This document shows positions 1 to 64,000 of a stretch of 64,000 nt of DNA, piece by piece; within the stretch, counting starts at the first letter, position 1; each line of letters starts with the position of its first letter. Under the pieces are notes generated by a model. It had not been told where the DNA came from, did not search any database, and worked only from the letters and a program-made list of their open reading frames with translations. A program made the translations under genes and the position numbers. Origin of the DNA: Gammaproteobacteria bacterium (GTDB taxonomy: Bacteria; Pseudomonadota; Gammaproteobacteria; CBDBNL01; JAAOII01); the NCBI GenBank assembly GCA_965209035.1, contig OZ242372.1:1568001-1632000 (forward strand). Direction: 5' to 3'.

Positions 1-552
1 AAGATCCTTGTTGTAGTAGGTCTGTGCGGCGGCGGCCATTCCATAGGATTTGAAACCAAGAAAAATCTTATTAATGTAGAGAGAGAAAATTTCTTCTTTG
101 TTCAGAGTGCGCTCCATTTTGATTGCCAATAGTATTTCGTTCAGTTTGCGAATAATCGTTCGCTCTCTGGTCAGATAGTAGTTGCGCGCCACTTGCATCG
201 TAATTGTGCTGGCACCTGTTTGATTTTTGCTTTGGGTAACCAGTTGTATGACGGCACGTGCCAAACCCCTGAGGTCCAGCCCAAAATGCCGAAAGAATCT
301 GCTGTCTTCCGCGGATAGCAAGGCGTTGATTAGCGACTGAGGGACATCTTCAAAGTTAATCGGGGTGCGTTTGATTGAGCCTATTTGTGTGATGAGTTCT
401 CCTTCGGCGGTCAGCATGCGCAGAGGTTGCAGATAACGGACATCGCGCAGTTCGTCCACATTGGGCAGACGCACAAACAAAATGATACAGAATAAAATGA
501 TGGTTAAACTCAACCACATGACAGGGTAAAGAAAGAATCGTAAAAGCCTCAT
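1..552 (-). CDS. mrcA: Penicillin-binding protein 1A, N-terminal part (runs off the window)
   Basis: Manual translation from ATG at 552: TM anchor, then transglycosylase motifs AEDSRFFRHFGLD, GASTITMQVARN, RKLNE, LYINKIFLG; open to position 1. Confidence 0.9.
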   Translation of the reverse strand, partial: MRLLRFFLYPVMWLSLTIILFCIILFVRLPNVDELRDVRYLQPLRMLTAEGELITQIGSIKRTPINFEDVPQSLINALLSAEDSRFFRHFGLDLRGLARAVIQLVTQSKNQTGASTITMQVARNYYLTRERTIIRKLNEILLAIKMERTLNKEEIFSLYINKIFLGFKSYGMAAAAQTYYNKDL

Positions 553-626
553 TTTTATATTGCGATGTGCGTTAGATCAATGCTCGTTAGATTTTAGTCA
601 GTTAGTTAGATTGCTCTATTCGGCAC

Positions 627-1430
627 CTATTGGATTGGTGTCCGCAGGCGCCTTGCCGTCGTGTTCGGCTGCTTCTGTTCCCCGGTTCCGCCGGCTTGCG
701 GCTGTTGTTTGATGCCAAGTTTTTCCATCAATGCCCGATAGGTTTCGCCGAGATCGCCAAGATCATAGCGAAAGACATCCTTATCAAAGCGGCGGCTTGA
801 TTCTTTTCCCCAAAAACGACAACTGTCCGGGGTGATTTCATCTCCCAGAAAGAGGTCGTTTTTGTCTTGAGCCGGCCCCGGCCGAACACCAAACTCCAAC
901 TTAAAGTCGATGAGATCTATGCCGTAATCCGCCAACAGAGGCATTAAGTGGCGATTGACTTCCAGACTGAGTTCCGTCCCTCTTTTTACCTGTTCCGGGG
1001 TTGCCAACTCCAAAAGTTTGATGTGCGAAGTATTGATCAGGGGATCACCGAGGCGATCGTCTTTAAGAAAATATTCGCAGACGGGTTGCTTGAATGCGGT
1101 TCCTTTTGCAATTCCCAAACGCTTACAAATACTGCCGGCGGCGATGTTACGGACAACGAATTCTATTTTCAGCATATTCAAGCGCACCGCCAAACTTTCG
1201 CGCTCGTTGAGTATCACTCGGTGATGCACCGGCAGTCCCGCTTTGGCAAGGCGCTCCATAAAATGCGCATTGATCCGATTATTGTAAATACCCTTCTTAT
1301 CGCAGGTTGCCCGTTTTTTGCCGTCAAATGCGGTTAACTCATCGAGAAAATGTAAAACAATGATCTTGGGGTCATTCGTTGCGAAGATACTTTTGCTTTT
1401 ACCGGTGTACAGGTGTTCGGTTTTTTGCAT
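627..1430 (-). CDS. purC: SAICAR synthetase
   Basis: LYTGKSKSIF, EFVVRNIAAGS, DFKLEFG, LGDEITPDSCRFW, FDKDVFR motifs. Confidence 0.97.
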   Translation of the reverse strand: MQKTEHLYTGKSKSIFATNDPKIIVLHFLDELTAFDGKKRATCDKKGIYNNRINAHFMERLAKAGLPVHHRVILNERESLAVRLNMLKIEFVVRNIAAGSICKRLGIAKGTAFKQPVCEYFLKDDRLGDPLINTSHIKLLELATPEQVKRGTELSLEVNRHLMPLLADYGIDLIDFKLEFGVRPGPAQDKNDLFLGDEITPDSCRFWGKESSRRFDKDVFRYDLGDLGETYRALMEKLGIKQQPQAGGTGEQKQPNTTARRLRTPIQ

Positions 1431-1434
1431 TTGA

Positions 1435-2061
1435 TTATTCTAATCCGATATAGTTGTCGCGCACCTTATTTAGTAACTCAAATCCTGTTTCGTTTATCAG
1501 TTTTGTGGCGGCGGCTTTTTCTTTTTTCTTACGCCTCTTAGGTTTGCCCGGCTTGCCTGTTGGTGCAAGTCCGTCAAGGTGAACGAAAATAATATTTCCA
1601 TCGGCTCGAACCCGGACTTCAAACGCTTCCAAGTTCGCATCCGCGGGTTCTTCTCGGCGGAAAATACTCGCTTCGGGTCCGGCAACAAACCCTTCGTTCT
1701 TAAGTGCGAGTTGAATATCATCAATATCTTCGGCAAAGATCGGCCGGATGAGCAGAGAGGGCCTTTTTTGAGTGCTGTATCCCAAACTGACGGACTGCAC
1801 GGATTGTTTTTTGTTTTGTTGAATTGTTTCGGTATATGGTTCCGGCGGCTCCCCGATGAAAGAAGGATGCGGTAACGGAATTCTAACAAAGATGACCTCG
1901 TCTTCGGCGGCATCTTTTGGCGCCAAGACATATTCGGAATCGGGGTTTTCTCCCGGTAGCGGCCGATAGTGCAGGTCCGGCGCACCCAAGAAGCCATCCC
2001 GTTTGGCGGAACACGCGACGATAGGAAGGATAACCAAAATAACCGGCAGAAGTTTTTTCAA
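1435..2061 (-). CDS. Lipoprotein in the dapA-(bamC)-purC position; possible divergent BamC/NlpB
   Basis: Signal peptide with lipobox IVAC; synteny only, no recognisable BamC motif. Confidence 0.55.
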   Translation of the reverse strand: MKKLLPVILVILPIVACSAKRDGFLGAPDLHYRPLPGENPDSEYVLAPKDAAEDEVIFVRIPLPHPSFIGEPPEPYTETIQQNKKQSVQSVSLGYSTQKRPSLLIRPIFAEDIDDIQLALKNEGFVAGPEASIFRREEPADANLEAFEVRVRADGNIIFVHLDGLAPTGKPGKPKRRKKKEKAAATKLINETGFELLNKVRDNYIGLE

Positions 2062-2093
2062 AATAAATTCTTAATGAATGCTTCTTATTCTTA

Positions 2094-2999
2094 TTAATGA
2101 AGAGGCGAAAGGCTGTTCCCTTCCATTTTCAAGGCGGTATTTACCCGAGGTTCGTGTGCCGCCGACAAGGGTGTCAGGGGCAAGCGCAGGAAGTTTTGGA
2201 TCATCTTCCTTTGCGACAGAGCATACTTTACCGGGATCGGATTGGCTTCCAAAAACAGAGTATCGTGCAGAAATGAGAGTTGTTTTTGCAGTGCGAGTGC
2301 CTCCTTCGTCTTGCCGGTTGTCGCCAGTTCGCAAAGGAGATGCATTTTCTTTGGTTCCACATTGGCGGTAACAGAGATGCAACCCCTTGCCCCGTTTAGC
2401 ATCAGGTCGCAACAGGTGATGTCATCGCCGGATAGGACCAGAAAATCATTGCCGCAAATATTATGGATGCTTTTGACGCGACGAATATCGCCGGTGGCTT
2501 CTTTAATTCCGATGATATTTTTGTGACCGGCAATGTCGCCGAGTGTTTCCGGCATGAGATCCGTAATTGTCCGGGACGGAACATTGTATACAATCTGCGG
2601 GATATTCACCGCCTCGGCAATGGCGGAGAAATGTTTTACCAGGCCGTTTTGTGTCGGCTTGTTGTAGTAAGGAACAATCAACATGACCGCATCCGCACCG
2701 CATTCCTTGGCATAAGTTGTCAGGTCTATCGCCTCTCGAGTGGAATTGGAACCGGTGCCGGCGATGACCGGAATCCGCCCGTTTATTCTGTTGGTGATAT
2801 GTGCGATGACTTGTTTGTGTTCCTCGTTATTCAGAGTTGGCGATTCCCCGGTGGTGCCGACGGCTACAATCCCGTCTGTTTTTTCATCCAGATGCCATTC
2901 CAGCAGGTTGTTCAAAGAGTCCCAGTCTATGGCTCCGCCTTCCAACATCGGTGTTACCAAAGCCACAAGACTGCCGCACAGATCGCGGTGATTGTTCAT
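2094..2999 (-). CDS. dapA: 4-hydroxy-tetrahydrodipicolinate synthase
   Basis: GTTGESPTL, PYYNKP, YNVPSRT, GIKEATGD, SGDD, NPIPVK motifs. Confidence 0.98.
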   Translation of the reverse strand: MNNHRDLCGSLVALVTPMLEGGAIDWDSLNNLLEWHLDEKTDGIVAVGTTGESPTLNNEEHKQVIAHITNRINGRIPVIAGTGSNSTREAIDLTTYAKECGADAVMLIVPYYNKPTQNGLVKHFSAIAEAVNIPQIVYNVPSRTITDLMPETLGDIAGHKNIIGIKEATGDIRRVKSIHNICGNDFLVLSGDDITCCDLMLNGARGCISVTANVEPKKMHLLCELATTGKTKEALALQKQLSFLHDTLFLEANPIPVKYALSQRKMIQNFLRLPLTPLSAAHEPRVNTALKMEGNSLSPLH

Positions 3000-3165
3000 A
3001 TTAAAATTTCAAACACTTTAATGAACGAGTGCCGAGCATTGTATTGTTGTGTATCCGCCGAAGGAACTTTTATTCCCTTCCCTGCCCTTTTCTTTTAAGG
3101 ATATTTGAGAAATCATAAGACCATTATAAGAATAATTTTAGTAAATCCTGTCTATAATAAACCTT

Positions 3166-3486
3166 ATGAGTTTATTGAACGGATTATCACCTCTTGCGAG
3201 TGTTCTTTTAATTTATGTTTTGACCGGTCTTGTTTTTGGCTTATTTTTTGTGTTGCGTATTGCCGGTTTGTTGGATGTGCATGCAAAAGGCGGGACTATC
3301 GGGTTTCGCTTAATGATACTGCCGGCAGCCGTTATTCTTTGGCCTCTTTTGTTGGGCATCTCTTCCTTTAAGGGCGGCTGTTATATGATCCGGAAAATAC
3401 GCAACATAATAGATGAGAAAAAAAAGAAAGGGAGAAGCCTAGAAATACAAGAGGAAATACAAGAGGAAACACAAGAGGAAAAATGA
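3166..3486 (+). CDS. Small two-TM hypothetical membrane protein
   Basis: Hydrophobic segments, GFRLMILPAAVILWPLL; ATGA overlap with next gene. Confidence 0.7.
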   Translation: MSLLNGLSPLASVLLIYVLTGLVFGLFFVLRIAGLLDVHAKGGTIGFRLMILPAAVILWPLLLGISSFKGGCYMIRKIRNIIDEKKKKGRSLEIQEEIQEETQEEK

Positions 3487-3674
3487 AGTTTTATCACCGT
3501 AAAATCCATCTGTTTGTATGGTCTTTGCTCGCAGTGTTGTTTGCCGGCGTCTTGTGGGTGATGTCGGAAATTAACTTAATTTCCGAGGCAGTTCTTGGCG
3601 AGGATGCTCCCAATCTTCCCAAGGAAATGAATTTCAAAGGAATTTTGGAAGAAAGCAAAAACACCGGGTCATGA
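3483..3674 (+). CDS. Small single-TM hypothetical protein
   Basis: HRKIHLFVW followed by a TM helix; 4-bp overlaps with both neighbours. Confidence 0.65.
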   Translation: MKFYHRKIHLFVWSLLAVLFAGVLWVMSEINLISEAVLGEDAPNLPKEMNFKGILEESKNTGS

Positions 3675-4714
3675 GTGCGGATTATCAGGCCGTCGGCTGG
3701 AACAAGTTCAAGATCGGTTACGACCTTTTCATATTCTGTGCGGTCTTGTTGTACTTGGGCGGATTCATCATTGTCAGCATTGCCTTTTACAGATTTCCCC
3801 AAGAAATTAGCCCTCTCATCATCCTCATTCGCGCGTTTGGCACCTGTGCGTTTATTTTGTTACACTTTATTTTGCTCATAGGTCCTCTGGCAAGGGTTTC
3901 GTCACTTTTTAAGCCGTTACTTTACAATCGCCGCCATTTGGGCGTGACGATGTTCTTGATCGCCACCGCGCATATTTTCTTTGTTATGGTTTGGTATCAC
4001 GGCTATGGTGTTTTAATCCCACTCTTGTCCGTGTTTGTGAGTAATCCGAATTACTCGGATCTTGCCCGGTTCCCGTTTGAAATTTTTGGAGTGGCCGCTT
4101 ATGTGATCATTCTCGCGATGGCACTGACCAGTCACGACTTCTGGTTAAAGTTGTTCGGCGCGCCAGTCTGGAAGCTGCTGCATATGGGGGTTTATGTCGC
4201 TTATTTTCTCCTCGTATCCCATGTGCTGTTTGGTTATGTGCGAGCGGAGTCCTCCGTGGCGATGTTTTACACAGTGGCGGGCGGTGCCGGTCTGCTGGTT
4301 TTTGTCCATCTGCTGGCGGGAATAAAAGAAGCGATGGCGGACAAGCGGACGCGCGGCGAAGGAGAATGGACGCCTCTTTGTCGTGCCGATGCGTTGGAGA
4401 ATGAAAGGGGAATGGGGTTCACGCTGAAAAAAGGAGACAAGGTGGCGGTTTTTCGCTACGATAACCGTCGTATTTGTGCCGTTGCCAACGCCTGTGCGCA
4501 TCAAAACGGTCCTCTTTGCGAGGGCAGAATTATTGGCGGTAAAATTGTCTGTCCTTGGCATGGTTACGAATATGAGCCGGCAACCGGTTGCTCGCCGCCG
4601 CCTTTTACGGAACGCATCCCCGTTTACGAGGTGCGTATCCGGAAAGGGACAGTGGAAGTGCGCGACGAGCCGCTTCCTTTGGGGAGTAAAGTCAAGCCGG
4701 CGGTGATGCGTTAG
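3671..4714 (+). CDS. Ferric reductase-like (MsrQ-type) transmembrane domain fused to a Rieske 2Fe-2S domain
   Basis: YNRRHLG, ALTSHD, WKLLHMGVY membrane heme motifs; C-terminal CAHQNGPL...CPWHG Rieske ligands. Confidence 0.88.
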   Translation: MSADYQAVGWNKFKIGYDLFIFCAVLLYLGGFIIVSIAFYRFPQEISPLIILIRAFGTCAFILLHFILLIGPLARVSSLFKPLLYNRRHLGVTMFLIATAHIFFVMVWYHGYGVLIPLLSVFVSNPNYSDLARFPFEIFGVAAYVIILAMALTSHDFWLKLFGAPVWKLLHMGVYVAYFLLVSHVLFGYVRAESSVAMFYTVAGGAGLLVFVHLLAGIKEAMADKRTRGEGEWTPLCRADALENERGMGFTLKKGDKVAVFRYDNRRICAVANACAHQNGPLCEGRIIGGKIVCPWHGYEYEPATGCSPPPFTERIPVYEVRIRKGTVEVRDEPLPLGSKVKPAVMR

Positions 4715-4743
4715 AAAAAGAGCGAATACCGATTAACGAACAG

Positions 4744-5658
4744 ATGAATCCAAAAGACGCTATTTCTAAAGGGCCTCCAAAGCCTCCAAAGCCTCCAAAG
4801 CCTCTAAAGCCTCCAAAGCCTCCAAAGGCAAAAAGGGAGCCGCAGCCGGCCAATCGACAGCAGCCGGTGCCGCGCAAGGACGCGCATGCGGATTTCTTTA
4901 TCGGTTACAAAAAAGTGCCGACCGCTTCCCGGCGCTTTTTCCTTCTTTCCATGCCGTTACTCCTTGCGGGAGGGACAGGTCTGGGGGTGCTATTGGCGCG
5001 TTCTCAGTTAAAACCGGATGCGACCAATTGGGGAAAAGAAGTGATTACTTTGGACGGGATGCTCGTCGCAGACCCCTATCCGCATCTGCTGGTTGCCAAC
5101 CCGAGTGCCGCCGCCGGTTATGATGCGGTGTTTTTGGTAAAAAGAGGGAAATACGGAGCCCAGGCACTGGCAACCGGGAAGACAGGTACTTGGGTGCGAA
5201 CCTCCGGCAAACTGATCAGTCGGCATGACACAGCGTCAAATTATATGTTGGAAGCAACAGACTTGCAACCTCTTGCGCAGTCTGCGAGAACCCCGCCGGG
5301 TGAGGCATCTTTGTTTTCCGACAAGACCTCGGATCTGGGTTTTCATACGCTGCGCGGCCGCATTATGGATAGCAAATGCTATTTCGGGGTGATGAAACCC
5401 GCCGAAGGAATTACGCACAAGGCATGCGCCGCGTTATGTGTTCGCGGGGGCATACCGCCGTTTTTCGTCCCATACGGCGAAGCGGCCGACAGGGTCATTG
5501 TGGTCGCGAATGAACAGGGCATTGCCGATTTTGAGTTTCTGTTGCCGCATATCTTGGATCCTGTGGAACTGCGCGGCAAGTTGGTGGCGGTGAACAATCA
5601 TTATCAGTTGCATGTTGCCGCCGCAGATATTCGGAGTTTGGTTTCTCTTAACTGCTAA
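4744..5658 (+). CDS. Hypothetical membrane-anchored protein with Cys/His motif
   Basis: One TM helix; DSKCYFGVMKP...HKACAALCVRGGIPP; N-terminal PPK repeat from a 9-bp tandem repeat. Confidence 0.75.
   Translation: MNPKDAISKGPPKPPKPPKPLKPPKPPKAKREPQPANRQQPVPRKDAHADFFIGYKKVPTASRRFFLLSMPLLLAGGTGLGVLLARSQLKPDATNWGKEVITLDGMLVADPYPHLLVANPSAAAGYDAVFLVKRGKYGAQALATGKTGTWVRTSGKLISRHDTASNYMLEATDLQPLAQSARTPPGEASLFSDKTSDLGFHTLRGRIMDSKCYFGVMKPAEGITHKACAALCVRGGIPPFFVPYGEAADRVIVVANEQGIADFEFLLPHILDPVELRGKLVAVNNHYQLHVAAADIRSLVSLNC
4773..4826 (+). repeat. 9-bp tandem repeat GCCTCCAAA x6 (PPK repeat)
   Basis: Directly visible; one unit has a C>T variant. Confidence 0.9.
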
Positions 5659-5941
5659 ATAACTTAATTAGCCGATCAGCCAAACCGCAAACCCTCTTTA
5701 TTAATTTTGCCCGGACGGGGCGGGTGAGGGTGAGGGACTGACCCGAGCGATGCTTTATTTAAGTGATATAAGTGATTTGGCGATTAACAACCGGCTGAGA
5801 ACAGGCGGTTAATGTTAACCCGGAAGCAAATCACGGACAAACATAAAATACGGAGAAACATCACCCATTACGCTGCCCTTAAAACAAAACAATGCTTTTA
5901 ATTTTGTGGGCGGGTGAGGGTGATTGGTGGGGCGATGTAGG

Positions 5942-6292
5942 CTACTTGTCAGCAATTTTGCGATAGTAGGATCTTATTTCTCCTACGAGCAAGGCGATCG
6001 CAATGAACAGCACCAAATCCTTAATAGACATCACTTGGGCGTCTTTTAACCAATGCATTCCTTTCGGTGCCAATTCATGGAAGATCCAAACACCTGCGGT
6101 TATGCCGTAAAGCACTGCCGCAAAGGATATCCCCAAGACAAAGATATAATGAAAACCCTCTTTTTTCTTGTCGGCTCTTTTTGCCTCCTTATCTTGGTGT
6201 TCCGGGTAGAGTAGCTTGCCGCCTCCATTTTTTGTGTCTTCTGCTTTCTTTTCAAGCAGGTTTAGTTTTTTATTTTGATTTTTGTTAGGCAT
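5942..6292 (-). CDS. Two-TM hypothetical protein, candidate toxin paired with Panacea antitoxin
   Basis: Overlaps the 3' end of the Panacea gene by 8 bp; charged N-terminus and two hydrophobic helices. Confidence 0.6.
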   Translation of the reverse strand: MPNKNQNKKLNLLEKKAEDTKNGGGKLLYPEHQDKEAKRADKKKEGFHYIFVLGISFAAVLYGITAGVWIFHELAPKGMHWLKDAQVMSIKDLVLFIAIALLVGEIRSYYRKIADK

Positions 6293-6848
6293 TATTTTCT
6301 TGTTCGGCTATCTCCTCTAACCTTTTTTCGATGACATCATCAAAATGCTTTTTAATTTTCTTTGTTGGTATCACAGTTCCTCTTTCCCTCCTTTTATAAG
6401 TTTCCGCCCATGGCGTTCCGGGTTGATGTGTCAAAGACACAACCTCGCCAGCACTCTTACGCTTATAAGTATTCCAAACGACGGACAGTACTCTGCCTTC
6501 CGTCGTTTCCTCATTGACAGAACGGTATCTCAACTCTTCAACTTTTTCATCCCGGGATATTTCCAGACTGGGAACAAACTTCGTGATGGGTTTCCGCCCC
6601 CAATGTTGGAAGGCATGGTATACGGAAGGAATGACAGGACCAAACTTCCATGCCTGTAGGTCTTCCGCAATTAGTTTTTTGCCATCCATGATTGACAAAG
6701 CCCAACCATAACCAAAATAACACATCTTGACCAACCGGAGCAAATCAATATCAATATTTTGATCAGCCGCTTTCTTGATAAAGAAGTTTGCAATATGCTC
6801 CGATTTGTATGCGGAGATATGCTCTTTTATTTTTTGTTTCGTTTTCAT
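6285..6848 (-). CDS. Panacea-domain (DUF4065/SocA/GepA-like) antitoxin
   Basis: IANFFI, LRLVKMCYFGYGW, QAWKFGPVIPSVY, LTHQPGTPW motifs. Confidence 0.88.
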   Translation of the reverse strand: MKTKQKIKEHISAYKSEHIANFFIKKAADQNIDIDLLRLVKMCYFGYGWALSIMDGKKLIAEDLQAWKFGPVIPSVYHAFQHWGRKPITKFVPSLEISRDEKVEELRYRSVNEETTEGRVLSVVWNTYKRKSAGEVVSLTHQPGTPWAETYKRRERGTVIPTKKIKKHFDDVIEKRLEEIAEQENNA

Positions 6849-7238
6849 AATTAATATATACCGGAGTTAAATTTAATAATAATTCAAGCAGCACCAAGAT
6901 TATACAGCGATATATTCCATTTATTCCTTTTTGCATTATCTCACCCGGTTTTGGAGGTTTTGGATTTTTTTATTTGTGTCCGTATGACCTTCAAACCGCC
7001 CCCAAACCAAACCCCGAACCGCCGAGAGTTGTTCCGTAAATATTAAGACATTAGAAGCCGTGGGGCTGAAGGCTGGGGAGTTGAGAATGAGTATTTGGAA
7101 TGAATAGAACAACTTGAAACTATCCCCCGCATCTTATCAAGCATCTTTTTGAGTGCGGTCAATTTTGCCCCGCCCTGGCCGCTTTGCCTGTTGTCCGGCC
7201 GCCGGCAACCTTGTTTTCTATTCTGTTACCTTACCTGC

Positions 7239-9537
7239 TTATCTGCCTTGCGCCGAGAGGCCGCCCGGCAGGCAATTCAGGACCGGGTATTGGCTGCTTG
7301 TGCCAAGATTCCAAACGCTGAAGAATCCATTCGGCAGGTCATCCGCGTCCATCACTTCCATCACTTCGCCAGTGTCCCGATTACACCAGATGCCACCCCA
7401 GTCGGCATAGATGCCTGTGAAAGTAATCGGCGATTGCAATTCCGTCGTGGTCTTACCCTTACCCAGATTAAGAGCACTCATAGACAGCATGGTGGTGTCC
7501 GTATCCCAGTAAGACGCATTGACGGTGGTGGCATCATCGGCGACGCCCACCAATCCACCCGGACCACCCAGCGAAGCATCGACAGTTGAAACCCGCCCGC
7601 CGGCAGTATAAGAATAGCGAATCGTCGCACTACTTCCATCCCCAACCAGTCCGCTAATCGCAGGTTCCCGAGTCCCGGCAACACTTCCGTTGCGCACATA
7701 AACATAGTAAATATGAGAATCCAGCCCATACCCCACCAGTCCGCCAATATTAATGTTCCCGGCAACATCCGTGCCGGACACACCGGCATAGCGAATAGTA
7801 GCGGACTGACCATTTCCAATCAGTCCGCCAATACGACCGTTCCCGGTAACATCCGCGTCGGACACACTGGCATAGCGAATAGTAGCAGACCGACCACTTC
7901 CAACCAGCCCGCCAATAGCGTTACCGTCACTGCCACCATAGTCCGCGAAAACAGTGATACCGGATACACGGGCATAGCGAATATTAGCAGACAGACCATC
8001 TCCAATCAGTCCGCCGGCAGCGCCTCCGCCTGAGCCGGAGGAAGCACTTCCGCCGGATACATTCGCATGGCGAATGTTGGCAGACGGACCCTGCCCAACC
8101 AGCCCGCCAACACTACCGAGCCCGGCAACATCTGTGCCGGACACTTCGGTATAGCGAATAGTGGCGGACTGACCATTTCCAATCAGTCCGCCCACTGCGT
8201 TAGCATTACCATCTATCACACTGCCACGAACCGACAGATTTTCATAACTGGCATTCCTGCCATAGCCTGCCAGTGTGCCCACATCACTACCGGCATTGAA
8301 TTTGATAGTCGCATCCCGGAGATGCAGATTTTGAAGACTGCCGTTGAACGCACCAAATAAGCCCAGCCCAAAGTTCCTACCGGACACAGAGATAAACAGA
8401 TCGGCAAGAGTATGATCCCGACCATCAAACACAGCCGCATACGACGTATAACTCCGGCACTTGACATTAAACTGGTCTTCGTTATTTATGTCAGTACAGA
8501 AGCCGATCGGTTGCCAGCCGCTGCCACTCGTCCAAAGAGCTTGATTGCCGCTGCTACCGCTACCCGTGGCATAGGATTCCCCATCGCTAAAATTGAGCGA
8601 GCGCGTCAGTTCGTAGCCCCGGCAGCCGTCCGGGACCGGACAGCCCTCGGCACCCACGGCGGTAATATCGGAAATATTCCCATCATCCTCCCCATCGCCA
8701 TTGAGATCATCGCGCAGTAGGGCTAATTGATCCAAATTGTGAATCTCGATCAAGCCGTTATTATCATCGTCCACATCCGCCGTATCAAGCGTGCCGTCAT
8801 TGTCATCGTCCAAATCCTCATCGCTATCCTGACAGCCGTCGCCGTCATGGTCCGTAGACGGATTGGAGGTCCAACCCGTATCGCCGCGCGGACAGTCGTC
8901 GGCAAGATCATTCAGGCCATCATTGTCATCGTCATCATCACAGGCATCGCCTAGCGGATCCGTATCGTTATTGAGTTGTCGGGGATTAGCAATGCCGCGG
9001 CAGTTGTCCACCGCATTCGGAACTCCGTCCCTGTCAGTGTCTCCCGTCGGGTTGCCACCTCCGGGTCCGGTCCTTGCCGGGTTCGCCGCCGTAACCGCAG
9101 CTGCGCGGCCACCCGTATAGAGCACCACAATCGTTAGATTGTAGGCGGCATCATGCATCAGCCCCTCAAGAGTGATGCTCACGCGTGCACCGGCCAAGGT
9201 GCTCACATCCGGTGCCGTCAAATTTTGCATGCCGGCGTCGCCCGCATCTTGCGTATTCTCCCAAGTAATATTGAAGCCGGCAATATTGGGTTGATTCGGA
9301 TTCTTCCAAGAGACGACAAGACTCGTGTTGGTATCTCCCGCCACAAACTCAATCTCGGCAACACCGAAATTATCGGGGGGGGGGGGGACTACCGCCGCCT
9401 CCGCTTCCGCCGCCGCAAGCGGCGAGCAAGACGGCCGACAAGCCGATGGTTAATAATAGGTTGCTGCCGCGGTGTGCCGTTTGGCCGGCTGCGACGATGC
9501 CGTTGCTACGGATAGCGTGTATTGCGAATATGCTCAT
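7239..9537 (-). pseudogene. FN3/TSP3/GLUG-repeat surface lipoprotein, copy 1; out of frame at a C13 tract (phase OFF)
   Basis: ATG at 9537 with LLAAC lipobox matching copy 2; G13 at 9375-9387 shifts the frame; the downstream 701-aa frame is intact. Confidence 0.85.
9375..9387 (-). repeat. Poly-C tract (13 nt), out of frame
   Basis: Counted G13 on the + strand. Confidence 0.9.
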
Positions 9538-9603
9538 AATGAATGATTGATTGTTTTTATTAAAGATAAAATCATTTTTGTCTTTTTTTACCCGCTTATC
9601 TGC

Positions 9604-11895
9604 TTATCTGCCTTGCGCCGAGAGGCCGCCCGGCAGGCAATTCAGAACGGGGTATTGGTTTGCCGTGCCCAGATCCCAAACACGAACGAAGGGGGCACCT
9701 GGCCCGGTAGCGGTAGCATCTTCCATCTCGGCGTCCGTCCTTGGATCGCACCAGAAGTTGCCCCAGTCGGCATAGATATTGGCCGAACCATCCGCGGCGG
9801 CGGTAGTAAAATCGGTCGGCGATTGCAACTCGGTCGTGGTCTTACCCCTACCCAGATTACGGGCACTCGCAGACAGCATGGTGGTGTCCGTATCCCAGTA
9901 AGTGGCATTGACGGTGGTGGCATCATTGGCAAGGCCCACCAATCCACCCAGAGCACCCAAAGTACCGGATGCTGAAACCCGCCCGCCGGCGGCATAAGAA
10001 TAGCGAATCGTCGCACCCTTCCCCGCCCCAACCAGTCCGCCAACTGCATCATCCAGATTTGCGGTAACACTTCCGTTGTGCACATAAACATAGTAAATAT
10101 CAGAATTCTGCCCGTTCCCGATCAGTCCGCCAGTACTTTTACTCCCGGCAACATCCGCATCGGACACACCGGCATAGCGAATATTAGCATGCACTCCGTC
10201 CCCAATCAATCCGCCAGTACTAGCACCCCCGGCAACATCCGCATCGGACACACTGGCATAGCGAATATTAGAACGCACTCCGTCCCCAATCAGTCCGCCA
10301 ACAGAACTACCGGCAAGGTTACTAGCGTCCGCGAAAACAGTGATGCCGGCTACACGGGCATAGCGAATATTAGCAGACTGCCCAAACCCAACCAGTCCGC
10401 CGAGATTACCTCCGCTTGCGCCGCTGGAAGCACTGCCGCCGGATACATTCGCATGGCGAATTTTAGCAGACTGACCATGCCCAACCAGCCCGCCAACACT
10501 ATTGACCCCGGCAACATCTGTGCCGGATACTTGGGTATAGCGAATAGTAGCAGACTGACCATCTCCAATCAGTCCGCCCACTCCGCTAGCAGCAGGACTA
10601 CTTATCACACTGCCACTAACCGACAAATTTTCATAATGGGCATTCCTGCCATAGCCTACCAGTGCGCCCACATCATCGGCACCGAAATTGATAGTCGCAT
10701 TCCGGAGATGCAGATTCTGAAGTCCGCCGTTGAATGCACCAAATAAGCCCAGCCCGTAGATCGGACCAAACGCAGAGATGAACAGATCGGCAAGAGTATG
10801 ATCCCGACCATCAAACACAGCTGCATACCCGGTGCAAACATTATTGTCAGTACAGGAGCCGATCGGTTGCCAGCCGCTGCCACTCGTCCAAAGAGCTTGA
10901 TTGCCGCTGCTACCGCTACCCGTGGCATAGGATTCCCCATCGCTAAAATTGAGCGAGCGCATCAGTTCGTAGCCCCGGCAGCCGTCCGGCAGCGGGCAGC
11001 CCTCGGAGCCCACGGCGGTAATATCGGAAATATTCCCATCATCCTCCCCATCGCCATTGAGATCATCGCGCAGTAGGGCTAATTGATCCAAATTGTGAAT
11101 CTCGATCAAGCCGTTATCATTGTCATCCACATCCGCCGTATCAAGCGTGCCGTCATTGTCATCGTCCAAATCCTCATCACTATCCTGACAGCCGTCGCCG
11201 TCATGGTCCGTAGACGGATTGGAGGTCCAACCCGTATCGCCGCGCGGACAGTCGTCGGCAAGATCATTCAGGCCATCATTATCATCGTCATCATCACAGG
11301 CATCGCCTAGCGGATCCATATCGCTATTGAGTTGCCGGGGATTAACAATGCCGCGGCAGTTGTCTTCCGCATTCGGAACTCCGTCCCTGTCAGTGTCTCC
11401 CGTCGGGTTGCCACCCCCGGGTCCGGTCCTTGCCGGGTTCGCCGCCGTAACCGCAGCTGCGCGGCCACCCGTATAGAGCACCACAATCGTTAGATTGTAG
11501 GCGGCATCATGCATCAGCCCCTCAAGAGTGATGCTCACGCGTGCACCGGCCAAGGTGCTCACATCCGGTGCCGTCAAATTTTGCATGCCGGCGTCGCCCG
11601 CATCTTGCGTATTCTCCCAAGTAATATTGAAGCCGGCAATATTGGGTTGATTCGGATTCTTCCAAGAGACGACAAGACTCGTGTTGGTATCTCCCGCCAC
11701 AAACTCAATCTCAGCAACACCGAAATTATCGGGGGGGGGGGGGGGACTACCGCCGCCTCCGCTTCCGCCGCCGCAAGCGGCGAGCAAGACGGCCGACAAG
11801 CCGATGGTTAATAATAGGATGCTGCCGCGGTGTGCCGTTTGGCCGGCTGCGACGATGCCGTTGCTACGGATAGCGTGTATTGCGAATATGCTCAT
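9604..11895 (-). CDS. FN3/TSP3/GLUG-repeat surface lipoprotein, copy 2; in frame (C15, phase ON)
   Basis: Lipobox LLAAC, FN3-like LVVSWKNP...YNLTIVV, Ca-binding DxDxDG/DNC repeats, multiple GGLVG/GGLIG repeats. Confidence 0.9.
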   Translation of the reverse strand: MSIFAIHAIRSNGIVAAGQTAHRGSILLLTIGLSAVLLAACGGGSGGGGSPPPPPDNFGVAEIEFVAGDTNTSLVVSWKNPNQPNIAGFNITWENTQDAGDAGMQNLTAPDVSTLAGARVSITLEGLMHDAAYNLTIVVLYTGGRAAAVTAANPARTGPGGGNPTGDTDRDGVPNAEDNCRGIVNPRQLNSDMDPLGDACDDDDDNDGLNDLADDCPRGDTGWTSNPSTDHDGDGCQDSDEDLDDDNDGTLDTADVDDNDNGLIEIHNLDQLALLRDDLNGDGEDDGNISDITAVGSEGCPLPDGCRGYELMRSLNFSDGESYATGSGSSGNQALWTSGSGWQPIGSCTDNNVCTGYAAVFDGRDHTLADLFISAFGPIYGLGLFGAFNGGLQNLHLRNATINFGADDVGALVGYGRNAHYENLSVSGSVISSPAASGVGGLIGDGQSATIRYTQVSGTDVAGVNSVGGLVGHGQSAKIRHANVSGGSASSGASGGNLGGLVGFGQSANIRYARVAGITVFADASNLAGSSVGGLIGDGVRSNIRYASVSDADVAGGASTGGLIGDGVHANIRYAGVSDADVAGSKSTGGLIGNGQNSDIYYVYVHNGSVTANLDDAVGGLVGAGKGATIRYSYAAGGRVSASGTLGALGGLVGLANDATTVNATYWDTDTTMLSASARNLGRGKTTTELQSPTDFTTAAADGSANIYADWGNFWCDPRTDAEMEDATATGPGAPFVRVWDLGTANQYPVLNCLPGGLSAQGR
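11731..11745 (-). repeat. Poly-C tract (15 nt), in frame (Pro5)
   Basis: Counted G15 on the + strand. Confidence 0.9.
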
Positions 11896-11961
11896 AATGA
11901 ATGATTGATTGTTTTTATTAAAGATAAAATCATTTTTGTCTTTTTTTACCCGCTTATCTGC

Positions 11962-14377
11962 TTACCTGCCTTGCGCCGAGAGGCCGCCCGGCAGGCAATT
12001 CAGAACGGGGTATTGGTTTGCCGTGCCTAGATCCCAGACACGAACGAAGGGGGCACCCGGCCCGGTAGCGGTAGCATCTTCCCTCTCAGCGTCCGTCCTT
12101 GGATCGCACCAGAAGTTGCCCCAGTCGGCATAGATATTGGCCGAACCATCCGCGGCGGCGGTAGTAAAATCGGTTGGCGATTGCAATTCCATTGTGGTCT
12201 TACCCTCACCCAGATTAAGGGCACTCGTAGACAGCATGGTGGTGTCCGTATCCCAGTAAGTGGCATTGACGGTGATCCTATCGGCAGCACCCACCAACCC
12301 ACCCGGACCACCTAAGCTATTGGAGGTTGAAACCTCTCCGCCGGCGGCATAAGAATAGCGAATCGTCGCCTTACCTCCATCCCCAACCAGTCCGCCGATC
12401 GCATCATCCCGAGTTCCGGCAACACTTCCGTTGTGCACATAAACATAGCGAATATTAGCAGACTCACCAAACCCAACCAGTCCGCCAACATTGGAATTCC
12501 CGGAAACATCCGCGCCGGACACACCGGCATAGCGAATAGTAGCATTCTCTCCTCTCCCAATCAATCCGCCAACACGCTCATTAACTCCGGCAACATCCAC
12601 GCCGGACACACCGGCATAGCGAATATTAGCAGACGGGCCATTCCCAACCAGTCCGCCAACATTGGAATTCCCGGAAACATCCGCGCCGGACACACCGGCA
12701 TAGCGAATAGTAGCATTCTCTCCTCTCCCAACCAGTCCGCCAACATTAACACTCCCGGAACTCCCAGTGACATCCGTGCCGGACACACCGGCATAGCGAA
12801 TATTAGCATGATCCCCAAGCCCAATCAGTCCGCCGGCAAGTCCGCCGGCAACCCTTCCGCCGGATACATTCGCATGGCGAATTTTAGCAGACGGACCATT
12901 CCCAACCAGTCCGCCAACAAAGCCAACCAGTTCGCTAACCTGTCCGGCCCCGGCAACATCTGTGCCGGACACACGGGCATAGCGAATAGTGGCGGACTGA
13001 CCATCTCCAATCAGTCCGCCCACTCTGTCAGCATTAGGACTACTTATCACACTGCCACGAACCGACAGATTTTCATAATGGGCATTTCTGCCATAGCCTA
13101 CCAGTGCACCCACCCCATCGAAACCGAAATTAATAGTCGCATTCCGGAGATGCAGATTCTGAAGACTGCCGTTGAATGCGCCAAATAAGCCCAGCCCGAG
13201 TATCCTGATCGTAGAGGGCCCAGAGATGAACAGATCGGCAAGAGTATGGTCCCGACCATCAAACACAGCCGCATACGACACATAACTCCGGCATCTGACC
13301 ACAAACAGGTTTACGACATCTACGGCAGTACAGGAGCCGATCGGCTGCCAGCCGTTGCCACTGCGATTTGTCCAAACAGCTTGATTGTCGCTGCTACCGC
13401 TACCCGTGGCATAGGAATCCGCATCGCTGAAATTGAGCGAGCGCATCAGTTCGTAGCCCCGGCAGCCGTCCGGGACCGGACAGCCCTCGGCACCCACGGC
13501 GGTAACATCGGAAATATTCCCATCATCCTCCCCATCGCCATTGAGATCATCGCGCAGCCGCGCCAAGTCATCCAATGTGTAGATTTCTATCAAGCCGTTA
13601 TCATTGTCATCCACATCCGCCGTATCAAGCGTGCCGTCATTGTCATCGTCCAAATCCTCATCGCTATCCTGACAGCCGTCGCCGTCATGGTCCGTAGACG
13701 GATTGGAGGTCCAACCCGTATCGCCGCGCGGACAGTCGTCGGCAAGATCATTCAGGCCATCATTATCATCGTCATCATCACAGGCATCGCCTAGCGGATC
13801 CGTATCGTTATTGAGTTGCCGGGGATTAACAATGCCGCGGCAGTTGTCCGCCGCATTCGGAACTCCGTCCCTGTCAGTGTCTCCCGTCGGATTGCTACCC
13901 CCGGGTCCGGTCCTTGCCGGGTCCGCCGCCGTAACCGATGCCGCGCGGCCACCCGTATAGAGCACCACAATCGTTAGATTGTAGGTGGCATCATGCATCA
14001 GCCCCTCAAGAGTGATGCTCACGCGTGCACCGGCCAAGGTGCTCACATCCGGTGCTGTCAAATTTTGCATGCCGGCGTCGTCCGCATCTTGCGTATTCTC
14101 CCAAGTAATATTGAAGCCGGCAATATTGGGTTGATTCGGATTCTTCCAAGAGACGACAAGACTCGTGTTGGTATCTCCCGCCACAAACTCAATCTCAGCA
14201 ACACCGAAATTATCGGGGGGGGGGGGGGGGACTACCGCCGCCTCCGCCACCGCCGCAAGCGGCGAGCAAGACGGCCGACAAGCCGATGGTTAATAATAGG
14301 ATGCTGCCGCGGTGTGCCGTTCGGCCGGCTGCGACGATGCCGTTGCTACGGATAGCGTGTATTGCGAATATGCTCAT
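11962..14377 (-). pseudogene. FN3/TSP3/GLUG-repeat surface lipoprotein, copy 3; out of frame at a C16 tract (phase OFF)
   Basis: ATG at 14377 with the same signal peptide; G16 at 14215-14230; remainder intact; contains an internal 171-bp duplication. Confidence 0.85.
14215..14230 (-). repeat. Poly-C tract (16 nt), out of frame
   Basis: Counted G16 on the + strand. Confidence 0.9.
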
Positions 14378-16533
14378 AATGAATAATTGATTGTTTTATT
14401 AAAAGATAAAATCAGCATAGTTAATATTTTACCATATTTCGGCGAGACTAATGCAAAGACCAGGCAAAGACTATGCAAAGACTAGGCAAACATCCGTTCC
14501 GCTTGTCGGTTATTGTTTACTGCCGTTGTTGTGCCGGGCTGAGGGGAAGGCAGTTCAAGGCGGGGTATTGGTTGGCCGCACCCAGATCCCACAGACGAAT
14601 GAAAGGGGCACCGGGGCCGCCGGCATCTGTGGTTTCCCGGATCTCGAGACTAACCGGATCACACCAGAAGTTGCCCCAGAGTGCGTAGATGTTGTCCGTC
14701 CCGGTGAAGTTAGTCGGGGTCTGCAGCTCCGCAGTTGTCTTCGCCGCCGTTCCTGTCTTCCCCACATGAACACCTCCCGACACTAGCGACTGCCTTGTGG
14801 TTTGCGTGTCCCAATAGGATGCGATGAATAATGTTGTCGTTATGAAAAGGGCGGAATTACCGATCAAGCCGCCGGTAAATGCATTGCCTGAGATCTCGCC
14901 ACTGGCCACATAGGAATAACGACCTTCAGACATGCTCCCGATGCCGGACAATCCACCCACCGATCGAAGAAAAACAGAAATGCGACGACCTCCAAGACCA
15001 CCAACACTGCCACGGACCACATAGGAATGACGAACATCGGCACCTATCCCATTACCGAGCACCCCGCCAATAAACGTACCACCATGCGCATCAAGGGCTG
15101 TAATATTCGCATCGGACACGGACACGGCACGAATCGTCGCACCCTCTCCATCGCCGACCAGACCGCCGAGACGATTGTCACCGGCAACAGTCACATCGGA
15201 CACAGCCGCGGCATGAATCGTCGCACGCCGTCCATCGCCGACCAGACCGCCGACACGATCATCATCGGCACTGGCATGGTCATCAGCGGCACGCACAGTC
15301 GCATCGGACACGAAGGCGGCCCGAAGCGTCGCATCCCGTCCATCGCCGACCAGGCCGCCGATCTGATCATCACCGGCAACAGCCGCACCGGACACGGATA
15401 CCGCACGCATCATAGTATCCGCACCGGACGCATCGCCAACCAGACCACCGACAGAATCCGCGGACGCACTCATGATCACTCCCCCGATAACCGACAGATT
15501 CTCATAACGAGCATTGCGGCCATAGCCCGCCAGCAGACCCACATCATTGGCGCCGCCACTGACATTCGCATTTCGGAGATGCAGATTTTGGATAGTGCCA
15601 TTGAACGCACCAAACAAGCCGATGCCATTGACGGTATGATTGACAGAAATGAACAGATCGGCAATGCGATAACCGCCGCCGTCAAACACAGCCGTCCAAG
15701 GAGTGCAAGTATTCCGGGCGGAGCAGGAGCCGATCGGCTGCCAGCCGCTGCCGCTGCGATTTGTCCAAGCAGCCTTATTAGCACTGCCCGGCAAATAGGA
15801 AGCCGCATCGCTGAAATTCAGCGAGCGGGTTAACTCATAGCCTGCACAGCCGTCCGGGAGCGGGCAGCCCGCGGCACCCACAGAGGTAATCTCGTCAATA
15901 TTCTCATCATCATCTCCATCGCCGTCCAGATCATCGCGCAGTAAGGCTAACTGGTCCAAGCTGTGAATCTCTATCAAGCCGTCACCGTCATAGTCCAAAT
16001 CATCCGCATTCGCCACACCATCACCATCAATATCGTCCGGATCCGTTCCGGTGATGCCTTCAACCGAAGTTGAAGCCACCGAAGTGCCATCCGCATAACG
16101 CACTGTAACTGTGATGCGATAGGTGGCAGCATAGTTTAGATTCGTAATCTTATATGTATTATCCGAAGCACCCGCCACAACATTCGCCAGGGAATCAGTA
16201 AGTTCCATTTCTCCTCTATCGGTCGGATCGGCATCATCGCCAACATTGATCCAATTAATATTGAACCCGCTGATACTCTCCCGGTTTGGATTGGTCCAAC
16301 TCACGATAATATTATTCCCACTGACCATGGTTCGGATACCGGAAACAGCCAGAGGATCGGGAGGAGGAACAATAGGGTTATCGATATCATCCGGATCCCG
16401 CCCGGTCGTGACTTGAACCGAACCCAAAACTACGGGATCTTGACCCTCATAACGCACCGTCACTGTGATTTTGTAAGTAGCCGCATAGGTTAGATTCGTA
16501 ATCTTATATGTATTATCCGAAGCACCCGCCGCA

Positions 16534-17837
16534 TGCATGATCTCATAAAGGTTCTGGACTCTGAGTTTGGTATTGTGCGTCCTCAGATCAAGCAGCCGGA
16601 TGTTCTGTCGGACGGGTCGAAAATAGATCCGGCAACGGGTCTCCGGTATGTGGAGCTAGATGAATGAAACGGGCAAGAAAGATGGATAGCTGTTTTGCTC
16701 TCACCGCCGCAGACAGCGGAGGCTTGTTGTTGATAAAACTGTCTAGGTGTATCCGCTGGCAAGACGGTACGGTGTGCGAGAGCGGCTGCACCGCGGAGGT
16801 GATTTGAAATGAGAGGAACACGTTTACGCTACATTGGTTATCGCGTGCGCGGTTTCAATAAAATGGTGGTTTTAGCAAACAAATATTCAAACATGTCTAA
16901 AACCACCAAAATCAAACTGGACACCTTAGCGTTCGCGCGCAAACATGGTGTCGCGGCGGCGCTGGATCATGCCGGGATCAGTCGTGCTACATTCTACGAG
17001 TGGCAGCGGCGTTTCCGTGAAGGCGGGGTCGATGAACTGGCGAACAACTATGGGTATCAGCCCAAGCGGTCCAACACCTGGCCACCGGCACTGATTACCA
17101 AGATCCGATCTTGGCGACAACAGCGTCCGAACATCGGTGCCGGTAAACTGGTCTGCTTGTTACCCGAATGGTGTCAGCAGCGCGGGCTGCCGCTGCCCAG
17201 CCAATCAACGCTCTCTCGCATCATTGCCGATGACCCGGATAAGATGCGGTGCAAACCATCGCGGTCCGTGCCGAAACGCCTGCGGCAAGGTGCTCCGCGC
17301 GAGCGCAAGGACATCCGCTTTGTTGCGGGCCGGAGAGGTGAATGTGTTGCCTTTGATACGCTCGTCCGCATCGTCGATGGCCGGCGCTTTTATTGGCATG
17401 TCGGCATTGATCTATTTTCCCGCTTCTCACTGGTCAGTGTCGACACCTCGGCTGCTTCGGCCAGTTCCGCCCGGCTCTTTACCGCCATGCAAAACATACT
17501 CGGCACTCGGATCGAAAAAGTCCTCACCGATAATGGCAGTGAGTTCGCCAAAGACTTTCACCGGGTCGTGACCGCAAACGGCAGCACCCACTGGTATACT
17601 TATCCAAGGAAACCGCAAATGAATGCACACTGCGAACGGTTTAATCGCACTCTCTGGGAAGAGTTCGGTTGTCATATGCGGCATCTCTTGGTTAAGGATA
17701 TGCCGGCATTCAACGCCAAACTCATCGAGTGGTTGGCTTGGTATAATCTGGAACGTCCCCATTATGCTCTCAAACAACTCTCGCCAATCCAGTTTTTGCA
17801 AAAACAAAAAAAGTCCAGAAATGGGTGGGATCATACA
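16534..17837 (+). mobile_element. IS481-family insertion sequence, copy 1 (1304 bp), 5-bp TSD CCGCA
   Basis: Imperfect IRs TGCATGATCTCATAAAGGTTCTGGACT / TGTATGATCCCACCCATTTCTGGACT; CCGCA at 16529-16533 and 17838-17842. Confidence 0.92.
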
Positions 17838-17864
17838 CCGCAACATTCGCCCGGGGAGGATTAA
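16809..17864 (+). CDS. IS481-family transposase (HTH + rve DDE); true start probably downstream (e.g. 16893)
   Basis: ISRATFYEW HTH; VGIDLFSR, LTDNGSEF, PQMNAHCERFNRTL, WYNLERPH. Confidence 0.92.
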   Translation: MRGTRLRYIGYRVRGFNKMVVLANKYSNMSKTTKIKLDTLAFARKHGVAAALDHAGISRATFYEWQRRFREGGVDELANNYGYQPKRSNTWPPALITKIRSWRQQRPNIGAGKLVCLLPEWCQQRGLPLPSQSTLSRIIADDPDKMRCKPSRSVPKRLRQGAPRERKDIRFVAGRRGECVAFDTLVRIVDGRRFYWHVGIDLFSRFSLVSVDTSAASASSARLFTAMQNILGTRIEKVLTDNGSEFAKDFHRVVTANGSTHWYTYPRKPQMNAHCERFNRTLWEEFGCHMRHLLVKDMPAFNAKLIEWLAWYNLERPHYALKQLSPIQFLQKQKKSRNGWDHTPQHSPGED

Positions 17865-18478
17865 ATTCCTCTATGCCGCCATCGCTCGCATTGGCAACAT
17901 TTGAGTTCACAACCCAATTAATATTGAACCCGGTGATATTATCCTGTTCCGGATTGGTCCAACTCACGGTAATATTATTCCCACTGGCAGTGGCTTCGAT
18001 ACCGGAAACAGCCCGACCATCACCGCCGTCGGAACCGCCGCCGCCACAAGCGGCGAGCAAGACGGCCGGCAGGGCGATGGTTAATAATAGGATGAATAAT
18101 ATTGTGCCGCGGTGTGCCGTTCGGCTGGCTGCGGTGATGCCGTTGCTACGGATAGCGTGTATTGCGAATATGCTCATAATGAATAATTGATTGTTTTATT
18201 AAAAGATGAAATCAGCATAGTTAATATTTTACCCTATTTCGGCGAGGCTAGGCAGGGGCTAGGCAGGGACTAGGCACTTGCTATGAACCGGAGGACTGCG
18301 TGTGTGGGGGTGGTGACGGGGGCTTTTTGCCCCCGTATCTTGTTTGAGTGTCCCCCGATGTGACTGTTATAACAGTTAAGGGAACCTTTAATTAATGCGT
18401 TGCGTTATATCCGTCCGCAATACTTCCGAGAAAATCATGCCGGGATGGGCTTTTTGTCATCCGCTTCAAAATCTCAGT

Positions 18479-20800
18479 TTATCCAATTTGGCGATTAACC
18501 GAAAGGCGTAGTTGTTGCAGATTGCGTTTCTTTAGGATGCTCGGCACGGATCCTTTGTTTCCCGGCTTACTCAGGCGGGAATTCCATTTTGTCCATTGCA
18601 GCACACTCTCGCCGTTTTCCGTAATCAGAACTGCGTCGCCGGTTTGTAAGATCAGAGTTTGGCGCAAGGTGTCGCCCTTGCTCAACTTCATCAAAGTGTT
18701 TCCTCTGCCGGCCTTCATTTTGGGGATCTGTTGAATGTCCGCTACGATCACGCGCCCCTTCGCGGAAAGACAAAGAACATAGATCCCCGCGATCTTCGCG
18801 GTCCCCGCGGTTTTTGCTTCTTTGTTGGGAATCGGCAGCGGCTGCACCAATCCGGCGTTGTTCTTAATCCTCATCACCAACTTGCCGCGCTTGCGTCCTT
18901 TCGCCAGCATATCACCGTAGTTGGCAATAAAAGCATGGCCGGTTTTTGACACCAGCAGAAAGTTTTCCGCCGCCGTGGCAAGGGCCGCTCCCGAAATGGT
19001 CACCCCGTCGGCGATATCCAATCGGCTGCTCAGCGGCTCGCCCAGGCCGCGCGCCGAAGGCAAGTCGGCGGCCGGGAGTGTGTATGCCCGCCCGCTGTTA
19101 TCGAAAAACAAAGCATATTGGTCGCTATATCCCTCTGTCGCGCCGAGCAGGCTGTCGCCGTCGCGATAGGAAAATTCTTCCGCCTTGAGTTCGTGTCCTT
19201 TTGCCAGCCTGACCCAGCCTTCCGTTGATACGACCAGGGTAACCGCTTCTCGCCCGATCGTCTGTTCCTGTTTGAGTATCCGGGCTGCCGGCGCTTTGTC
19301 TTTCTCGGCAAACTGTGTTCGGCGAGCATCGCCAAATTCTTTTTTGATCCGCTTTAAGTCGTCTTTCATTTGTTTGGTGATCTTGTCTTCGGACTTTAGA
19401 GTGGTCTCCAGATAGCGTCTTAGGTCGGTTAGTTTTTCTTCTTCGCCCCGAATCTTCTCTTCTTCCAGTTTTGCCAGATGGCGTAACTTGGTTTCCAAAA
19501 TGGCTTCCGCCTGGACTTCGGTAAGCGAGAATTTTTTGATTAGAATCGGTTTGGGATGGTCGTTGTTGCGGATGATTTTAATCACTTCGTCCAGATCCAG
19601 GTAAACTCTCAGCAATCCTTCCAATATATGCAGCCGGGCAAGAATTTTATCCAGTTGTGCTTGCATCCGTTTTTTGACGGTCTCCCGGCGAAAATCCAGC
19701 CATTCAAACAGGATGCTGTCCAAGGATCTTGTTTGGGGTTTCCCCCCGGTGCCGATGACATTGAGGTTGACGCGGACGCTCTTTTCCAGGTCGGTGGTGG
19801 CAAACAGATGTGCCATCAGGCTATCCGGCTCCTTGCCGCGGCGCATGAGGATCACTAAATGAATCGGGTTTTCGTCGTCCGACTCGTCGCGCAGGTCCGT
19901 GATCATAGGAAGTTTCCGGTTCTGTATCTGCTGCCGTATTTGTTCCACGATGCGCAACACCGAGGTCTGCGGCGGCAAATCGGTGATGATCACTTTTTGT
20001 CCTTCCTGTTTGTATGCGGCGCGCACCTGCATATTGCCTCTGCCGGTCACATACATTTCTTCCAGTGCCTGCTCCGAAGACACAATAATACCGCCGCAGG
20101 GGAAGTCGGGCATGGGCATCATTTTGCGAATCTTTTGAATCAGTCTTCTTGTCTCCTGTGTTGTTTGCGGCCGCTTTTTTTGGTCTAATAGGAACCTGCA
20201 AACTTCCGTTATTTCGCTCAGATTATGCGAAGGGATATCCGTTGCCATGCCAACGGCGATGCCGGAGGCTCCGTTTAGCAGAAGGTTTGGTACCTGTGCC
20301 GGCAGCAATTTCGGCTCTTGCATTGTATTGTCAAAGTTCGGTTGCCATTCCGCGGTTGCCTGCTCCAATTCGTTGAGCAGAAGTTCCGCATAGGGGGTGA
20401 GCCGCGCTTCGGTGTAACGCATGGCGGCAAAAGATTTGGGGTCGTCAGTAGATCCCCAGTTTCCTTGCCCGTCAATTAACGGATATCTGGTGGAAAACTT
20501 TTGCGCCATCAAAACCATAGCCTCGTAACATGCCACATCTCCGTGCGGATGATACTTGCCAAGGACATCGCCAATGGTGCGCGCCGATTTCTTGTATTTT
20601 GCCCCTTTGGCGAGTCCCAGTTCGGACATTGCGTAGATGAGCCTGCGTTGAACCGGTTTTAAGCCATCGGCAAGTTGCGGCAGTGCTCGATCCAGAATAA
20701 CAAACATCGAGTAGTTGAGGTAGGAACGCTCCACATAGTCCGCCAGATTTTCGAGTTCCGGCGGGCGATGTTTTGGTTCTTTTTTTGCTTTGGTTGCCAT
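18479..20800 (-). CDS. parC: DNA topoisomerase IV subunit A
   Basis: [40 protein letters not shown]. Confidence 0.96.
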
Positions 20801-20902
20801 ACTTTCTGTGCTTTCTGTGCTTCCGATACTTTCGCGCTGCTTTCGCTGCTTTTTTTGATGCTTCCGGGCGGGCGGTACTAGTGCGGTCTGTGTTCTTTCT
20901 TC

Positions 20903-21718
20903 TTAAGAGGGCGGATTGAGCGCATCCGCATAGGATGCCATCTGCCGCATCAGCGGTTCGTTCGGCTGCGTTTTGCCTCTGCTTTCTCTGCTTTCCCTGA
21001 TTGTCTTGATCAAGGCACTGCCAACCACAACCCCGGCTAGGGCGGGGATCTTGGCGAACTCGCGGACATTGTCGGGTGTCTTGATGCCAAAGCCGGCGAC
21101 AACCGGCAGCGAGGGCTGCAAGAGTTCAAGATGTTCGCGCACCCGGCTCGGCTCGGCCGCGGTTGTGCCGGTGATGCCGGTGATGGTTACATAATACAAA
21201 AAACCGCGCGCATGCGAAGAAATAAGAGTTAATCGCTGCGGGTCGGTGGTGGGGGTAATCAAACGCACTTGGCACAGATCTTCGCCGCAGGCGGCGCGCA
21301 GGTCCGCATCTTCTTCCGGCGGCAGGTCCACCACAATCATTCCGTCCGCGCCGGCCCGACGAATGTCCCGGGCGAAGTGTTTCAAACCATAGCGAAACAC
21401 CGGGTTGTAGTAACCCATCAGAATCAAGGGAGTATCCGGGTTGGCAGCGCGAAACTTCGCGATCATTTCCGGCACCGAGCGGATGGAGAAGCCTAATGCC
21501 AAGGCTTCTTTGCCGGCGTTGCGAATTTCGCCGCCGTCCGCGGCCGGGTCGCTAAACGGAATCCCCATTTCCACCAGATCGGCGCCGTGTTTCGGCAGTT
21601 GGCAGAGAAGACGCAAACTTGTTTCTTTGTCGGGATAACCCGCCATCAGAAAGGGGATCAGCGCGCGCCGGCCGCTTTTCTTTAACCGGGCAAAAGTATT
21701 CTCTATGCGTTGATTCAT
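20903..21718 (-). CDS. trpA: Tryptophan synthase alpha chain
   Basis: EMGIPFSDPAADG, LMGYYNP, VDLPPEE, GITG, GFGI, VVVGSA. Confidence 0.95.
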   Translation of the reverse strand: MNQRIENTFARLKKSGRRALIPFLMAGYPDKETSLRLLCQLPKHGADLVEMGIPFSDPAADGGEIRNAGKEALALGFSIRSVPEMIAKFRAANPDTPLILMGYYNPVFRYGLKHFARDIRRAGADGMIVVDLPPEEDADLRAACGEDLCQVRLITPTTDPQRLTLISSHARGFLYYVTITGITGTTAAEPSRVREHLELLQPSLPVVAGFGIKTPDNVREFAKIPALAGVVVGSALIKTIRESRESRGKTQPNEPLMRQMASYADALNPPS

Positions 21719-22692
21719 ACCACCTCGGCTCTGAGCAGATCGTGCATATTCAACGCGCCCGCCAGTTCGCCTTCTTTGTTGAGAACCGGCAGTGCGCTAA
21801 TCTTGTGCGTGTCCATAATTGCCAATGCTTCGGCCGCCAGGGCGTCCTCGTGAATTGTGCGAAAATCTTGCGTCATTGCATCGGCAATCAGGACGCTGTG
21901 GACATCCTTGCCCTGATCCAACAAGCGGCGCAAGTCGCCGTCGGTAAAAACCCCGACCAGTTCTTCTTTGGCATTTACAACGGTTGTCATGCCCAGTTTC
22001 TTTTCGGTCATTTCTATCAGGGCGGCGGCAAGATTCATATCCTCTCTCACCTTCGGCAGATTGACACCGCTGTGCATAATATCTTTCACTTTAAGGAGCA
22101 GTTTCTTGCCCAGCGCGCCCTTGGGATGTGAGAACGCAAAATCATCGGCGGTGAAGCCGCGCGCCTCCAACAAGCAAATTGCCAAAGCGTCTCCCATCAC
22201 CAGAGATGCGGTTGTGCTTGATGTGGGCGCAAGATTCAGAGGGCAGGCTTCTTTTTTAATGCCGACATGAAGATGCACATCCGCCTCCTTTGCCATAACG
22301 GAATGCGGGTTGCCGGTGACGGAGATCATTTTGACACCGAGCCTCTTGATGAGGGGCAGCAGATGCACCACTTCTTCGGTTTTGCCGGAATAAGAAAGCA
22401 GCAGCACCACATCGCCGGTGGCGATCGTCCCCATATCGCCGTGACCCGCTTCGCCCGGATGCACAAAAAATGCCGGCGAGCCTGTGCTGGAGAAGGTTGC
22501 CGCCATCTTGCGGGCGATATGACCGGATTTGCCCATCCCGATGACAACAATTTTGCCGCGGCATTTCAAAAGAATTTTGCATGCCCGGACAAAGTCCGCA
22601 TTGATCACCTTTTCTTGTTCCCGAATTGCCTCGGCTTCTATTTGCAAGGTTCTCTTGCCGATTTCAATGATATCGGCTTCTTTAATTTTCAT
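21715..22692 (-). CDS. kdsD: Arabinose 5-phosphate isomerase (KpsF/GutQ), SIS + 2 CBS domains
   Basis: GMGKSGHIARK, HPGEAGHGDMG, EACPLNLAPTSSTT, HPKGALG, TDGDLRR. Confidence 0.95.
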   Translation of the reverse strand: MKIKEADIIEIGKRTLQIEAEAIREQEKVINADFVRACKILLKCRGKIVVIGMGKSGHIARKMAATFSSTGSPAFFVHPGEAGHGDMGTIATGDVVLLLSYSGKTEEVVHLLPLIKRLGVKMISVTGNPHSVMAKEADVHLHVGIKKEACPLNLAPTSSTTASLVMGDALAICLLEARGFTADDFAFSHPKGALGKKLLLKVKDIMHSGVNLPKVREDMNLAAALIEMTEKKLGMTTVVNAKEELVGVFTDGDLRRLLDQGKDVHSVLIADAMTQDFRTIHEDALAAEALAIMDTHKISALPVLNKEGELAGALNMHDLLRAEVV

Positions 22693-22695
22693 TTC

Positions 22696-23202
22696 TCAGC
22701 GAGAGCGGTTCATTTTTTCAAAATACTTCTGGTGATATTCTTCGGCATTATGGAAGTCCCCCGCCCGGGCAATTTCCGTTACAACCGGGCGGCTGTGCCG
22801 GTCGGCAATTGTCTGCCGAGATGCTTCCGCCTGTTCTTTTTGTCGCGCCGATGTGTAAAAAATTGCGGAACGATACTGGCTGCCGACATCCGGGCCCTGA
22901 CGATCTTTGGTTGTCGGATCATGGCATCCCCAAAAAACACCGAGCAGTTTCTCGTAAGACACTTCGGCGGGATCATATTCAATTTTGACGGCTTCCGCAT
23001 GACCGGTTGTGCCGTCGCACACTTCCGCGTACACCGGGTTTTTGGTCTTGCCGCCGGTATAGCCGACAAGCGTTCCCGTAACACCCGGCACCTTGTCGAA
23101 AAGATCTTGGATATGCCAGAAGCACCCCGCGGCAAAGATGGCTGTTTCTGTCTCTGCTCCTGTTCCCGCCCCTGTCCCGGCTTCGTTTTGTTTTAAGTTC
23201 AT
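22696..23202 (-). CDS. msrA: Peptide-methionine (S)-S-oxide reductase
   Basis: AAGCFW, GYTGG, TGHAEAV, DPT...[23 protein letters not shown]. Confidence 0.95.
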
Positions 23203-24974
23203 AATTGTATTTTAGAACTTTTTTGTGATTCGGACAGCCCCGTATCCAAACTCTTTAACTCTTCGTTTAACTTTTGCAAGACACCTCGCAAGGATTCGGT
23301 TTTTTCCGCATCGCCTTTTGTTTCCCATTTTGCAATTGCCTGTTTGGTCTTCTCCGCTTGCACTTGCAACATCGCAATTTTACGCTCTCGTGCCGCCTTC
23401 TCATCCGCAGGCACTTTTTTGGTGCCGCCGGCGCCGGCGATCTTGGCGGTGCCGGCAGGATCCGCGGCTTCCCGTAATCTTTGCCGGCGTTCCAATCGGC
23501 GCTGCTCCAACTGCCGGGCTTCTTCTTCCGTGCGTTTTTTGTGATCTGTGAACCGTTGGCGGGCTCGGTCCGCTTTCATTTGACGCTTGTTCTCGGCTTT
23601 TAATTCTTCCTTCGCAAAGATATAATAATCGCTCAGCGGGATCTTGCTCGGGCAAACATAGTCGCAGACGGCGCACTCTATACAGTCATCCAGATGATGG
23701 TCCTCCGCGGTTTCCAATTGATCCGCTTTAATCAGGCGGTACAGAAACTGCGGTTGCAACAGAACCGGACAGACCTGTTCGCACAGACCGCAGCCGATGC
23801 ATTCCCGATGTGTATTGTCCGGCCTGACCTCGTCGGCAGGGCGCATCAGCAAAAAACAATTGGTGCCGGGGCTGATCGGCATATCAGTATCCGTCACCGG
23901 ATAATTCATCATACCGCCGCCCATCAGTAGTTTTTTGTCACGCCAATCGGACTGACCGGTTGCATCCAGCAAATCCTTCACAGGCATCCAAAGAGGAACC
24001 CGATAGTTGCGCGGCTGCTCGGCCGCATTGCCGCTGATTGTCACGATGCGCTCGTTCAAAACCTCGTTGTATAGGACCGCCCGCCGGATAGCGCAAACGG
24101 TGGCAACATTCAAACAGAGAATACCGACATCCGCGGGTAATTTTCCTTGCGGGACTTCCAGGTTTAACAGAACCGAAATTAACTGTTTCTCGCCGCCTGT
24201 CGGATAGACGGCTTCAATTTCCCGCAAGGCGATCTTGGGGATGGCGGTGGATTTGGGTTTGGATGTAGATGCCCCTTGGATATTTTTTTTCAAAGATTGT
24301 TTCACCGCCCGGATTGCCGAGATCATATTTTCTTCTATGCCGATGATAATCTTTTTGGGGCGCAACATTTTGGCAAGCACCAGTATGCCGCCGAGCAGTT
24401 CGTCGCTCCTTTGCTCCAACAGACAATGGTCGGCGGTGATATAGGGCTCGCATTCGGCCGCATTGATGATCAGAGTATTCGGGGTCTTGAATGAGCGAAT
24501 CTTAATAAGAGTTGGAAAGCCGCCGCCGCCCATACCATAGATGCCGGCCCGGGCAATTCGCCGCATCAGCTCGTCCGTCTCGCATTCTTCCCAATGTTGT
24601 GCGCCTTGGGGAGGATCTTCCCGCAGATGTTTGCCGTCGCTTTCCAGCACCAAAGTCGGACTGCGGTAGGGGACTCTGCCGGAGATGAGAATCTCTTTTT
24701 CGGCGACGATCTTACCGGAATCCGGCGCGCGAATTTGCCGTTCATCGGAGACTGTGGGGATGTTGAGCAACTGCCCGCCGCGCACATGATCGCCGACCGA
24801 AACCGACATCCGATGGAGTTTGCCGTTGCGACTGCGATAGGGGATATGAAAGACTTTTGCCGATAAGCGAACGAGCGGGTTTTGCAGTGAAATGTCTTTG
24901 TGCTCCGGCGGCTTAATGCCGCCGTGCAGTCCGCCGCCGAGTCCGAGCAGGCTAAGCGGTGGCATCTGTGGCAA
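23199..24974 (-). CDS. rnfC: Rnf/Rsx electron transport complex subunit C
   Basis: [31 protein letters not shown], two 4Fe-4S motifs, coiled-coil tail. Confidence 0.93.
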
Positions 24975-25518
24975 TCAACAGCGGGTTTTGCACGGGGCGA
25001 GACGGCGGGATATGGACGGCAAAGGATTCGGTTTCCACCATATCTATACAGTCAACCGGGCAAGGATCCACGCAGAGGTCACATCCCGTACATTCGTCCG
25101 CGATCACGGTGTGCATTTTTTTTGCCGCCCCCACAATCGCATCCACCGGGCAGGCACGAATGCATTTCATGCAACCGATGCACTCGTCTTCGCGAATGAC
25201 CGCCACTTTCGGCGGCGCTTCTTCGCCGTGTTCTCCGTCCAAAGGCAAAGGATCCTTTCCCAGGAGATCCGCCAGAGCGGCAATGGTGGCGGTTCCTCCG
25301 GGCGGGCATTTGTTGATGCGGTCGCCGCCGGCAATGGCCTCCGCATAGGGACGACAACCCGGATAACCGCATTGTCCGCACTGTGTTTGCGGTAGCAGGG
25401 CATCAATTTTGTCTACGGTCGGATCGCGTTTGACGCGCAAAAAAAATGCCGCCGTCCCCAACAAGAGGCCGATGAGCAACGAAAAAAGAATTAAAGCAAG
25501 TAAGGAGGCAAACGACAT
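24952..25518 (-). CDS. rnfB: Rnf/Rsx electron transport complex subunit B
   Basis: [48 protein letters not shown]. Confidence 0.95.
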
Positions 25519-25552
25519 TTCCTGCTTTTTATTATAAAGACGGGCAATCCGT

Positions 25553-26149
25553 TTGCCACTCTATAAAATGAGGAATATGCGACTTCTTTTTGGGCGGATG
25601 TTTCTTCGGATGTTTTTTCGAGTGCTCCTGCGGATGGTATGGATCATTGTTTTCACAATATCTCCCGTTATGGCGGATGATTGGGGTTTCGGCGTCCAAG
25701 CCGGGGCGGATGACGGTGCTTTGAGTTTAAATTACGCGGTGCGGGATAGCGAGAAGAGCCTGCGCGAATGGACGCTCGGATATCGCGAATACACGCGCAG
25801 ACATGCCGCCGGACACACCGAGGAAAACGGCAGAGGATGGGGATTGGGCTTTTCTTGGCGTTATTATTTTCCAAAGACCGCGCCGTTTTTTCTCGGAGTC
25901 CGCCACGATTGGTGGGTGATGCAAGTTGCTTGGGAGGAGGATGCATCCCCGGGGCGGGGCGAAGCGGAAACGGGAAAGACCGATGTTCATATATTGCAGC
26001 CGGCTCTGATTCTCGGCTGGACACCGGCAACGGCAAAAGTTTCCGCGGACTTTTACTTTCTCGGCGGCTATGGTTTTGTTGCCGCCGCGCGGGGCGAGAG
26101 CGTTTCGCAAGTTCCCGCTTTATCTTTTGGCGTGGCTTTGCGCTTCTAA
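25553..26149 (+). CDS. Hypothetical outer-membrane beta-barrel protein (start probably downstream)
   Basis: Signal-like [14 protein letters not shown], alternating aromatic strands, C-terminal GVALRF. Confidence 0.6.
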
Positions 26150-26229
26150 AGCCGCGGTCCCGCTTTTTTGGAGAGGGTAATAGATTGTTGTCAAAGAATA
26201 CCAAGGAGGCAATATCGCTTGCAAAGAAG

Positions 26230-26238
26230 TGGTATAAT
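26230..26238 (+). promoter_or_regulatory. Extended -10 promoter of tRNA-Leu
   Basis: TGgTATAAT 11 nt upstream of the tRNA. Confidence 0.6.
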
Positions 26239-26249
26239 TTTTGAAGGTT

Positions 26250-26333
26250 GCCGAGATGGTGAAATTGGTAGACACGCTAGCTTCAGGAGCTAGTGGGAGT
26301 AATCCCGTGGAGGTTCGAGTCCTCTTCTCGGCA
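26250..26333 (+). tRNA. tRNA-Leu (CAG); CCA not encoded
   Basis: GCCGAGA/TCTCGGC acceptor stem, CTAGC-TTCAGGA-GCTAG anticodon arm, long variable arm, GGTTCGAGTCC T-arm. Confidence 0.96.
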
Positions 26334-26486
26334 GGTCGTGATTTTTGAAAGAACAGGCGTTGGCTCGTTAATTTGTGGCGACCGGGGCCGGGGGACCGAG
26401 GGACCGGAGGCCGGACCGGTAAGAGAGCAAACAGACATTTATATGGTTATTATTATGATAGAAAATAAAAGGACAGAAAAAGAAAA

Positions 26487-27731
26487 ATGGACAAAGATAA
26501 ATTGTATGAGACGGCGTTGGATTATCACAAAAGAAAACCCGCGGGTAAGTTGGCGATCAAACTGACAAAACCCACCAATACTTCGCAAGACCTTTCTCTT
26601 GCCTACAGCCCCGGGGTGGCAGCCCCTGTGCTGGAAATTGCAAAGGATAAAATCAATGCGTATGAGTACACCGCCAAGGGAAACCTGGTTGGCATCATCT
26701 CAAACGGCAGTGCTATTCTCGGGTTGGGAAACCTGGGGGCACTGGCTAGCAAGCCGGTCATGGAAGGCAAGGCGGTACTTTTTAAGCGTTTCGCTGACAT
26801 AGATGCGTTTGATCTGGAAGTCAACGAATCGGACCCGGATAAGTTCATTGAAATCGTGCATTCCTTAGCGGACTCGTTTGGCGGTATTAATCTGGAAGAC
26901 ATCAAGGGACCCGAATGCTTTTACATAGAAAAGAAACTGCAATCTTTGTGCGACATACCCGTATTTCACGATGACCAGCACGGAACGGCAATTGTCACAC
27001 TGGCGGCATTGTTGAACGCGTTAAAAATTCAAGGCAAGAAGTTGTCATCTATAAAGATAGTCTGTCTGGGGGCGGGTGCCGCCGCGATTGCGACCATAGA
27101 ACTTTTAATTCATATCGGGGCAAAGAAAAAGAATGTTGTTCTGGTGGACAGCGGCGGCGTGGTGTATCACGGGCGTTCCAATGTTTCCGCCACCAAGGCG
27201 CCGTTCGCTTTGCGGACCGATGCCCGAACTCTGGCGGATGTGTGCGCGGGCGCGGATATCGTTTTGGGTTTTGCCAGAGGAAATATGTTGACACCGGATG
27301 ACTTGAAGTCCATGGCGGCCAAGCCGATTATCTTTGCTTGCGCGAACCCGGATCCGGAAATTAAACCGGAGCTGGCGCGTGCGACACGCTCGGATGTGAT
27401 TATTGCAACAGGCCGCTCGGATTATCCGAATCAGGTGAATAATGTCCTCGCATTCCCTTATATTTTTGCCGGAGCTCTTGCTACCAGAGCGAGTCGGATT
27501 AACACGGAAATGAAGGTTGCCTGTGCGGAAGCGATTGGCAAACTCATATACGAAGAAACGCCCGCCTCGGTGAAAAAGTTGTATAAAAAAGAGAATCTGG
27601 TGCCGGGGCCGGAGTACATCTTGCCAAAACCGATGGACCCGAGATTGTTGGAGACGGTCGGTTCGGCGGTTGCCGAGGCCGCCATTCGGACCAAGGTGGC
27701 TCGTGTTTCTGTTGCAAAAACGAGGAAATAG
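26487..27731 (+). CDS. maeB: NAD(P)-dependent malic enzyme (short form, no PTA domain)
   Basis: LSLAYSPGVA, SKPVMEGK, GGINLEDI, FHDDQHGTA, GAGAAA, TGRSDYPNQVNN. Confidence 0.93.
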   Translation: MDKDKLYETALDYHKRKPAGKLAIKLTKPTNTSQDLSLAYSPGVAAPVLEIAKDKINAYEYTAKGNLVGIISNGSAILGLGNLGALASKPVMEGKAVLFKRFADIDAFDLEVNESDPDKFIEIVHSLADSFGGINLEDIKGPECFYIEKKLQSLCDIPVFHDDQHGTAIVTLAALLNALKIQGKKLSSIKIVCLGAGAAAIATIELLIHIGAKKKNVVLVDSGGVVYHGRSNVSATKAPFALRTDARTLADVCAGADIVLGFARGNMLTPDDLKSMAAKPIIFACANPDPEIKPELARATRSDVIIATGRSDYPNQVNNVLAFPYIFAGALATRASRINTEMKVACAEAIGKLIYEETPASVKKLYKKENLVPGPEYILPKPMDPRLLETVGSAVAEAAIRTKVARVSVAKTRK

Positions 27732-27929
27732 CATTCGGTTTGACCGACCGTGAAATTGAAATAAAAAGGTCTCGCGGGACCGCCTGGCTCTGAATAGCCC
27801 GGCGGTCAGTGCATCCGCACATCCGCACATCCGTGCAAGGGATAAAAACCGCTATTTCGGGAGCAAATGCAACTTTCCGAACTTTCCAAATTTTTTGATG
27901 CTACATCCGATGCTCAATGATAATTCACT

Positions 27930-28030
27930 CCGATCAATTTTGAGAAGACCTCGGCGGGTGTTTTAATCCGAGTCGCTTGTGCGCTCGGCGGTTAATTCGG
28001 TGAATGATAATCTGCGAATAGTCATTTCAA
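27930..28030 (-). pseudogene. IS30-family transposase C-terminal remnant
   Basis: Minus strand reads IIHRINRRAHKRLGLK/TPAEVFSKL with one frameshift, like the IS30 motif LNNRPRKRLGxxTPxEVF. Confidence 0.6.
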
Positions 28031-28270
28031 ACTTCCCCGTTGTGTGCGCAAACAGTTCGTGTAGGTTCGGTTCTTAATAGAAAGAGCCCAAAGCCGGGCG
28101 AGATGATATACAAAGACCCCCCCAAGTGAGTGGATGCTACTTTATTTGGCAATCACCGGGGATGCGGCCTGCGGACACAGTTAGGTACTTGGCAGGCTAT
28201 TAAAAGTTCAGGCTATTGGAAATTGAATGAGGTGTGTCATCTTAGTAACCTTGGCAATCTTAACTTGGTT

Positions 28271-28325
28271 AAAAAAAAGGGGGACCGAATCACGCATCGC
28301 GTTGCGATGCACTCAACGATCCCCC
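28271..28325 (-). terminator. Long hairpin + U8; intrinsic terminator downstream of lolB (or 3' end of a small RNA)
   Basis: GGGGGATCG...GCATCGC-AAC-GCGATGC...CGGTCCCCC then T8 on the minus strand. Confidence 0.7.
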
Positions 28326-28503
28326 GCAGCGGAGGCTATGTTCCCCTATTATACGCAATTAAGAGAGAATGATCTCTTTTTTCTTATTATATGTCTTTTT
28401 TTTAATTTTTTTAATTTTCAAAATATGAGAGAGCGGATCTTCATTTTGGGCTTATTACTCTCTTTTCCCCCTCTTTTCTCTTTCTCCCCGCCTCAATATT
28501 ATT

Positions 28504-29007
28504 TTATGTTCTTTCCAAAATGGCAAGCGTAACGCGGGACGGAGGCTTTTGGGCGCGAATGAGACGGGGATAACCGTTTTTGTATTTCAGATAGACAATT
28601 TCCCAGCCGTTCTGTCGGATTGAGACAATCTGTCCGCGTGCGTTACGGTTCATTTCGGCGGGGAAGGCGGGATGCGGACTGATATGGATCCAATATTCCA
28701 AATAGGTAAGCGGGAAGTGCCGCAGGTCGACTCTTGCCGCAAAGTCTGCGCGGACAGCCAGAGTTCGGTTTTCACCCGAGCGTCTCATTCTTGCCAATTC
28801 GCTACCCGCGGAAAGAACCGCGACATAATCGGCGCCGGACTGTTCCCATAGCAGGTCGGCACTTCCTCCTTTGCCGGCATGGTTGTAGCCGATACGCATC
28901 TTCTGGCGGAAATCGGTTTTTTGATGATGAACCGGTTGCGGTAAAGAGGCGCATGCGGCGACCAAGAAGAAAATGGGGATCAGTTGGAAGAATCTTGGCA
29001 GGTGCAT
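28504..29007 (-). CDS. lolB: Outer-membrane lipoprotein LolB-like
   Basis: Lipobox LVAAC; LEYWI, IRQNGWEIVY, YPRLIRA pattern; start at MHLPRFF. Confidence 0.7.
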   Translation of the reverse strand: MHLPRFFQLIPIFFLVAACASLPQPVHHQKTDFRQKMRIGYNHAGKGGSADLLWEQSGADYVAVLSAGSELARMRRSGENRTLAVRADFAARVDLRHFPLTYLEYWIHISPHPAFPAEMNRNARGQIVSIRQNGWEIVYLKYKNGYPRLIRAQKPPSRVTLAILERT

Positions 29008-29177
29008 CGATGCTTGGATGCTTGGGGGCTTGATGGCTTGGGGGGCTTGGGCCTTGAAAGTGAGAAGTCGGATGTTTGGGTTGAATAGCACGCAAATCTT
29101 ATTTTGGAGGCTGTGGAGGCTGTGGAGGCTGTGAAAGCTGCGGAAAAATGAGCCGGCGGATGTCGGTCGTCATGTGA

Positions 29178-30845
29178 TCATGCTCTCGCTTGCGAATCCC
29201 TCCCCGTAGCCGCCGCCGTATTATTCTCATCCTTATCCCCGCCCCCCGTATGAGCAACATAATTTTGAATAAAGCGGTCAAAGTCGGCGGGATTGTTGCG
29301 AGGGTGCAAGGCAAGGAGTTTTTTTTCTTCTTGTAAGGAGTGCCGGGCTTCCGCAGGCAATTTTTCCCGCAGGGCGGGATCCTGTGGAAAAGAATCGTAA
29401 TATTTTTTGTGGCGGTCTTTTAGCAGAATACCGGCTTCCAGGAATTCCAATTTGTCTGTGCGAATCATATGCATCAGTTGTTTGGCGGGGTGTCGGCTCG
29501 GGTCTTCGGAACGAGAGCGGACAGATGCCAAACTTTCCGAATAAGGTTTTGTGTTGTTTTGCGGTCCCGTTTGATCCATGATTTCGGCAAGGGGAGATAA
29601 CTCGTCTAAAAAGTGCTCCGTTGCCTGTTTAACGGATGTCGGCTTTTGATCCTTGATGAAAATAAACCGCTTATCCGGTTCCAGATTGTTTTGGGTGATT
29701 TGCGTTTCCGTGTGTGTGATTCTTTCGCACTCGTCGGTGTCGATGGGCGGGGAATCTTTTAGAACACAATAGGTCATTAATAGTTGAAGAAAACGGATGT
29801 GCCGGACACCGATGCCCGCGGGTAAGAAAGGGTCTATATCCAGGTTGCGAATCTCCACATACTCCACGCCGTGTTCGCGCAGCATATCTATGGTTTTTTT
29901 CTCGGATGTTCTGGTGGACTTGGGACGCACCGAGGCATAATATTCGTTTTCTATTTGAAGGATGTTGGCGTTCAACTGTTGGTATTCTCCGTCCGCTCCT
30001 TTAATTCCGGCCGCCGCATATCGGGGGTCTTCTTCGCCGAGCATTTTGCCGACCGCTTCCAGGTAGTGTTCCAAACTGTTGAAGCAGATTTTCATGATCT
30101 TGGTATTTTGGTTGACATAGCCCAAGGAACTCATTCGCAAACAGGAAGAATGCGGCCGGGCAAGAGTGCGTTTGCCAAACGGGCGCAAGAAGGAGGGCGG
30201 GGCGGTGCCGTCCAAAAATGAGTTGTCCAATGCGGGCGAAGCGCCGAACAAATAATTGATCACCCAGATGATGCGCAGATAGTTACGCATCAGATGAAAG
30301 TACAGTTGGTTGGGTGACAGGGTTTTGCCGCTGAGTTCGCGATGCAAGTCAAAGAATGCCGGGCGGAAGGAAAAATTGAAATGAATTCCCGCAATGGTTT
30401 GCATGCGTTTGCCGTATCTGAGTGCCAGGCCGCGTCGGTAGATATGCCGCAGGCGACCGGCATAGGAATCCCCGTATTTGGCGATTTCTGTTTTTTCGAT
30501 ATTATCCATGGCCGGCGGCATAGAAAAGGGCCACATCTGTTCGTTTTGCCGGTTTAGAATTTCCGCAACGAAGGCATGGGTTCCCTCAAGAAAACGAATT
30601 AATGCTTCCGCGTTCGCGAAAGGCGGGGTGGTGAACTCCAACAGGGACTCGGCAAAATCCGTGGTGATGAACGGATGGGTCAGGGGCGAACCCGCCGCCT
30701 GCGGATGCGGCGATTTTGATATCCAACAGTCGTTTTGAACCCGCATGGTTTCTCTTTCCAAACCGCACAGGAATAGTTGGTCCGCGGTGACGGCGGTGCG
30801 GCGGCCGCGCCACTTGGAGAGGAGACTGTGATAGTGATCTGCCAC
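29178..30845 (-). CDS. gshA: Glutamate--cysteine ligase
   Basis: GLERETMRV, HPFITTDFAESLLEFTTP, GIHFNFS, LRMSSLGY, LQIENEYY, GVEYVEIR. Confidence 0.96.
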   Translation of the reverse strand: MADHYHSLLSKWRGRRTAVTADQLFLCGLERETMRVQNDCWISKSPHPQAAGSPLTHPFITTDFAESLLEFTTPPFANAEALIRFLEGTHAFVAEILNRQNEQMWPFSMPPAMDNIEKTEIAKYGDSYAGRLRHIYRRGLALRYGKRMQTIAGIHFNFSFRPAFFDLHRELSGKTLSPNQLYFHLMRNYLRIIWVINYLFGASPALDNSFLDGTAPPSFLRPFGKRTLARPHSSCLRMSSLGYVNQNTKIMKICFNSLEHYLEAVGKMLGEEDPRYAAAGIKGADGEYQQLNANILQIENEYYASVRPKSTRTSEKKTIDMLREHGVEYVEIRNLDIDPFLPAGIGVRHIRFLQLLMTYCVLKDSPPIDTDECERITHTETQITQNNLEPDKRFIFIKDQKPTSVKQATEHFLDELSPLAEIMDQTGPQNNTKPYSESLASVRSRSEDPSRHPAKQLMHMIRTDKLEFLEAGILLKDRHKKYYDSFPQDPALREKLPAEARHSLQEEKKLLALHPRNNPADFDRFIQNYVAHTGGGDKDENNTAAATGRDSQARA

Positions 30846-30857
30846 GGGTTTACTTAA

Positions 30858-32432
30858 TCAAAGAACACCGAGTATCTCGAATGCTATCACAGAGAAGATC
30901 GCTAAGGTGGCAATGTAAAACAAGCGTTTATAAAAAACAAGTTTCCGTCGCATTTTTTTTATTTTGGGTTCTTCGCGCCTCTTTGTCAGTTCTCGTCGCG
31001 TGCTTTGCTCCAACAAAAAAAGCGAGTTTGCCGCCAGATCCGGTAACCGCAACAAGAGTTCGGGATACAGGCGGCGGATTTCGCCGAACAGATGTTTGGG
31101 GCCTGTTTCTTGTTTCATCCATTCCGTGAGGTAGGGTTTTGCCGTGTCCCAGACATTCAATTGCGGGTAGAGTTTTCTGCCGAGACCTTCCACATTGATC
31201 AGGGTTTTCTGCAGCAGCAACAGTTGCGGCTGCACTTCCATGTTGAATCGTGCCGCCGTGTACAACAGTCTGGTGAGGACCTTGCCAAAGGAAATCTCTT
31301 CCAAGGATTTGGCAAAGATCGGCTCGCAGACACTGCGCACCGCCGCTTCCAATTGCTCTATCCTGGTTTCGGGAGACACCCAGCCGCAGTTAATGTGTAA
31401 GGCGGCAACGCGGCGATAGTCTCGGTTAAAAAAAGCAAGAAAATTAAGTGCCAGGTATTTCTTGTCGGTGTCCGACAGGGAACCCATAATGCCGAAGTCC
31501 ACTCCTTTGTAAACGGGGTCTTGCGGGTTGTCCGTGCCTACAAAGATATTGCCCGGGTGCATATCCGCATGAAAAAACGAATCACGAAAGACCTGCATAA
31601 AAAAAATGTTCACTCCTTTTTCCGCCAGAACGCGCAGGTTGACACCTCGCCGTTTGAGTTCGTCCACTTCGTCTATGGGAATTCCGTCCATGCGTTCCAT
31701 CACCAGCACCCTGTCGCCGCTATAGTCCCAGTAAATTTTGGGGACGATTAAGAGTTCGGAATCCGCAAAATTGCGCGCAAGTTGAGTTGCATTGGAGCCT
31801 TCCAGTTGCATATCCAACTCGCCGGCAAGTGTGTGTTCAAACTCATTGATGACTTCCCGCAGTCTCAGGCGTTCGCCGCCCTTGAGAATATTGGTGATCA
31901 CGAATGCGACAAAGCGAAGCAAACGAATATCCTTGGCGATGGCTTTTTGTATGCCCGGCTTGATGACCTTGATGACAACTTCTATATTTTCTTTTTTTAA
32001 GCATGCCCGGTGCACCTGGGCAACGGATGCGGATGCGTCCGGCTTTTCGTTAAAATGACTGAAAAAAGTTTCCGGCTCGCCGCCGAGCGATCTTCGGATT
32101 TCGTCCTTAATTTTTTCGGTCGGGCAAGGAGTGACCTTGTCTTGGAGTTTGGACAGTTCTTCTATCAGGCGCGGTTGGAACAGATCCGAGCGGGTGGACA
32201 GGATTTGTCCGAACTTAATGAAGATGGGTCCGAGTTCTTCCAACGCGAGTCGCAATGACTGTTCCGGCGGCAGTCTTTTGCCGAACAAACGACCGAGGCA
32301 AAGAAAGGGCAACAGCAGAAACATTGCCGGCACATAAACGGGCAGAAAAGAATACTTGGGTTTTGCGCCGAACCTGCCCAAATTGTATTTTGCCAGGACA
32401 AACAAAATACGCAGAATGCGAAAGAGGATCAA
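30858..32432 (-). CDS. ubiB: Ubiquinone biosynthesis kinase-like protein
   Basis: LGPIFIKFGQILSTR, SASVAQVH, FFHADMHPGNI, DFGIMG, LQKTLINVEG. Confidence 0.95.
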   Translation of the reverse strand: MILFRILRILFVLAKYNLGRFGAKPKYSFLPVYVPAMFLLLPFLCLGRLFGKRLPPEQSLRLALEELGPIFIKFGQILSTRSDLFQPRLIEELSKLQDKVTPCPTEKIKDEIRRSLGGEPETFFSHFNEKPDASASVAQVHRACLKKENIEVVIKVIKPGIQKAIAKDIRLLRFVAFVITNILKGGERLRLREVINEFEHTLAGELDMQLEGSNATQLARNFADSELLIVPKIYWDYSGDRVLVMERMDGIPIDEVDELKRRGVNLRVLAEKGVNIFFMQVFRDSFFHADMHPGNIFVGTDNPQDPVYKGVDFGIMGSLSDTDKKYLALNFLAFFNRDYRRVAALHINCGWVSPETRIEQLEAAVRSVCEPIFAKSLEEISFGKVLTRLLYTAARFNMEVQPQLLLLQKTLINVEGLGRKLYPQLNVWDTAKPYLTEWMKQETGPKHLFGEIRRLYPELLLRLPDLAANSLFLLEQSTRRELTKRREEPKIKKMRRKLVFYKRLFYIATLAIFSVIAFEILGVL

Positions 32433-33196
32433 GGCTTTACGCCCTGATGAATTGCGACTGCGCCAAAAGACATATTATGGTAAACGCATCCGACAAACCC
32501 GGCATCTTTGAGCATGCCGAGCAGTTCTTCCTGGGAGGGATGAACACGGATCGATTCAACCAGATATCTGTAACTCTTTTCGTCGTTTGCAACCCACTTG
32601 CCGAGCATTGGAATCACATTAAAAGAATACAGGTCGTAAAGTTTGGCAAGATGTTCTTCGGTTACCCGAGAGAACTCCAAAATCAGCAGCCGGCCGCCGC
32701 TGCGCAGTTTTTGCAAAATGCCGGCAAGGGCTTTTTCTTTGTGCGTGACATTGCGTAAGCCAAAAGCAATGAGTGCGAGGTCGAAAGAATTGTCCTCAAA
32801 CGGCAGCTCTTCGGCGTTGGCTTCCACAAATCGGACATTGCGGACAACGCCGGCATTGGTGAGTTTGTCCCTTGCCAGCTGCAGCATCCGCGGGTTGATG
32901 TCGCTCACGGTGAGTTCGGCGTAATCGGGGTAGCGTTTTCCAATCGCCAGGGCAATGTCCCCGCTGCCGGCGGCCAGATCCAAGATATTTGCGTTTGCGA
33001 CAGGCTGCGCGATGTTGATGAACGAATGTTTCCAAAGACGATGCATCCCTCCCGACATCAAGTCGTTCATTAAGTCGTATTTTGAGGATACGGAAGAAAA
33101 AAGATCGTAAACGCGTTTTGATTTTTCCGTGGCGGATACCTTTGCGAACCCGAAACGAAACCGGGGGCCTTTGGATGGGTCTTTGGCGTCGGTCAT
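32429..33196 (-). CDS. ubiE: Ubiquinone/menaquinone C-methyltransferase
   Basis: KYDLMNDLMSGGMHRLWK, LDLAAGSGD, FGLRNVT, YRYLVESIRVHP; start trimmed to MTDAKD at 33196. Confidence 0.95.
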   Translation of the reverse strand: MTDAKDPSKGPRFRFGFAKVSATEKSKRVYDLFSSVSSKYDLMNDLMSGGMHRLWKHSFINIAQPVANANILDLAAGSGDIALAIGKRYPDYAELTVSDINPRMLQLARDKLTNAGVVRNVRFVEANAEELPFEDNSFDLALIAFGLRNVTHKEKALAGILQKLRSGGRLLILEFSRVTEEHLAKLYDLYSFNVIPMLGKWVANDEKSYRYLVESIRVHPSQEELLGMLKDAGFVGCVYHNMSFGAVAIHQGVKP

Positions 33197-33257
33197 TTGG
33201 CGTCGGTCATTTTGAGAGGGCATTTGGAAGGCGGTTGCCGGAAACTGCCGGACAGGC

Positions 33258-34310
33258 CTATGCGGATTGGCGCGGCCAGTATTCAACCAGCGTCTTGATG
33301 AAGGTGGCAAGGGGAATGGCAAACAGGACACCCCAGAGCCCCCAAATATTTCCAAAAACCAATATGGCGACAATAATTGTGACGGGGTTAATGTTACTGA
33401 TTTCCGAAAACAGATAAGGCACCAAAACATTGCCGTCCAGAATCTGGATGATGGTGTATGCCAGAATGATGTAAAAGAAATATTGCTCAAATCCAAACTG
33501 TGAGAAAGCGACTATGCCTACCGGAAATCCCGCCACGAAAGCCCCCACATAAGGAATGATCACGGAAACTCCTGTCCCTAGGGCAAGGAGGAACGAAAAG
33601 TTTAGCCCCATGACAGCAAACACGATCCAAGAAACTATGGCGACGATCAGCATCTCCAATAACTTGCCTCTGATGTACTTCAGCATCTCCACTTTCATTC
33701 GGCCGCCCAAGTCCTCGACCATTTTGTGCTCTTTGGGAAGAAACTTGGAAAAATACTCCAACCATTTGTTGTAATCCTTGAGCAAAAAGAACACCATGAT
33801 CATCACCAGAGAGGAGTAAACCACAGCAGTTAACAAATCCCCCAAGGATGCAAGAGAAGAAGAGAGAATCCGTTGCCCGTAGGCGTTGATGTTTTTTTCG
33901 GTAATGTTGATGAAATTGTCAACATCTCTTTCTTGGATGAACTCGTATCTTTCGGGTAGCAAGTGCAGCCAACGGGTGGCATCTTGTATCATGCCCGGCA
34001 CCGCGTTCACTAACTGGCGTAACCTTTCCCAAAGAACCGGCAGCATCACAAAACTCGCGGTGAAGGATGCCCCGAAAAACAGAAAGAACACCAAAGAAAC
34101 CGCGATAACCCGCCGCAACTTGAAAGTGTTATGCAGCCAGACAACGGCTTCGTTTAGCAGAAAACTTAGAAAAAGGGCGATGAACAACGGCAGCAGATAC
34201 TTGCCAATATAGTAAAAGCCTATGCAAAATAACAAGAAAAGAAACAGGGCGAAGCCCGATTCGCTTGCCGCAAAATATTTAAGATAGGTGTTTTTAATAA
34301 ACTTCCACAT
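33258..34310 (-). CDS. AI-2E family (PerM-like) transporter
   Basis: Polytopic; YIRGKLLE, IPYVGA, IQILDGNVLVP, GVLFAIPLA. Confidence 0.88.
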   Translation of the reverse strand: MWKFIKNTYLKYFAASESGFALFLFLLFCIGFYYIGKYLLPLFIALFLSFLLNEAVVWLHNTFKLRRVIAVSLVFFLFFGASFTASFVMLPVLWERLRQLVNAVPGMIQDATRWLHLLPERYEFIQERDVDNFINITEKNINAYGQRILSSSLASLGDLLTAVVYSSLVMIMVFFLLKDYNKWLEYFSKFLPKEHKMVEDLGGRMKVEMLKYIRGKLLEMLIVAIVSWIVFAVMGLNFSFLLALGTGVSVIIPYVGAFVAGFPVGIVAFSQFGFEQYFFYIILAYTIIQILDGNVLVPYLFSEISNINPVTIIVAILVFGNIWGLWGVLFAIPLATFIKTLVEYWPRQSA

Positions 34311-34385
34311 TTTTTTTCGTGCTTTTTGCTGTTATTCGCTGTTTTTTGCTATTTTGAGGCTGTCTTTTTTTAACCGGAGGCTAAT

Positions 34386-35768
34386 TTAGCACTCTATGAC
34401 ATTGACTGCCAGACCGCCGCGGGCCGTTTCTTTGTATTTGTCTTTCATATCCTCGCCGGTTTCGCGCATGGTTTTGATGACCTTGTCCAAAGAAACAAAA
34501 TGGGTGCCGTCTTGCCGCAGTGCCATGCGCGCCGCATTGATGGCCTTGACGGCACCCATGGCATTGCGCTCAATGCACGGGATCTGCACCAGACCGCCCA
34601 CCGGGTCACAGGTGAGGCCGAGGTTGTGTTCCATGGCGATTTCGGCGGCGTTTTCCACCTGATGGCAACTGCCACCCATGGCTTCGGCGAGTCCGCCGGC
34701 GGCCATGGAGCAAGCACTCCCCACCTCGCCCTGACAGCCGACTTCCGCTCCGGAAATAGAGGCATTCTTTTTGTAAAGGCTGCCGATGGCACCGGCTGCC
34801 AAGAAAAACCGCACAATTCCCGTTTCATCGGCGCCTTTGCAGAAGTTGGTATAGTAGTGCAGAACCGCCGGTATGATGCCGGCCGCTCCGTTGGTCGGCG
34901 CCGTGACCACTCTGCCACCGCCCGCATTTTCTTCGTTAACCGCGATTGCATAAACATTCACCCAGTCCATATCTTGGAGGCCGGGACTAATCATGTCCAC
35001 CGCGGATTTTTTTCGCAGATCCTCGCAGAGCTCCTTGGCGCGTCGTTTGACCTTTAATCCGCCGGGTAAGATTCCTTCGTTGCGGATGCCGTTTTGCACG
35101 CATTCTTGCATCACCGCCCAAATCTTTAAAAGACCGGCTGTCACCTCCTTTTTGGCACGCCATGCCTTTTCGTTCTCCATTTCCAGGTCGCTGATGGCAA
35201 GGCGATGTTTTTCGCAAAGTCGGATGAGTTCCGCTGCGGAATCAAAGGGATAAGGCACTTTGATGTGATCTTCGCTGATTTGTCGGTTTCCCGCCGCGTC
35301 TTCGGTGACGACGAAGCCGCCGCCGACAGAATAGTAGGTTTTTTTGAGCAAGAGATCACCGTTCGCATCCGTGGCGACACAACACATGCCGTTTGAATGA
35401 TACTTCAGTTGTTTGCGTTTGTGGAATATCATATCCTTGTCCGGATGAAATGGGATATCCCGCTCGCCAAACAAAGAGATTGATTTTTCCCGCATCACGC
35501 GCTCAATGCGTTGTTCCGTGTGCGTTGGGTCAAATGTTTCCGGCTTTTCACCTTCCAGACCGAGTATGACCGCTTTTTCCGTTCCGTGCGCTTTGCCGGT
35601 CGCGCCGAGAGAGCCGTAAAGTTCTATGCCAATGTGCGCTGTTTTTTCCATCATCTTTTCCTGTTTCAGGGCATCGCCAAACATTCGCGTGGCCTTCATA
35701 GGGCCAACCGTATGTGAACTGGACGGGCCGATTCCAATTGAAAAGAGTTCAAAAACGCTTAATGCCAT
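34386..35768 (-). CDS. sdaA: L-serine ammonia-lyase (Fe-S)
   Basis: [46 protein letters not shown]. Confidence 0.97.
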
Positions 35769-35945
35769 CTCTTATCCCTTATTCTTTGTCCTTCGCTCGT
35801 GCTTGCACTTGTTTTTTGATGCGAATAAATGAATGAATGAATGTACGAGGATTGCGGTCCCGCGGATATTTTCGTTGAGACAATAAAGCACCGCCAAAAG
35901 ATTGTCCGCCATTACTTCGTTTTGCCCCGCTTCGTTTTGTTTCGC

Positions 35946-37190
35946 TTAGCTCGAATATACCGGAAATCGTTTACAAAGAGCGACGACGGCCTGTTGTATT
36001 TCCGTTATCAGGTTTTCGTTGTCCGGCTCATCCAAAATATCGCATATCCAAGCGGCGGTTTGGCGTACTTCCTCTTCCTTAAAGCCGCGTGTTGTGCATG
36101 CGGGGGTGCCGAGCCGCACTCCGCTGGTAACAAACGGGGAACGCGTGTCGTTCGGCACGGCATTCTTATTCAGAGTGATGTTGGCTTTGCCCAGGGCTTC
36201 TTCGGCTTTTTTCCCGCTGAGGTCTCGGTCGGTGAAAGAAACCAACATCAGATGATTATCCGTTCCGCCGGAAACCACCTGATATCCTCGTTGCATGATC
36301 ACCTCCGCCATCACGCGGGCATTCTTAACGACTTGTTTTTGATATTCTTTAAACTCGGGTTTCAACGCTTCGCCGAAGGCAACCGCCTTTGCGGCAATCA
36401 CATGCATCAGCGGGCCGCCCTGCATGCCGGGGAACACCGCGGAGTTCAATTTCTTGTCAAGTTCCGGCTGTCCTTTGGTTAGGATGATCCCGCCGCGCGG
36501 TCCGCGCAACGATTTGTGGGTGGTGCTGGTGACCACATGGGCATGTTCAAGCGGGTTGTCATATAGGCCCGCGGCAACCAGCCCGGCAACATGCGCCATA
36601 TCCACCAACAGGTAAGCGCCGACTTCGTCGGCAATTGCGCGCATCACTTTCCAGTCCACTTGACGGGAATGTGCGGAAAACCCTCCGATGAGCATTTTGG
36701 GCTTGTGTTCCCGTGCCAGATTACGCATATTGTCGTAGTCCGTCCAGCCGTCTTCCTTCAACCCATAATGAATGGCTTTGTAAATCTTGCCCGAAAAATT
36801 AACCGGCGAGCCGTGGGTTAAATGACCTCCTTCGGCTAAGTTCATTCCCAACACAAGATCATGCGGGTTGAGTAACGCCATAAAGGCGGCCGCATTTGCC
36901 TGGGCGCCGGAATGCGGCTGCACATTCGCATAGTCCGCGCCAAAAAGTTCTTTGACTCTGTCCAGAGCCAGTTGCTCTACGATATCCACATGCTCGCAGC
37001 CGCCGTAGTATCTTTTCCCCGGATAACCTTCCGCGTACTTGTTGGTCAGGACGGTCCCTTGGGCCGCCATGGCAACGGAACTTGCGTAGTTTTCCGAAGC
37101 GATTAATTCAATATGTTCTTCTTGCCGAAGTTCTTCGCCGCGAATTGCCGCTGCGAGCTCCGGGTCGGATTTTTCTATCAGATGTTGCAT
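35946..37190 (-). CDS. glyA: Serine hydroxymethyltransferase
   Basis: [41 protein letters not shown]. Confidence 0.98.
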
Positions 37191-37475
37191 ATTTTTTTCC
37201 TCTTAATTAAAATATAGTTCTTTCATTTTACAACAGGTTCTTTATTTTATGTTTTGAAGATGAACCGCATGCTGCAATGCATCATCCCGGCAAGGGTTGC
37301 ACTCTAAGTGATATCCATATCTTGTAGTTCCGCAGGTGCCGCCCGATTCTCAAGGCGAAACCGATTGGCTAACTTCTTTGGGGCATTTCAAACTGCTCTA
37401 TTAATGAATGTACTAATGCTTAGGGAATAACTCTTGCAAGTTTTATTCGGATAACCCAAAACCGGACGGGATGAT

Positions 37476-38671
37476 TGTATGATCCCACCCATTTCCAGAC
37501 TTTTGTTGTTTTTGCAAAAATTGGATCGGCGAGAGTTGTTTGAGAGCATAATAGAGGCGTTCGCGATGATACCAAGCCAACCACTCGATGAGTTTGGCGA
37601 AGACCGCTCAATGAGTCTAGCCCCTTAATTGTTACTTACGTTTGGGTTTGGGTTCGTATTTGTCTATATCATTAATATCCCAATGATTCTCCTTGAAAAA
37701 CTGATTACGCAGATACAGACCGGCCAACAGATGCACCGACTGCACAGTGCCCACCGCTTTGATTATTCCCTTCGTCTCTTCGGTTGCCGATATATTCCTT
37801 TCAACAAAAGCGTAGATCACTTCCGCAACTTGATAAAGATCGCCTTGCTCTTCTTGTTCCGAGTTAAGTTTTTTTAGATCCTTATTCCATTCTTCCCGAT
37901 GCTCGTCCACATATTCCATCAGCCCGCTACTTTCCAGTATCGCTTCACCGATGTCGGTCATATTGAGAGGAGATGCTTTTTGAGAATATAAAGCGCGTTC
38001 TTCTTCAACCGAATCTCTCTTTGCCATGTTTCCCAAAACAGTAAGAATTTTTACGGTATCACGATGCATATCTTCTCTTAACTCTCTTTTATCTTCTCTT
38101 AACTCTCTTTTAACTTCTTTTATTTCTGTTTTAACTTCCTTTATTTCTGTTCTAACTTGTTTCATTTCTGTTTGGACTTCTTTTATTTTTGTTTGGACTT
38201 CTTTTATTTCTGTTTGGACTTCTTTTATTTCTGTTTGGACTTCTTGTTGGCTCACTTCCAACCGCTTGATACCCTTATATATTGAAATGAACGCATATTC
38301 GCCAATTAAACCAATCACAAGTGATAACAAAAATATCAAAAGAATCACAAACCAATTGTTTGCCGAAACCTGCCCGTATGTAATCGCCGTGTCGTAAACC
38401 GTCATCGTGGATAAAACGGAAAATACAATAAGCCCCAGGGCCGCCGTGAATTTCGCACGACCGCTTAATTTGAGATCTGTGCGTTTATTCATCGGCAATC
38501 ACTCCTCCTCAAATTCATAAAATAGTGTCCTCTATCCTCCCGCATTTGTTATGATGTTCCCCTTTTTAATAAACTGCATTGCCCTAATGATATCTTACCA
38601 CAAAACCTTTTAGAAATTTTATCATTATATAATTCCAAACTCAGAGTCCGGAACCTTTATGAGATCATGCA
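37476..38671 (-). mobile_element. Non-autonomous IS481-ended cassette (1196 bp) carrying a passenger gene; 5-bp TSD ATGAT
   Basis: 37476-37599 is the reverse complement of the IS481 right 124 bp; 38631-38671 is the reverse complement of the left 41 bp; ATGAT at 37471-37475 and 38672-38676. Confidence 0.9.
37632..38498 (-). CDS. Passenger: two-TM membrane protein with heptad-repeat coiled coil
   Basis: Two hydrophobic helices, (EIKEVQT)n from 21-bp repeats, GAGGAG RBS upstream. Confidence 0.8.
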   Translation of the reverse strand: MPMNKRTDLKLSGRAKFTAALGLIVFSVLSTMTVYDTAITYGQVSANNWFVILLIFLLSLVIGLIGEYAFISIYKGIKRLEVSQQEVQTEIKEVQTEIKEVQTKIKEVQTEMKQVRTEIKEVKTEIKEVKRELREDKRELREDMHRDTVKILTVLGNMAKRDSVEEERALYSQKASPLNMTDIGEAILESSGLMEYVDEHREEWNKDLKKLNSEQEEQGDLYQVAEVIYAFVERNISATEETKGIIKAVGTVQSVHLLAGLYLRNQFFKENHWDINDIDKYEPKPKRK

Positions 38672-38685
38672 ATGATGCCCGGAGA

Positions 38686-39984
38686 TGCATGATCTCATAA
38701 AGGTTCTGGACTCTGAGTTCGGCATTGTGCGTCCTCAGATCAAGCGGCCGGAGGTTCTGTCGGACGGGTCGAAAATAGATCCGGCAACGGGCCTTCGGTA
38801 TGTGGAGCTAGATGAATGAAACGGGCAAGAAGGACGGATAGCTGTTTTGCTCTCACCGCCGCAGACAGCGGAGGCTTGTTGTTGATAAAACTGTCTAGGT
38901 GTATCCGCTGGCGAGACGGTACGGTTTGTGAGGGCAGCCGGACTGCACATTGGAAATGAGAGGGACACGTTTACGCTACATTGGTTATCGCGTGCGCGGT
39001 TTCAATAAAATGGTGGTTTTAGCAAATCAATATTTAAACATGTCTAAAACCACCAAAATAAAACTGGACACCTTGGCGTTCGCGCGCAAACATGGTGTCG
39101 CGGCCGCGTTGGATCATACCAGGATCAGTCGTGCTACATTCTACGAGTGGCAGCGGCGTTTCCGTGAAGGCGGGGTCGATGAACTGGCGAACAACTATGG
39201 GTATCAGCCCAAGCGGTCCAACACCTGGCCACCGGCACTGATTACCAAGATCCGATCTTGGCGACAACAGCGTCCGAACATCGGTGCCGGTAAACTGGTC
39301 TGCTTGTTACCCGAATGGTGTCAGCAGCGCGGGCTGCCGCTGCCCAGCCAATCAACGCTCTCTCGCATCATTGCCGATGACCCGGATAAGATGCGGTGCA
39401 AACCATCGCGGTCCGTGCCGAAACGCCCGCGGCATGGTGCTCCGCGCGAGCGCAAGGACACCCGCTTTGTTGCGGGCCGGAGAGGTGAATGTGTTGCCTT
39501 TGATACGCTCGTCCGCATCGTCGATGGCCGGCGCTTTTATTGGCATGTCGGCATTGACCTATTTTCCCGCTTCTCACTGGTCAGTGTCGACACCTCCGCT
39601 GCTTCGGCCAGTTCCGCCCGGCTCTTTACCGCCATGCAAAACATACTCGGCACTCGGATCGAAAAAGTCCTCACCGATAATGGCAGTGAGTTCGCCAAAG
39701 ACTTTCACCGGGTCGTGACCGCAAACGGCAGCACCCACTGGTATACCTATCCAAGGAAACCGCAAATGAATGCACACTGCGAACGGTTTAATCGCACTCT
39801 CTGGGAAGAGTTCGGTTGTCATATGCGGCATCTCTTGGTTAAGGATATGCCGGCATTCAACGCCAAACTCATCGAGTGGTTGGCTTGGTATAATCTGGAA
39901 CGTCCCCATTATGCTCTCAAACAACTCTCGCCAATCCAGTTTTTGCAAAAACAACAAAAGTCCAGAAATGGGTGGGATCATACA
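38686..39984 (+). mobile_element. IS481-family insertion sequence, copy 2 (no matching TSD)
   Basis: Near-identical to 16534-17837; flanks GGAGA / GGTAA do not match. Confidence 0.92.
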
Positions 39985-40218
39985 GGTAAGCAGACATCAA
40001 ATTTTTTGGAAATCTGTTGGCGGGTTGTTAGGTCGCCGAGGTTACCGGGATGCTTGTTTAACTTAAAAGAATACTTGAAAAGATACCCGGGACAGATTCT
40101 AACTCCTCTATGCATCTCTATGCATCCCTCATTCACTAATGCCCTAATGCTTAGGGAACAACTCTCGCCGGTTCGCTGCGGACAAAACCGGAAAAATCTC
40201 CAAAACCGGGCGGGATAG
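38950..40218 (+). CDS. IS481-family transposase, reading through the right end into flanking DNA
   Basis: Same motifs as copy 1; no stop codon inside the element. Confidence 0.9.
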   Translation: MEMRGTRLRYIGYRVRGFNKMVVLANQYLNMSKTTKIKLDTLAFARKHGVAAALDHTRISRATFYEWQRRFREGGVDELANNYGYQPKRSNTWPPALITKIRSWRQQRPNIGAGKLVCLLPEWCQQRGLPLPSQSTLSRIIADDPDKMRCKPSRSVPKRPRHGAPRERKDTRFVAGRRGECVAFDTLVRIVDGRRFYWHVGIDLFSRFSLVSVDTSAASASSARLFTAMQNILGTRIEKVLTDNGSEFAKDFHRVVTANGSTHWYTYPRKPQMNAHCERFNRTLWEEFGCHMRHLLVKDMPAFNAKLIEWLAWYNLERPHYALKQLSPIQFLQKQQKSRNGWDHTGKQTSNFLEICWRVVRSPRLPGCLFNLKEYLKRYPGQILTPLCISMHPSFTNALMLREQLSPVRCGQNRKNLQNRAG

Positions 40219-40312
40219 GACACAACCTTTAAAAAGGTCCGTTCGCTTCTCATATAATACTTCTTATCACAAGTTATAGTTTGTTCTTACATTAATAATC
40301 ATCAATCATCGG

Positions 40313-41197
40313 TTGAAAATGTTCCTCATATTGCGCGGCCTGGCATATCATTTCTTTTTGTATGTCGTGGTATTTTTAATGAGTGCCTTTTTGGTGCCAC
40401 TGCACCTTTTTGTTCCGCGGGTGCATTCCTATTTTTATTATTGTCAAAGTCGGGTGTTCAGTTTTTTCTTGCTGTGGACTGCGGGAGTGCGGTTACGCAC
40501 GAGCGGCGTCCGACATTTTCGCGAACTGGGTAAAAAATCGTGCATTCTGATCTCCAATCATGTAACCACTCTGGATGTGCCAATTCAATTGCGCGCCCTG
40601 CGCGAGTACAATGTGTGCATTGTGTATAGTCATCGCGTGGTTGTGGGTATCCCCTTGATCGGTCCTTTGGTGATGCGCGTGTTCAATTCCTTCGGTTGGT
40701 TAAGTATTAAGCGCGGTGCGGCGGATATTTCGGGGTTAAAGGAATTGATTACCGATGCCTTGGACGGCAAAAGAAAAAGAATCATATTAAGTGTTTATCC
40801 GGAAGGCAACAGGAGTGCGGACGGGTCCTTGTCACCTTTTCAAAAGGGGGCTTTTTACTTGGCAATGCGTTTGCAGTTGCCTATTGTACCTATTCTCATG
40901 CAGGGTGTGTCCGCCCTGCACCGGCGAGAAACGCTTGCGGTGCGCGGCGGCCCGGTGGGTGTGGATGTGTTGCCGCCGATTTATCCGCCGAAATTGACGG
41001 CAGACCTTTCCAATCCAAGGGAATTTATGAAGCAACTTAAACGGGGGGCGGATGCCCTGCAAGCCCAAGCGGAGAATATATATACCGGTGTGCCGAATTT
41101 GAATTGGGACGCGCAGGCTTACCGTAAGTCGCTCAACCTCAACAAACAAGGAGGATCTGTGGAAGCGCTAAAAACGCATACGGGACAACCGGCATGA
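40313..41197 (+). CDS. Lysophospholipid acyltransferase (PlsC-like)
   Basis: SNHVTTLD (NHX4D), YPEGNRS, FQKGAF, PIVPI. Confidence 0.88.
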   Translation: MKMFLILRGLAYHFFLYVVVFLMSAFLVPLHLFVPRVHSYFYYCQSRVFSFFLLWTAGVRLRTSGVRHFRELGKKSCILISNHVTTLDVPIQLRALREYNVCIVYSHRVVVGIPLIGPLVMRVFNSFGWLSIKRGAADISGLKELITDALDGKRKRIILSVYPEGNRSADGSLSPFQKGAFYLAMRLQLPIVPILMQGVSALHRRETLAVRGGPVGVDVLPPIYPPKLTADLSNPREFMKQLKRGADALQAQAENIYTGVPNLNWDAQAYRKSLNLNKQGGSVEALKTHTGQPA

Positions 41198-42636
41198 GAG
41201 GATATGGAATGACTGTCCGGTTACTGATAGGTACTTTTTTTGCTCTTTTGGCGGGGCCGGTGTTTGCCGTTACCGAAGAGCGGTTACCCGAAGATCTGAC
41301 ACACCATCCGCTCGCTATCGCGACTTTGTTTTTGTTTTGTATTGCCTATTTTCTGGTGATACTGGAAGAATGGACCAAGATGCGCAAGTCCAAACCGATG
41401 CTACTTTGCGCCGGTATCATTTGGGCAATCATTGCTTGGATTTACTCCGGCACGCATGCCGCCGATATTGTCGGCGAACATTTTCGCGAACATCTGCTGG
41501 ATTACGCCGAGTTACTGCTCTTTTTGTTGGTTGCTATGACCTATATCAGCGCAATGGAAGAGCGGCGTCTTTTTCTCGCCCTTAAGGCCTGGTTGATCGA
41601 GCGGAAGTTCAGTTTGCGCGGCCTGTTTTGGATGACGGGTATTCTTTCGTTTATCATTTCCCCTTTTGCCGATAATCTGACCACAGCCATTTTGATGTGC
41701 AGTGTGGTGATGGCGGTTGGCGACGGTAATAAAAAGTTTGTTGGTATCGCTTGTGCCAATATCGTGGTGGCGGCAAATGCCGGCGGGGCATTTAGCCCGT
41801 TTGGTGATATCACCACTCTGATGGTATGGCAATCCGGCAAGGTGGGCTTCACCGAATTTTTTGTTTTGTTCTTCCCGTCTTTGTTGAACTTTCTTGTGCC
41901 GGCGGCGATCATGCATTTCTTTGTTGAAAAAGGGATGCCGGGCGCGAAACCGGAAAAAGTGGAAATTAAGCGCGGCGGTTTTCGTATCGTGGGCTTGTTT
42001 GCCTTGACAGTCCTGACATCCGTGGTGTTTTATACCTGGTTTGATTTGCCCCCGGCCGCGGGGATGATGATGGGCTTGAGTTATCTGCAATTTTTTGGCT
42101 ACTTTTTGCGCAAAACTTTGCCGCGCTCGATTGCCAGAAAGGCCGCCAAAGCACATGTGAGTCCGGATGAGTTTGTCCGCATGGGGAATGTCGTCCCGTT
42201 TGATGTGTTTAACCGGGTGGCACACGCCGAATGGGACACGCTGATTTTTTTCTACGGAGTGGTGATGTGTATCGGCGGTTTGAGTTTTATGGGTTACTTG
42301 GAACTTCTTTCAATCAATACCTATATCGCATTCGGTCCGACAATTGCCAACTCCTTGATAGGCGTTTTTTCCGCCGTATTGGATAACATCCCGCTGATGT
42401 TTGCCGTTCTCCAGATGGACCCGGATATGGAACACGGGCAATGGCTGTTGGTTACTCTGACCGCAGGTGTCGGTGGCAGTCTGCTGGCAACCGGCTCCGC
42501 CGCCGGCGTCGCCCTGCTGGGGCATGCGCGCGGTCAATACACTTTTATGTCCCATTTGAAGTGGGCTCCCGCCATTGCCGTGGGCTATATCGTTTCTATT
42601 TGGGCCCACCTTTGGCTAAACAGCGGTATGATGTAA
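41194..42636 (+). CDS. nhaD: Na+/H+ antiporter NhaD
   Basis: EE..MRKSKP, DYAELLLFLLVAMTYI, ADNLTTA, SPFGDITTLMVW, DNIP, GGSLLATGSAAGV. Confidence 0.93.
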   Translation: MRGYGMTVRLLIGTFFALLAGPVFAVTEERLPEDLTHHPLAIATLFLFCIAYFLVILEEWTKMRKSKPMLLCAGIIWAIIAWIYSGTHAADIVGEHFREHLLDYAELLLFLLVAMTYISAMEERRLFLALKAWLIERKFSLRGLFWMTGILSFIISPFADNLTTAILMCSVVMAVGDGNKKFVGIACANIVVAANAGGAFSPFGDITTLMVWQSGKVGFTEFFVLFFPSLLNFLVPAAIMHFFVEKGMPGAKPEKVEIKRGGFRIVGLFALTVLTSVVFYTWFDLPPAAGMMMGLSYLQFFGYFLRKTLPRSIARKAAKAHVSPDEFVRMGNVVPFDVFNRVAHAEWDTLIFFYGVVMCIGGLSFMGYLELLSINTYIAFGPTIANSLIGVFSAVLDNIPLMFAVLQMDPDMEHGQWLLVTLTAGVGGSLLATGSAAGVALLGHARGQYTFMSHLKWAPAIAVGYIVSIWAHLWLNSGMM

Positions 42637-42650
42637 TCCCGGGGCGGGGG
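42606..42650 (+). repeat. 45-bp direct repeat, left copy (nhaD 3' end)
   Basis: Identical to 48246-48290; weaker similarity continues for ~45 bp. Confidence 0.9.
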
Positions 42651-42884
42651 CAAGATTGCCGGGCTTCGGCGGTTTGTGTCAATTAAGGTTGGGATATTTT
42701 AATCGCACTTTCTGTTGTTATATTGAGGGCTATGGCACCGGAACACTCCGATTCAGTTCGGCCAAAAATACAAGGAACTCGAGGCCGGGCGGGGTGATAC
42801 AATATAATCCTGCATGATCATAGTATTTCAGTGGAATGGTCATAAAATGTTGAATATCCTTAGAAATGAGTATAAAAATCAATT

Positions 42885-43907
42885 GTGAATAAGAGTATTG
42901 TTGGTGTTGATCTTTTTTGCGGAATCGGTGGCTTAACAAATGGTCTTCAATCGGCCGGGATTGATGTGCGCGCGGGCTTTGATCTGGATGAGTCCTGCAG
43001 ATTTGCATACGAAAAAAATAACCGTGCCAAGTTTCATTATGAAGATGTAACAACTCTTAACCCTAAGAAGATTACAGATCATTTTGCGGGTGCGAAGTAT
43101 ACCCTTTTAGCCGGTTGTGCTCCGTGTCAGCCTTTTTCTCACTACAAAAAAAATAAAATAAAAGAAACCGCGGATCATCGCTGGAATCTGTTGGGATATT
43201 TTTCTCGTTTGGTTCGTCAAACCAAGCCGACAGTGATTAGTATGGAGAATGTTCCCGGCTGCCGGCACCATCCGGTTTACGCAAGTTTTCTGCAAGACTT
43301 GAAAGAGTTGGGTTATGAAATAGGATATGCGGGTATTGTTAATTGCGGCGATTACGGAATACCGCAAAACCGTAAACGGTTGGTTGTGCTTGCTTCCAAA
43401 AAGGGGATGATTAAGTTTCTCCCTCCCAAAGTTCCCGGTAAAACTGTCAGAGAGGCAATTTATGCTTATCAAGATAAGGATCGCAACGATGATCCGGTTC
43501 ATCGCGCGCTTTTGTTGTCAGCGAAGAACTTGGAACGTATTAAGCAATCCGAACCGGGCGGAAGTTGGAAGTCTTGGAATCCGGCATTGGTATCTCCGTG
43601 TCACGGTGAACGGGGTCATAGTTATACTTCTTCCTATGGGAGAATGCGCTGGGATGCTCCCGCTCCGACCATCACCACACAGTTTTGTTACTATGGTTGC
43701 GGTCGCTTCGGACATCCCGAAAGAAACCGCACAATTACAATAAGAGAAGCCGCATTGCTACAATCGTTCTCACAGGATTATGTTTTTTGTGAGGGAAATG
43801 AAAGTGTGCCAAATATTCGTGTGCTCGCACGCCAAATCGGAAATGCGGTCCCGCCCGTATTGGGAAAGATAATAGGAAATTCCGTTAAGCAACATCTTAT
43901 TCATTAA
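42885..43907 (+). CDS. DNA (cytosine-5)-methyltransferase
   Basis: DLFCGIGG, GCAPCQPFS, MENVPG, QNRKR, REAALLQSF, QIGNAVPP. Confidence 0.95.
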   Translation: MNKSIVGVDLFCGIGGLTNGLQSAGIDVRAGFDLDESCRFAYEKNNRAKFHYEDVTTLNPKKITDHFAGAKYTLLAGCAPCQPFSHYKKNKIKETADHRWNLLGYFSRLVRQTKPTVISMENVPGCRHHPVYASFLQDLKELGYEIGYAGIVNCGDYGIPQNRKRLVVLASKKGMIKFLPPKVPGKTVREAIYAYQDKDRNDDPVHRALLLSAKNLERIKQSEPGGSWKSWNPALVSPCHGERGHSYTSSYGRMRWDAPAPTITTQFCYYGCGRFGHPERNRTITIREAALLQSFSQDYVFCEGNESVPNIRVLARQIGNAVPPVLGKIIGNSVKQHLIH

Positions 43908-45279
43908 TGATTCATTCATTCATTAAGGTTTCGTTAGGGCTAGGTAAAAGGTAATGAATCACAATTCTTACAGAATGCGTTTAAGTTTGAGTATCTTGGA
44001 GCATTTGGGATTAAATCTTTATAGCAATTTACCTGCGGTCATAGCCGAAACTGTTGCCAATGCTTGGGATGCGGATGCAACCAAAGTATTGGTTGAAATT
44101 TCCAAGAATTCAAATGGCGAACAAATAGTTACCATAACGGATGACGGCATAGGGATGACAGTGGACGATGCAAACGACAAATTTTTGGTGGTTGGCTATC
44201 AGCGCCGTAAGCAGGAGCCGGTCACTCAAAAAGGGCGGGACCCTATGGGCCGCAAGGGAATTGGGAAACTATCGCTCTTTTCTATTGCCGAAGAAATAGA
44301 AGTACATAGCCGTAAAGGTAATGAGCAACAAGCATTCTTGTTAGAACATCGTGCCATAAAGGAAGCAATTGAAAACGATAAAAACAACGACGCTATTTAC
44401 GAACCCAAGAGCATAGACTTTAGATCGTTTGGTTACCCGCAAGGAACGAGAATTGTGATTCGCAAACTCAAAAAACGAGTTAACTTGAAGACTGCTTCAT
44501 TTTTACGGAAAAGAATTGCCCGGCGTTTTGGCATTTCTTGTATTAATGATATGGAAATATGGGTCAAGGATGCACAGTCTAACGAGAAAGTCAGTATTAA
44601 TGACAGGGAGTATTTTAAGAAACTGGAACTTATGTTGCTGTATGGAGATGATGATTATAAAAAGTATCGCAATACCGATATTGAAACAGAAGAGCGAGAA
44701 AATCAAGTAATTGTTACGGAAGGAGAAAAAGAGACACAGTATGAAGTGCGGGGCTGGATAGGTTTTGCCAAAGAAACCCCGGATCTGACGGTTGACGGTG
44801 AGAGCATTAATAAGATCTCTATTATGACACGCAACAAATTGGGGTTGGAAGATTTTTTACCGGAAGTCGCCAAGTCATCAAGTAACTATACCAAGTATCT
44901 TATCGGTGAAATCTACGCCGATTTTTTGGATATGGATGAAGAGGAAGATATAGCTACTTCCAGCAGGCAAAATTTTATTGAGGATGATCCGCGTTTTCAA
45001 TCTCTAAAAAAATTTCTTATCGCAGAAATCCGGCATGCCGGAACCAAATGGAATCAAATGAGGAGTAACAAGGGCATGGCGGATGCCACTTCATTAATAC
45101 CGCCCCTTAAAGAATGGTATGACAAATTGCCGAAAGATATGCAAGAATTTACAAAGGGTTTTTTTGGAGACATCAATTCATCCGCAGTGGAAGGAGAACA
45201 AAAAAATCAGATGTACGCTAATGCCGTTTTTGCGATTGAATACTATCAAGCAAAGAGAATGCTTACGGCACTCAAAAAG

Positions 45280-45438
45280 TTAGATGTTAACTCGATTCAA
45301 AACTTTTTAAGTATTACAAGAGAATATGACAAATTGGAAGAAGCATCCTATTATCGGATTATTGAAGACAGACTTGAAATTATAAGAAAAATACAACAGG
45401 CTATCGAAGAACAAGCCAAGGAGGATGTTTTTCGCGAT
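45280..45438 (+). repeat. 159-bp target-site duplication, left copy (right copy 47410-47568)
   Basis: Identical TTAGATGTTAAC...TTCGCGAT immediately outside both IRs. Confidence 0.93.
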
Positions 45439-47409
45439 CTTGACTTCGGAAAGAAATTTTTAGATTTTTAAAAACTCTTGTATTTATAAGGGTTTTTTAG
45501 AGTTTTTACAGGGTATAATTATAGGGTATATTATGCGTATCCGTGAAATTACCCGAAAAAAGGGACAGGTTCTGTCCGTGGTGTTTTGTTTTCAGCCATC
45601 CGGCAGCAAAAACGCAACGAATATGACCCTCTATACCAGCCCGGCGGTCAAAGCCGGTAGTGCGGCGTATGATACGGTGCGTGCTGATGTTGAGCAACGG
45701 CGCGTGCGTTTGGAGAAGGAGTTCAAACAAAGCGAGTCGGTGAATGTGTTTTTGGCACAGCATCAAAAGTTTGTCGGTTGTGGTCGTGGCCATGCAAAAC
45801 GGCAAAGTACGCGCGCAGACAATGCGGGTGCCACACTATTTGTTCAGGCTCTGGGTGCGCGCAGTTACGGTCTGCCCTATGTCATGGAGAAATTATTTGC
45901 GGTCATGGGCTTGGATGCGTTGGTGGCACCGCGGCGCCAACGGCTGAATGCCTGTTTGCGGGTGCTCAGTTGGGGGCGTCTGACGGCCGAACGGATTAGT
46001 AAACGGCAATTGTCGCAGCTGTTGGAAGAAGAATATGGGATCCGCTGGTCTGAGGACAGCATGTATAAAGCGATGGATCATTTGGATGATGCCGCGATTG
46101 AGCGCATTCAGATGCGGGTGGCACGTTCCAACTTGGCATTGCTCAACCAAAAGACGGTGCAGCTGTTGCTGTATGACACGACGACCTTTTACTTTGAATC
46201 GGTGCAGGCCGATGACTTCCGCTGCAGGGGTTGGTCCAAAGACGGCAAAGCCCATCGGACGCAAGTGGTCTTTGGGATGTGGATGACGCCTTGTGGCTTG
46301 CCGTTGGGCTACAAACTATTTACCGGCAATACGGCGGATGTGTCGACCTTGTTGCCGGCTTTGGACGAGATGCAGCAGCGGCTGGGGGCCCAAAAGACGG
46401 TGGTGATTGCTGACAACGGCCTCCTCAGTGAAGACAACTTGGCGGCGATTACCGCGGCCGGGCATGAGTTTGTCATGGCCTGTTCGCCACGCAAGTTACC
46501 CAAAGAGATCCGCACGGCGGTCTACAGCTTTGATTTTGAAGGCGGGGCCCGTATCTTTGAGCTCGGCTTGCTACCGCGGGCGCGCAGCCCACGTGCCGAC
46601 GATGACCGGCGCACCGTGGCACGCAATTATTATGCCAACTTATCCTTCAAGCGCGCCCGCCGCGATCTCCATCAGCTGGATCTGGCCTTGAAGCGGGCCC
46701 AAAACAGTACCGGCGGCAACCGCCAAGCCCTGCAGGGGATTACCAATCCCGATATCCGTAAGTTCTTATCCAACAACGGCATCACCACACTGAACACCGC
46801 CGCCATCAAGCAGGCGATGCAAGAAATCGGTCTCTATGGCGTGCAGGCCTCGCCCAATATTGACTACCAAACCGCCTACACTTACTACAAACAACTGTAT
46901 GCCATTGAACACGGCTTCCGGGATCTTAAAAGTGATCTGCAAATCCGCCCGACCTTCCATTGGAAACCCGAGCGCATCCGCGCCCATTTCGCCCTCTGCT
47001 ATCTGGCGTTTGCCGCCATCCGCCGCTTGCGGTATGTCCTCCGCCAACAAAAGCCCGCACCCACCACCGTGTGGACCACCGAAATGCTGCCGTTCACCGA
47101 TCTAGATGCCCGACCGCAGCCGCCGCAAAAAAACAAGACCGAGGAAATCGTCACCACCAAGAAGATCCTCAAAGAACTGCGCAACTTCAAAGCAACTATC
47201 CAACGCGATCCCATCGGCAACTATTACCACAACCCGCACCCACTCACCCCGGGACAGCAACGCATTTTACAAGCCGTGCAACTAAAACCCAAACAACCCG
47301 CTTTGTTCAATAACCGGCACTAAGGGGCAAGGCAAAGGCTGGCAGGGTATAAAAACGGCCCGCAAACCCTTATAAAATCAAGGTTTTTTAAGAAGTTTCC
47401 GAAGTCAAG
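45439..47409 (+). mobile_element. IS1634-family insertion sequence (1971 bp)
   Basis: 14-bp terminal IR CTTGACTTCGGAAA plus subterminal TTTATAAGGGTTT box; long TSD typical of IS1634/IS1549. Confidence 0.92.
45533..47323 (+). CDS. IS1634-family DDE transposase
   Basis: LYDTTTFYFES, RGWSKDGK, GNTADVSTL, VIADNG, YAIEHGFRDLKSDLQIRPTFHW..ERIRAH. Confidence 0.93.
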   Translation: MRIREITRKKGQVLSVVFCFQPSGSKNATNMTLYTSPAVKAGSAAYDTVRADVEQRRVRLEKEFKQSESVNVFLAQHQKFVGCGRGHAKRQSTRADNAGATLFVQALGARSYGLPYVMEKLFAVMGLDALVAPRRQRLNACLRVLSWGRLTAERISKRQLSQLLEEEYGIRWSEDSMYKAMDHLDDAAIERIQMRVARSNLALLNQKTVQLLLYDTTTFYFESVQADDFRCRGWSKDGKAHRTQVVFGMWMTPCGLPLGYKLFTGNTADVSTLLPALDEMQQRLGAQKTVVIADNGLLSEDNLAAITAAGHEFVMACSPRKLPKEIRTAVYSFDFEGGARIFELGLLPRARSPRADDDRRTVARNYYANLSFKRARRDLHQLDLALKRAQNSTGGNRQALQGITNPDIRKFLSNNGITTLNTAAIKQAMQEIGLYGVQASPNIDYQTAYTYYKQLYAIEHGFRDLKSDLQIRPTFHWKPERIRAHFALCYLAFAAIRRLRYVLRQQKPAPTTVWTTEMLPFTDLDARPQPPQKNKTEEIVTTKKILKELRNFKATIQRDPIGNYYHNPHPLTPGQQRILQAVQLKPKQPALFNNRH

Positions 47410-48245
47410 TTAGATGTTAACTCGATTCAAAACTTTTTAAGTATTACAAGAGAATATGACAAATTGGAAGAAGCATCCTATTATCGGATTATTGAAGACA
47501 GACTTGAAATTATAAGAAAAATACAACAGGCTATCGAAGAACAAGCCAAGGAGGATGTTTTTCGCGATTATTTGTTTAAGCATCTGTGGCTCTTGGATCC
47601 CACCTGGGACAGGACAACAGCGGATTCTCACAAAGAGAGGACGCTGAATACAATAATTGGAAAAATAGATAATAGATCGAACAAAGGATCAAGCAATAGA
47701 ATAGATATTAAATACCGGAAGGCACCCGGAACACATGTGATTGTGGAATTAAAACGTTACTCCGCTTCGGTGTCTAAGACAGACTTGGAATCGCAAATAA
47801 CAAAATATATGAAAGAGTTTGGCAATTATCTCAAGAGTACACACACGGATCAAAAAGACCGAATGTTAGAGGGAATTTGTGTGATTGGAAAAATGGATTG
47901 GGGAGAACCGGAGGAGATCAGACGAGAATTGGAGTCTCTGAAAGTCAAAAATATTAAGGTATTTACATATGATGATTTAATCCAACAGACAGAGGCAATT
48001 TATAGTGATTTTCTTACCAAAGAAAAAGAACATAATGAAATTAACAAGTTACTACGACAGATTTTCGAATATACTAAGAGCGATTAAGAGAAATAAGTTC
48101 GGGTTATGATTGAGAATTTTCGCATAGTTAACATCCGTATCCATACTACAAAGTTTTGATTTTTCAGCAAGAACAAGAGGTTCCCAATGTCTTCCTAATG
48201 TCTCAAGAAATGAATGATCAGAAGTTAGGCGAGTATCTCTGCCCT

Positions 48246-48290
48246 CCACCTTTGGCTAAACAGCGGTATGATGTAATCCCGGGGCGGGGG
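48246..48290 (+). repeat. 45-bp direct repeat, right copy
   Basis: Identical to 42606-42650. Confidence 0.9.
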
Positions 48291-48450
48291 TGGGTCGCCG
48301 GGATCGGCAGTTTATGCCAAGCGGTTGGGGTAATACAACATTATTTTGCATAATTCCGATTATTATGTGTATAATAAAGAAAGTTCGAATGTTTTAAATA
48401 TTTTGAACATCGGGCTAATTAGATATATTTTTATATAAGAAACTAAAATT

Positions 48451-49662
48451 ATGAAAAAACTTTACTTACTTTTAGTGTCCGTTTTGTTGACCGCACAGCT
48501 CACCGCAGGTGAACTGGTCATTAATGCGGACACATCGGACCCGGATCCGAAAAAAGCGTTTCAAACTTTAATTGCGAAGTTTGAAAAAGCACATCCGGAT
48601 GTGACCGTTAAATCCAATATTTATGATCACGAAGCCTATAAAACGACGATCCGTAACTGGTTGGTGACCGAACCGCCGGATGTGGTTTATTGGTATGCGG
48701 GTAATCGGATGAAGCAATTTGTTAATCTCGGATTGCTGGAAGATGTCTCGGATATCTGGGCCGCCAATGATCTGGAAAACAAGATGCCCGGTGCGGCCGC
48801 TTCCATGACCTTGAACGGTAAAAAGTGGGGTGTTCCCTATACTTTTTATAACTGGGGTATCTATTATCGCAAGGACATTTTTGACAAACACGGCATCGGC
48901 GAACCCAAGACCTGGGAAGACTTCTTAGAAGCCTGTGCAACGCTTAAGAAGAACGGAGTGACTCCCATCACCATCGGCACCAAGTATCTTTGGACCGCCG
49001 GCGGTTGGTTTGATTATCTGAACATGCGCGTTAACGGGTATGATTTTCATATCGATCTGATGGACGGTAAGATCCCTTACACGGACAAACGTGTTAAGGA
49101 TACCTTCAAACACTGGGCACAATTGATTGAGCCCGGCTACTTCCTGGAAAACCATGCCTCTTATTCTTGGCAAGAAGCACAACCTTTCATGTATCGCGGC
49201 GAAGCGGCGATGTATCTGATTGGTAACTTCATTACACCGCAGTTCCCTGCGGATGTGAAATCCAAGATGAGTTTCTTTCAATTTCCGGTCATTAAACCGG
49301 GATTGGCATTGGGTGAAGACGCCCCCACCGATACAATCCACATACCCGCCAAAGCCAAGAACAAAGCGGATGCCAGAAAATTTTTGGCATATGCGGCAAG
49401 AGCGGATGTACAGACGGAAATTAATGGCATTTTGTTACAACTGCCTACCAATAAAGATGCCCGGCCTGTCGATGATCCGTTTTTGAACAAGGCACAGGCA
49501 ATGCTTGCCAAATCCAAGACCGCCCAGTTTTACGACCGGGATACGGATCCGGATATGGCAAAAGAAGGGATGAAAGGCTTTCAAGAGTTTATGGTTAAGC
49601 CTGAACGACTGGACAGTATCCTTAAAAGGTTGGAAAGAAAACGCAAACGGGTTTTCGAATAA
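48451..49662 (+). CDS. Carbohydrate ABC transporter substrate-binding protein
   Basis: Signal peptide; PPDVVYW, GLLEDVS, IYYRKDIF, PKTWEDF SBP_bac_1-type motifs. Confidence 0.9.
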   Translation: MKKLYLLLVSVLLTAQLTAGELVINADTSDPDPKKAFQTLIAKFEKAHPDVTVKSNIYDHEAYKTTIRNWLVTEPPDVVYWYAGNRMKQFVNLGLLEDVSDIWAANDLENKMPGAAASMTLNGKKWGVPYTFYNWGIYYRKDIFDKHGIGEPKTWEDFLEACATLKKNGVTPITIGTKYLWTAGGWFDYLNMRVNGYDFHIDLMDGKIPYTDKRVKDTFKHWAQLIEPGYFLENHASYSWQEAQPFMYRGEAAMYLIGNFITPQFPADVKSKMSFFQFPVIKPGLALGEDAPTDTIHIPAKAKNKADARKFLAYAARADVQTEINGILLQLPTNKDARPVDDPFLNKAQAMLAKSKTAQFYDRDTDPDMAKEGMKGFQEFMVKPERLDSILKRLERKRKRVFE

Positions 49663-49682
49663 GGACTTTTTAACTCTCACCG

Positions 49683-49736
49683 GACGGGTCTTTTAGACCC
49701 GTCTTTTTTTAAGCGACCTTTCGGGTCGCTTTTTTT
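49683..49736 (+). terminator. Two tandem intrinsic terminators
   Basis: GACGGGTCT-TTT-AGACCCGTC + T7, then AAGCGACC-TTTCG-GGTCGCTT + T run. Confidence 0.88.
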
Positions 49737-49936
49737 ATGCGTTTGAAATGTGAACTGATACCGATTTGGGCCCGGTTTTTGATTTTTGGTTTTTGCTTTT
49801 TGATGACGGATTGTTTGGAACTTTCAAACTTACAAACCCCCAAGCTTCCGGTTTGGTTTGAGAATTTCGTGTTGTAGCCGCCTTGAATTAGGCGGAGGTT
49901 AGCCGGGGGTTAGTTTGAGCTTTTGGGGTTACGACA

Positions 49937-51253
49937 TTATGCCGCGAAACTTGGCAACCATTCTTTGTGCGCGTCCAACAGTTCGTCGGTCATTCGGCAG
50001 ATCTCCTCGGGATTTAACTCGGCCGCCGTATGCGGATCCAACAAGGCGGCATGATAAATATGCTCGCGCTTGTTTGCCAGGGATGCCGCCACGGTTAACT
50101 CCTGCACATTGATATTGGTTTGCATCAATGCGGTTAACTGCGGCGGAATCTTGCCAACCTTTTGCGGGTGAATTCCCTGTTTGTCGACCCGACAAACCAT
50201 CTCCGCGCAGCAACTTTCGGGAAGCCCCTCAATGAGTGGCCCGCGGTTTGGGACATTGCCGTGAATTTCTGTGGCATGATCCAGTTCAATTCCTTTGAGA
50301 ATATCGACCGCATATTCCACACTGCGTTTGAGTTCAAACTTGTGTTCCGGGTCCTCCAATCCCTTCCGCATCTTGTCCCAATCGGCGGATTGTGTTTCGC
50401 AGCGTTCAATATACTCGTCCAACGGAATAGAAAATTCTTTGATGAGTTGCGGCTGCTGTCGCTTGATGAACCAGGGCACATATTCCGCAAAATGCTCGCT
50501 GGATTCGGTGACAAAGTAGCCAAGGTGTCGCATCACTTCATAGCGAATACGATTCGTGGGCGGATACTTTTTTTCTTCGGCAATTTGATGCAACCGCGGA
50601 TAGAGAGATACTTTTTTGCCTTCGCTCATGTGTTCCAAGGTCAGAAAAAATGCCATATGATTAATGCCGGCACAAGTGAATTGGATCTCCCCGGGCGGAA
50701 TGTTTAAATCTTTGGCAAGATCCAAAATCGTATAGCGGACACTGTGGCACAGCCCGACGGTTTTCAACTGCGGGAAGCGGCGTGCCAATGCCATTTGCAA
50801 CATGCACATGGGATTGACATAATTGAGTAGCAGGGCGTCCGGGCAGTATTTTTCAATATCCGCCGCCAGGTCCAGTATGACCGGGATGCTGCGCAGTCCG
50901 CGCATGATGCCGCCTATGCCGAGCGTATCGGCGATGGTCTGTCGCAGGCCGTATTTCTTGGGAATTTCAAAATCCGTGACGGTGCAGGGCTTGTAGCCGC
51001 CGACTTGCATCATGGTGATTACATAGTTTGTGTCTTGCAGTGCATTTTTTCGTTCCGTATGCGCGGTGATGTGAGTGGGTAAGTTTAACTGCCGCACAAG
51101 GTTTTTTGCCATCTTCTCGGAAGTGGCGAGTCGGGTGGCGTCTATGTCATACAGGCTGAAATGCGTGTCGGCAAACTCCGGGACCTGTAGGATGTCTGTC
51201 AGCAGGTTGCGGGCAAATATTGAACTGCCCGCACCGACAAAGCAAATTTTCAC
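49937..51253 (-). CDS. melA: Family 4 glycoside hydrolase, alpha-galactosidase
   Basis: KICFVGAGS, QTIADTLGIGG, NYVNPM, GLCHSV, GINHM, TESSEHFAEY. Confidence 0.92.
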   Translation of the reverse strand: MKICFVGAGSSIFARNLLTDILQVPEFADTHFSLYDIDATRLATSEKMAKNLVRQLNLPTHITAHTERKNALQDTNYVITMMQVGGYKPCTVTDFEIPKKYGLRQTIADTLGIGGIMRGLRSIPVILDLAADIEKYCPDALLLNYVNPMCMLQMALARRFPQLKTVGLCHSVRYTILDLAKDLNIPPGEIQFTCAGINHMAFFLTLEHMSEGKKVSLYPRLHQIAEEKKYPPTNRIRYEVMRHLGYFVTESSEHFAEYVPWFIKRQQPQLIKEFSIPLDEYIERCETQSADWDKMRKGLEDPEHKFELKRSVEYAVDILKGIELDHATEIHGNVPNRGPLIEGLPESCCAEMVCRVDKQGIHPQKVGKIPPQLTALMQTNINVQELTVAASLANKREHIYHAALLDPHTAAELNPEEICRMTDELLDAHKEWLPSFAA

Positions 51254-51278
51254 CGGGGGCCTGTCCGGTCGTGTCTAA

Positions 51279-52406
51279 TTATTTGGTCGCAAGTTTTGTC
51301 AGACGCCGGAAGGCGGTACCGTTTGTGTCAAACAAATGGCAATCTTCCGCGGAGACACCCAGGGTGATTTTCTTGCCCGCATCAAAATCCAAATCGTCGC
51401 CAATTTCGGCGGTGAACTGCGTTGCATTGCCTTTGAGGTGCACATAAACATAAGAAAGACCGCCGAGTTTTTCCACGACTTCCGCCTCGCCCGGAAAGGT
51501 TAGGACGCCTTTGCCAAGGACATTCAGATGTTTTGGTCTGATGCCCAGAGTCAGTTCATCCCCGACCTTGTACGCATTTTTTGTGGCGTTACCGGGGCCG
51601 GGGACGACAGGCAAGGTTGCCTGTTGTCTTCCCAGTTTCACCCGGGTTTGCTTGGCATCTCCGCCCGCGTATTTCACGGAAATAAAATTCATCTTCGGCG
51701 AGCCGATAAATCCCGCAACAAAACGATTGCACGGGTAATGATACAACTCCAAAGGCGAGCCAACCTGTTGCAGATAGCCGGCATTTAAGACAACGATCTG
51801 ATCCGCCATGGTCATGGCTTCCACCTGATCGTGGGTCACATAGATCATCGTGGTATTTAATTGCTTGTGTAACTTGGCGATCTGCACGCGCATATCCACT
51901 CGCAATTCGGCATCCAGGTTTGAGAGGGGCTCGTCAAACAAAAATACCTGCGGTTGTCGCACAATCGCCCGGCCAATGGCGACACGCTGCCTTTGGCCGC
52001 CGGACAGAGCGCCGGGTTTGCGATCCAATAACTGTTCCAATTGTAAGATGCGAGCCGCATCCAATACCTTCTCGTTAATTTGCTCTTTCGGCTGCTTTGC
52101 CATACGCAAACTGAAACTCATGTTCTGTTCCACCGTCATATGGGGATAAAGCGCGTAAGATTGAAAGACCATCGCGATGCCGCGTTCGGCGGGCGGGATA
52201 TCGTTCATCCGTGTGTCGCCGATCGAGATATCACCGTCGGTTACATCCGTTAACCCGGCGACGATCCGTAGTAGAGTGGACTTACCGCAACCGGAAGGAC
52301 CCACAAACACAACAAACTCACCATCCTTAATATCCAAATCTATGGATTCTAGGACGGAAGTATCTCCAAATTTTTTGGAAATTTTCTGTAAATTGACTGA
52401 TGCCAT
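51279..52406 (-). CDS. Sugar ABC transporter ATP-binding protein (MalK/UgpC family)
   Basis: GPSGCGKST, VFQSYALYPH, LSGGQRQR, DEPLSNLD, FVAGFIGSP. Confidence 0.95.
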   Translation of the reverse strand: MASVNLQKISKKFGDTSVLESIDLDIKDGEFVVFVGPSGCGKSTLLRIVAGLTDVTDGDISIGDTRMNDIPPAERGIAMVFQSYALYPHMTVEQNMSFSLRMAKQPKEQINEKVLDAARILQLEQLLDRKPGALSGGQRQRVAIGRAIVRQPQVFLFDEPLSNLDAELRVDMRVQIAKLHKQLNTTMIYVTHDQVEAMTMADQIVVLNAGYLQQVGSPLELYHYPCNRFVAGFIGSPKMNFISVKYAGGDAKQTRVKLGRQQATLPVVPGPGNATKNAYKVGDELTLGIRPKHLNVLGKGVLTFPGEAEVVEKLGGLSYVYVHLKGNATQFTAEIGDDLDFDAGKKITLGVSAEDCHLFDTNGTAFRRLTKLATK

Positions 52407-52446
52407 TTTTTCCTCTGTTTTTGTTAAATATCAATAATTTGTATTA

Positions 52447-52741
52447 TTATACGGATTTTACACCTAATAATTCAAAATTGTGCCGGAAGTTTTTCTTTCC
52501 AAAGTCAAGTTGTCAAGTTATAAACGAATATCGGCAATGCCGAGCGGGCTGGGAGCATTCGGTTTATATTATCCCGTCCGGTTTGGGACTCTTACTGTGT
52601 TTGTCCGAACCGGAGAGAATGATTGACGGGTATCATGGGGTGGTTTGAAACTATCTCAAAGTGACAGGTCAATGTGTTTAAACTTCAAATCAGAAGCGAC
52701 TTCCCAATCCAAAAATAAAGAAAGACCGAACCGCAACATAT
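52447..52741 (+). repeat. 295-bp target-site duplication, left copy (right copy 53171-53465)
   Basis: Identical except C/T at 52535/53259. Confidence 0.92.
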
Positions 52742-53170
52742 CTTGACTTCGGAAAGAAATTTTTAGATTTTTAAAAACTCCTGTATTTATAAGGGTTTTT
52801 TGAGGTTTTTTATAGAGTATAATATAGAGTACATTATGCATATTCGTGAAATGATTGGAAAAAAAGAGCAAGATCTGTCGGTATTTAATCATGCCAAGGC
52901 AGTCGTTATGACGAAGAAAATTCTAAAAAAAGCGGGAAATTTCAAAACGACCATTCACCATCCAACGCAATTCCATCGGAAACTATTACAGAAACCCGCA
53001 CAAACCCACGCCGTGACAGCAACGTATTCTACAGGTAGTTCAATAACAACTCAAACAACCCGCTTTGTTCAATAACTGGCACTAAGGGCAAAGCAAGGGC
53101 TTGTAGTGTATAAAAACTGCCCGCAAACCCTTATAAAATAAGGGTTTTTTCAAAAGTTTCCGAAGTCAAG
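52742..53170 (+). mobile_element. Internally deleted, non-autonomous IS1634 derivative (429 bp)
   Basis: Same IRs as 45439-47409; degenerate transposase start (MHIREM vs MRIREI) and end. Confidence 0.9.
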
Positions 53171-53408
53171 TTATACGGATTTTACACCTAATAATTCAAA
53201 ATTGTGCCGGAAGTTTTTCTTTCCAAAGTCAAGTTGTCAAGTTATAAACGAATATCGGTAATGCCGAGCGGGCTGGGAGCATTCGGTTTATATTATCCCG
53301 TCCGGTTTGGGACTCTTACTGTGTTTGTCCGAACCGGAGAGAATGATTGACGGGTATCATGGGGTGGTTTGAAACTATCTCAAAGTGACAGGTCAATGTG
53401 TTTAAACT

Positions 53409-54512
53409 TCAAATCAGAAGCGACTTCCCAATCCAAAAATAAAGAAAGACCGAACCGCAACATATTACTCCAATCCAAATCCAACCCAGCCATTTCCAAA
53501 TACCTCGAAAATGAATTTGCCGCCAATAAACCCATTCTAGCAGAGCTTGCCCTCGACGTTCAATCATGTGATGGTAATTCATATAAACATAAAAATAACC
53601 AATCATAATCCAGATAATCCATAAGTTAAGAGTAATAAAAAAATTAGAGTAAGACCCCAACAGGCCCAACAGAAATGGAGGGTAAATGAACTCAGTGATA
53701 AAAGATAAAATAGGTGTCAGAGGGGATTCGGCTACAATCTCTGGTGCTAAAACCCCAAATGCAGTCAATATCCCGTAAATCCATCGTCTGGTCGTTAATC
53801 TTTGTTCAGATTCTGCATCCCCTCTTTCAACTGCGGCTTCCGCAGATTCTCGCATAATTTGATAATTAAGATTTAAAGGTCTAAAGCCATCATCGATCTG
53901 CTTATCTTTGCCTAATTTTTTATTGACAGCATTCCCCAGTTTTTTGATGAGAACTTGTAGACTGCCAATATATGCTAAAAACCCTAATAAGTGTTTTCTT
54001 CCGGTGGGGTCGGACTCCATCTGGATATAGCGTCGTGTTAATCTGTAAAATACGCGACGCAAACATTCCAATTTATATTTTTCTTCGGAACTGTCATCCG
54101 GCATGGAGTGAAGAGAAGATAAGCAATCATCTGTTTCAGAATGATGAGAATGTGCATGAAAAACATCCTTAATGAAATAAAATAGCTGATTGGCAAGGTG
54201 CTTGGGTGGGTCCTTCTTATCCGCATTATTTTCCAAATTCTCTTGCGTGTGACCGGAGCATTGAAAATTATCCATCTTTATTATTCCTTGGCGTTCTAAT
54301 TCAAAATCAGTAGAAACACCTTTAACCTTCCTGTCTTTGTTATTGGTAAACTCTTTTATTCTATTTTGTAACTTACCCAAAAAATCATTCATCCGGTTTA
54401 TCAACTGCTCGTCGTTTATTGAGTTTTCTTGCATTTTTTGCATTTTTTGCATCTCTTTTACATACTTCTTAAGAAGATTTTTCCTCCGACGATGATGCAT
54501 CACAAAAAACAC
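53409..54512 (-). CDS. AT-rich hypothetical membrane protein with His cluster (possibly the C-terminal half of a frameshifted gene)
   Basis: FYFIKDVFHAHSHH; several C-terminal TM helices. Confidence 0.6.
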   Translation of the reverse strand: MFFVMHHRRRKNLLKKYVKEMQKMQKMQENSINDEQLINRMNDFLGKLQNRIKEFTNNKDRKVKGVSTDFELERQGIIKMDNFQCSGHTQENLENNADKKDPPKHLANQLFYFIKDVFHAHSHHSETDDCLSSLHSMPDDSSEEKYKLECLRRVFYRLTRRYIQMESDPTGRKHLLGFLAYIGSLQVLIKKLGNAVNKKLGKDKQIDDGFRPLNLNYQIMRESAEAAVERGDAESEQRLTTRRWIYGILTAFGVLAPEIVAESPLTPILSFITEFIYPPFLLGLLGSYSNFFITLNLWIIWIMIGYFYVYMNYHHMIERRGQALLEWVYWRQIHFRGIWKWLGWIWIGVICCGSVFLYFWIGKSLLI

Positions 54513-55150
54513 TGTCCCCTGAATTGACTCAACACCTTGGCATGATTTCTGGCTCGTTTTATCCGGCGGTGAAATGTAGTGACCAAAATAAAAAGCAAAA
54601 TAAGGAATTTTCGGATAAAATATTTTTCTTTTGCACCAAAAATATAAATAATAATAGGAGTTTCTAATTTTTTATACCACTTTCGTGAAAAAAGAACCAG
54701 GCAAGAAATAAAAAGAACCGGGAAAGCCCAAGAAAGTAAAAAAGACGAAAGAATAAACTGATGAATATGAATAGAAATAAGATAAAGAGGAAAAAGCCAC
54801 GAAATAGAAACTAACAAATAAATATAAGGAAACAACGGGCTAACTCCGTCGAAATTATCTCTCTCTTGGCATACAAAAGATAAAACAAAACCTTTGTTAT
54901 CATCTTCTTTGTTTGTTGCGGTTTGATCTTCCGGATTACCCGTATCTCTATTTACCAGTTGAGAAAGGTGTTTATGTTGTTTGGGATCAATACTGTGATA
55001 CGGTATCTTGTCAGAAAAGACCGTCACCTGCATATCAGTATTGCTTCTGCGACCTGCAGTTTTAAAAGACATAGCACCGCTTGCATTTGGAATCCAACCA
55101 TACCACTTTTTTCTCATATAACTTGAGGCTTTTTTTACATCATTTTTCAT
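54500..55150 (-). CDS. AT-rich hypothetical membrane protein (possibly the N-terminal half)
   Basis: GWIPNASGAMSF, about 3 TM helices; overlaps the next ORF at a T6 run. Confidence 0.55.
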   Translation of the reverse strand: MKNDVKKASSYMRKKWYGWIPNASGAMSFKTAGRRSNTDMQVTVFSDKIPYHSIDPKQHKHLSQLVNRDTGNPEDQTATNKEDDNKGFVLSFVCQERDNFDGVSPLFPYIYLLVSISWLFPLYLISIHIHQFILSSFLLSWAFPVLFISCLVLFSRKWYKKLETPIIIYIFGAKEKYFIRKFLILLFILVTTFHRRIKRARNHAKVLSQFRGQCFL

Positions 55151-55494
55151 TCGGTGTCTTAAACTCCGCTTACAATCATTTCGCTATCCGAGCACAAATA
55201 ATATTTAATTTCAATTTGATGAGGATCTCTAAACCGTAAAGAAAAACGCGAATGCACTTTTGACAGTGGTATTTTCCATGTCAAAGATGCTTATTATACG
55301 GGCAAGTATTGATTCTCTATGGAAGCAATCCTTTCGCATCCCGAACGAGATAACAACTTGACCTTACATCCCATAAAAAGATGTAAAATTATCTCCTTAT
55401 GAAAAGATGGATAATGTGCTTTTTCTTTGTTTTATTTTAGAGATATCCGAACAATATCTTATTAGACATCTAGATATCCGGACATCCTTAGGGT

Positions 55495-55821
55495 TTAGGC
55501 ATCCCGAGTCCCGCTGGCAATGAGCCCGTCATCCGGGCGCGAACATTCTTTTATTTCGACTTCACCGGTTTTTCGATCCACAAGAACATAAAGACCACTC
55601 TTAATGCGATCGTGTTTTTGAGAACATTGGCCGAGAACCACATTTGAGCGCATTCTTTTGGATGAACCGGATGTGATGATTTCACGTATTGTTCTAATTG
55701 CATTCTTATCTTCGTAAAATACGCTGTCTATAAAGTCACGCACAAACAAGAAGAATATAAATAAGGTGACAAAGGCTCCTATAAAATACAGAAGGCCTAA
55801 TAATAAAGTTATAGTAGTCAT
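55495..55821 (-). CDS. Hypothetical single-TM protein
   Basis: 108-aa ORF in the AT-rich island with an N-terminal TM helix. Confidence 0.5.
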   Translation of the reverse strand: MTTITLLLGLLYFIGAFVTLFIFFLFVRDFIDSVFYEDKNAIRTIREIITSGSSKRMRSNVVLGQCSQKHDRIKSGLYVLVDRKTGEVEIKECSRPDDGLIASGTRDA

Positions 55822-56085
55822 AGTGATTAATGTAGATTGTTAAAAATAGTAATAAGAAAAACTATTATAAAACAGAAAAAGGCATGTGTTTCAATAAAGT
55901 ACAAAATTGTATGTTTTGCTAAATTTTTCTTTTTTTGCGTTATTTGCCTTTTTTAATGATAAAATTAACTTAATTACTTTACATATGGCTTGTTGTAACT
56001 TAAATCAGTGTCTTTATTCAACAGCTAATACTATCCCTTTTCCAAAATAATGTTTATTGGGTAACTTGAATTCAAGTAGTTAAGA

Positions 56086-56121
56086 TTTTTAAAAATCCAA
56101 AATTTTCTTTCCGAAGTCAAA
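56086..56121 (-). mobile_element. Isolated, inverted IS1634 left end
   Basis: Reverse complement matches CTTGACTTCGGAAAGAAATTTTTAGATTTTTAAAAA at 33/36. Confidence 0.85.
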
Positions 56122-56184
56122 TTATACCGATTTCACACCAAATAATTCAAAATTGTGCCGGAAGTTTTTCTTTCCGTAGTCAGG
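56122..56184 (+). repeat. 63-bp diverged direct repeat of 52447-52509
   Basis: 57/63 identical by eye. Confidence 0.85.
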
Positions 56185-56200
56185 CTGTTAGATTGCCGGG

Positions 56201-57178
56201 TTAGTTATTAGTTAAAAGCCGTTTGGGAGATCCGGCAAAAAAACCCTCAATATTTTCCATCGTCTGTCGGTACGCATTGTTGAGTGCGGTCATGCTGGTC
56301 CAGGCGGTATGCGGCGTGATGAGCAGGCAGTCTTCGTTTGCCAGACTCAGCAGCGGGTTGGTTGCCGGCGGCGGTTCCGTCGCCAAAACATCCAAGCCGG
56401 CGCCGGCAATCCGTTTTTGATGCAGGGCTCTTGCGAGTGCCGCTTCGTCCACCAGCGCACCGCGGGCGGTGTTAATTAAAAATGCGGTCTTTTTCATTAG
56501 CGACAGTTCGGCATCTCCGATCATCTTGTCGTTTTGCGGGTTGTGAGGGCAGTGCAGACTGATAATATCCGCGGTGCTTAACACCTCCGTGAACGGCAGA
56601 TAACCGGGGCGGCAGTTGGTCACACCTTTGCGTTCGGCAAAGACGGCACGCATCCCGATAGCCTGCGCCAATTCCGCCAGGCCGCGGCCAAGTTTGCCAC
56701 GCCCGATGATGCCGATTGTGCCGCCTTGCAGGTCTTCTATCGGTTCGTCAAACAGTACAAAATGTCTGTTCTGTTGCCATTCGCCGGCTGCGATGCGCCT
56801 GCGGTATGCGGGCAGCCGTCTTCTCAGGGCGAATATCAACGCAAGGGTATGCTCCGCCAGGCTGCGGGTGGTGTAATCGCGAATATTGGCAACGGCGACG
56901 GAATGCTTGCGGCAGTATGCCAGATCAATGTTGTTGCTGCCCGTAGCTACCAGGCTAATTAATTTCAGGTGTTTGGCGTTGCTCAGATTCGCGGAACGGA
57001 GAACGGACTTGTTGACTACGGCAATATCGGCGTCCGCCAGGCGTTCCGTAATTTCCGCATCGGAACTAAACGGGTATTCCTTCCATTCGCCGACGCATGC
57101 GGGGGGCGTCCATTCGATGTAAGACGGGAAGGTTCCCCGGTCCAGAAAAACAGCACGCAGTTTTTGGTCGGACGGCAT
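56201..57178 (-). CDS. hprA: D-2-hydroxyacid dehydrogenase (glycerate dehydrogenase/hydroxypyruvate reductase-like)
   Basis: ATGSNNID, GIIGRGKLG, SLHCP, INTARG, DVLATEPP, TPHTAW. Confidence 0.85.
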   Translation of the reverse strand: MPSDQKLRAVFLDRGTFPSYIEWTPPACVGEWKEYPFSSDAEITERLADADIAVVNKSVLRSANLSNAKHLKLISLVATGSNNIDLAYCRKHSVAVANIRDYTTRSLAEHTLALIFALRRRLPAYRRRIAAGEWQQNRHFVLFDEPIEDLQGGTIGIIGRGKLGRGLAELAQAIGMRAVFAERKGVTNCRPGYLPFTEVLSTADIISLHCPHNPQNDKMIGDAELSLMKKTAFLINTARGALVDEAALARALHQKRIAGAGLDVLATEPPPATNPLLSLANEDCLLITPHTAWTSMTALNNAYRQTMENIEGFFAGSPKRLLTNN

Positions 57179-57271
57179 TTACGGGTGTCTCTATTTAAGA
57201 ATATGTAAGGGTATGTAAGAATATGTAAGAAAGAACGAAAAGACGGGAAGTCGCCGCCAACTCCGCTATTG

Positions 57272-60196
57272 CTACGACTCGTAGTCTTCCGGCAGGGGGC
57301 AGGAGCAGATCAGGTTGCGGTCGCCGTACACATTGTCTATGCGGTTGACCGGGCAAAGATACTTGTCCTCGGTCAAGTAAGGCAAGGGATAAAACGCATC
57401 TTTCTTGGAATATTGATGACTCCAATCGGCGTAAAGATCTGCCAGCGTATGGGGGGAGTTTGTCAGCGGGTTGTCTTTTGCATCCCACTCTCCGCTTTCC
57501 ACCCGGGCAATCTCCCGGCGAATATGGATCATCGCATCGCAGAATCTGTCCAGTTCCGCCTTGCTCTCGCTTTCGGTTGGCTCCACCATCAGGGTGCCCG
57601 CTACGGGGAAGGACATGGTCGGCGCGTGAAAGCCGTAGTCAATCAACCGTTTGGCGATATCCTCTTCGGTAATACCGCTGTCCGCTTTGAGGGGGCGGAT
57701 ATCCAGGATGCATTCGTGCGCGCAATAGCCGTTTTTGTTGGTGTAAAGAATAGGATAGTGCGGTTCAAGTCGTTTGCGAATGTAGTTGGCACTGAGAAGT
57801 GCCAACTCGGTTGCCCGGCGCAGCCCGCTTTCTCCCATCATCTTGATATACGCCCAAGAAATCGGCAGAATACTCGCACTTCCGTAGGGGGCGGCCGAAA
57901 CGCAGTTTGTGCTGTCGGTATCGGTGAACCTGTGCCGAGGCAGAAACTCCGCCAAATGCTCCGCCACGCCGATGGGTCCCATGCCGGGCCCGCCGCCGCC
58001 GTGCGGAATACAAAAGGTTTTGTGCAGGTTAATATGACAGACATCCGCGCCCAGATCTTGCGGACGGGCGACGCCAACCATCGCATTGAGGTTGGCGCCG
58101 TCCATGTAAACCTGCCCGCCGTGTTGGTGCACCGTGTCGCAGATTTCGCGGATTGTATCTTCAAAAACGCCGTGTGTGGAAGGGTAGGTAATCATCAGAG
58201 CGGCCAGTTCGTTTGAATGTGCCGCAGCTTTTTCTTTGAGTTGCACCAGGTCCGCATTTCCGTTTTTGTCACACCCGATGATGACGGGACGCATCCCCGC
58301 CAGCACTGTACTTGCCGGGTTGGTGCCGTGTGCCGAAGAAGGGATCAGGCAAACTTTGCGCTGTTTTTGGCCGTTGCGCGCATGATAAGAACGAATGGCG
58401 AGGAGACCCGCATACTCGCCCTGGGCGCCGGAATTCGGCTGAAAACTGATACGGAAAAAGCCGGTAATCTTGCACAGCATATCATTCAATTCCGCGATGA
58501 ATTCCCGATAGCCTTCGGTTTGTTCGGCGGGCGCAAACGGGTGCAAACCGTTGACAGTCTCCCAGCCGATCGGTATCATTTCGGCGGCGGCATTGAGTTT
58601 CATCGTGCAGGATCCCAGTGGGATCATGGTCCGGTCCAGCCCGATATCTTTTTGTTGCAGGCGACGCAAATACCGCATCATCTCGGTTTCCGTCCTGTGT
58701 GTGTTGAATGCCGGATGGGTCAGAATTTCATCCTGCCGCAAATACTCGGTCGGCAGGGCATAGGCTGCCGCTGCTTCCCGTGCAAGGGCGCGCATGTCTG
58801 GCGGGGCTTGATTCTTTGCCTCCGCAAAAATACGCAGAAGCTGTTCAATGTGCGACAACTCGGTGGTTTCATTTAAACTCAACGCCAGCCGCTCGTCGTC
58901 AACCCGACGCAGGTTATAGCCGCTGGCGCGGGCGCGCAGATACGCTTGCTCGCCGGCTTTTATTATCAGAGTATCAAAGAAGGCGGTGTTTAGCGGGGCA
59001 TAGCCGGCGTCAATTTTTGTTAACCCTTGGGCAAGAAGGCGAGTTTGGTCGTTCACCCGTTTTGCAATTCGCCTCAGGCCTTGCGGACCGTGATAGGCCG
59101 CATAAAGAAATGCCATGTTTGCCAACAACACCTGGGCTGTGCAAATATTGCTGGTGGCTTTTTCGCGCCGAATGTGCTGTTCCCTGGTTTGCAAGGACAT
59201 CCGCAATGCCTGCTTGCCTTTGAGATCGCGCGAAACGCCAATCAGTCGGCCGGGCATCAGGCGCTTGTAAGCGTCTTTGACCGCAAAGAACGCGGCATGG
59301 GGGCCGCCATAACCGAGCGGAACGCCGAAACGCTGCGAGTTGCCGTAAACAACATCCGCCCCGACGGCACCCGGTGCCGCCAACAGAACCTGTGCCAAGG
59401 GGTCGCAGCCGACGGCAAGCAATGCCCCGTGCTCATGGGCGGCGGCGGCGGCTGTGGCAATCTCTTTGGGAGAAATCACTTCGCCGTCTTGCGTCGGCGA
59501 TTGCATCAAAAGACCAAAATAGTCACCCGCTTGGGGAAGGTAATCTTCCCGCAAGTTGCCGATGGTCAGTTCAATGCCAAGGTGTTGGGCGCGCGTCGCC
59601 ACCACATCCAGCACATGCCCAAAACAGCGTGCGTCGGCAAAGAATTTGGCGGAGGAGTTCTTGGATGCCCTGCGTATTAATTGCATTCCTTCGGCGGCGG
59701 CGGTCGCCTCATCCAGCAGAGAAGCATTTGCATAATCCGTTCCGGTGAGGTCCGTGATCATTTGCTGAAACCCGAGCAGCAATTCCAACCGACCCTGAGA
59801 AATCTCCGCCTGATAAGGAGTGTAGGCGGTGTACCAGCCGGGATTTTCCAAAAAACAACGCCGAATGACCGGCGGCACAAGGCAGTCGTGATAGCCGAGA
59901 CCGATTAAACTGACGGCGTTCCGGTTTTTGTTGGTTATCTTTTGCAGCTGCCTTAACATAGTATGCTCGTCGCAAGGTTCTCCCAGACCGAGTTCGCCGG
60001 TAAAGCGGATGTCCGCGGGAACCGCGTGTTGCAGGAGTTCTTCGGTGTTGTGCAGACCCAGAGTGCCCAGCATTTCCGCACCGGCTTGTGCATCCGCACC
60101 CAGATGGCGCGGAACAAACTGTTCCCGCGGCGAATCTAACATCCCTTCGCGTTCGGCGTCGGGATTCTTGATCTGCCGGCTTTGCGGATTAGGCAT
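57272..60196 (-). CDS. gcvP: Glycine dehydrogenase (decarboxylating), P protein
   Basis: YTPYQAEISQGRLE, TREQHIRREKATSNICTAQ, NLHKTFCIPHGGGGPG; start trimmed to 60196. Confidence 0.97.
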   Translation of the reverse strand: MPNPQSRQIKNPDAEREGMLDSPREQFVPRHLGADAQAGAEMLGTLGLHNTEELLQHAVPADIRFTGELGLGEPCDEHTMLRQLQKITNKNRNAVSLIGLGYHDCLVPPVIRRCFLENPGWYTAYTPYQAEISQGRLELLLGFQQMITDLTGTDYANASLLDEATAAAEGMQLIRRASKNSSAKFFADARCFGHVLDVVATRAQHLGIELTIGNLREDYLPQAGDYFGLLMQSPTQDGEVISPKEIATAAAAAHEHGALLAVGCDPLAQVLLAAPGAVGADVVYGNSQRFGVPLGYGGPHAAFFAVKDAYKRLMPGRLIGVSRDLKGKQALRMSLQTREQHIRREKATSNICTAQVLLANMAFLYAAYHGPQGLRRIAKRVNDQTRLLAQGLTKIDAGYAPLNTAFFDTLIIKAGEQAYLRARASGYNLRRVDDERLALSLNETTELSHIEQLLRIFAEAKNQAPPDMRALAREAAAAYALPTEYLRQDEILTHPAFNTHRTETEMMRYLRRLQQKDIGLDRTMIPLGSCTMKLNAAAEMIPIGWETVNGLHPFAPAEQTEGYREFIAELNDMLCKITGFFRISFQPNSGAQGEYAGLLAIRSYHARNGQKQRKVCLIPSSAHGTNPASTVLAGMRPVIIGCDKNGNADLVQLKEKAAAHSNELAALMITYPSTHGVFEDTIREICDTVHQHGGQVYMDGANLNAMVGVARPQDLGADVCHINLHKTFCIPHGGGGPGMGPIGVAEHLAEFLPRHRFTDTDSTNCVSAAPYGSASILPISWAYIKMMGESGLRRATELALLSANYIRKRLEPHYPILYTNKNGYCAHECILDIRPLKADSGITEEDIAKRLIDYGFHAPTMSFPVAGTLMVEPTESESKAELDRFCDAMIHIRREIARVESGEWDAKDNPLTNSPHTLADLYADWSHQYSKKDAFYPLPYLTEDKYLCPVNRIDNVYGDRNLICSCPLPEDYES

Positions 60197-60207
60197 ACCG
60201 GAAGTCT

Positions 60208-60597
60208 TCAAGATTCTGTGAACTCTTTGTATTCTTCTTCCGTTAGGAGTTTCTCGGTGGCCGCCATATCCCCTTGCATCCGAAACAACCAACCATTTTC
60301 ATAGGGCGAGTCGTTTACAAGAGCCGGATTGTTTGCCAGATCCTCGTTGATTGCGGTGATATGGCCGGTTAGCGGAGCATAGATGTCCGAAGCCGCTTTG
60401 ACGGATTCGATCACCGCCACCGTGTCGCCTCGGGCAACCTGTGCCGTAATCTGTGGCAGATCCACAAAAACAATTTCACCCAACTGCTCCTGAGCGTGTT
60501 GGGTAATTCCAATCACCAAGTCGTCGTTATCTTCGTCCCGAAGGATCCACTCATGACTCTCGGTGTACTTGATCAGATTATTTGAAGGTTTTTTCAT
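60208..60597 (-). CDS. gcvH: Glycine cleavage system H protein
   Basis: YTESHEW, ESVKAASD lipoyl-Lys motif, PYENGW. Confidence 0.96.
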   Translation of the reverse strand: MKKPSNNLIKYTESHEWILRDEDNDDLVIGITQHAQEQLGEIVFVDLPQITAQVARGDTVAVIESVKAASDIYAPLTGHITAINEDLANNPALVNDSPYENGWLFRMQGDMAATEKLLTEEEYKEFTES

Positions 60598-60648
60598 AAT
60601 AGTTTTGTTTGTTGAAGTAATAAAAATTGCCGGCGGCACCGCCGCCGG

Positions 60649-61728
60649 CTAAGAAGTCGTTTTGCGAATGAAGGGAGGCCGCACGATGTCCGCGGCCCGC
60701 ATGCTTCCCCGGATGTCCGCCCGGCAAGAGGTTGCCGCGCGCGGCACTCGTGCCAGGGCGACGGAGTAACCGAGCATCGGTGAAAATCCTCCGCTGGTAA
60801 TGATTCCATCGCCGGCATCCGTTTCAACGCGCATGCCGCCGCGCATGATGCCGCCGCGCAGAGTTAGCCCGATCAGTTTCACAGTGGCGGGAGATTTCTG
60901 CTTTAATGCCTCTCTGCCAATGAAGTTGCGCTCGGCATCTTCGGTATGCACAGTCCATTTGTGTGATGATTCCATGGGGGTATGCCGCTCGTCCAGATCC
61001 TGACCGTAAAGAGCCATACCGTACTCCAAACGCAGCGTGTCGCGTGCCCCCAATCCGCAAGGTCGCACAGCCGCCGCTTTCAACAGATCCCATATCCGCA
61101 TGCCGTGTTGCGCGTCGGTAATCAGTTCGTAACCGTCTTCGCCGGTATAACCGGTGCGGGCGATGCACAGGGCATCCTTTTCGGCGAAATGAAATCGGGG
61201 AATATCCGGCAGATTCAAGGCAGCATACTCGGGCATATGTTCGGACAGAGTTGTATGCAGAATTTGGACGGCTTTCGGTCCTTGCACCGCAAGTATGACG
61301 CGATCGGAGCAACGCCGCACACTGACATCATAATTTTTGGCAACAAGATGCATCCAATTCAAGTCTTTTTCGGCGGTTGCCGCATTCACGATGGCACGAT
61401 AGGCGCAGTCGCTTTTTTTGTAAACTATCAAATCGTCAATCACTCCGCCGTCTTCGTTGAGCATGCATGTATACAGCCCGGCATGGTTCGTGAGTCGGCG
61501 GACATCTCCGCAAAGTAATATTCTGAGAAACTCTGTCACATCCTTTCCTTCAATCCGCAGGGCCGCCATATGGGACACATCAAACATACCCGCGTGCTCG
61601 CGCACGGCCTTGTGTTCTTCCAACTGAGAGCCGTAATGCAGCGGCATATCCCAGCCGGCAAAATCCGTCATCTTGGCGTTCGCCGCGATGTGAGATTCAA
61701 ACAAAGGAGTTCGTTTTAACAATTTCAT
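60649..61728 (-). CDS. gcvT: Glycine cleavage system aminomethyltransferase T
   Basis: FAGWDMP, FDVSHM, RTGYTGEDGYE, GLGARDTLRLE. Confidence 0.97.
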   Translation of the reverse strand: MKLLKRTPLFESHIAANAKMTDFAGWDMPLHYGSQLEEHKAVREHAGMFDVSHMAALRIEGKDVTEFLRILLCGDVRRLTNHAGLYTCMLNEDGGVIDDLIVYKKSDCAYRAIVNAATAEKDLNWMHLVAKNYDVSVRRCSDRVILAVQGPKAVQILHTTLSEHMPEYAALNLPDIPRFHFAEKDALCIARTGYTGEDGYELITDAQHGMRIWDLLKAAAVRPCGLGARDTLRLEYGMALYGQDLDERHTPMESSHKWTVHTEDAERNFIGREALKQKSPATVKLIGLTLRGGIMRGGMRVETDAGDGIITSGGFSPMLGYSVALARVPRAATSCRADIRGSMRAADIVRPPFIRKTTS

Positions 61729-61746
61729 TTTGTTTATTTTACTGCA

Positions 61747-62886
61747 TTATTTGTTGATTTTTTGCGTTAAGGACTCGGATCGTCCGGGAGAAGAATCCGC
61801 CACAATTCTTCTTGTGGGATAAGCAAACTCCGCGCCGTGCTTGCGGACGATGTGCGCCACTTTGAAGAGGATCTCTTCCTTGATTCTGTGAAACTCGGTC
61901 CAATCCGTGGCGGGAGTGACCACCGCAACAAAAAAGATCAACGCCGATTCGCCGTATTCGTCAAAGCGAACAACCCAATTTTCTTTGGTATCCGTGCGTT
62001 GATGCTTGTCTATCGCGACACGAATGTCTTCCAGTATGCCCGGCAGTTTATCCAGATCTTCGTAACGAACGCCAAATCGCTCGTTGAACCGTCTGTGTGT
62101 CATTCTTTGCGGATTTTCCAAATAATGATTCATAAACAGCGCATTGGGCACATAAACGGGACGCCGTTCAAAGTTGCGTATTTTTGTGACTCGCCAATTA
62201 ATTTCTTCCACAACGCCTTCCAATTCGAGAGAGGGGCAACGAATCCAATCGCCCACCACAAAAGGGCGGTCCCAAAATATGAATAGCCCCGAAAGAAAAT
62301 TGGCAACCGTTTCGCGCACGGCAAGACCGACAATGATGCCGCTGATGCCGCCAAAAGCGAGCAGAGCGGAAATGGAAACACCGAGCATACTCATCAGGGT
62401 CAAAGCGAAGACCGCAATAATAGAGGCACGCAGAAACTTGGACATGAATAACAGGGTGGGCAGATCAAAAAAGCCGGGTAAAACGGGAACACCGCTTTTT
62501 CTGAGATGCTCGGGCGTTTGCCGTGCTTTTGTCAGAAATGTTTCCAGTCTGTTGGCAAATCCGAGACAGAACCAGAGAACACCGCCCAGGAAAACATAAG
62601 GTAAAAACTTTTCCGACATCCCGAGGACAGGAATGAACGCGGACATCGGGCCGCTCAGAAACAGGAAGAAAGCCGCAAGGAGTAGAACCGCATAAACAGG
62701 CCATCGGAGGGCTTGTATCGTCAAGTCATCCAGGATGGTGGCAGTTTTCGATGCCCCTTTTATCAGGAGTTTGTAGATCAGATGCCAACCGAACAGGGCA
62801 ACAACCAGTCCGATCAAAATCATCACGGACTCCGCCCGGCTGTTTGAAAGTAACACTTCCCAATCAAAAGAATCAAAAGAGAGCAT
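61747..62886 (-). CDS. MscS-family mechanosensitive channel
   Basis: GGISGIIVGLA, ANFLSG...RPFVVGDWI, GVVEEINWRVT, VPN, FAYPTR. Confidence 0.92.
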   Translation of the reverse strand: MLSFDSFDWEVLLSNSRAESVMILIGLVVALFGWHLIYKLLIKGASKTATILDDLTIQALRWPVYAVLLLAAFFLFLSGPMSAFIPVLGMSEKFLPYVFLGGVLWFCLGFANRLETFLTKARQTPEHLRKSGVPVLPGFFDLPTLLFMSKFLRASIIAVFALTLMSMLGVSISALLAFGGISGIIVGLAVRETVANFLSGLFIFWDRPFVVGDWIRCPSLELEGVVEEINWRVTKIRNFERRPVYVPNALFMNHYLENPQRMTHRRFNERFGVRYEDLDKLPGILEDIRVAIDKHQRTDTKENWVVRFDEYGESALIFFVAVVTPATDWTEFHRIKEEILFKVAHIVRKHGAEFAYPTRRIVADSSPGRSESLTQKINK

Positions 62887-62914
62887 CGGACTATGGACTG
62901 GGCTGGACTACGGA

Positions 62915-64000
62915 CTACCTGACAATTAAACGGGCAACACGATGCTTGCCGACCTGGGCAATATGGTATTCGCCTTTTTTTAGCCGGAAGTCTTTGTCGG
63001 TGATACGCTTTCCGTCGAGCCGCACCGCACCGGCTCGGATCAGACGCATGGCATCGCTGGTGCCGGCTGCCAACGCGGCATCGCGCAGCGCATTGGGCAA
63101 AGCCAGGGTATTGCTTTCGTCCGTTTGGACTTCCCGTTCGGGCAGGTCTTCCGGCAGAATGCCGCGGCTAAACCTGTTCACAAATTCCCGTTCCGCCTCT
63201 TCCGCCGATTGTTTGTCGTGCAACATCGCGAGAATCTTTTTTGCCAAAAGCAGTTTGATGTCCCGCGGGTTTTTGCCACGTTCGGTTTCTTCTTGCATTG
63301 TCCGCAGTTCTTCGGCGGAACAAAGGCTTAAAAGTTTCCAGTATCTCCACATCAGGGTATCCGTCAGGGACATGACCTTGCCGAACATATCGCTCGGGGA
63401 GTCGTTGAAAGCGATGTAATTTTTTAACGACTTGGACATTTTCTTAACGCCGTCCAGTCCTTCCAACAAAGGGAGTGTCATCGCAATTTGCTCTTTTTGT
63501 CCGTATTCGCGCTGAATGCGGCGTCCCGCCAAAAGATTAAAGGTTTGATCCGTGCCGCCCAATTCCACATCGGCCGCCAAGGCGACGGAGTCGTATGCTT
63601 GCATGAGCGGATACAGAAACTCATGCAACGCAATGGCATCGCCGCCGGCATAGCGCGTTGCAAAGTCTTCTCTTTCCAACAGGCGGGCGACAGTGTAGGC
63701 GGACATTAACTTGATCATCTCTTGCGGCTTAAGTTTGTCCGACCACTCGGAGTTGTAGCGTATTTGGGTATTGTGTTTGTCCAGAATGCGATATACTTGA
63801 AGGGCGTAGGTGCGGGCGTTGTCCGCCACTTCTTCGGCAGTCAGAGGAGGGCGTGTTTGGCTTTTACCGCTGGGGTCTCCTATGCGCGCCGTAAAGTCCC
63901 CCACCAAAAAAATAATCGTATGCCCAAACTCCTGGAACTGTTTGAGTTTGTTTAACTGCACCAGATGCCCCAGATGCAGATCCGGTGCCGTGGGGTCAAA
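62915..64000 (-). CDS. tyrS: Tyrosine--tRNA ligase (5' end outside the window)
   Basis: [32 protein letters not shown]-terminal S4 domain. Confidence 0.97.

Follow-up and report, generated by a model that had tools for sequence, protein, structure and literature searches.

Candidate slipped-strand phase variation in a tandem array of FN3-TSP3-GLUG lipoprotein genes and the gammaproteobacterial family to which it belongs

Three tandem paralogues in a gammaproteobacterial genome each carry a long poly-C tract behind the lipobox cysteine of a predicted lipoprotein, and it is likely that each is a contingency locus controlled by slipped-strand translational phase variation. The mechanism is known; the FN3-TSP3-GLUG lipoprotein family in which it would act appears to be new. 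The proposal draws on the observed tracts and reading frames, the intact bodies of the OFF copies, the enrichment of tracts in the family, their recurrence in a sister genus and bimodal codon use in the linkers. From these we infer reversible switching in vivo and its rate.

In the proposed mechanism, the genes encode adhesin-like outer-membrane lipoproteins, and the hypermutable poly-C would sit in the linker that joins the lipid-anchor Cys to the first folded domain; the body would run from FN3 through calcium-binding TSP3 repeats to a GLUG beta-helix. Slipped-strand mispairing in replication would lengthen or shorten the C run. A run of 3k residues (12, 15, 18) would fuse the signal peptide to the body via a proline tether of 4-6 residues, and the full lipoprotein would be made; with 3k+1, translation would end at a conserved TAA two codons past the tract; and with 3k+2, about 51 codons would be read in the wrong frame. 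The assembly would represent a state with copy 2 ON and the other two copies OFF. As the copies would switch independently, the set of variants on display would vary from cell to cell within a clone, the variants being distinguished mostly by their GLUG repeats. This device would likewise act across the 89-ORF family, with at least 11 tract genes, and on one restriction-modification gene.

Poly-C tracts and reading frames in the tandem array

The window is the whole 64,000 nt stretch of DNA that was analysed (GCA_965209035.1 OZ242372.1:1568001-1632000), and positions are counted from its first nucleotide. The features of the array are:

7239-9374, minus strand: copy 1 body, 711 codons plus stop, fully open, signal peptide in another frame
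9375-9387, minus strand: copy 1 poly-C tract, 13 nt (3k+1), OFF
9370-9537, minus strand: copy 1 signal-peptide mini-ORF, 55 aa, ending PPPPR with TAA right after the tract
9538-9603, minus strand: spacer from copy 2 stop to copy 1 ATG, 66 nt, 100% identical to the copy 3/copy 2 spacer
9604-11895, minus strand: copy 2, ON (in frame), 763-aa prolipoprotein with a stop-free translation
11731-11745, minus strand: copy 2 poly-C tract, 15 nt (3k), in frame, encoding PPPPP
11896-11961, minus strand: spacer from copy 3 stop to copy 2 ATG, 66 nt
11962-14214, minus strand: copy 3 body, 750 codons plus stop, fully open, signal peptide in another frame
14215-14230, minus strand: copy 3 poly-C tract, 16 nt (3k+1), OFF
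14210-14377, minus strand: copy 3 signal-peptide mini-ORF, 55 aa, TAA after the tract
14517-16538, minus strand: fourth family member, directly upstream of copy 3, tract-free (fn3 39.4 bits; 482 bits to copy 2)

The original prediction placed C13, C15 and C16 tracts behind the lipobox Cys of three paralogues at exactly these positions. All 17 overlapping matches to a C10 pattern in the window fall in the three minus-strand runs (0.24 expected by chance; 0 of 100 shuffles reach 17). Each copy has the same order of ATG, a 41-residue signal peptide that closes with the lipobox L-A-A-C, Gly/Ser linker, tract and GATAATTTC. The tract starts 9-10 codons past the Cys (codon 50-51 of about 760), rather than the "few codons" first described. 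As had been claimed, signal peptide and body share a frame in the assembly only at C15, with copy 2 open over its 763 aa; the signal-peptide frames of the other two copies end at the TAA directly behind the tract. In all three copies there is a long simple-sequence repeat (C13, C15 or C16) within the 5′ part of the coding region, and a change in repeat units shifts the frame of the body with no other lesion, as is expected of translational phase variation at a contingency locus in Moxon's sense. The description of the genes as near-identical applies to the first ~1.1 kb only, over which DNA identity is 95-100%; overall, the other two copies share 81% and 84% amino-acid identity with copy 2, and the divergent GLUG region occupies columns 1100-2300 of the alignment.

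No minus-strand promoter or terminator was called in either 66 nt spacer by a scan for consensus promoters and terminators. The fourth family member has neither signal peptide nor lipobox and its translated frame opens within the FN3 domain, and it is therefore considered to be 5′-truncated. Copies 1 and 3 have been called as genes of 701 and 762 aa, started at an internal GTG, with loss of the signal peptide.

The tract is the sole site at which the copies are out of register, differing by 1-3 nt. Outside it, pairwise indel gaps are all multiples of three (5/5, 12/12 and 9/9; 26 in total), and the 711- and 750-codon OFF bodies are open, which bears out the claim that these copies have no other lesion. 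In the GLUG region dS between copies is 0.21-0.27, yet neither OFF body has acquired a stop, and dN/dS over the N-terminal 300 codons is 0.31-0.40. On these sequence comparisons, OFF copies 1 and 3 appear to be maintained. Elsewhere in the genome, three other out-of-frame family genes have bodies that are open for 689-728 codons behind the tract, or for 708 codons from stop to stop. Among the nine post-lipobox tracts of at least 11 nt in the genome, four are in frame and five are out of frame; this split is near the one-third expected of free-running switches, whereas a plain coding linker would give 9/9.

The lipoprotein family and its tracts within and beyond this genome

Copy 2 begins with a signal peptide (residues 1-40), in which a hydrophobic stretch precedes the lipobox L-A-A-C, read from the sequence at residues 38-41 and ending in Cys41 (codon 11775-11773). 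Lipoboxes follow the pattern [LVI][ASTVI][GAS]C. Behind the Cys are a GGGSGGGGS linker and five Pro from the tract, then FN3, TSP3 repeats, GLUG beta-helix repeats and a Cys-containing C-terminal domain. Both processing enzymes, Lgt (240 bits) and LspA (128 bits), are encoded in the genome, which together with the lipobox signal peptide identifies a bacterial lipoprotein of the Lgt/LspA pathway.

Domain assignments are based on sequence profiles and atlas features (GLUG clusters only). Against Pfam fn3 (PF00041; gathering cut-off 25 bits), copies 1, 2 and 3 score 29.6, 29.5 and 30.9 bits, all above the cut-off. For TSP_3 (PF02412; 25 bits), copy 1 is over the cut-off at 26.7 bits and copies 2 and 3 are under it at 22.5 and 22.2; for Glug (PF07581; 20.5 bits), copies 2 and 3 are above at 30.4 and 47.3 bits and copy 1 is below at 18.0. 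The TSP3 likeness is also found by phmmer against COMP (7e-14). A family profile searched against PDB matches the type-3 repeats of thrombospondin/COMP (3FBY, 1YO8; 1.5e-31, with five stretches) and the GLUG beta-helix of the N-terminal domain of Streptococcus pneumoniae IgA1 protease (6XJA/6XJB/7JGJ; 1.2e-11), indicating profile homology of the body to both. The order FN3-TSP3-GLUG behind a lipobox is, however, found in neither, and Pfam detected no M26 protease domain in the proteins. A search for SLAM (PF04575) gave 0 matches, a result to be read against a control that likewise matched in 0 of 14 genomes. From the sequence features, exposure on the outer surface and a role as adhesins are what we infer for these lipoproteins.

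The family comprises 89 ORFs, or 11% of the 2.24-Mb genome. The genome has 19 G/C runs of at least 10 nt, and 11 of them lie in the 5′ zones of family ORFs, where 0.56 would be expected from the 2.9% of the genome that these zones occupy (binomial P 9e-13, which overstates the enrichment because paralogues are not independent; there are about 8 independent family loci). The control with A/T runs of at least 8 nt placed 2 of 228 in the same zones (6.7 expected). The array of the original prediction holds just three of at least 11 tract genes, and most members of the family (about 78 of 89) are tract-free. The switching unit would therefore be the genome-wide family and not this locus.

A C25 run splits a restriction-modification gene (Mrr/ResIII-helicase/N6-methylase, from Pfam on full ORFs); the 63-aa fragment upstream of it has no Pfam match. 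Restriction-modification genes are often under repeat-tract control. Loss of mismatch repair was considered as a driver of slippage and rejected, since MutS and MutL are both present in the genome. Neisseria and Haemophilus likewise have MutS and MutL.

Codon use in the Gly linkers of the family is bimodal, in that GGG is either avoided or present as G8-G11 runs. In 27 family ORFs with at least five Gly after the Cys, the longest G run is 2 in 23 and 5 in one, and the remaining three have G8 or G11 runs; in the 24 linkers with short runs, GGG makes up 2 of 159 Gly codons.

Tracts are also frequent in a sister genus, G001, in which there are 44 distinct tracts of at least 11 nt, up to C38. Of these, 27 are directly 5′ of P0001 homologues and five more are directly after the lipobox Cys (32 of 44 at homologue 5′ ends). 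Sets of G001 paralogues with near-identical flanks have tracts of C26/C11, C17/C20 and C20/C26/C19, where flanks of 40-90 nt upstream and 45-50 nt downstream were compared and found to be identical or different by a few bases. Similarly, copies 1 and 2 of the array have C13 and C15 despite spacers and first 100 alignment columns that are 100% identical, with two substitutions in ~100 nt either side of the tract (counted by eye). Such differences between paralogues lend indirect support to variation in tract length. In genus g3, the eight tracts inspected are not in family genes.

Among more distant relatives, no G/C run of at least 9 nt is present in 31 homologue loci from other metagenomes (169 kb), and therefore the tract is not needed by the protein. 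A related-locus search of genome contigs returned 79 loci, nearly all of them from archaea and Myxococcota and matched through generic TSP3 repeats; L035, from a Gammaproteobacteria MAG, was the only one to match residues 161-753, at 30% identity. The exact flank-tract-flank pattern had 0 matches in metagenome contigs.

There seem to be three switch positions: at or before the start codon, in an N-terminal extension, and behind the lipobox Cys. It is plausible, if well short of assured, that a G/C-switched lipoprotein wardrobe takes up more than one-tenth of the ~2.2-Mb genome (at least 11 tract genes, with at least 32 in the sister genus and tracts to 38 nt), that the switch has been re-invented at these three positions, and that non-switching paralogues avoid GGG in the same linker.

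Tract lengths and alternative explanations

Homopolymers of 13-16 nt are error-prone on every sequencing platform, and individual ON/OFF calls may therefore be wrong; the caution over sequencing errors in the original prediction applies to these tracts. Contigs from three runs of one sample, aligned to copy 2, have tracts of C16, C13 and C16. Among the three copies the 17 nt that flank the tract on each side do not differ (sites that tell copies apart include a 3-nt indel and an A/T site more than 20 nt upstream and a C/T site more than 17 nt downstream), and the depth of the run contigs is ~2x that of unique sequence, so these lengths are not assignable to a copy; as they equal the lengths in copies 3 and 1, they were rejected as evidence of tract variation. 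Raw reads from another sample (run X4) provided 122 reads, most of which are 90-95% alike, and very few of them cover the tracts. Because the read data cannot tie lengths to copies, the ON/OFF calls rest on homopolymer lengths in the assembly. A frame-break signature occurs at 7 of 89 A/T homopolymers of at least 8 nt and at 151 of 1891 of 6-7 nt, a control that is noisy (~8% background from overlapping open frames) and serves only to compare the two length classes. As the longer runs break frames as often as the shorter, the assembly is not generally homopolymer-noisy.

It is improbable, given these data, that the tracts are real but all truly in frame, encoding a proline (or glycine) tether in constitutive genes, with the frame differences arising as artefacts of assembly or sequencing. 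Such an explanation is helped by miscalling of 13-16 nt homopolymers on all platforms, by run contigs that cannot be assigned to copies, and by copy 2, in which the tract is in frame and a poly-Pro tether after the lipobox would be plausible. Yet five of nine post-lipobox tracts are out of frame, there is no excess of frame breaks at A/T runs, and lengths 13 and 16 recur in the run contigs, although these are possibly the assembly's own data. A 15 nt difference between G001 paralogues with identical flanks exceeds error. Furthermore, GGG is hardly used for the same Gly linker in stable paralogues, and distant homologues are tract-free; runs of this length would in any case stay hypermutable even if all were in frame. 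Somewhat less doubtful, but still unlikely, is graded expression, in which RNA polymerase slippage or ribosomal frameshifting on the C run would make "OFF" leaky and tract length would tune the amount of protein. Transcriptional slippage is known at long bacterial homopolymers, for example the poly-A tracts of insect endosymbionts, and tracts of 13-38 nt are long enough for it; it would also account for the intact OFF bodies. The conserved +1-frame TAA right behind the tract is, however, a sharp stop, and the split of four in frame to five out of frame fits switching at the DNA level without rescue. Graded expression is compatible with slipped-strand switching and the two can coexist.

Least probable by some way is that copies 1 and 3 are young pseudogenes, frameshifted at a mutational hotspot and now decaying without reversible switching. 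Both copies are out of frame and gene decay does occur in the array, as the neighbouring fourth gene is truncated. Against this, there is one lesion in both copies and it is at the tract, the 26 other indel gaps are all 3n, there are no stops despite dS of up to 0.27 and an N-terminal dN/dS of 0.31-0.40, and the pattern repeats in the three further out-of-frame members of the family described above. Slipped-strand switching, as originally proposed, is favoured by the enrichment, the sister genus, the tract differences, the 3n indels and the codon bimodality; less secure are tract-length variation within a population and the state assigned to each copy, which depends on assembly lengths.

Comparison with known phase-variable systems

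The CTCTT repeats of Neisseria opa genes lie in the signal-peptide region. Neisseria homopolymer genes include pilC (G11-15), a "repetitive large surface lipoprotein" (G7/8) and fetA, with C10-14 in the promoter, and there are 11 opa paralogues, with several paralogues switching independently and tract length differing between strains (PMC5320596, PMC11868660). Tract length differences between strains and independent switching of paralogues are the points of likeness to the present family. The proteins themselves are unrelated (PilC is a pilus protein and Opa forms a beta-barrel), and the present family, with 89 ORFs or 11% of the genome, greatly exceeds them in size. As the tract here follows the lipobox Cys, an OFF copy would yield a short lipopeptide, predicted at 14-15 residues.

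Mycoplasma Vlp switches via a promoter poly-A. Vpma and Vsa use site-specific recombination, whereas the switch here would be translational. The proteins are again unrelated and the organisms wall-less, in contrast to a Gram-negative gammaproteobacterium. Vlp, Vsa and Vpma are multigene surface-lipoprotein families with combinatorial expression by high-frequency switching (PMC11868660). No homology to Neisseria Opa or to Mycoplasma Vlp-Vsa-Vpma was found, with Pfam giving only fn3, TSP_3 and Glug, and with PDB sequence searches; on this basis the likeness would be one of mechanism only.

In the hgp genes of Haemophilus influenzae, repeats are directly after the signal peptide, as here, within a paralogue family. 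Like Campylobacter jejuni and Helicobacter pylori with their poly-G/C contingency genes, this species has a small genome in which surface and restriction-modification genes carry dozens of such tracts, of G/C or of short repeats. The protein families of Campylobacter, Helicobacter and Haemophilus are different from this one. Campylobacter and Helicobacter are without MutS/MutL-type mismatch repair, unlike this genome. In a study of inlA, a homopolymer at the 5′ end of this surface-protein gene leads to a truncated protein and mutates about 1000x faster than point mutation (Orsi et al., 2010; PMC2831843). The position at the 5′ end is shared; the inlA tracts are poly-A/T of up to about 7-8 nt, whereas those here are G/C tracts of 11-25 nt (to 38 in the sister genus) concentrated in one family.

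A literature search outside subscription journals found nothing linking GLUG proteins to phase variation and nothing on this lineage, in agreement with the earlier statement that no description of an FN3-TSP3-GLUG family was known. To our knowledge, almost all known examples of phase variation, a textbook mechanism, stem from a few cultured pathogens. Here, it would be present on a very large scale, in an uncultured gammaproteobacterial lineage and in an unnamed protein family. Where OFF copies are started at an internal GTG, the automated annotation of assembled genomes, and the number of pseudogenes counted in them, can be misleading. One family offers a comparison of switchable with stable paralogues, through GGG-free linkers versus G8-G11 runs and through tract positions across genera, and the evolution of local hypermutability becomes testable inside a single genome. 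If the proposal is true, the repertoire would rank, relative to genome size, with the largest known in a Gram-negative bacterium for surface proteins under repeat control, and a single gene family would show in nature how local mutability is selected for in some members and against in others.

Poly-C tracts in a tandem lipoprotein array

A search for runs of ten C residues gave 17 matches in the window, every one of them inside three runs, compared with 0.24 expected and with none of 100 shuffles reaching 17. Each run is in one of three tandem lipoprotein genes that share a common layout: an ATG, a 41-residue signal peptide (MSIFAIHAIRSNG...LSAVLLAAC) closing with the lipobox L-A-A-C, a Gly/Ser linker of 8–9 residues, the tract, and then GATAATTTCGG.

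Features of the array (window coordinates; the body is the part of the gene 3′ of the tract)
7239-9374, minus: copy 1 body, 711 codons open
9370-9537, minus: copy 1 signal-peptide ORF, 55 aa
9375-9387, minus: copy 1 poly-C tract, 13 nt, C on the coding strand, out of frame
9604-11895, minus: copy 2, read-through translation of 763 residues
11731-11745, minus: copy 2 poly-C tract, 15 nt, C on the coding strand, in frame
11962-14214, minus: copy 3 body, 750 codons open
14210-14377, minus: copy 3 signal-peptide ORF, 55 aa
14215-14230, minus: copy 3 poly-C tract, 16 nt, C on the coding strand, out of frame

The C13, C15 and C16 runs of the original prediction are borne out by this search and by their identical contexts. 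It had also been claimed that only C15 joins the signal peptide to the body; in the assembly copy 2 (ON) does read through, and in copies 1 and 3 (OFF) a TAA two codons 3′ of the tract ends the signal-peptide frame, leaving the 55 aa ORFs. As predicted, the OFF copies carry no other lesion, their bodies being open throughout. The description of the genes as near-identical holds for the first ~1.1 kb (95–100 % DNA identity per 100 columns), but not for the repeat region (55–90 %), and over the whole protein the other two copies are 81 % and 84 % identical to copy 2. The 3′ end is mosaic, with copies 2 and 3 97–98 % alike and copy 1 at 47–70 % (DNA, per 100 columns).

A promoter/terminator scan found no terminator and no consensus promoter in the 66-nt spacers, therefore the copies may be co-transcribed. 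Upstream of copy 3 is TGGTAAAAT (14426-14434, minus), also present upstream of the G12 family gene (C1:1185604 in the source genome); the matching position in copies 1 and 2 is GGGTAAAAA. Read by eye, TGGTAAAAT looks like an extended −10 element, on which the promoter scan made no call. Directly upstream of the array, a fourth family gene (14517-16538, minus) has no signal peptide and begins inside an FN3 domain; it is possibly a 5′-truncated remnant, or a silent donor recombining with its mosaic neighbours. Just downstream of the array, a 187 aa ORF (6285-6848, minus) matches the SocA/Panacea antitoxin domain (PF13274, 57.7 bits).

Distribution of the family and its tracts

A phmmer search with copy 2 matches 89 stop-to-stop ORFs (150 aa or longer) in the 2.24 Mb, two-contig genome, totalling 253,266 nt (11 % of the genome); a lipobox is present in most of them, and many sit in tandem arrays. 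In a protein database of 5.8 billion sequences, the 335 family matches are confined to this genome and metagenome contigs, and the sole informative source name among them is ‘thrombospondin type 3 repeat-containing protein [Gammaproteobacteria bacterium]’. Among 30 related genomes searched, all four from the same taxonomic family have dozens of homologues (36–46 % identity); beyond that family, weak matches occur in only four genomes, one or two in each.

Of the 19 G/C runs in the genome that reach 10 nt, 11 are inside the 5′ zones of family ORFs. These zones are 2.9 % of the genome, giving 0.56 runs expected (binomial P about 9e-13); because paralogues are not independent, the 11 count as approximately eight independent loci. 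For A/T runs of 8 nt or longer these zones show no excess (2 of 228, compared with 6.7 expected). Nine tracts of 11 nt or longer follow a lipobox Cys, as poly-C (Pro) or poly-G (Gly). Four of them keep the frame (G11 at C1:106098, 108775 and 1317901, and the C15 of the window) and five break it (C25 at C1:48532, G12 at 1185645, C18 at 1473369, and C13 and C16 of the window), all five with long open bodies. In three other family genes the tract (C1:578593-578601, C1:1027386-1027401 and C1:1364639-1364653) is 5′ of the hydrophobic core of the signal peptide, with a direct repeat of ~25–32 nt on both sides and, in two of the three, a short CA repeat after it; it may sit in an N-terminal extension (from MPNT...) or in the leader. 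Two intergenic C15 runs (C1:805931-805945 and C1:1851264-1851278) may be promoter-spacing tracts; one, followed by A9, is between 2-hydroxyacid dehydrogenase and ribulose-phosphate epimerase genes, the other near a short-chain dehydrogenase gene.

Beyond the family, a C25 run in extracted locus L138 (L138:4082-4106; C1:1841581-1841605), with a CA repeat behind it, interrupts a gene whose Mrr nuclease and ResIII helicase domains are upstream (L138 2533-4128) and whose Helicase_C, N6 methylase and Eco57I domains are downstream (L138 4148-7126). The gene encodes a fused restriction-modification enzyme; its reading frame is broken in the assembly, which makes it a candidate for a phase-variable defence or epigenetic switch; restriction-modification genes are a class often under repeat control.

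The association between tract and family recurs in a genome of the sister genus (G001). Its 44 distinct G/C tracts of 11 nt or longer (loci L130-L169), the longest being C38, include 27 directly 5′ of copy 2 homologues and a further five behind the lipobox Cys as poly-G (LTAC-A-G15-18-SSSGG). An ATG directly precedes 12 of the 27 (once by one codon), and an alternative ATG or GTG is present 14 nt behind the tract, so the start codon may fall on either side. Two tracts in this genome are in what we take, from a motif, to be DNA methyltransferase-like ORFs. Taking the relatives together, long tracts at L146 and L169 (G001) and in two further related genomes (L101 in G002 and L114 in G003) are in DNA methyltransferase-like ORFs, one DEAH helicase-like ORF and one glycosyltransferase-like ORF, the motifs being judged by eye.

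Switching compared with linker, decay and artefact

Decay of the out-of-frame copies is very improbable. Outside the tract, all indel gaps between copies are multiples of three (5/5, 12/12 and 9/9 pairwise), leaving the tract as the only frame-disturbing difference among the three. Between copies, dN/dS is 0.31–0.40 in the first 300 codons and 0.76–0.89 in the GLUG repeats, where dS is 0.21–0.27 and yet there is no stop; the OFF bodies are under constraint. Change in tract length also appears to outpace change in the flanks. Copies 1 and 2 are 100 % identical in the spacer and first 100 columns, yet have tracts of 13 and 15, and G001 paralogue sets with printed flanks identical or a few bases apart have C26/C11, C17/C20 and C20/C26/C19.

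G/C runs of 9 nt or more are absent from 31 distant homologue loci (169 kb, from metagenomes, in which short-read contigs may break at homopolymers), therefore the tract is not needed by the protein. Codon use in the post-Cys Gly linkers is bimodal: the longest G run in the 27 family ORFs with at least 5 Gly behind the Cys is 2 in 23, 5 in one, and G8 or G11 in three. In the Gly runs of the 24 without a tract, GGG is 2 of 159 Gly codons, a near-absence that suggests selection against accidental homopolymers in stable genes.

An artefact is unlikely. Frame-break signatures are as frequent in A/T runs of 8 nt or more (7/89) as in those of 6–7 nt (151/1891); by this crude control, homopolymers give no sign of general noise in the assembly. 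Read data were available as contigs for three runs of one sample and as one raw-read run of another. Aligned to copy 2, the run contigs have C16, C13 and C16, which match the tracts of copies 3 and 1 in length. Given these lengths, the 17 nt of identical sequence on each side of the tract in all three copies and a contig depth about 2× that of unique sequence, contig tract length is not tied to one copy, and was rejected as a sign of variation. The most it indicates is that tracts of 13 and 16 are present in these runs, possibly the very data behind the assembly. From the raw-read run came 122 reads, mostly of 90–95 % likeness, which hardly covered the tracts. The ON/OFF states therefore rest on the assembly. 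A mismatch-repair defect behind the tracts was also rejected, MutS and MutL being present in the genome.

Artefact and decay are both less likely than leaky expression of OFF copies by transcriptional slippage on such long runs; this has a small but appreciable probability, and would be a live complement to switching. Slipped-strand phase variation, as originally predicted, has the comparative evidence in its favour, although the reads gave no evidence of length variation. The proposed role of the tracts as slipped-strand ON/OFF switches is well supported by these comparisons, and switching in vivo would presumably be reversible.

Products and proposed switch

Pfam fn3, TSP_3 and Glug match all three copies, some with scores under the curated cut-offs. 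A profile of 42 family members, run as well as a single-sequence search, hits COMP and thrombospondin-2 in their type-3 calcium-binding repeats (1.5e-31, five stretches), pneumococcal IgA1 protease in its N-terminal GLUG domain (1.2e-11), and fibronectin FN3. Neither the Pfam nor the profile search revealed an enzyme domain. Based on these matches, the lipobox and the presence of Lgt and LspA genes in the genome, the product is predicted to be a lipid-anchored, adhesin-like protein, probably exposed on the outer surface.

The proposed device is a classic contingency locus, a mechanism already known, also from Campylobacter, Helicobacter and Haemophilus hgp. Translational switches described for Neisseria include pilC (G11-15) and a ‘repetitive large surface lipoprotein’ (G7/8), and the genus also has 11 opa paralogues (PMC5320596, PMC11868660); lipoprotein variation in mycoplasmas is described as combinatorial (PMC11868660), and 5′ homopolymers as a general inactivation device (PMC2831843). 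Unlike these cases, an FN3-TSP3-GLUG family is placed behind the lipobox here, in an uncultured Gammaproteobacteria lineage, the scale differs (89 family ORFs, 11 % of the genome), and switchable and codon-stabilized paralogues coexist in one family. No published description of a switched FN3-TSP3-GLUG family was found in the literature searched.

Replication slippage would lengthen or shorten the C run. With 3k C residues, the signal peptide would be fused to the body via a proline tether of 4–6 residues; with 3k+1, translation would stop at the conserved TAA, leaving a 55-residue pre-lipopeptide; and with 3k+2, about 51 codons would be translated out of frame. Each copy would switch on its own, therefore clonal descendants would wear differing combinations of GLUG variants.

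Follow-up and report, generated by a model that had tools for sequence, protein, structure and literature searches.

MIC231, which derives from IS231 (IS4 family) and is found in the Bacillus cereus group, is an example of a mobile insertion cassette (MIC). The class is recognised among IS derivatives and is defined in PMC3129680. Within the IS481 family, PMC10232235 describes MITEPpu1, a 292-bp MITE with 26-bp imperfect inverted repeats and 5-bp direct repeats. TnRErm46 with ISRe46, from Rhodococcus equi, is an IS481-family transposon that carries cargo genes, and transposition in the family is believed to be of the copy-paste type (PMC6794481). The ends of IS481-family elements begin with TG and their target duplications range over 2-15 bp, and eukaryotic non-autonomous relatives of the family have been described (PMC10045372).

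Here we describe a candidate MIC with the ends of an IS481-like element. It lies in a 64,000-nucleotide stretch of a Gammaproteobacteria genome (assembly GCA_965209035.1, contig OZ242372.1, positions 1,568,001 to 1,632,000), called the window below and numbered from its first letter. The genome consists of a 2.18-Mb chromosome, which holds the window, and a 65.7-kb second contig.

Anatomy of the cassette

The features are listed with window coordinates and strand, L and R designating the left and right ends of the IS.

37426-37475, plus strand: insertion target, the tip of a decayed right end that belongs to a second and distinct IS481-like element (inner boundary approximate)
37471-37475, no strand: left copy of the target-site duplication ATGAT, directly outside the R terminus of the cassette
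37476-38671, minus strand: the whole cassette, 1196 bp against 1299 or 1304 bp in full IS copies
37476-37599, minus strand: right-end remnant of 124 bp (R124), equal to IS nt 1176-1299, matching at 114/124 (E = 2e-45, genome-wide BLAST)
37600-37631, minus strand: non-IS spacer of 32 bp from the cargo stop codon to the right-end remnant, a junction that recurs in the second cassette copy
37632-38492, minus strand: cargo gene of 286 aa, with ATG at 38492 and GGAGG upstream
38072-38245, minus strand: 21-bp in-frame tandem repeat, 8.3 copies, coding for coiled-coil heptads
38493-38630, minus strand: non-IS 5' region of the cargo, 138 bp, common to all 7 A-type units (subfamily A, below)
38629-38624, minus strand: TATAAT, two bases inside the 41-bp left-end remnant
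38631-38671, minus strand: left-end remnant of 41 bp (L41), equal to IS nt 1-41, matching at 38/41 (E = 1.4e-9, genome-wide BLAST)
38672-38676, no strand: right copy of ATGAT, directly outside the L terminus of the cassette
38686-39984, plus strand: autonomous IS481-like element of 1299 bp, head to head with the cassette and 14 bp away, which may have supplied transposase
16534-17837, plus strand: second autonomous copy in the window, of the 1304-bp class, with the 5-bp duplication CCGCA

The reference for the cassette-end matches is the neighbouring IS at 38686-39984. Both matches extend to the terminal nucleotide of the IS and stand in the correct relative orientation. R124 comprises the terminal inverted repeat and the final 41 codons of the transposase, which are non-coding in the cassette. 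There is no transposase inside the unit, where IS nt 42-1175 are missing and the sole long ORF has no rve domain. The cargo gene runs from the L end to the R end, which is the direction of the transposase, and the cassette interior has a G+C content of 38.6%, compared with 53.7% in the IS and 49.2% in the whole chromosome. The TATAAT is not called by a consensus promoter scan, as it lacks a matching -35.

Most of this had been proposed in an earlier note, made from the letters of the window, and the anatomy it gave holds up: 41 bp of left end and 124 bp of right end bracketing a gene, a perfect ATGAT duplication, a size of 1196 bp versus about 1300 bp, a TATAAT just inside the left end, and an AT-rich passenger gene that replaces the transposase and is oriented as the transposase would be. 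Its statement that the duplication has the same length as that of the autonomous copy is right for the CCGCA copy at 16534-17837 and for 14 of the 20 full copies in the genome, and wrong for the adjoining copy, which has none.

At its extremities, over 21 nt (L) and 20 nt (R), the cassette is identical to the commonest ends of full copies, and the first cassette-specific variants relative to the IS are found 21-22 nt from each terminus. The C at position 22 of the L end also occurs in other cassettes and is present in 0/20 full copies. The inner repeat block of the cassette ends reads TCC.GACT versus TCTGGACT in full copies, a difference from all 20 of them, and R124 of the window cassette is 7-9% diverged from every full copy compared. 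From the inner-block variant and this divergence, we infer that the ends come from an IS lineage that has left no surviving full copy.

The IS and its copies in the genome

A BLAST search of the whole genome with the IS recovers 20 full-length copies, which are 1298-1304 bp long and 94.3-100% identical, plus 40 left-end and 71 right-end fragments, with no match on the 65.7-kb second contig. Four copies are 100% identical, so the IS has been active recently. In every one of the 20 the transposase is open over at least 316 aa, as a single frame with no frameshift. A perfect 5-bp target duplication, with no evident consensus, flanks 14 of the 20; the IS at 38686-39984, with GGAGA on one side and GGTAA on the other, is one of the six full copies that have none. 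At the DNA level the IS is absent from the 12 nearest genomes.

The transposase has rve_3 (E = 1.2e-13) and rve (E = 5.6e-8) domains. Its best NCBIfam model is transpos_IS481, with 171 bits and E = 2.8e-50, which is below the cut-off of 224, and IS3 follows with 99 bits. The best annotated relatives in the plasmid collection are the ISKpn28-type IS481-like transposases of enterobacterial plasmids, which cover 99% of the query but at only 35-36% amino-acid identity. Because of that low identity and the score below cut-off, we use the name IS481-like. The terminal inverted repeats begin TGCATGATC and TGTATGATC, and the TG start and the 5-bp duplication fit the range of the IS481 family.

Several other properties of the IS can be recorded here. 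In 20/20 copies the transposase frame meets no stop codon before the end of the element (window 38950-40218; C1:257360-258658 is another example). The frame runs past the right terminus, and flanking DNA sets a C-terminal tail of 0 to ~76 extra residues. The IS also tends to insert in or beside ends of its own kind, as at C1:679332-681934, C1:1176729-1179330, C1:2060357, C1:884786-886128 and window 37426-37482; there are tandem IS pairs 5 bp and 0 bp apart, and one IS copy sits within a right-end remnant. The pentamer AAGTG is common to the right flank of C1:1178027-1179330 and, 3 kb away, to the left flank of C1:1182577-1183875, a copy in inverted orientation, which is as expected if the intervening segment had been inverted by recombination between the two IS copies.

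The insertion target

The site of insertion is downstream of glyA, and the final 5 bases of the target remnant at 37426-37475 constitute the left ATGAT copy. The last 19-21 nt of the target recur at C1:1317531-1317551 and C1:1176692-1176710, where they end sequence resembling a transposase C terminus. Both paralogous copies have a single ATGAT followed by other DNA, and at C1:1317531 the two bases after ATGAT are the same as those after the right ATGAT copy of the cassette. Judged by sequence, these single-ATGAT paralogous targets are a putative stand-in for the empty site. Another decayed right-end remnant of this second IS481-like element is found at window 40140-40217, downstream of the autonomous IS and oriented like the one at 37426-37475.

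The reads of 4 runs, searched over 36900-40300, contain no flank-to-flank joint, excision product or circle junction. Two candidates were rejected. A joint of 37475 to 38685 with 17 extra letters, taken as an empty site, is the paralogous locus C1:1176692-1176729, and a joint of 39984 to 38686 with ATTTG, taken as a circle, is the genomic tandem IS pair C1:679332-681934. JGI metagenome contigs gave 83 pattern matches, none of which was confirmed.

A second copy and other derivatives

The earlier note had gone on to suggest a trans-mobilised cassette system that carries different cargo genes, to be looked for by searching the genome for both ends. Pairing of L and R fragments in the correct orientation within 6 kb, over the whole genome, yields six loci with cargo and ten derivatives, of 96-922 bp, that have no gene. 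The window unit is accordingly not the only instance, there being a second R124-gene-L41 unit at C1:157759-158890, and the suggested system draws support from this second copy, from the 3.3-kb lipoprotein units and the two further bracketed lipoprotein genes described below, and from the 20 transposase genes. The direction of the cargo is that of the transposase in 6/6 loci. Perfect duplications are found in 2 of the 16 non-autonomous L/R units, the window cassette and one 346-bp miniature; none of the other cargo-bearing units has a target duplication.

The unit at C1:157759-158890 has the same internal junctions as the window cassette and unrelated flanks, and forms the terminal unit of a four-gene array, C1:157759-162059. 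Homology between the two cassettes stops at the R terminus, the flanks beyond being unrelated, and the second copy has no target duplication. R124 of the window copy is identical at 123/124 positions to C1:157759-157882, and the spacer plus the 3' half of the cargo gene at 481/481 to C1:157883-158363, which leaves a single difference over the 3'-most 605 bp of the window copy, R124 included. Counted on the alignment, the two copies differ at 19 of the first 461 columns and at 2 of the ~690 that follow the repeat; pS is 0.09 in the first 78 codons and 0 in the C-terminal 143 codons. This mosaic divergence indicates that the copies recombine and makes the donor-recipient history unreadable. The window copy also has variants found in none of the six other A-type units.

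A second cassette type of 3.3 kb is represented by C1:575690-578979 and C1:1361669-1365029, which are 89.5% identical over their full length, with homology that starts and stops at the IS termini and flanks that are unrelated. Its cargo is an adhesin-like lipoprotein of 805-867 aa with TSP3, fn3 and GLUG motifs. Two further lipoprotein genes are bracketed by other combinations of L and R fragments.

The lipoprotein family with GLUG, TSP3 and fn3 motifs is a large one, with 96 matches to its C-terminal domain in the 2.18-Mb chromosome, many of them in tandem arrays such as those at C1:1197800-1209300, C1:718000-726500 and C1:968800-980500. A same-strand right-end terminus is found no more than 600 bp downstream in 17 of the 96 genes; these belong to one clade and are kin, not independent events. 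In one lipoprotein clade every gene is followed by a right-end remnant of 65-107 bp, and the array junction coincides exactly with the IS terminus. Among the gene-less derivatives, two identical 96-bp L+R miniatures at C1:320325-320420 and C1:320896-320991 are 571 bp apart and have identical flanks, from which it follows that they are part of a larger direct repeat and are not two insertions.

The cargo protein and its family

At its N terminus the cargo protein has two membrane helices, which are followed by a long coiled coil and by a conserved C-terminal domain that is all-helical. An AlphaFold2 model from a 62-sequence alignment is all-helical with a mean pLDDT of 85.2, one helix of ~110 residues, and a compact helical C-terminal domain; it has 0 matches in the PDB at E ≤ 0.001. 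No Pfam, NCBIfam, PADLOC or PHROGs family scores above cut-off, the only hits being coiled-coil and membrane-helix noise, and the best ESM Atlas score is 0.78. Searching with a profile of the C-terminal domain gives 494 representatives at E ≤ 1e-3, and 27 at 1e-10. Most are proteins of ~200 aa having one membrane helix and a coiled coil joined to this domain, in a family that has no name. The N-terminal part of the cargo has pN/pS values of 0.05-0.23, by which measure it is under purifying selection. The number of 21-bp repeats differs in every paralogue (subfamily A proteins range over 263-296 aa), and the length of the stalk varies with it. Our best guess from the predicted structure is that the cargo is an envelope protein with a length-variable stalk.

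There are 14 members of the family in the genome. Subfamily A has 7 genes, 85-99% identical and at three loci, and the 41-bp left-end fusion is found in 7/7, while the 124-bp right end is on only 2/7, the window copy and the terminal unit of the C1:157759-162059 array. Subfamily B, at 37-43% identity to A, has 6 genes plus a pseudogene. In the B arrays (C1:2066379-2069496 and C1:259154-261204), downstream units have IS left-end nt 1 to ~133 fused to codon 3; their start is the ATGAAT of a short IS leader ORF, which replaces the native N terminus and makes a translational fusion. The B pseudogene is fused at IS nt 216, and a right-end remnant of 65 bp lies 92 bp downstream of a solo B gene. The distant member at C1:1896412-1897185, 23-25% identical, has no nearby IS end.

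It was considered whether array junctions exactly at the L terminus prove that a transposase made the duplications. This was rejected, because an IS between tandem genes, an internal deletion and unequal crossing-over give the same picture.

Among the 41 genomes searched, the cargo protein is absent from those other than this one, 7 of them giving only short coiled-coil matches with E values of 3.7e-5 to 7.4e-4. Six proteins 75-88% identical to the cargo are found on three other contigs. A contig of run X4, from a different sample and study, has the same junction of L terminus, linker and gene, with the gene ~97% identical, so the arrays are not private to this assembly. Against window 37645-38671, run X4 has the A-type gene at ~97%, yet nothing at 90% or more over most of the glyA flank, a pattern that either low coverage (depth ~3) or a gene family common to more distant hosts would give.

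Interpretation

We give a probability of about 0.8 to the reading that the window unit is a MIC of an IS481-like element, mobilised in trans. Counted for it are the ends that reach the terminal base, the duplication (as in 14 of the 20 full copies), the variants that start only 21-22 nt from each terminus, the second copy, the target form with a single ATGAT, the habit of this IS of landing in or near IS ends, the 20 transposases that could act in trans, and the sister elements. The paralogues, the profile matches and the purifying selection also show the cargo to be a real gene. Counted against it are the diverged ends, the presence of duplications in just 2/16 units, the second copy that has none, the mosaicism, and the absence of an empty site or circle junction.

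As a MIC, the unit would have arisen from a gene that had received the two ends at different times. The left-end fusion of 41 bp would be the older event, since it is present on all 7 close paralogues, and the 124-bp right end would have been gained later, since it is on only 2 of them; that gain would have completed a pair of ends usable by a transposase. In the unit as it stands, the whole transposase (IS nt 42-1175) is replaced by 1031 bp bringing its own -10 element, a ribosome-binding site and one membrane-anchored coiled-coil gene. Transposase from one of the 20 intact IS copies would have bound both retained terminal inverted repeats, and the cassette would have inserted into the tip of the older IS remnant downstream of glyA, with the 5-bp ATGAT duplicated in the process. 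That the cassette has moved is suggested by the duplication and the precise ends. Presumably the transposase acted in trans on the whole unit and recognised ends of the older lineage, and presumably the cargo is expressed. Since the cassette ends differ from those of 20/20 full copies, their recognition by the present transposases is an assumption that we make. The tandem units at other loci can be explained by unequal crossing-over alone, with no transposition.

Other histories could leave a gene between two IS ends. In one, a full IS made the ATGAT duplication on insertion and its interior was later swapped, via double recombination or gene conversion, with that of an L41-gene-R124 unit. The dispersed copies do recombine, as seen in the single difference over the 3' 605 bp against 19 in 461 columns of the 5' part, and the outer 20-21 nt of both ends are those of full copies. 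The crossovers would, however, have to fall within those outermost 20-21 nt on both sides, since the variants specific to the cassette start at nt 21-22. Such a swap would also need a donor that was already an L-gene-R cassette, so that the structure exists anyway, and two different flanks abut the same R terminus. We consider replacement in place improbable. It is far harder to credit that two unrelated IS remnants happen to surround a resident gene and that the ATGAT match is fortuitous. Remnants are plentiful enough, at 40 L and 71 R fragments, and they do lie beside many tandem surface-protein genes, such as 17 of the 96 lipoprotein genes. Chance, though, would have to supply two fragments in the correct orientation, both complete to the terminal base, and a perfect 5-bp match at both exact termini, whose likelihood estimated from base frequencies is ~1 in 1000. 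It would also have to account for both internal junctions recurring at the second locus and for the single ATGAT of the paralogous target.

The locus might finally be a product of assembly, an array unit having been joined into the window because the genome has more than 100 repeats of the IS ends. Short-read contigs do break at IS ends, and the right junction is unbridged by them. The left junction is crossed with 0 mismatches (36900-37512) by Logan contigs of 7656 and 1776 bp from runs X1 and X3, which may be the source sample. The assembly comprises just 2 contigs, and the variants of the window copy that are absent from the six other units mark it as a distinct copy. A misassembly is thus very improbable, and the MIC remains the reading that we prefer.

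A wider view can be taken of the same remnants, covering the 14-member coiled-coil family, in which the IS left end is fused at three positions, and the clade of the 96-member GLUG lipoproteins. IS481-like ends of the older lineage might be vehicles that parasitise transposases, disperse genes for envelope proteins and seed tandem arrays, in which case IS ends, as opposed to whole ISs, would be a main engine of expansion and variation in the surface-protein families of this lineage. We offer this tentatively and think it rather unlikely. More narrowly, IS-end remnants beside two expanded envelope-protein families suggest a route for IS activity to spread and amplify surface genes during host restriction.

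Comparison with known systems

The locus would widen the range of documented transposase-less gene cassettes to an IS481-like element, and leaves known transposition mechanisms unchanged. As a MIC it is an unusually clean case: both ends are intact, the duplication is perfect, there is a sister copy, the target has a single-copy form, and 20 full IS copies could serve as helpers. Its ends, ~8% diverged from every living full copy, may still move, and this bears on how long non-autonomous elements survive after their parents are gone. The claim that such a cassette is new for this family can be kept in part. In the literature searched, which did not extend to supplements, ISfinder or TnPedia, no transposase-less, gene-carrying IS481 cassette, and hence no IS481 MIC, was found in print; an IS481-family MITE (PMC10232235) and IS481-family cargo transposons (PMC6794481) are published.

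Of the classes that might otherwise hold the unit, a MITE does not agree with 1196 bp and a complete 286-aa gene, a transporter IS or unit transposon (tIS, TnRErm46-like) with the lack of a transposase between the ends, and a composite transposon with flanks that are only 41-bp and 124-bp remnants. The unit resembles MITEPpu1 in being a non-autonomous IS481-type derivative with a 5-bp duplication, and gene-less derivatives of 96-922 bp are also present in this genome, but MITEPpu1 has no gene and the window element has what looks from its sequence like a complete, expressed one. It resembles TnRErm46 in that IS481-family ends carry unrelated cargo as one unit with precise direct repeats. TnRErm46 has its own transposase, a length of 6.9 kb and a 6-bp duplication of the form NCTAGN, whereas the window element lacks a transposase and its duplication is of 5 bp, with no evident consensus.

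The MICs are the nearest match. As in those, IS terminal repeats bracket a passenger gene in place of a transposase, the duplication has the length of the parent's, and a cognate transposase, presumed to act in trans, is encoded in the same genome. In contrast to MIC231, the parent here is IS481-like, with a 5-bp duplication and TG..CA ends, and not of the IS4 family; the passenger gene encodes a membrane coiled-coil protein whose family has no name; and mobilisation in trans is presumed from sequence.
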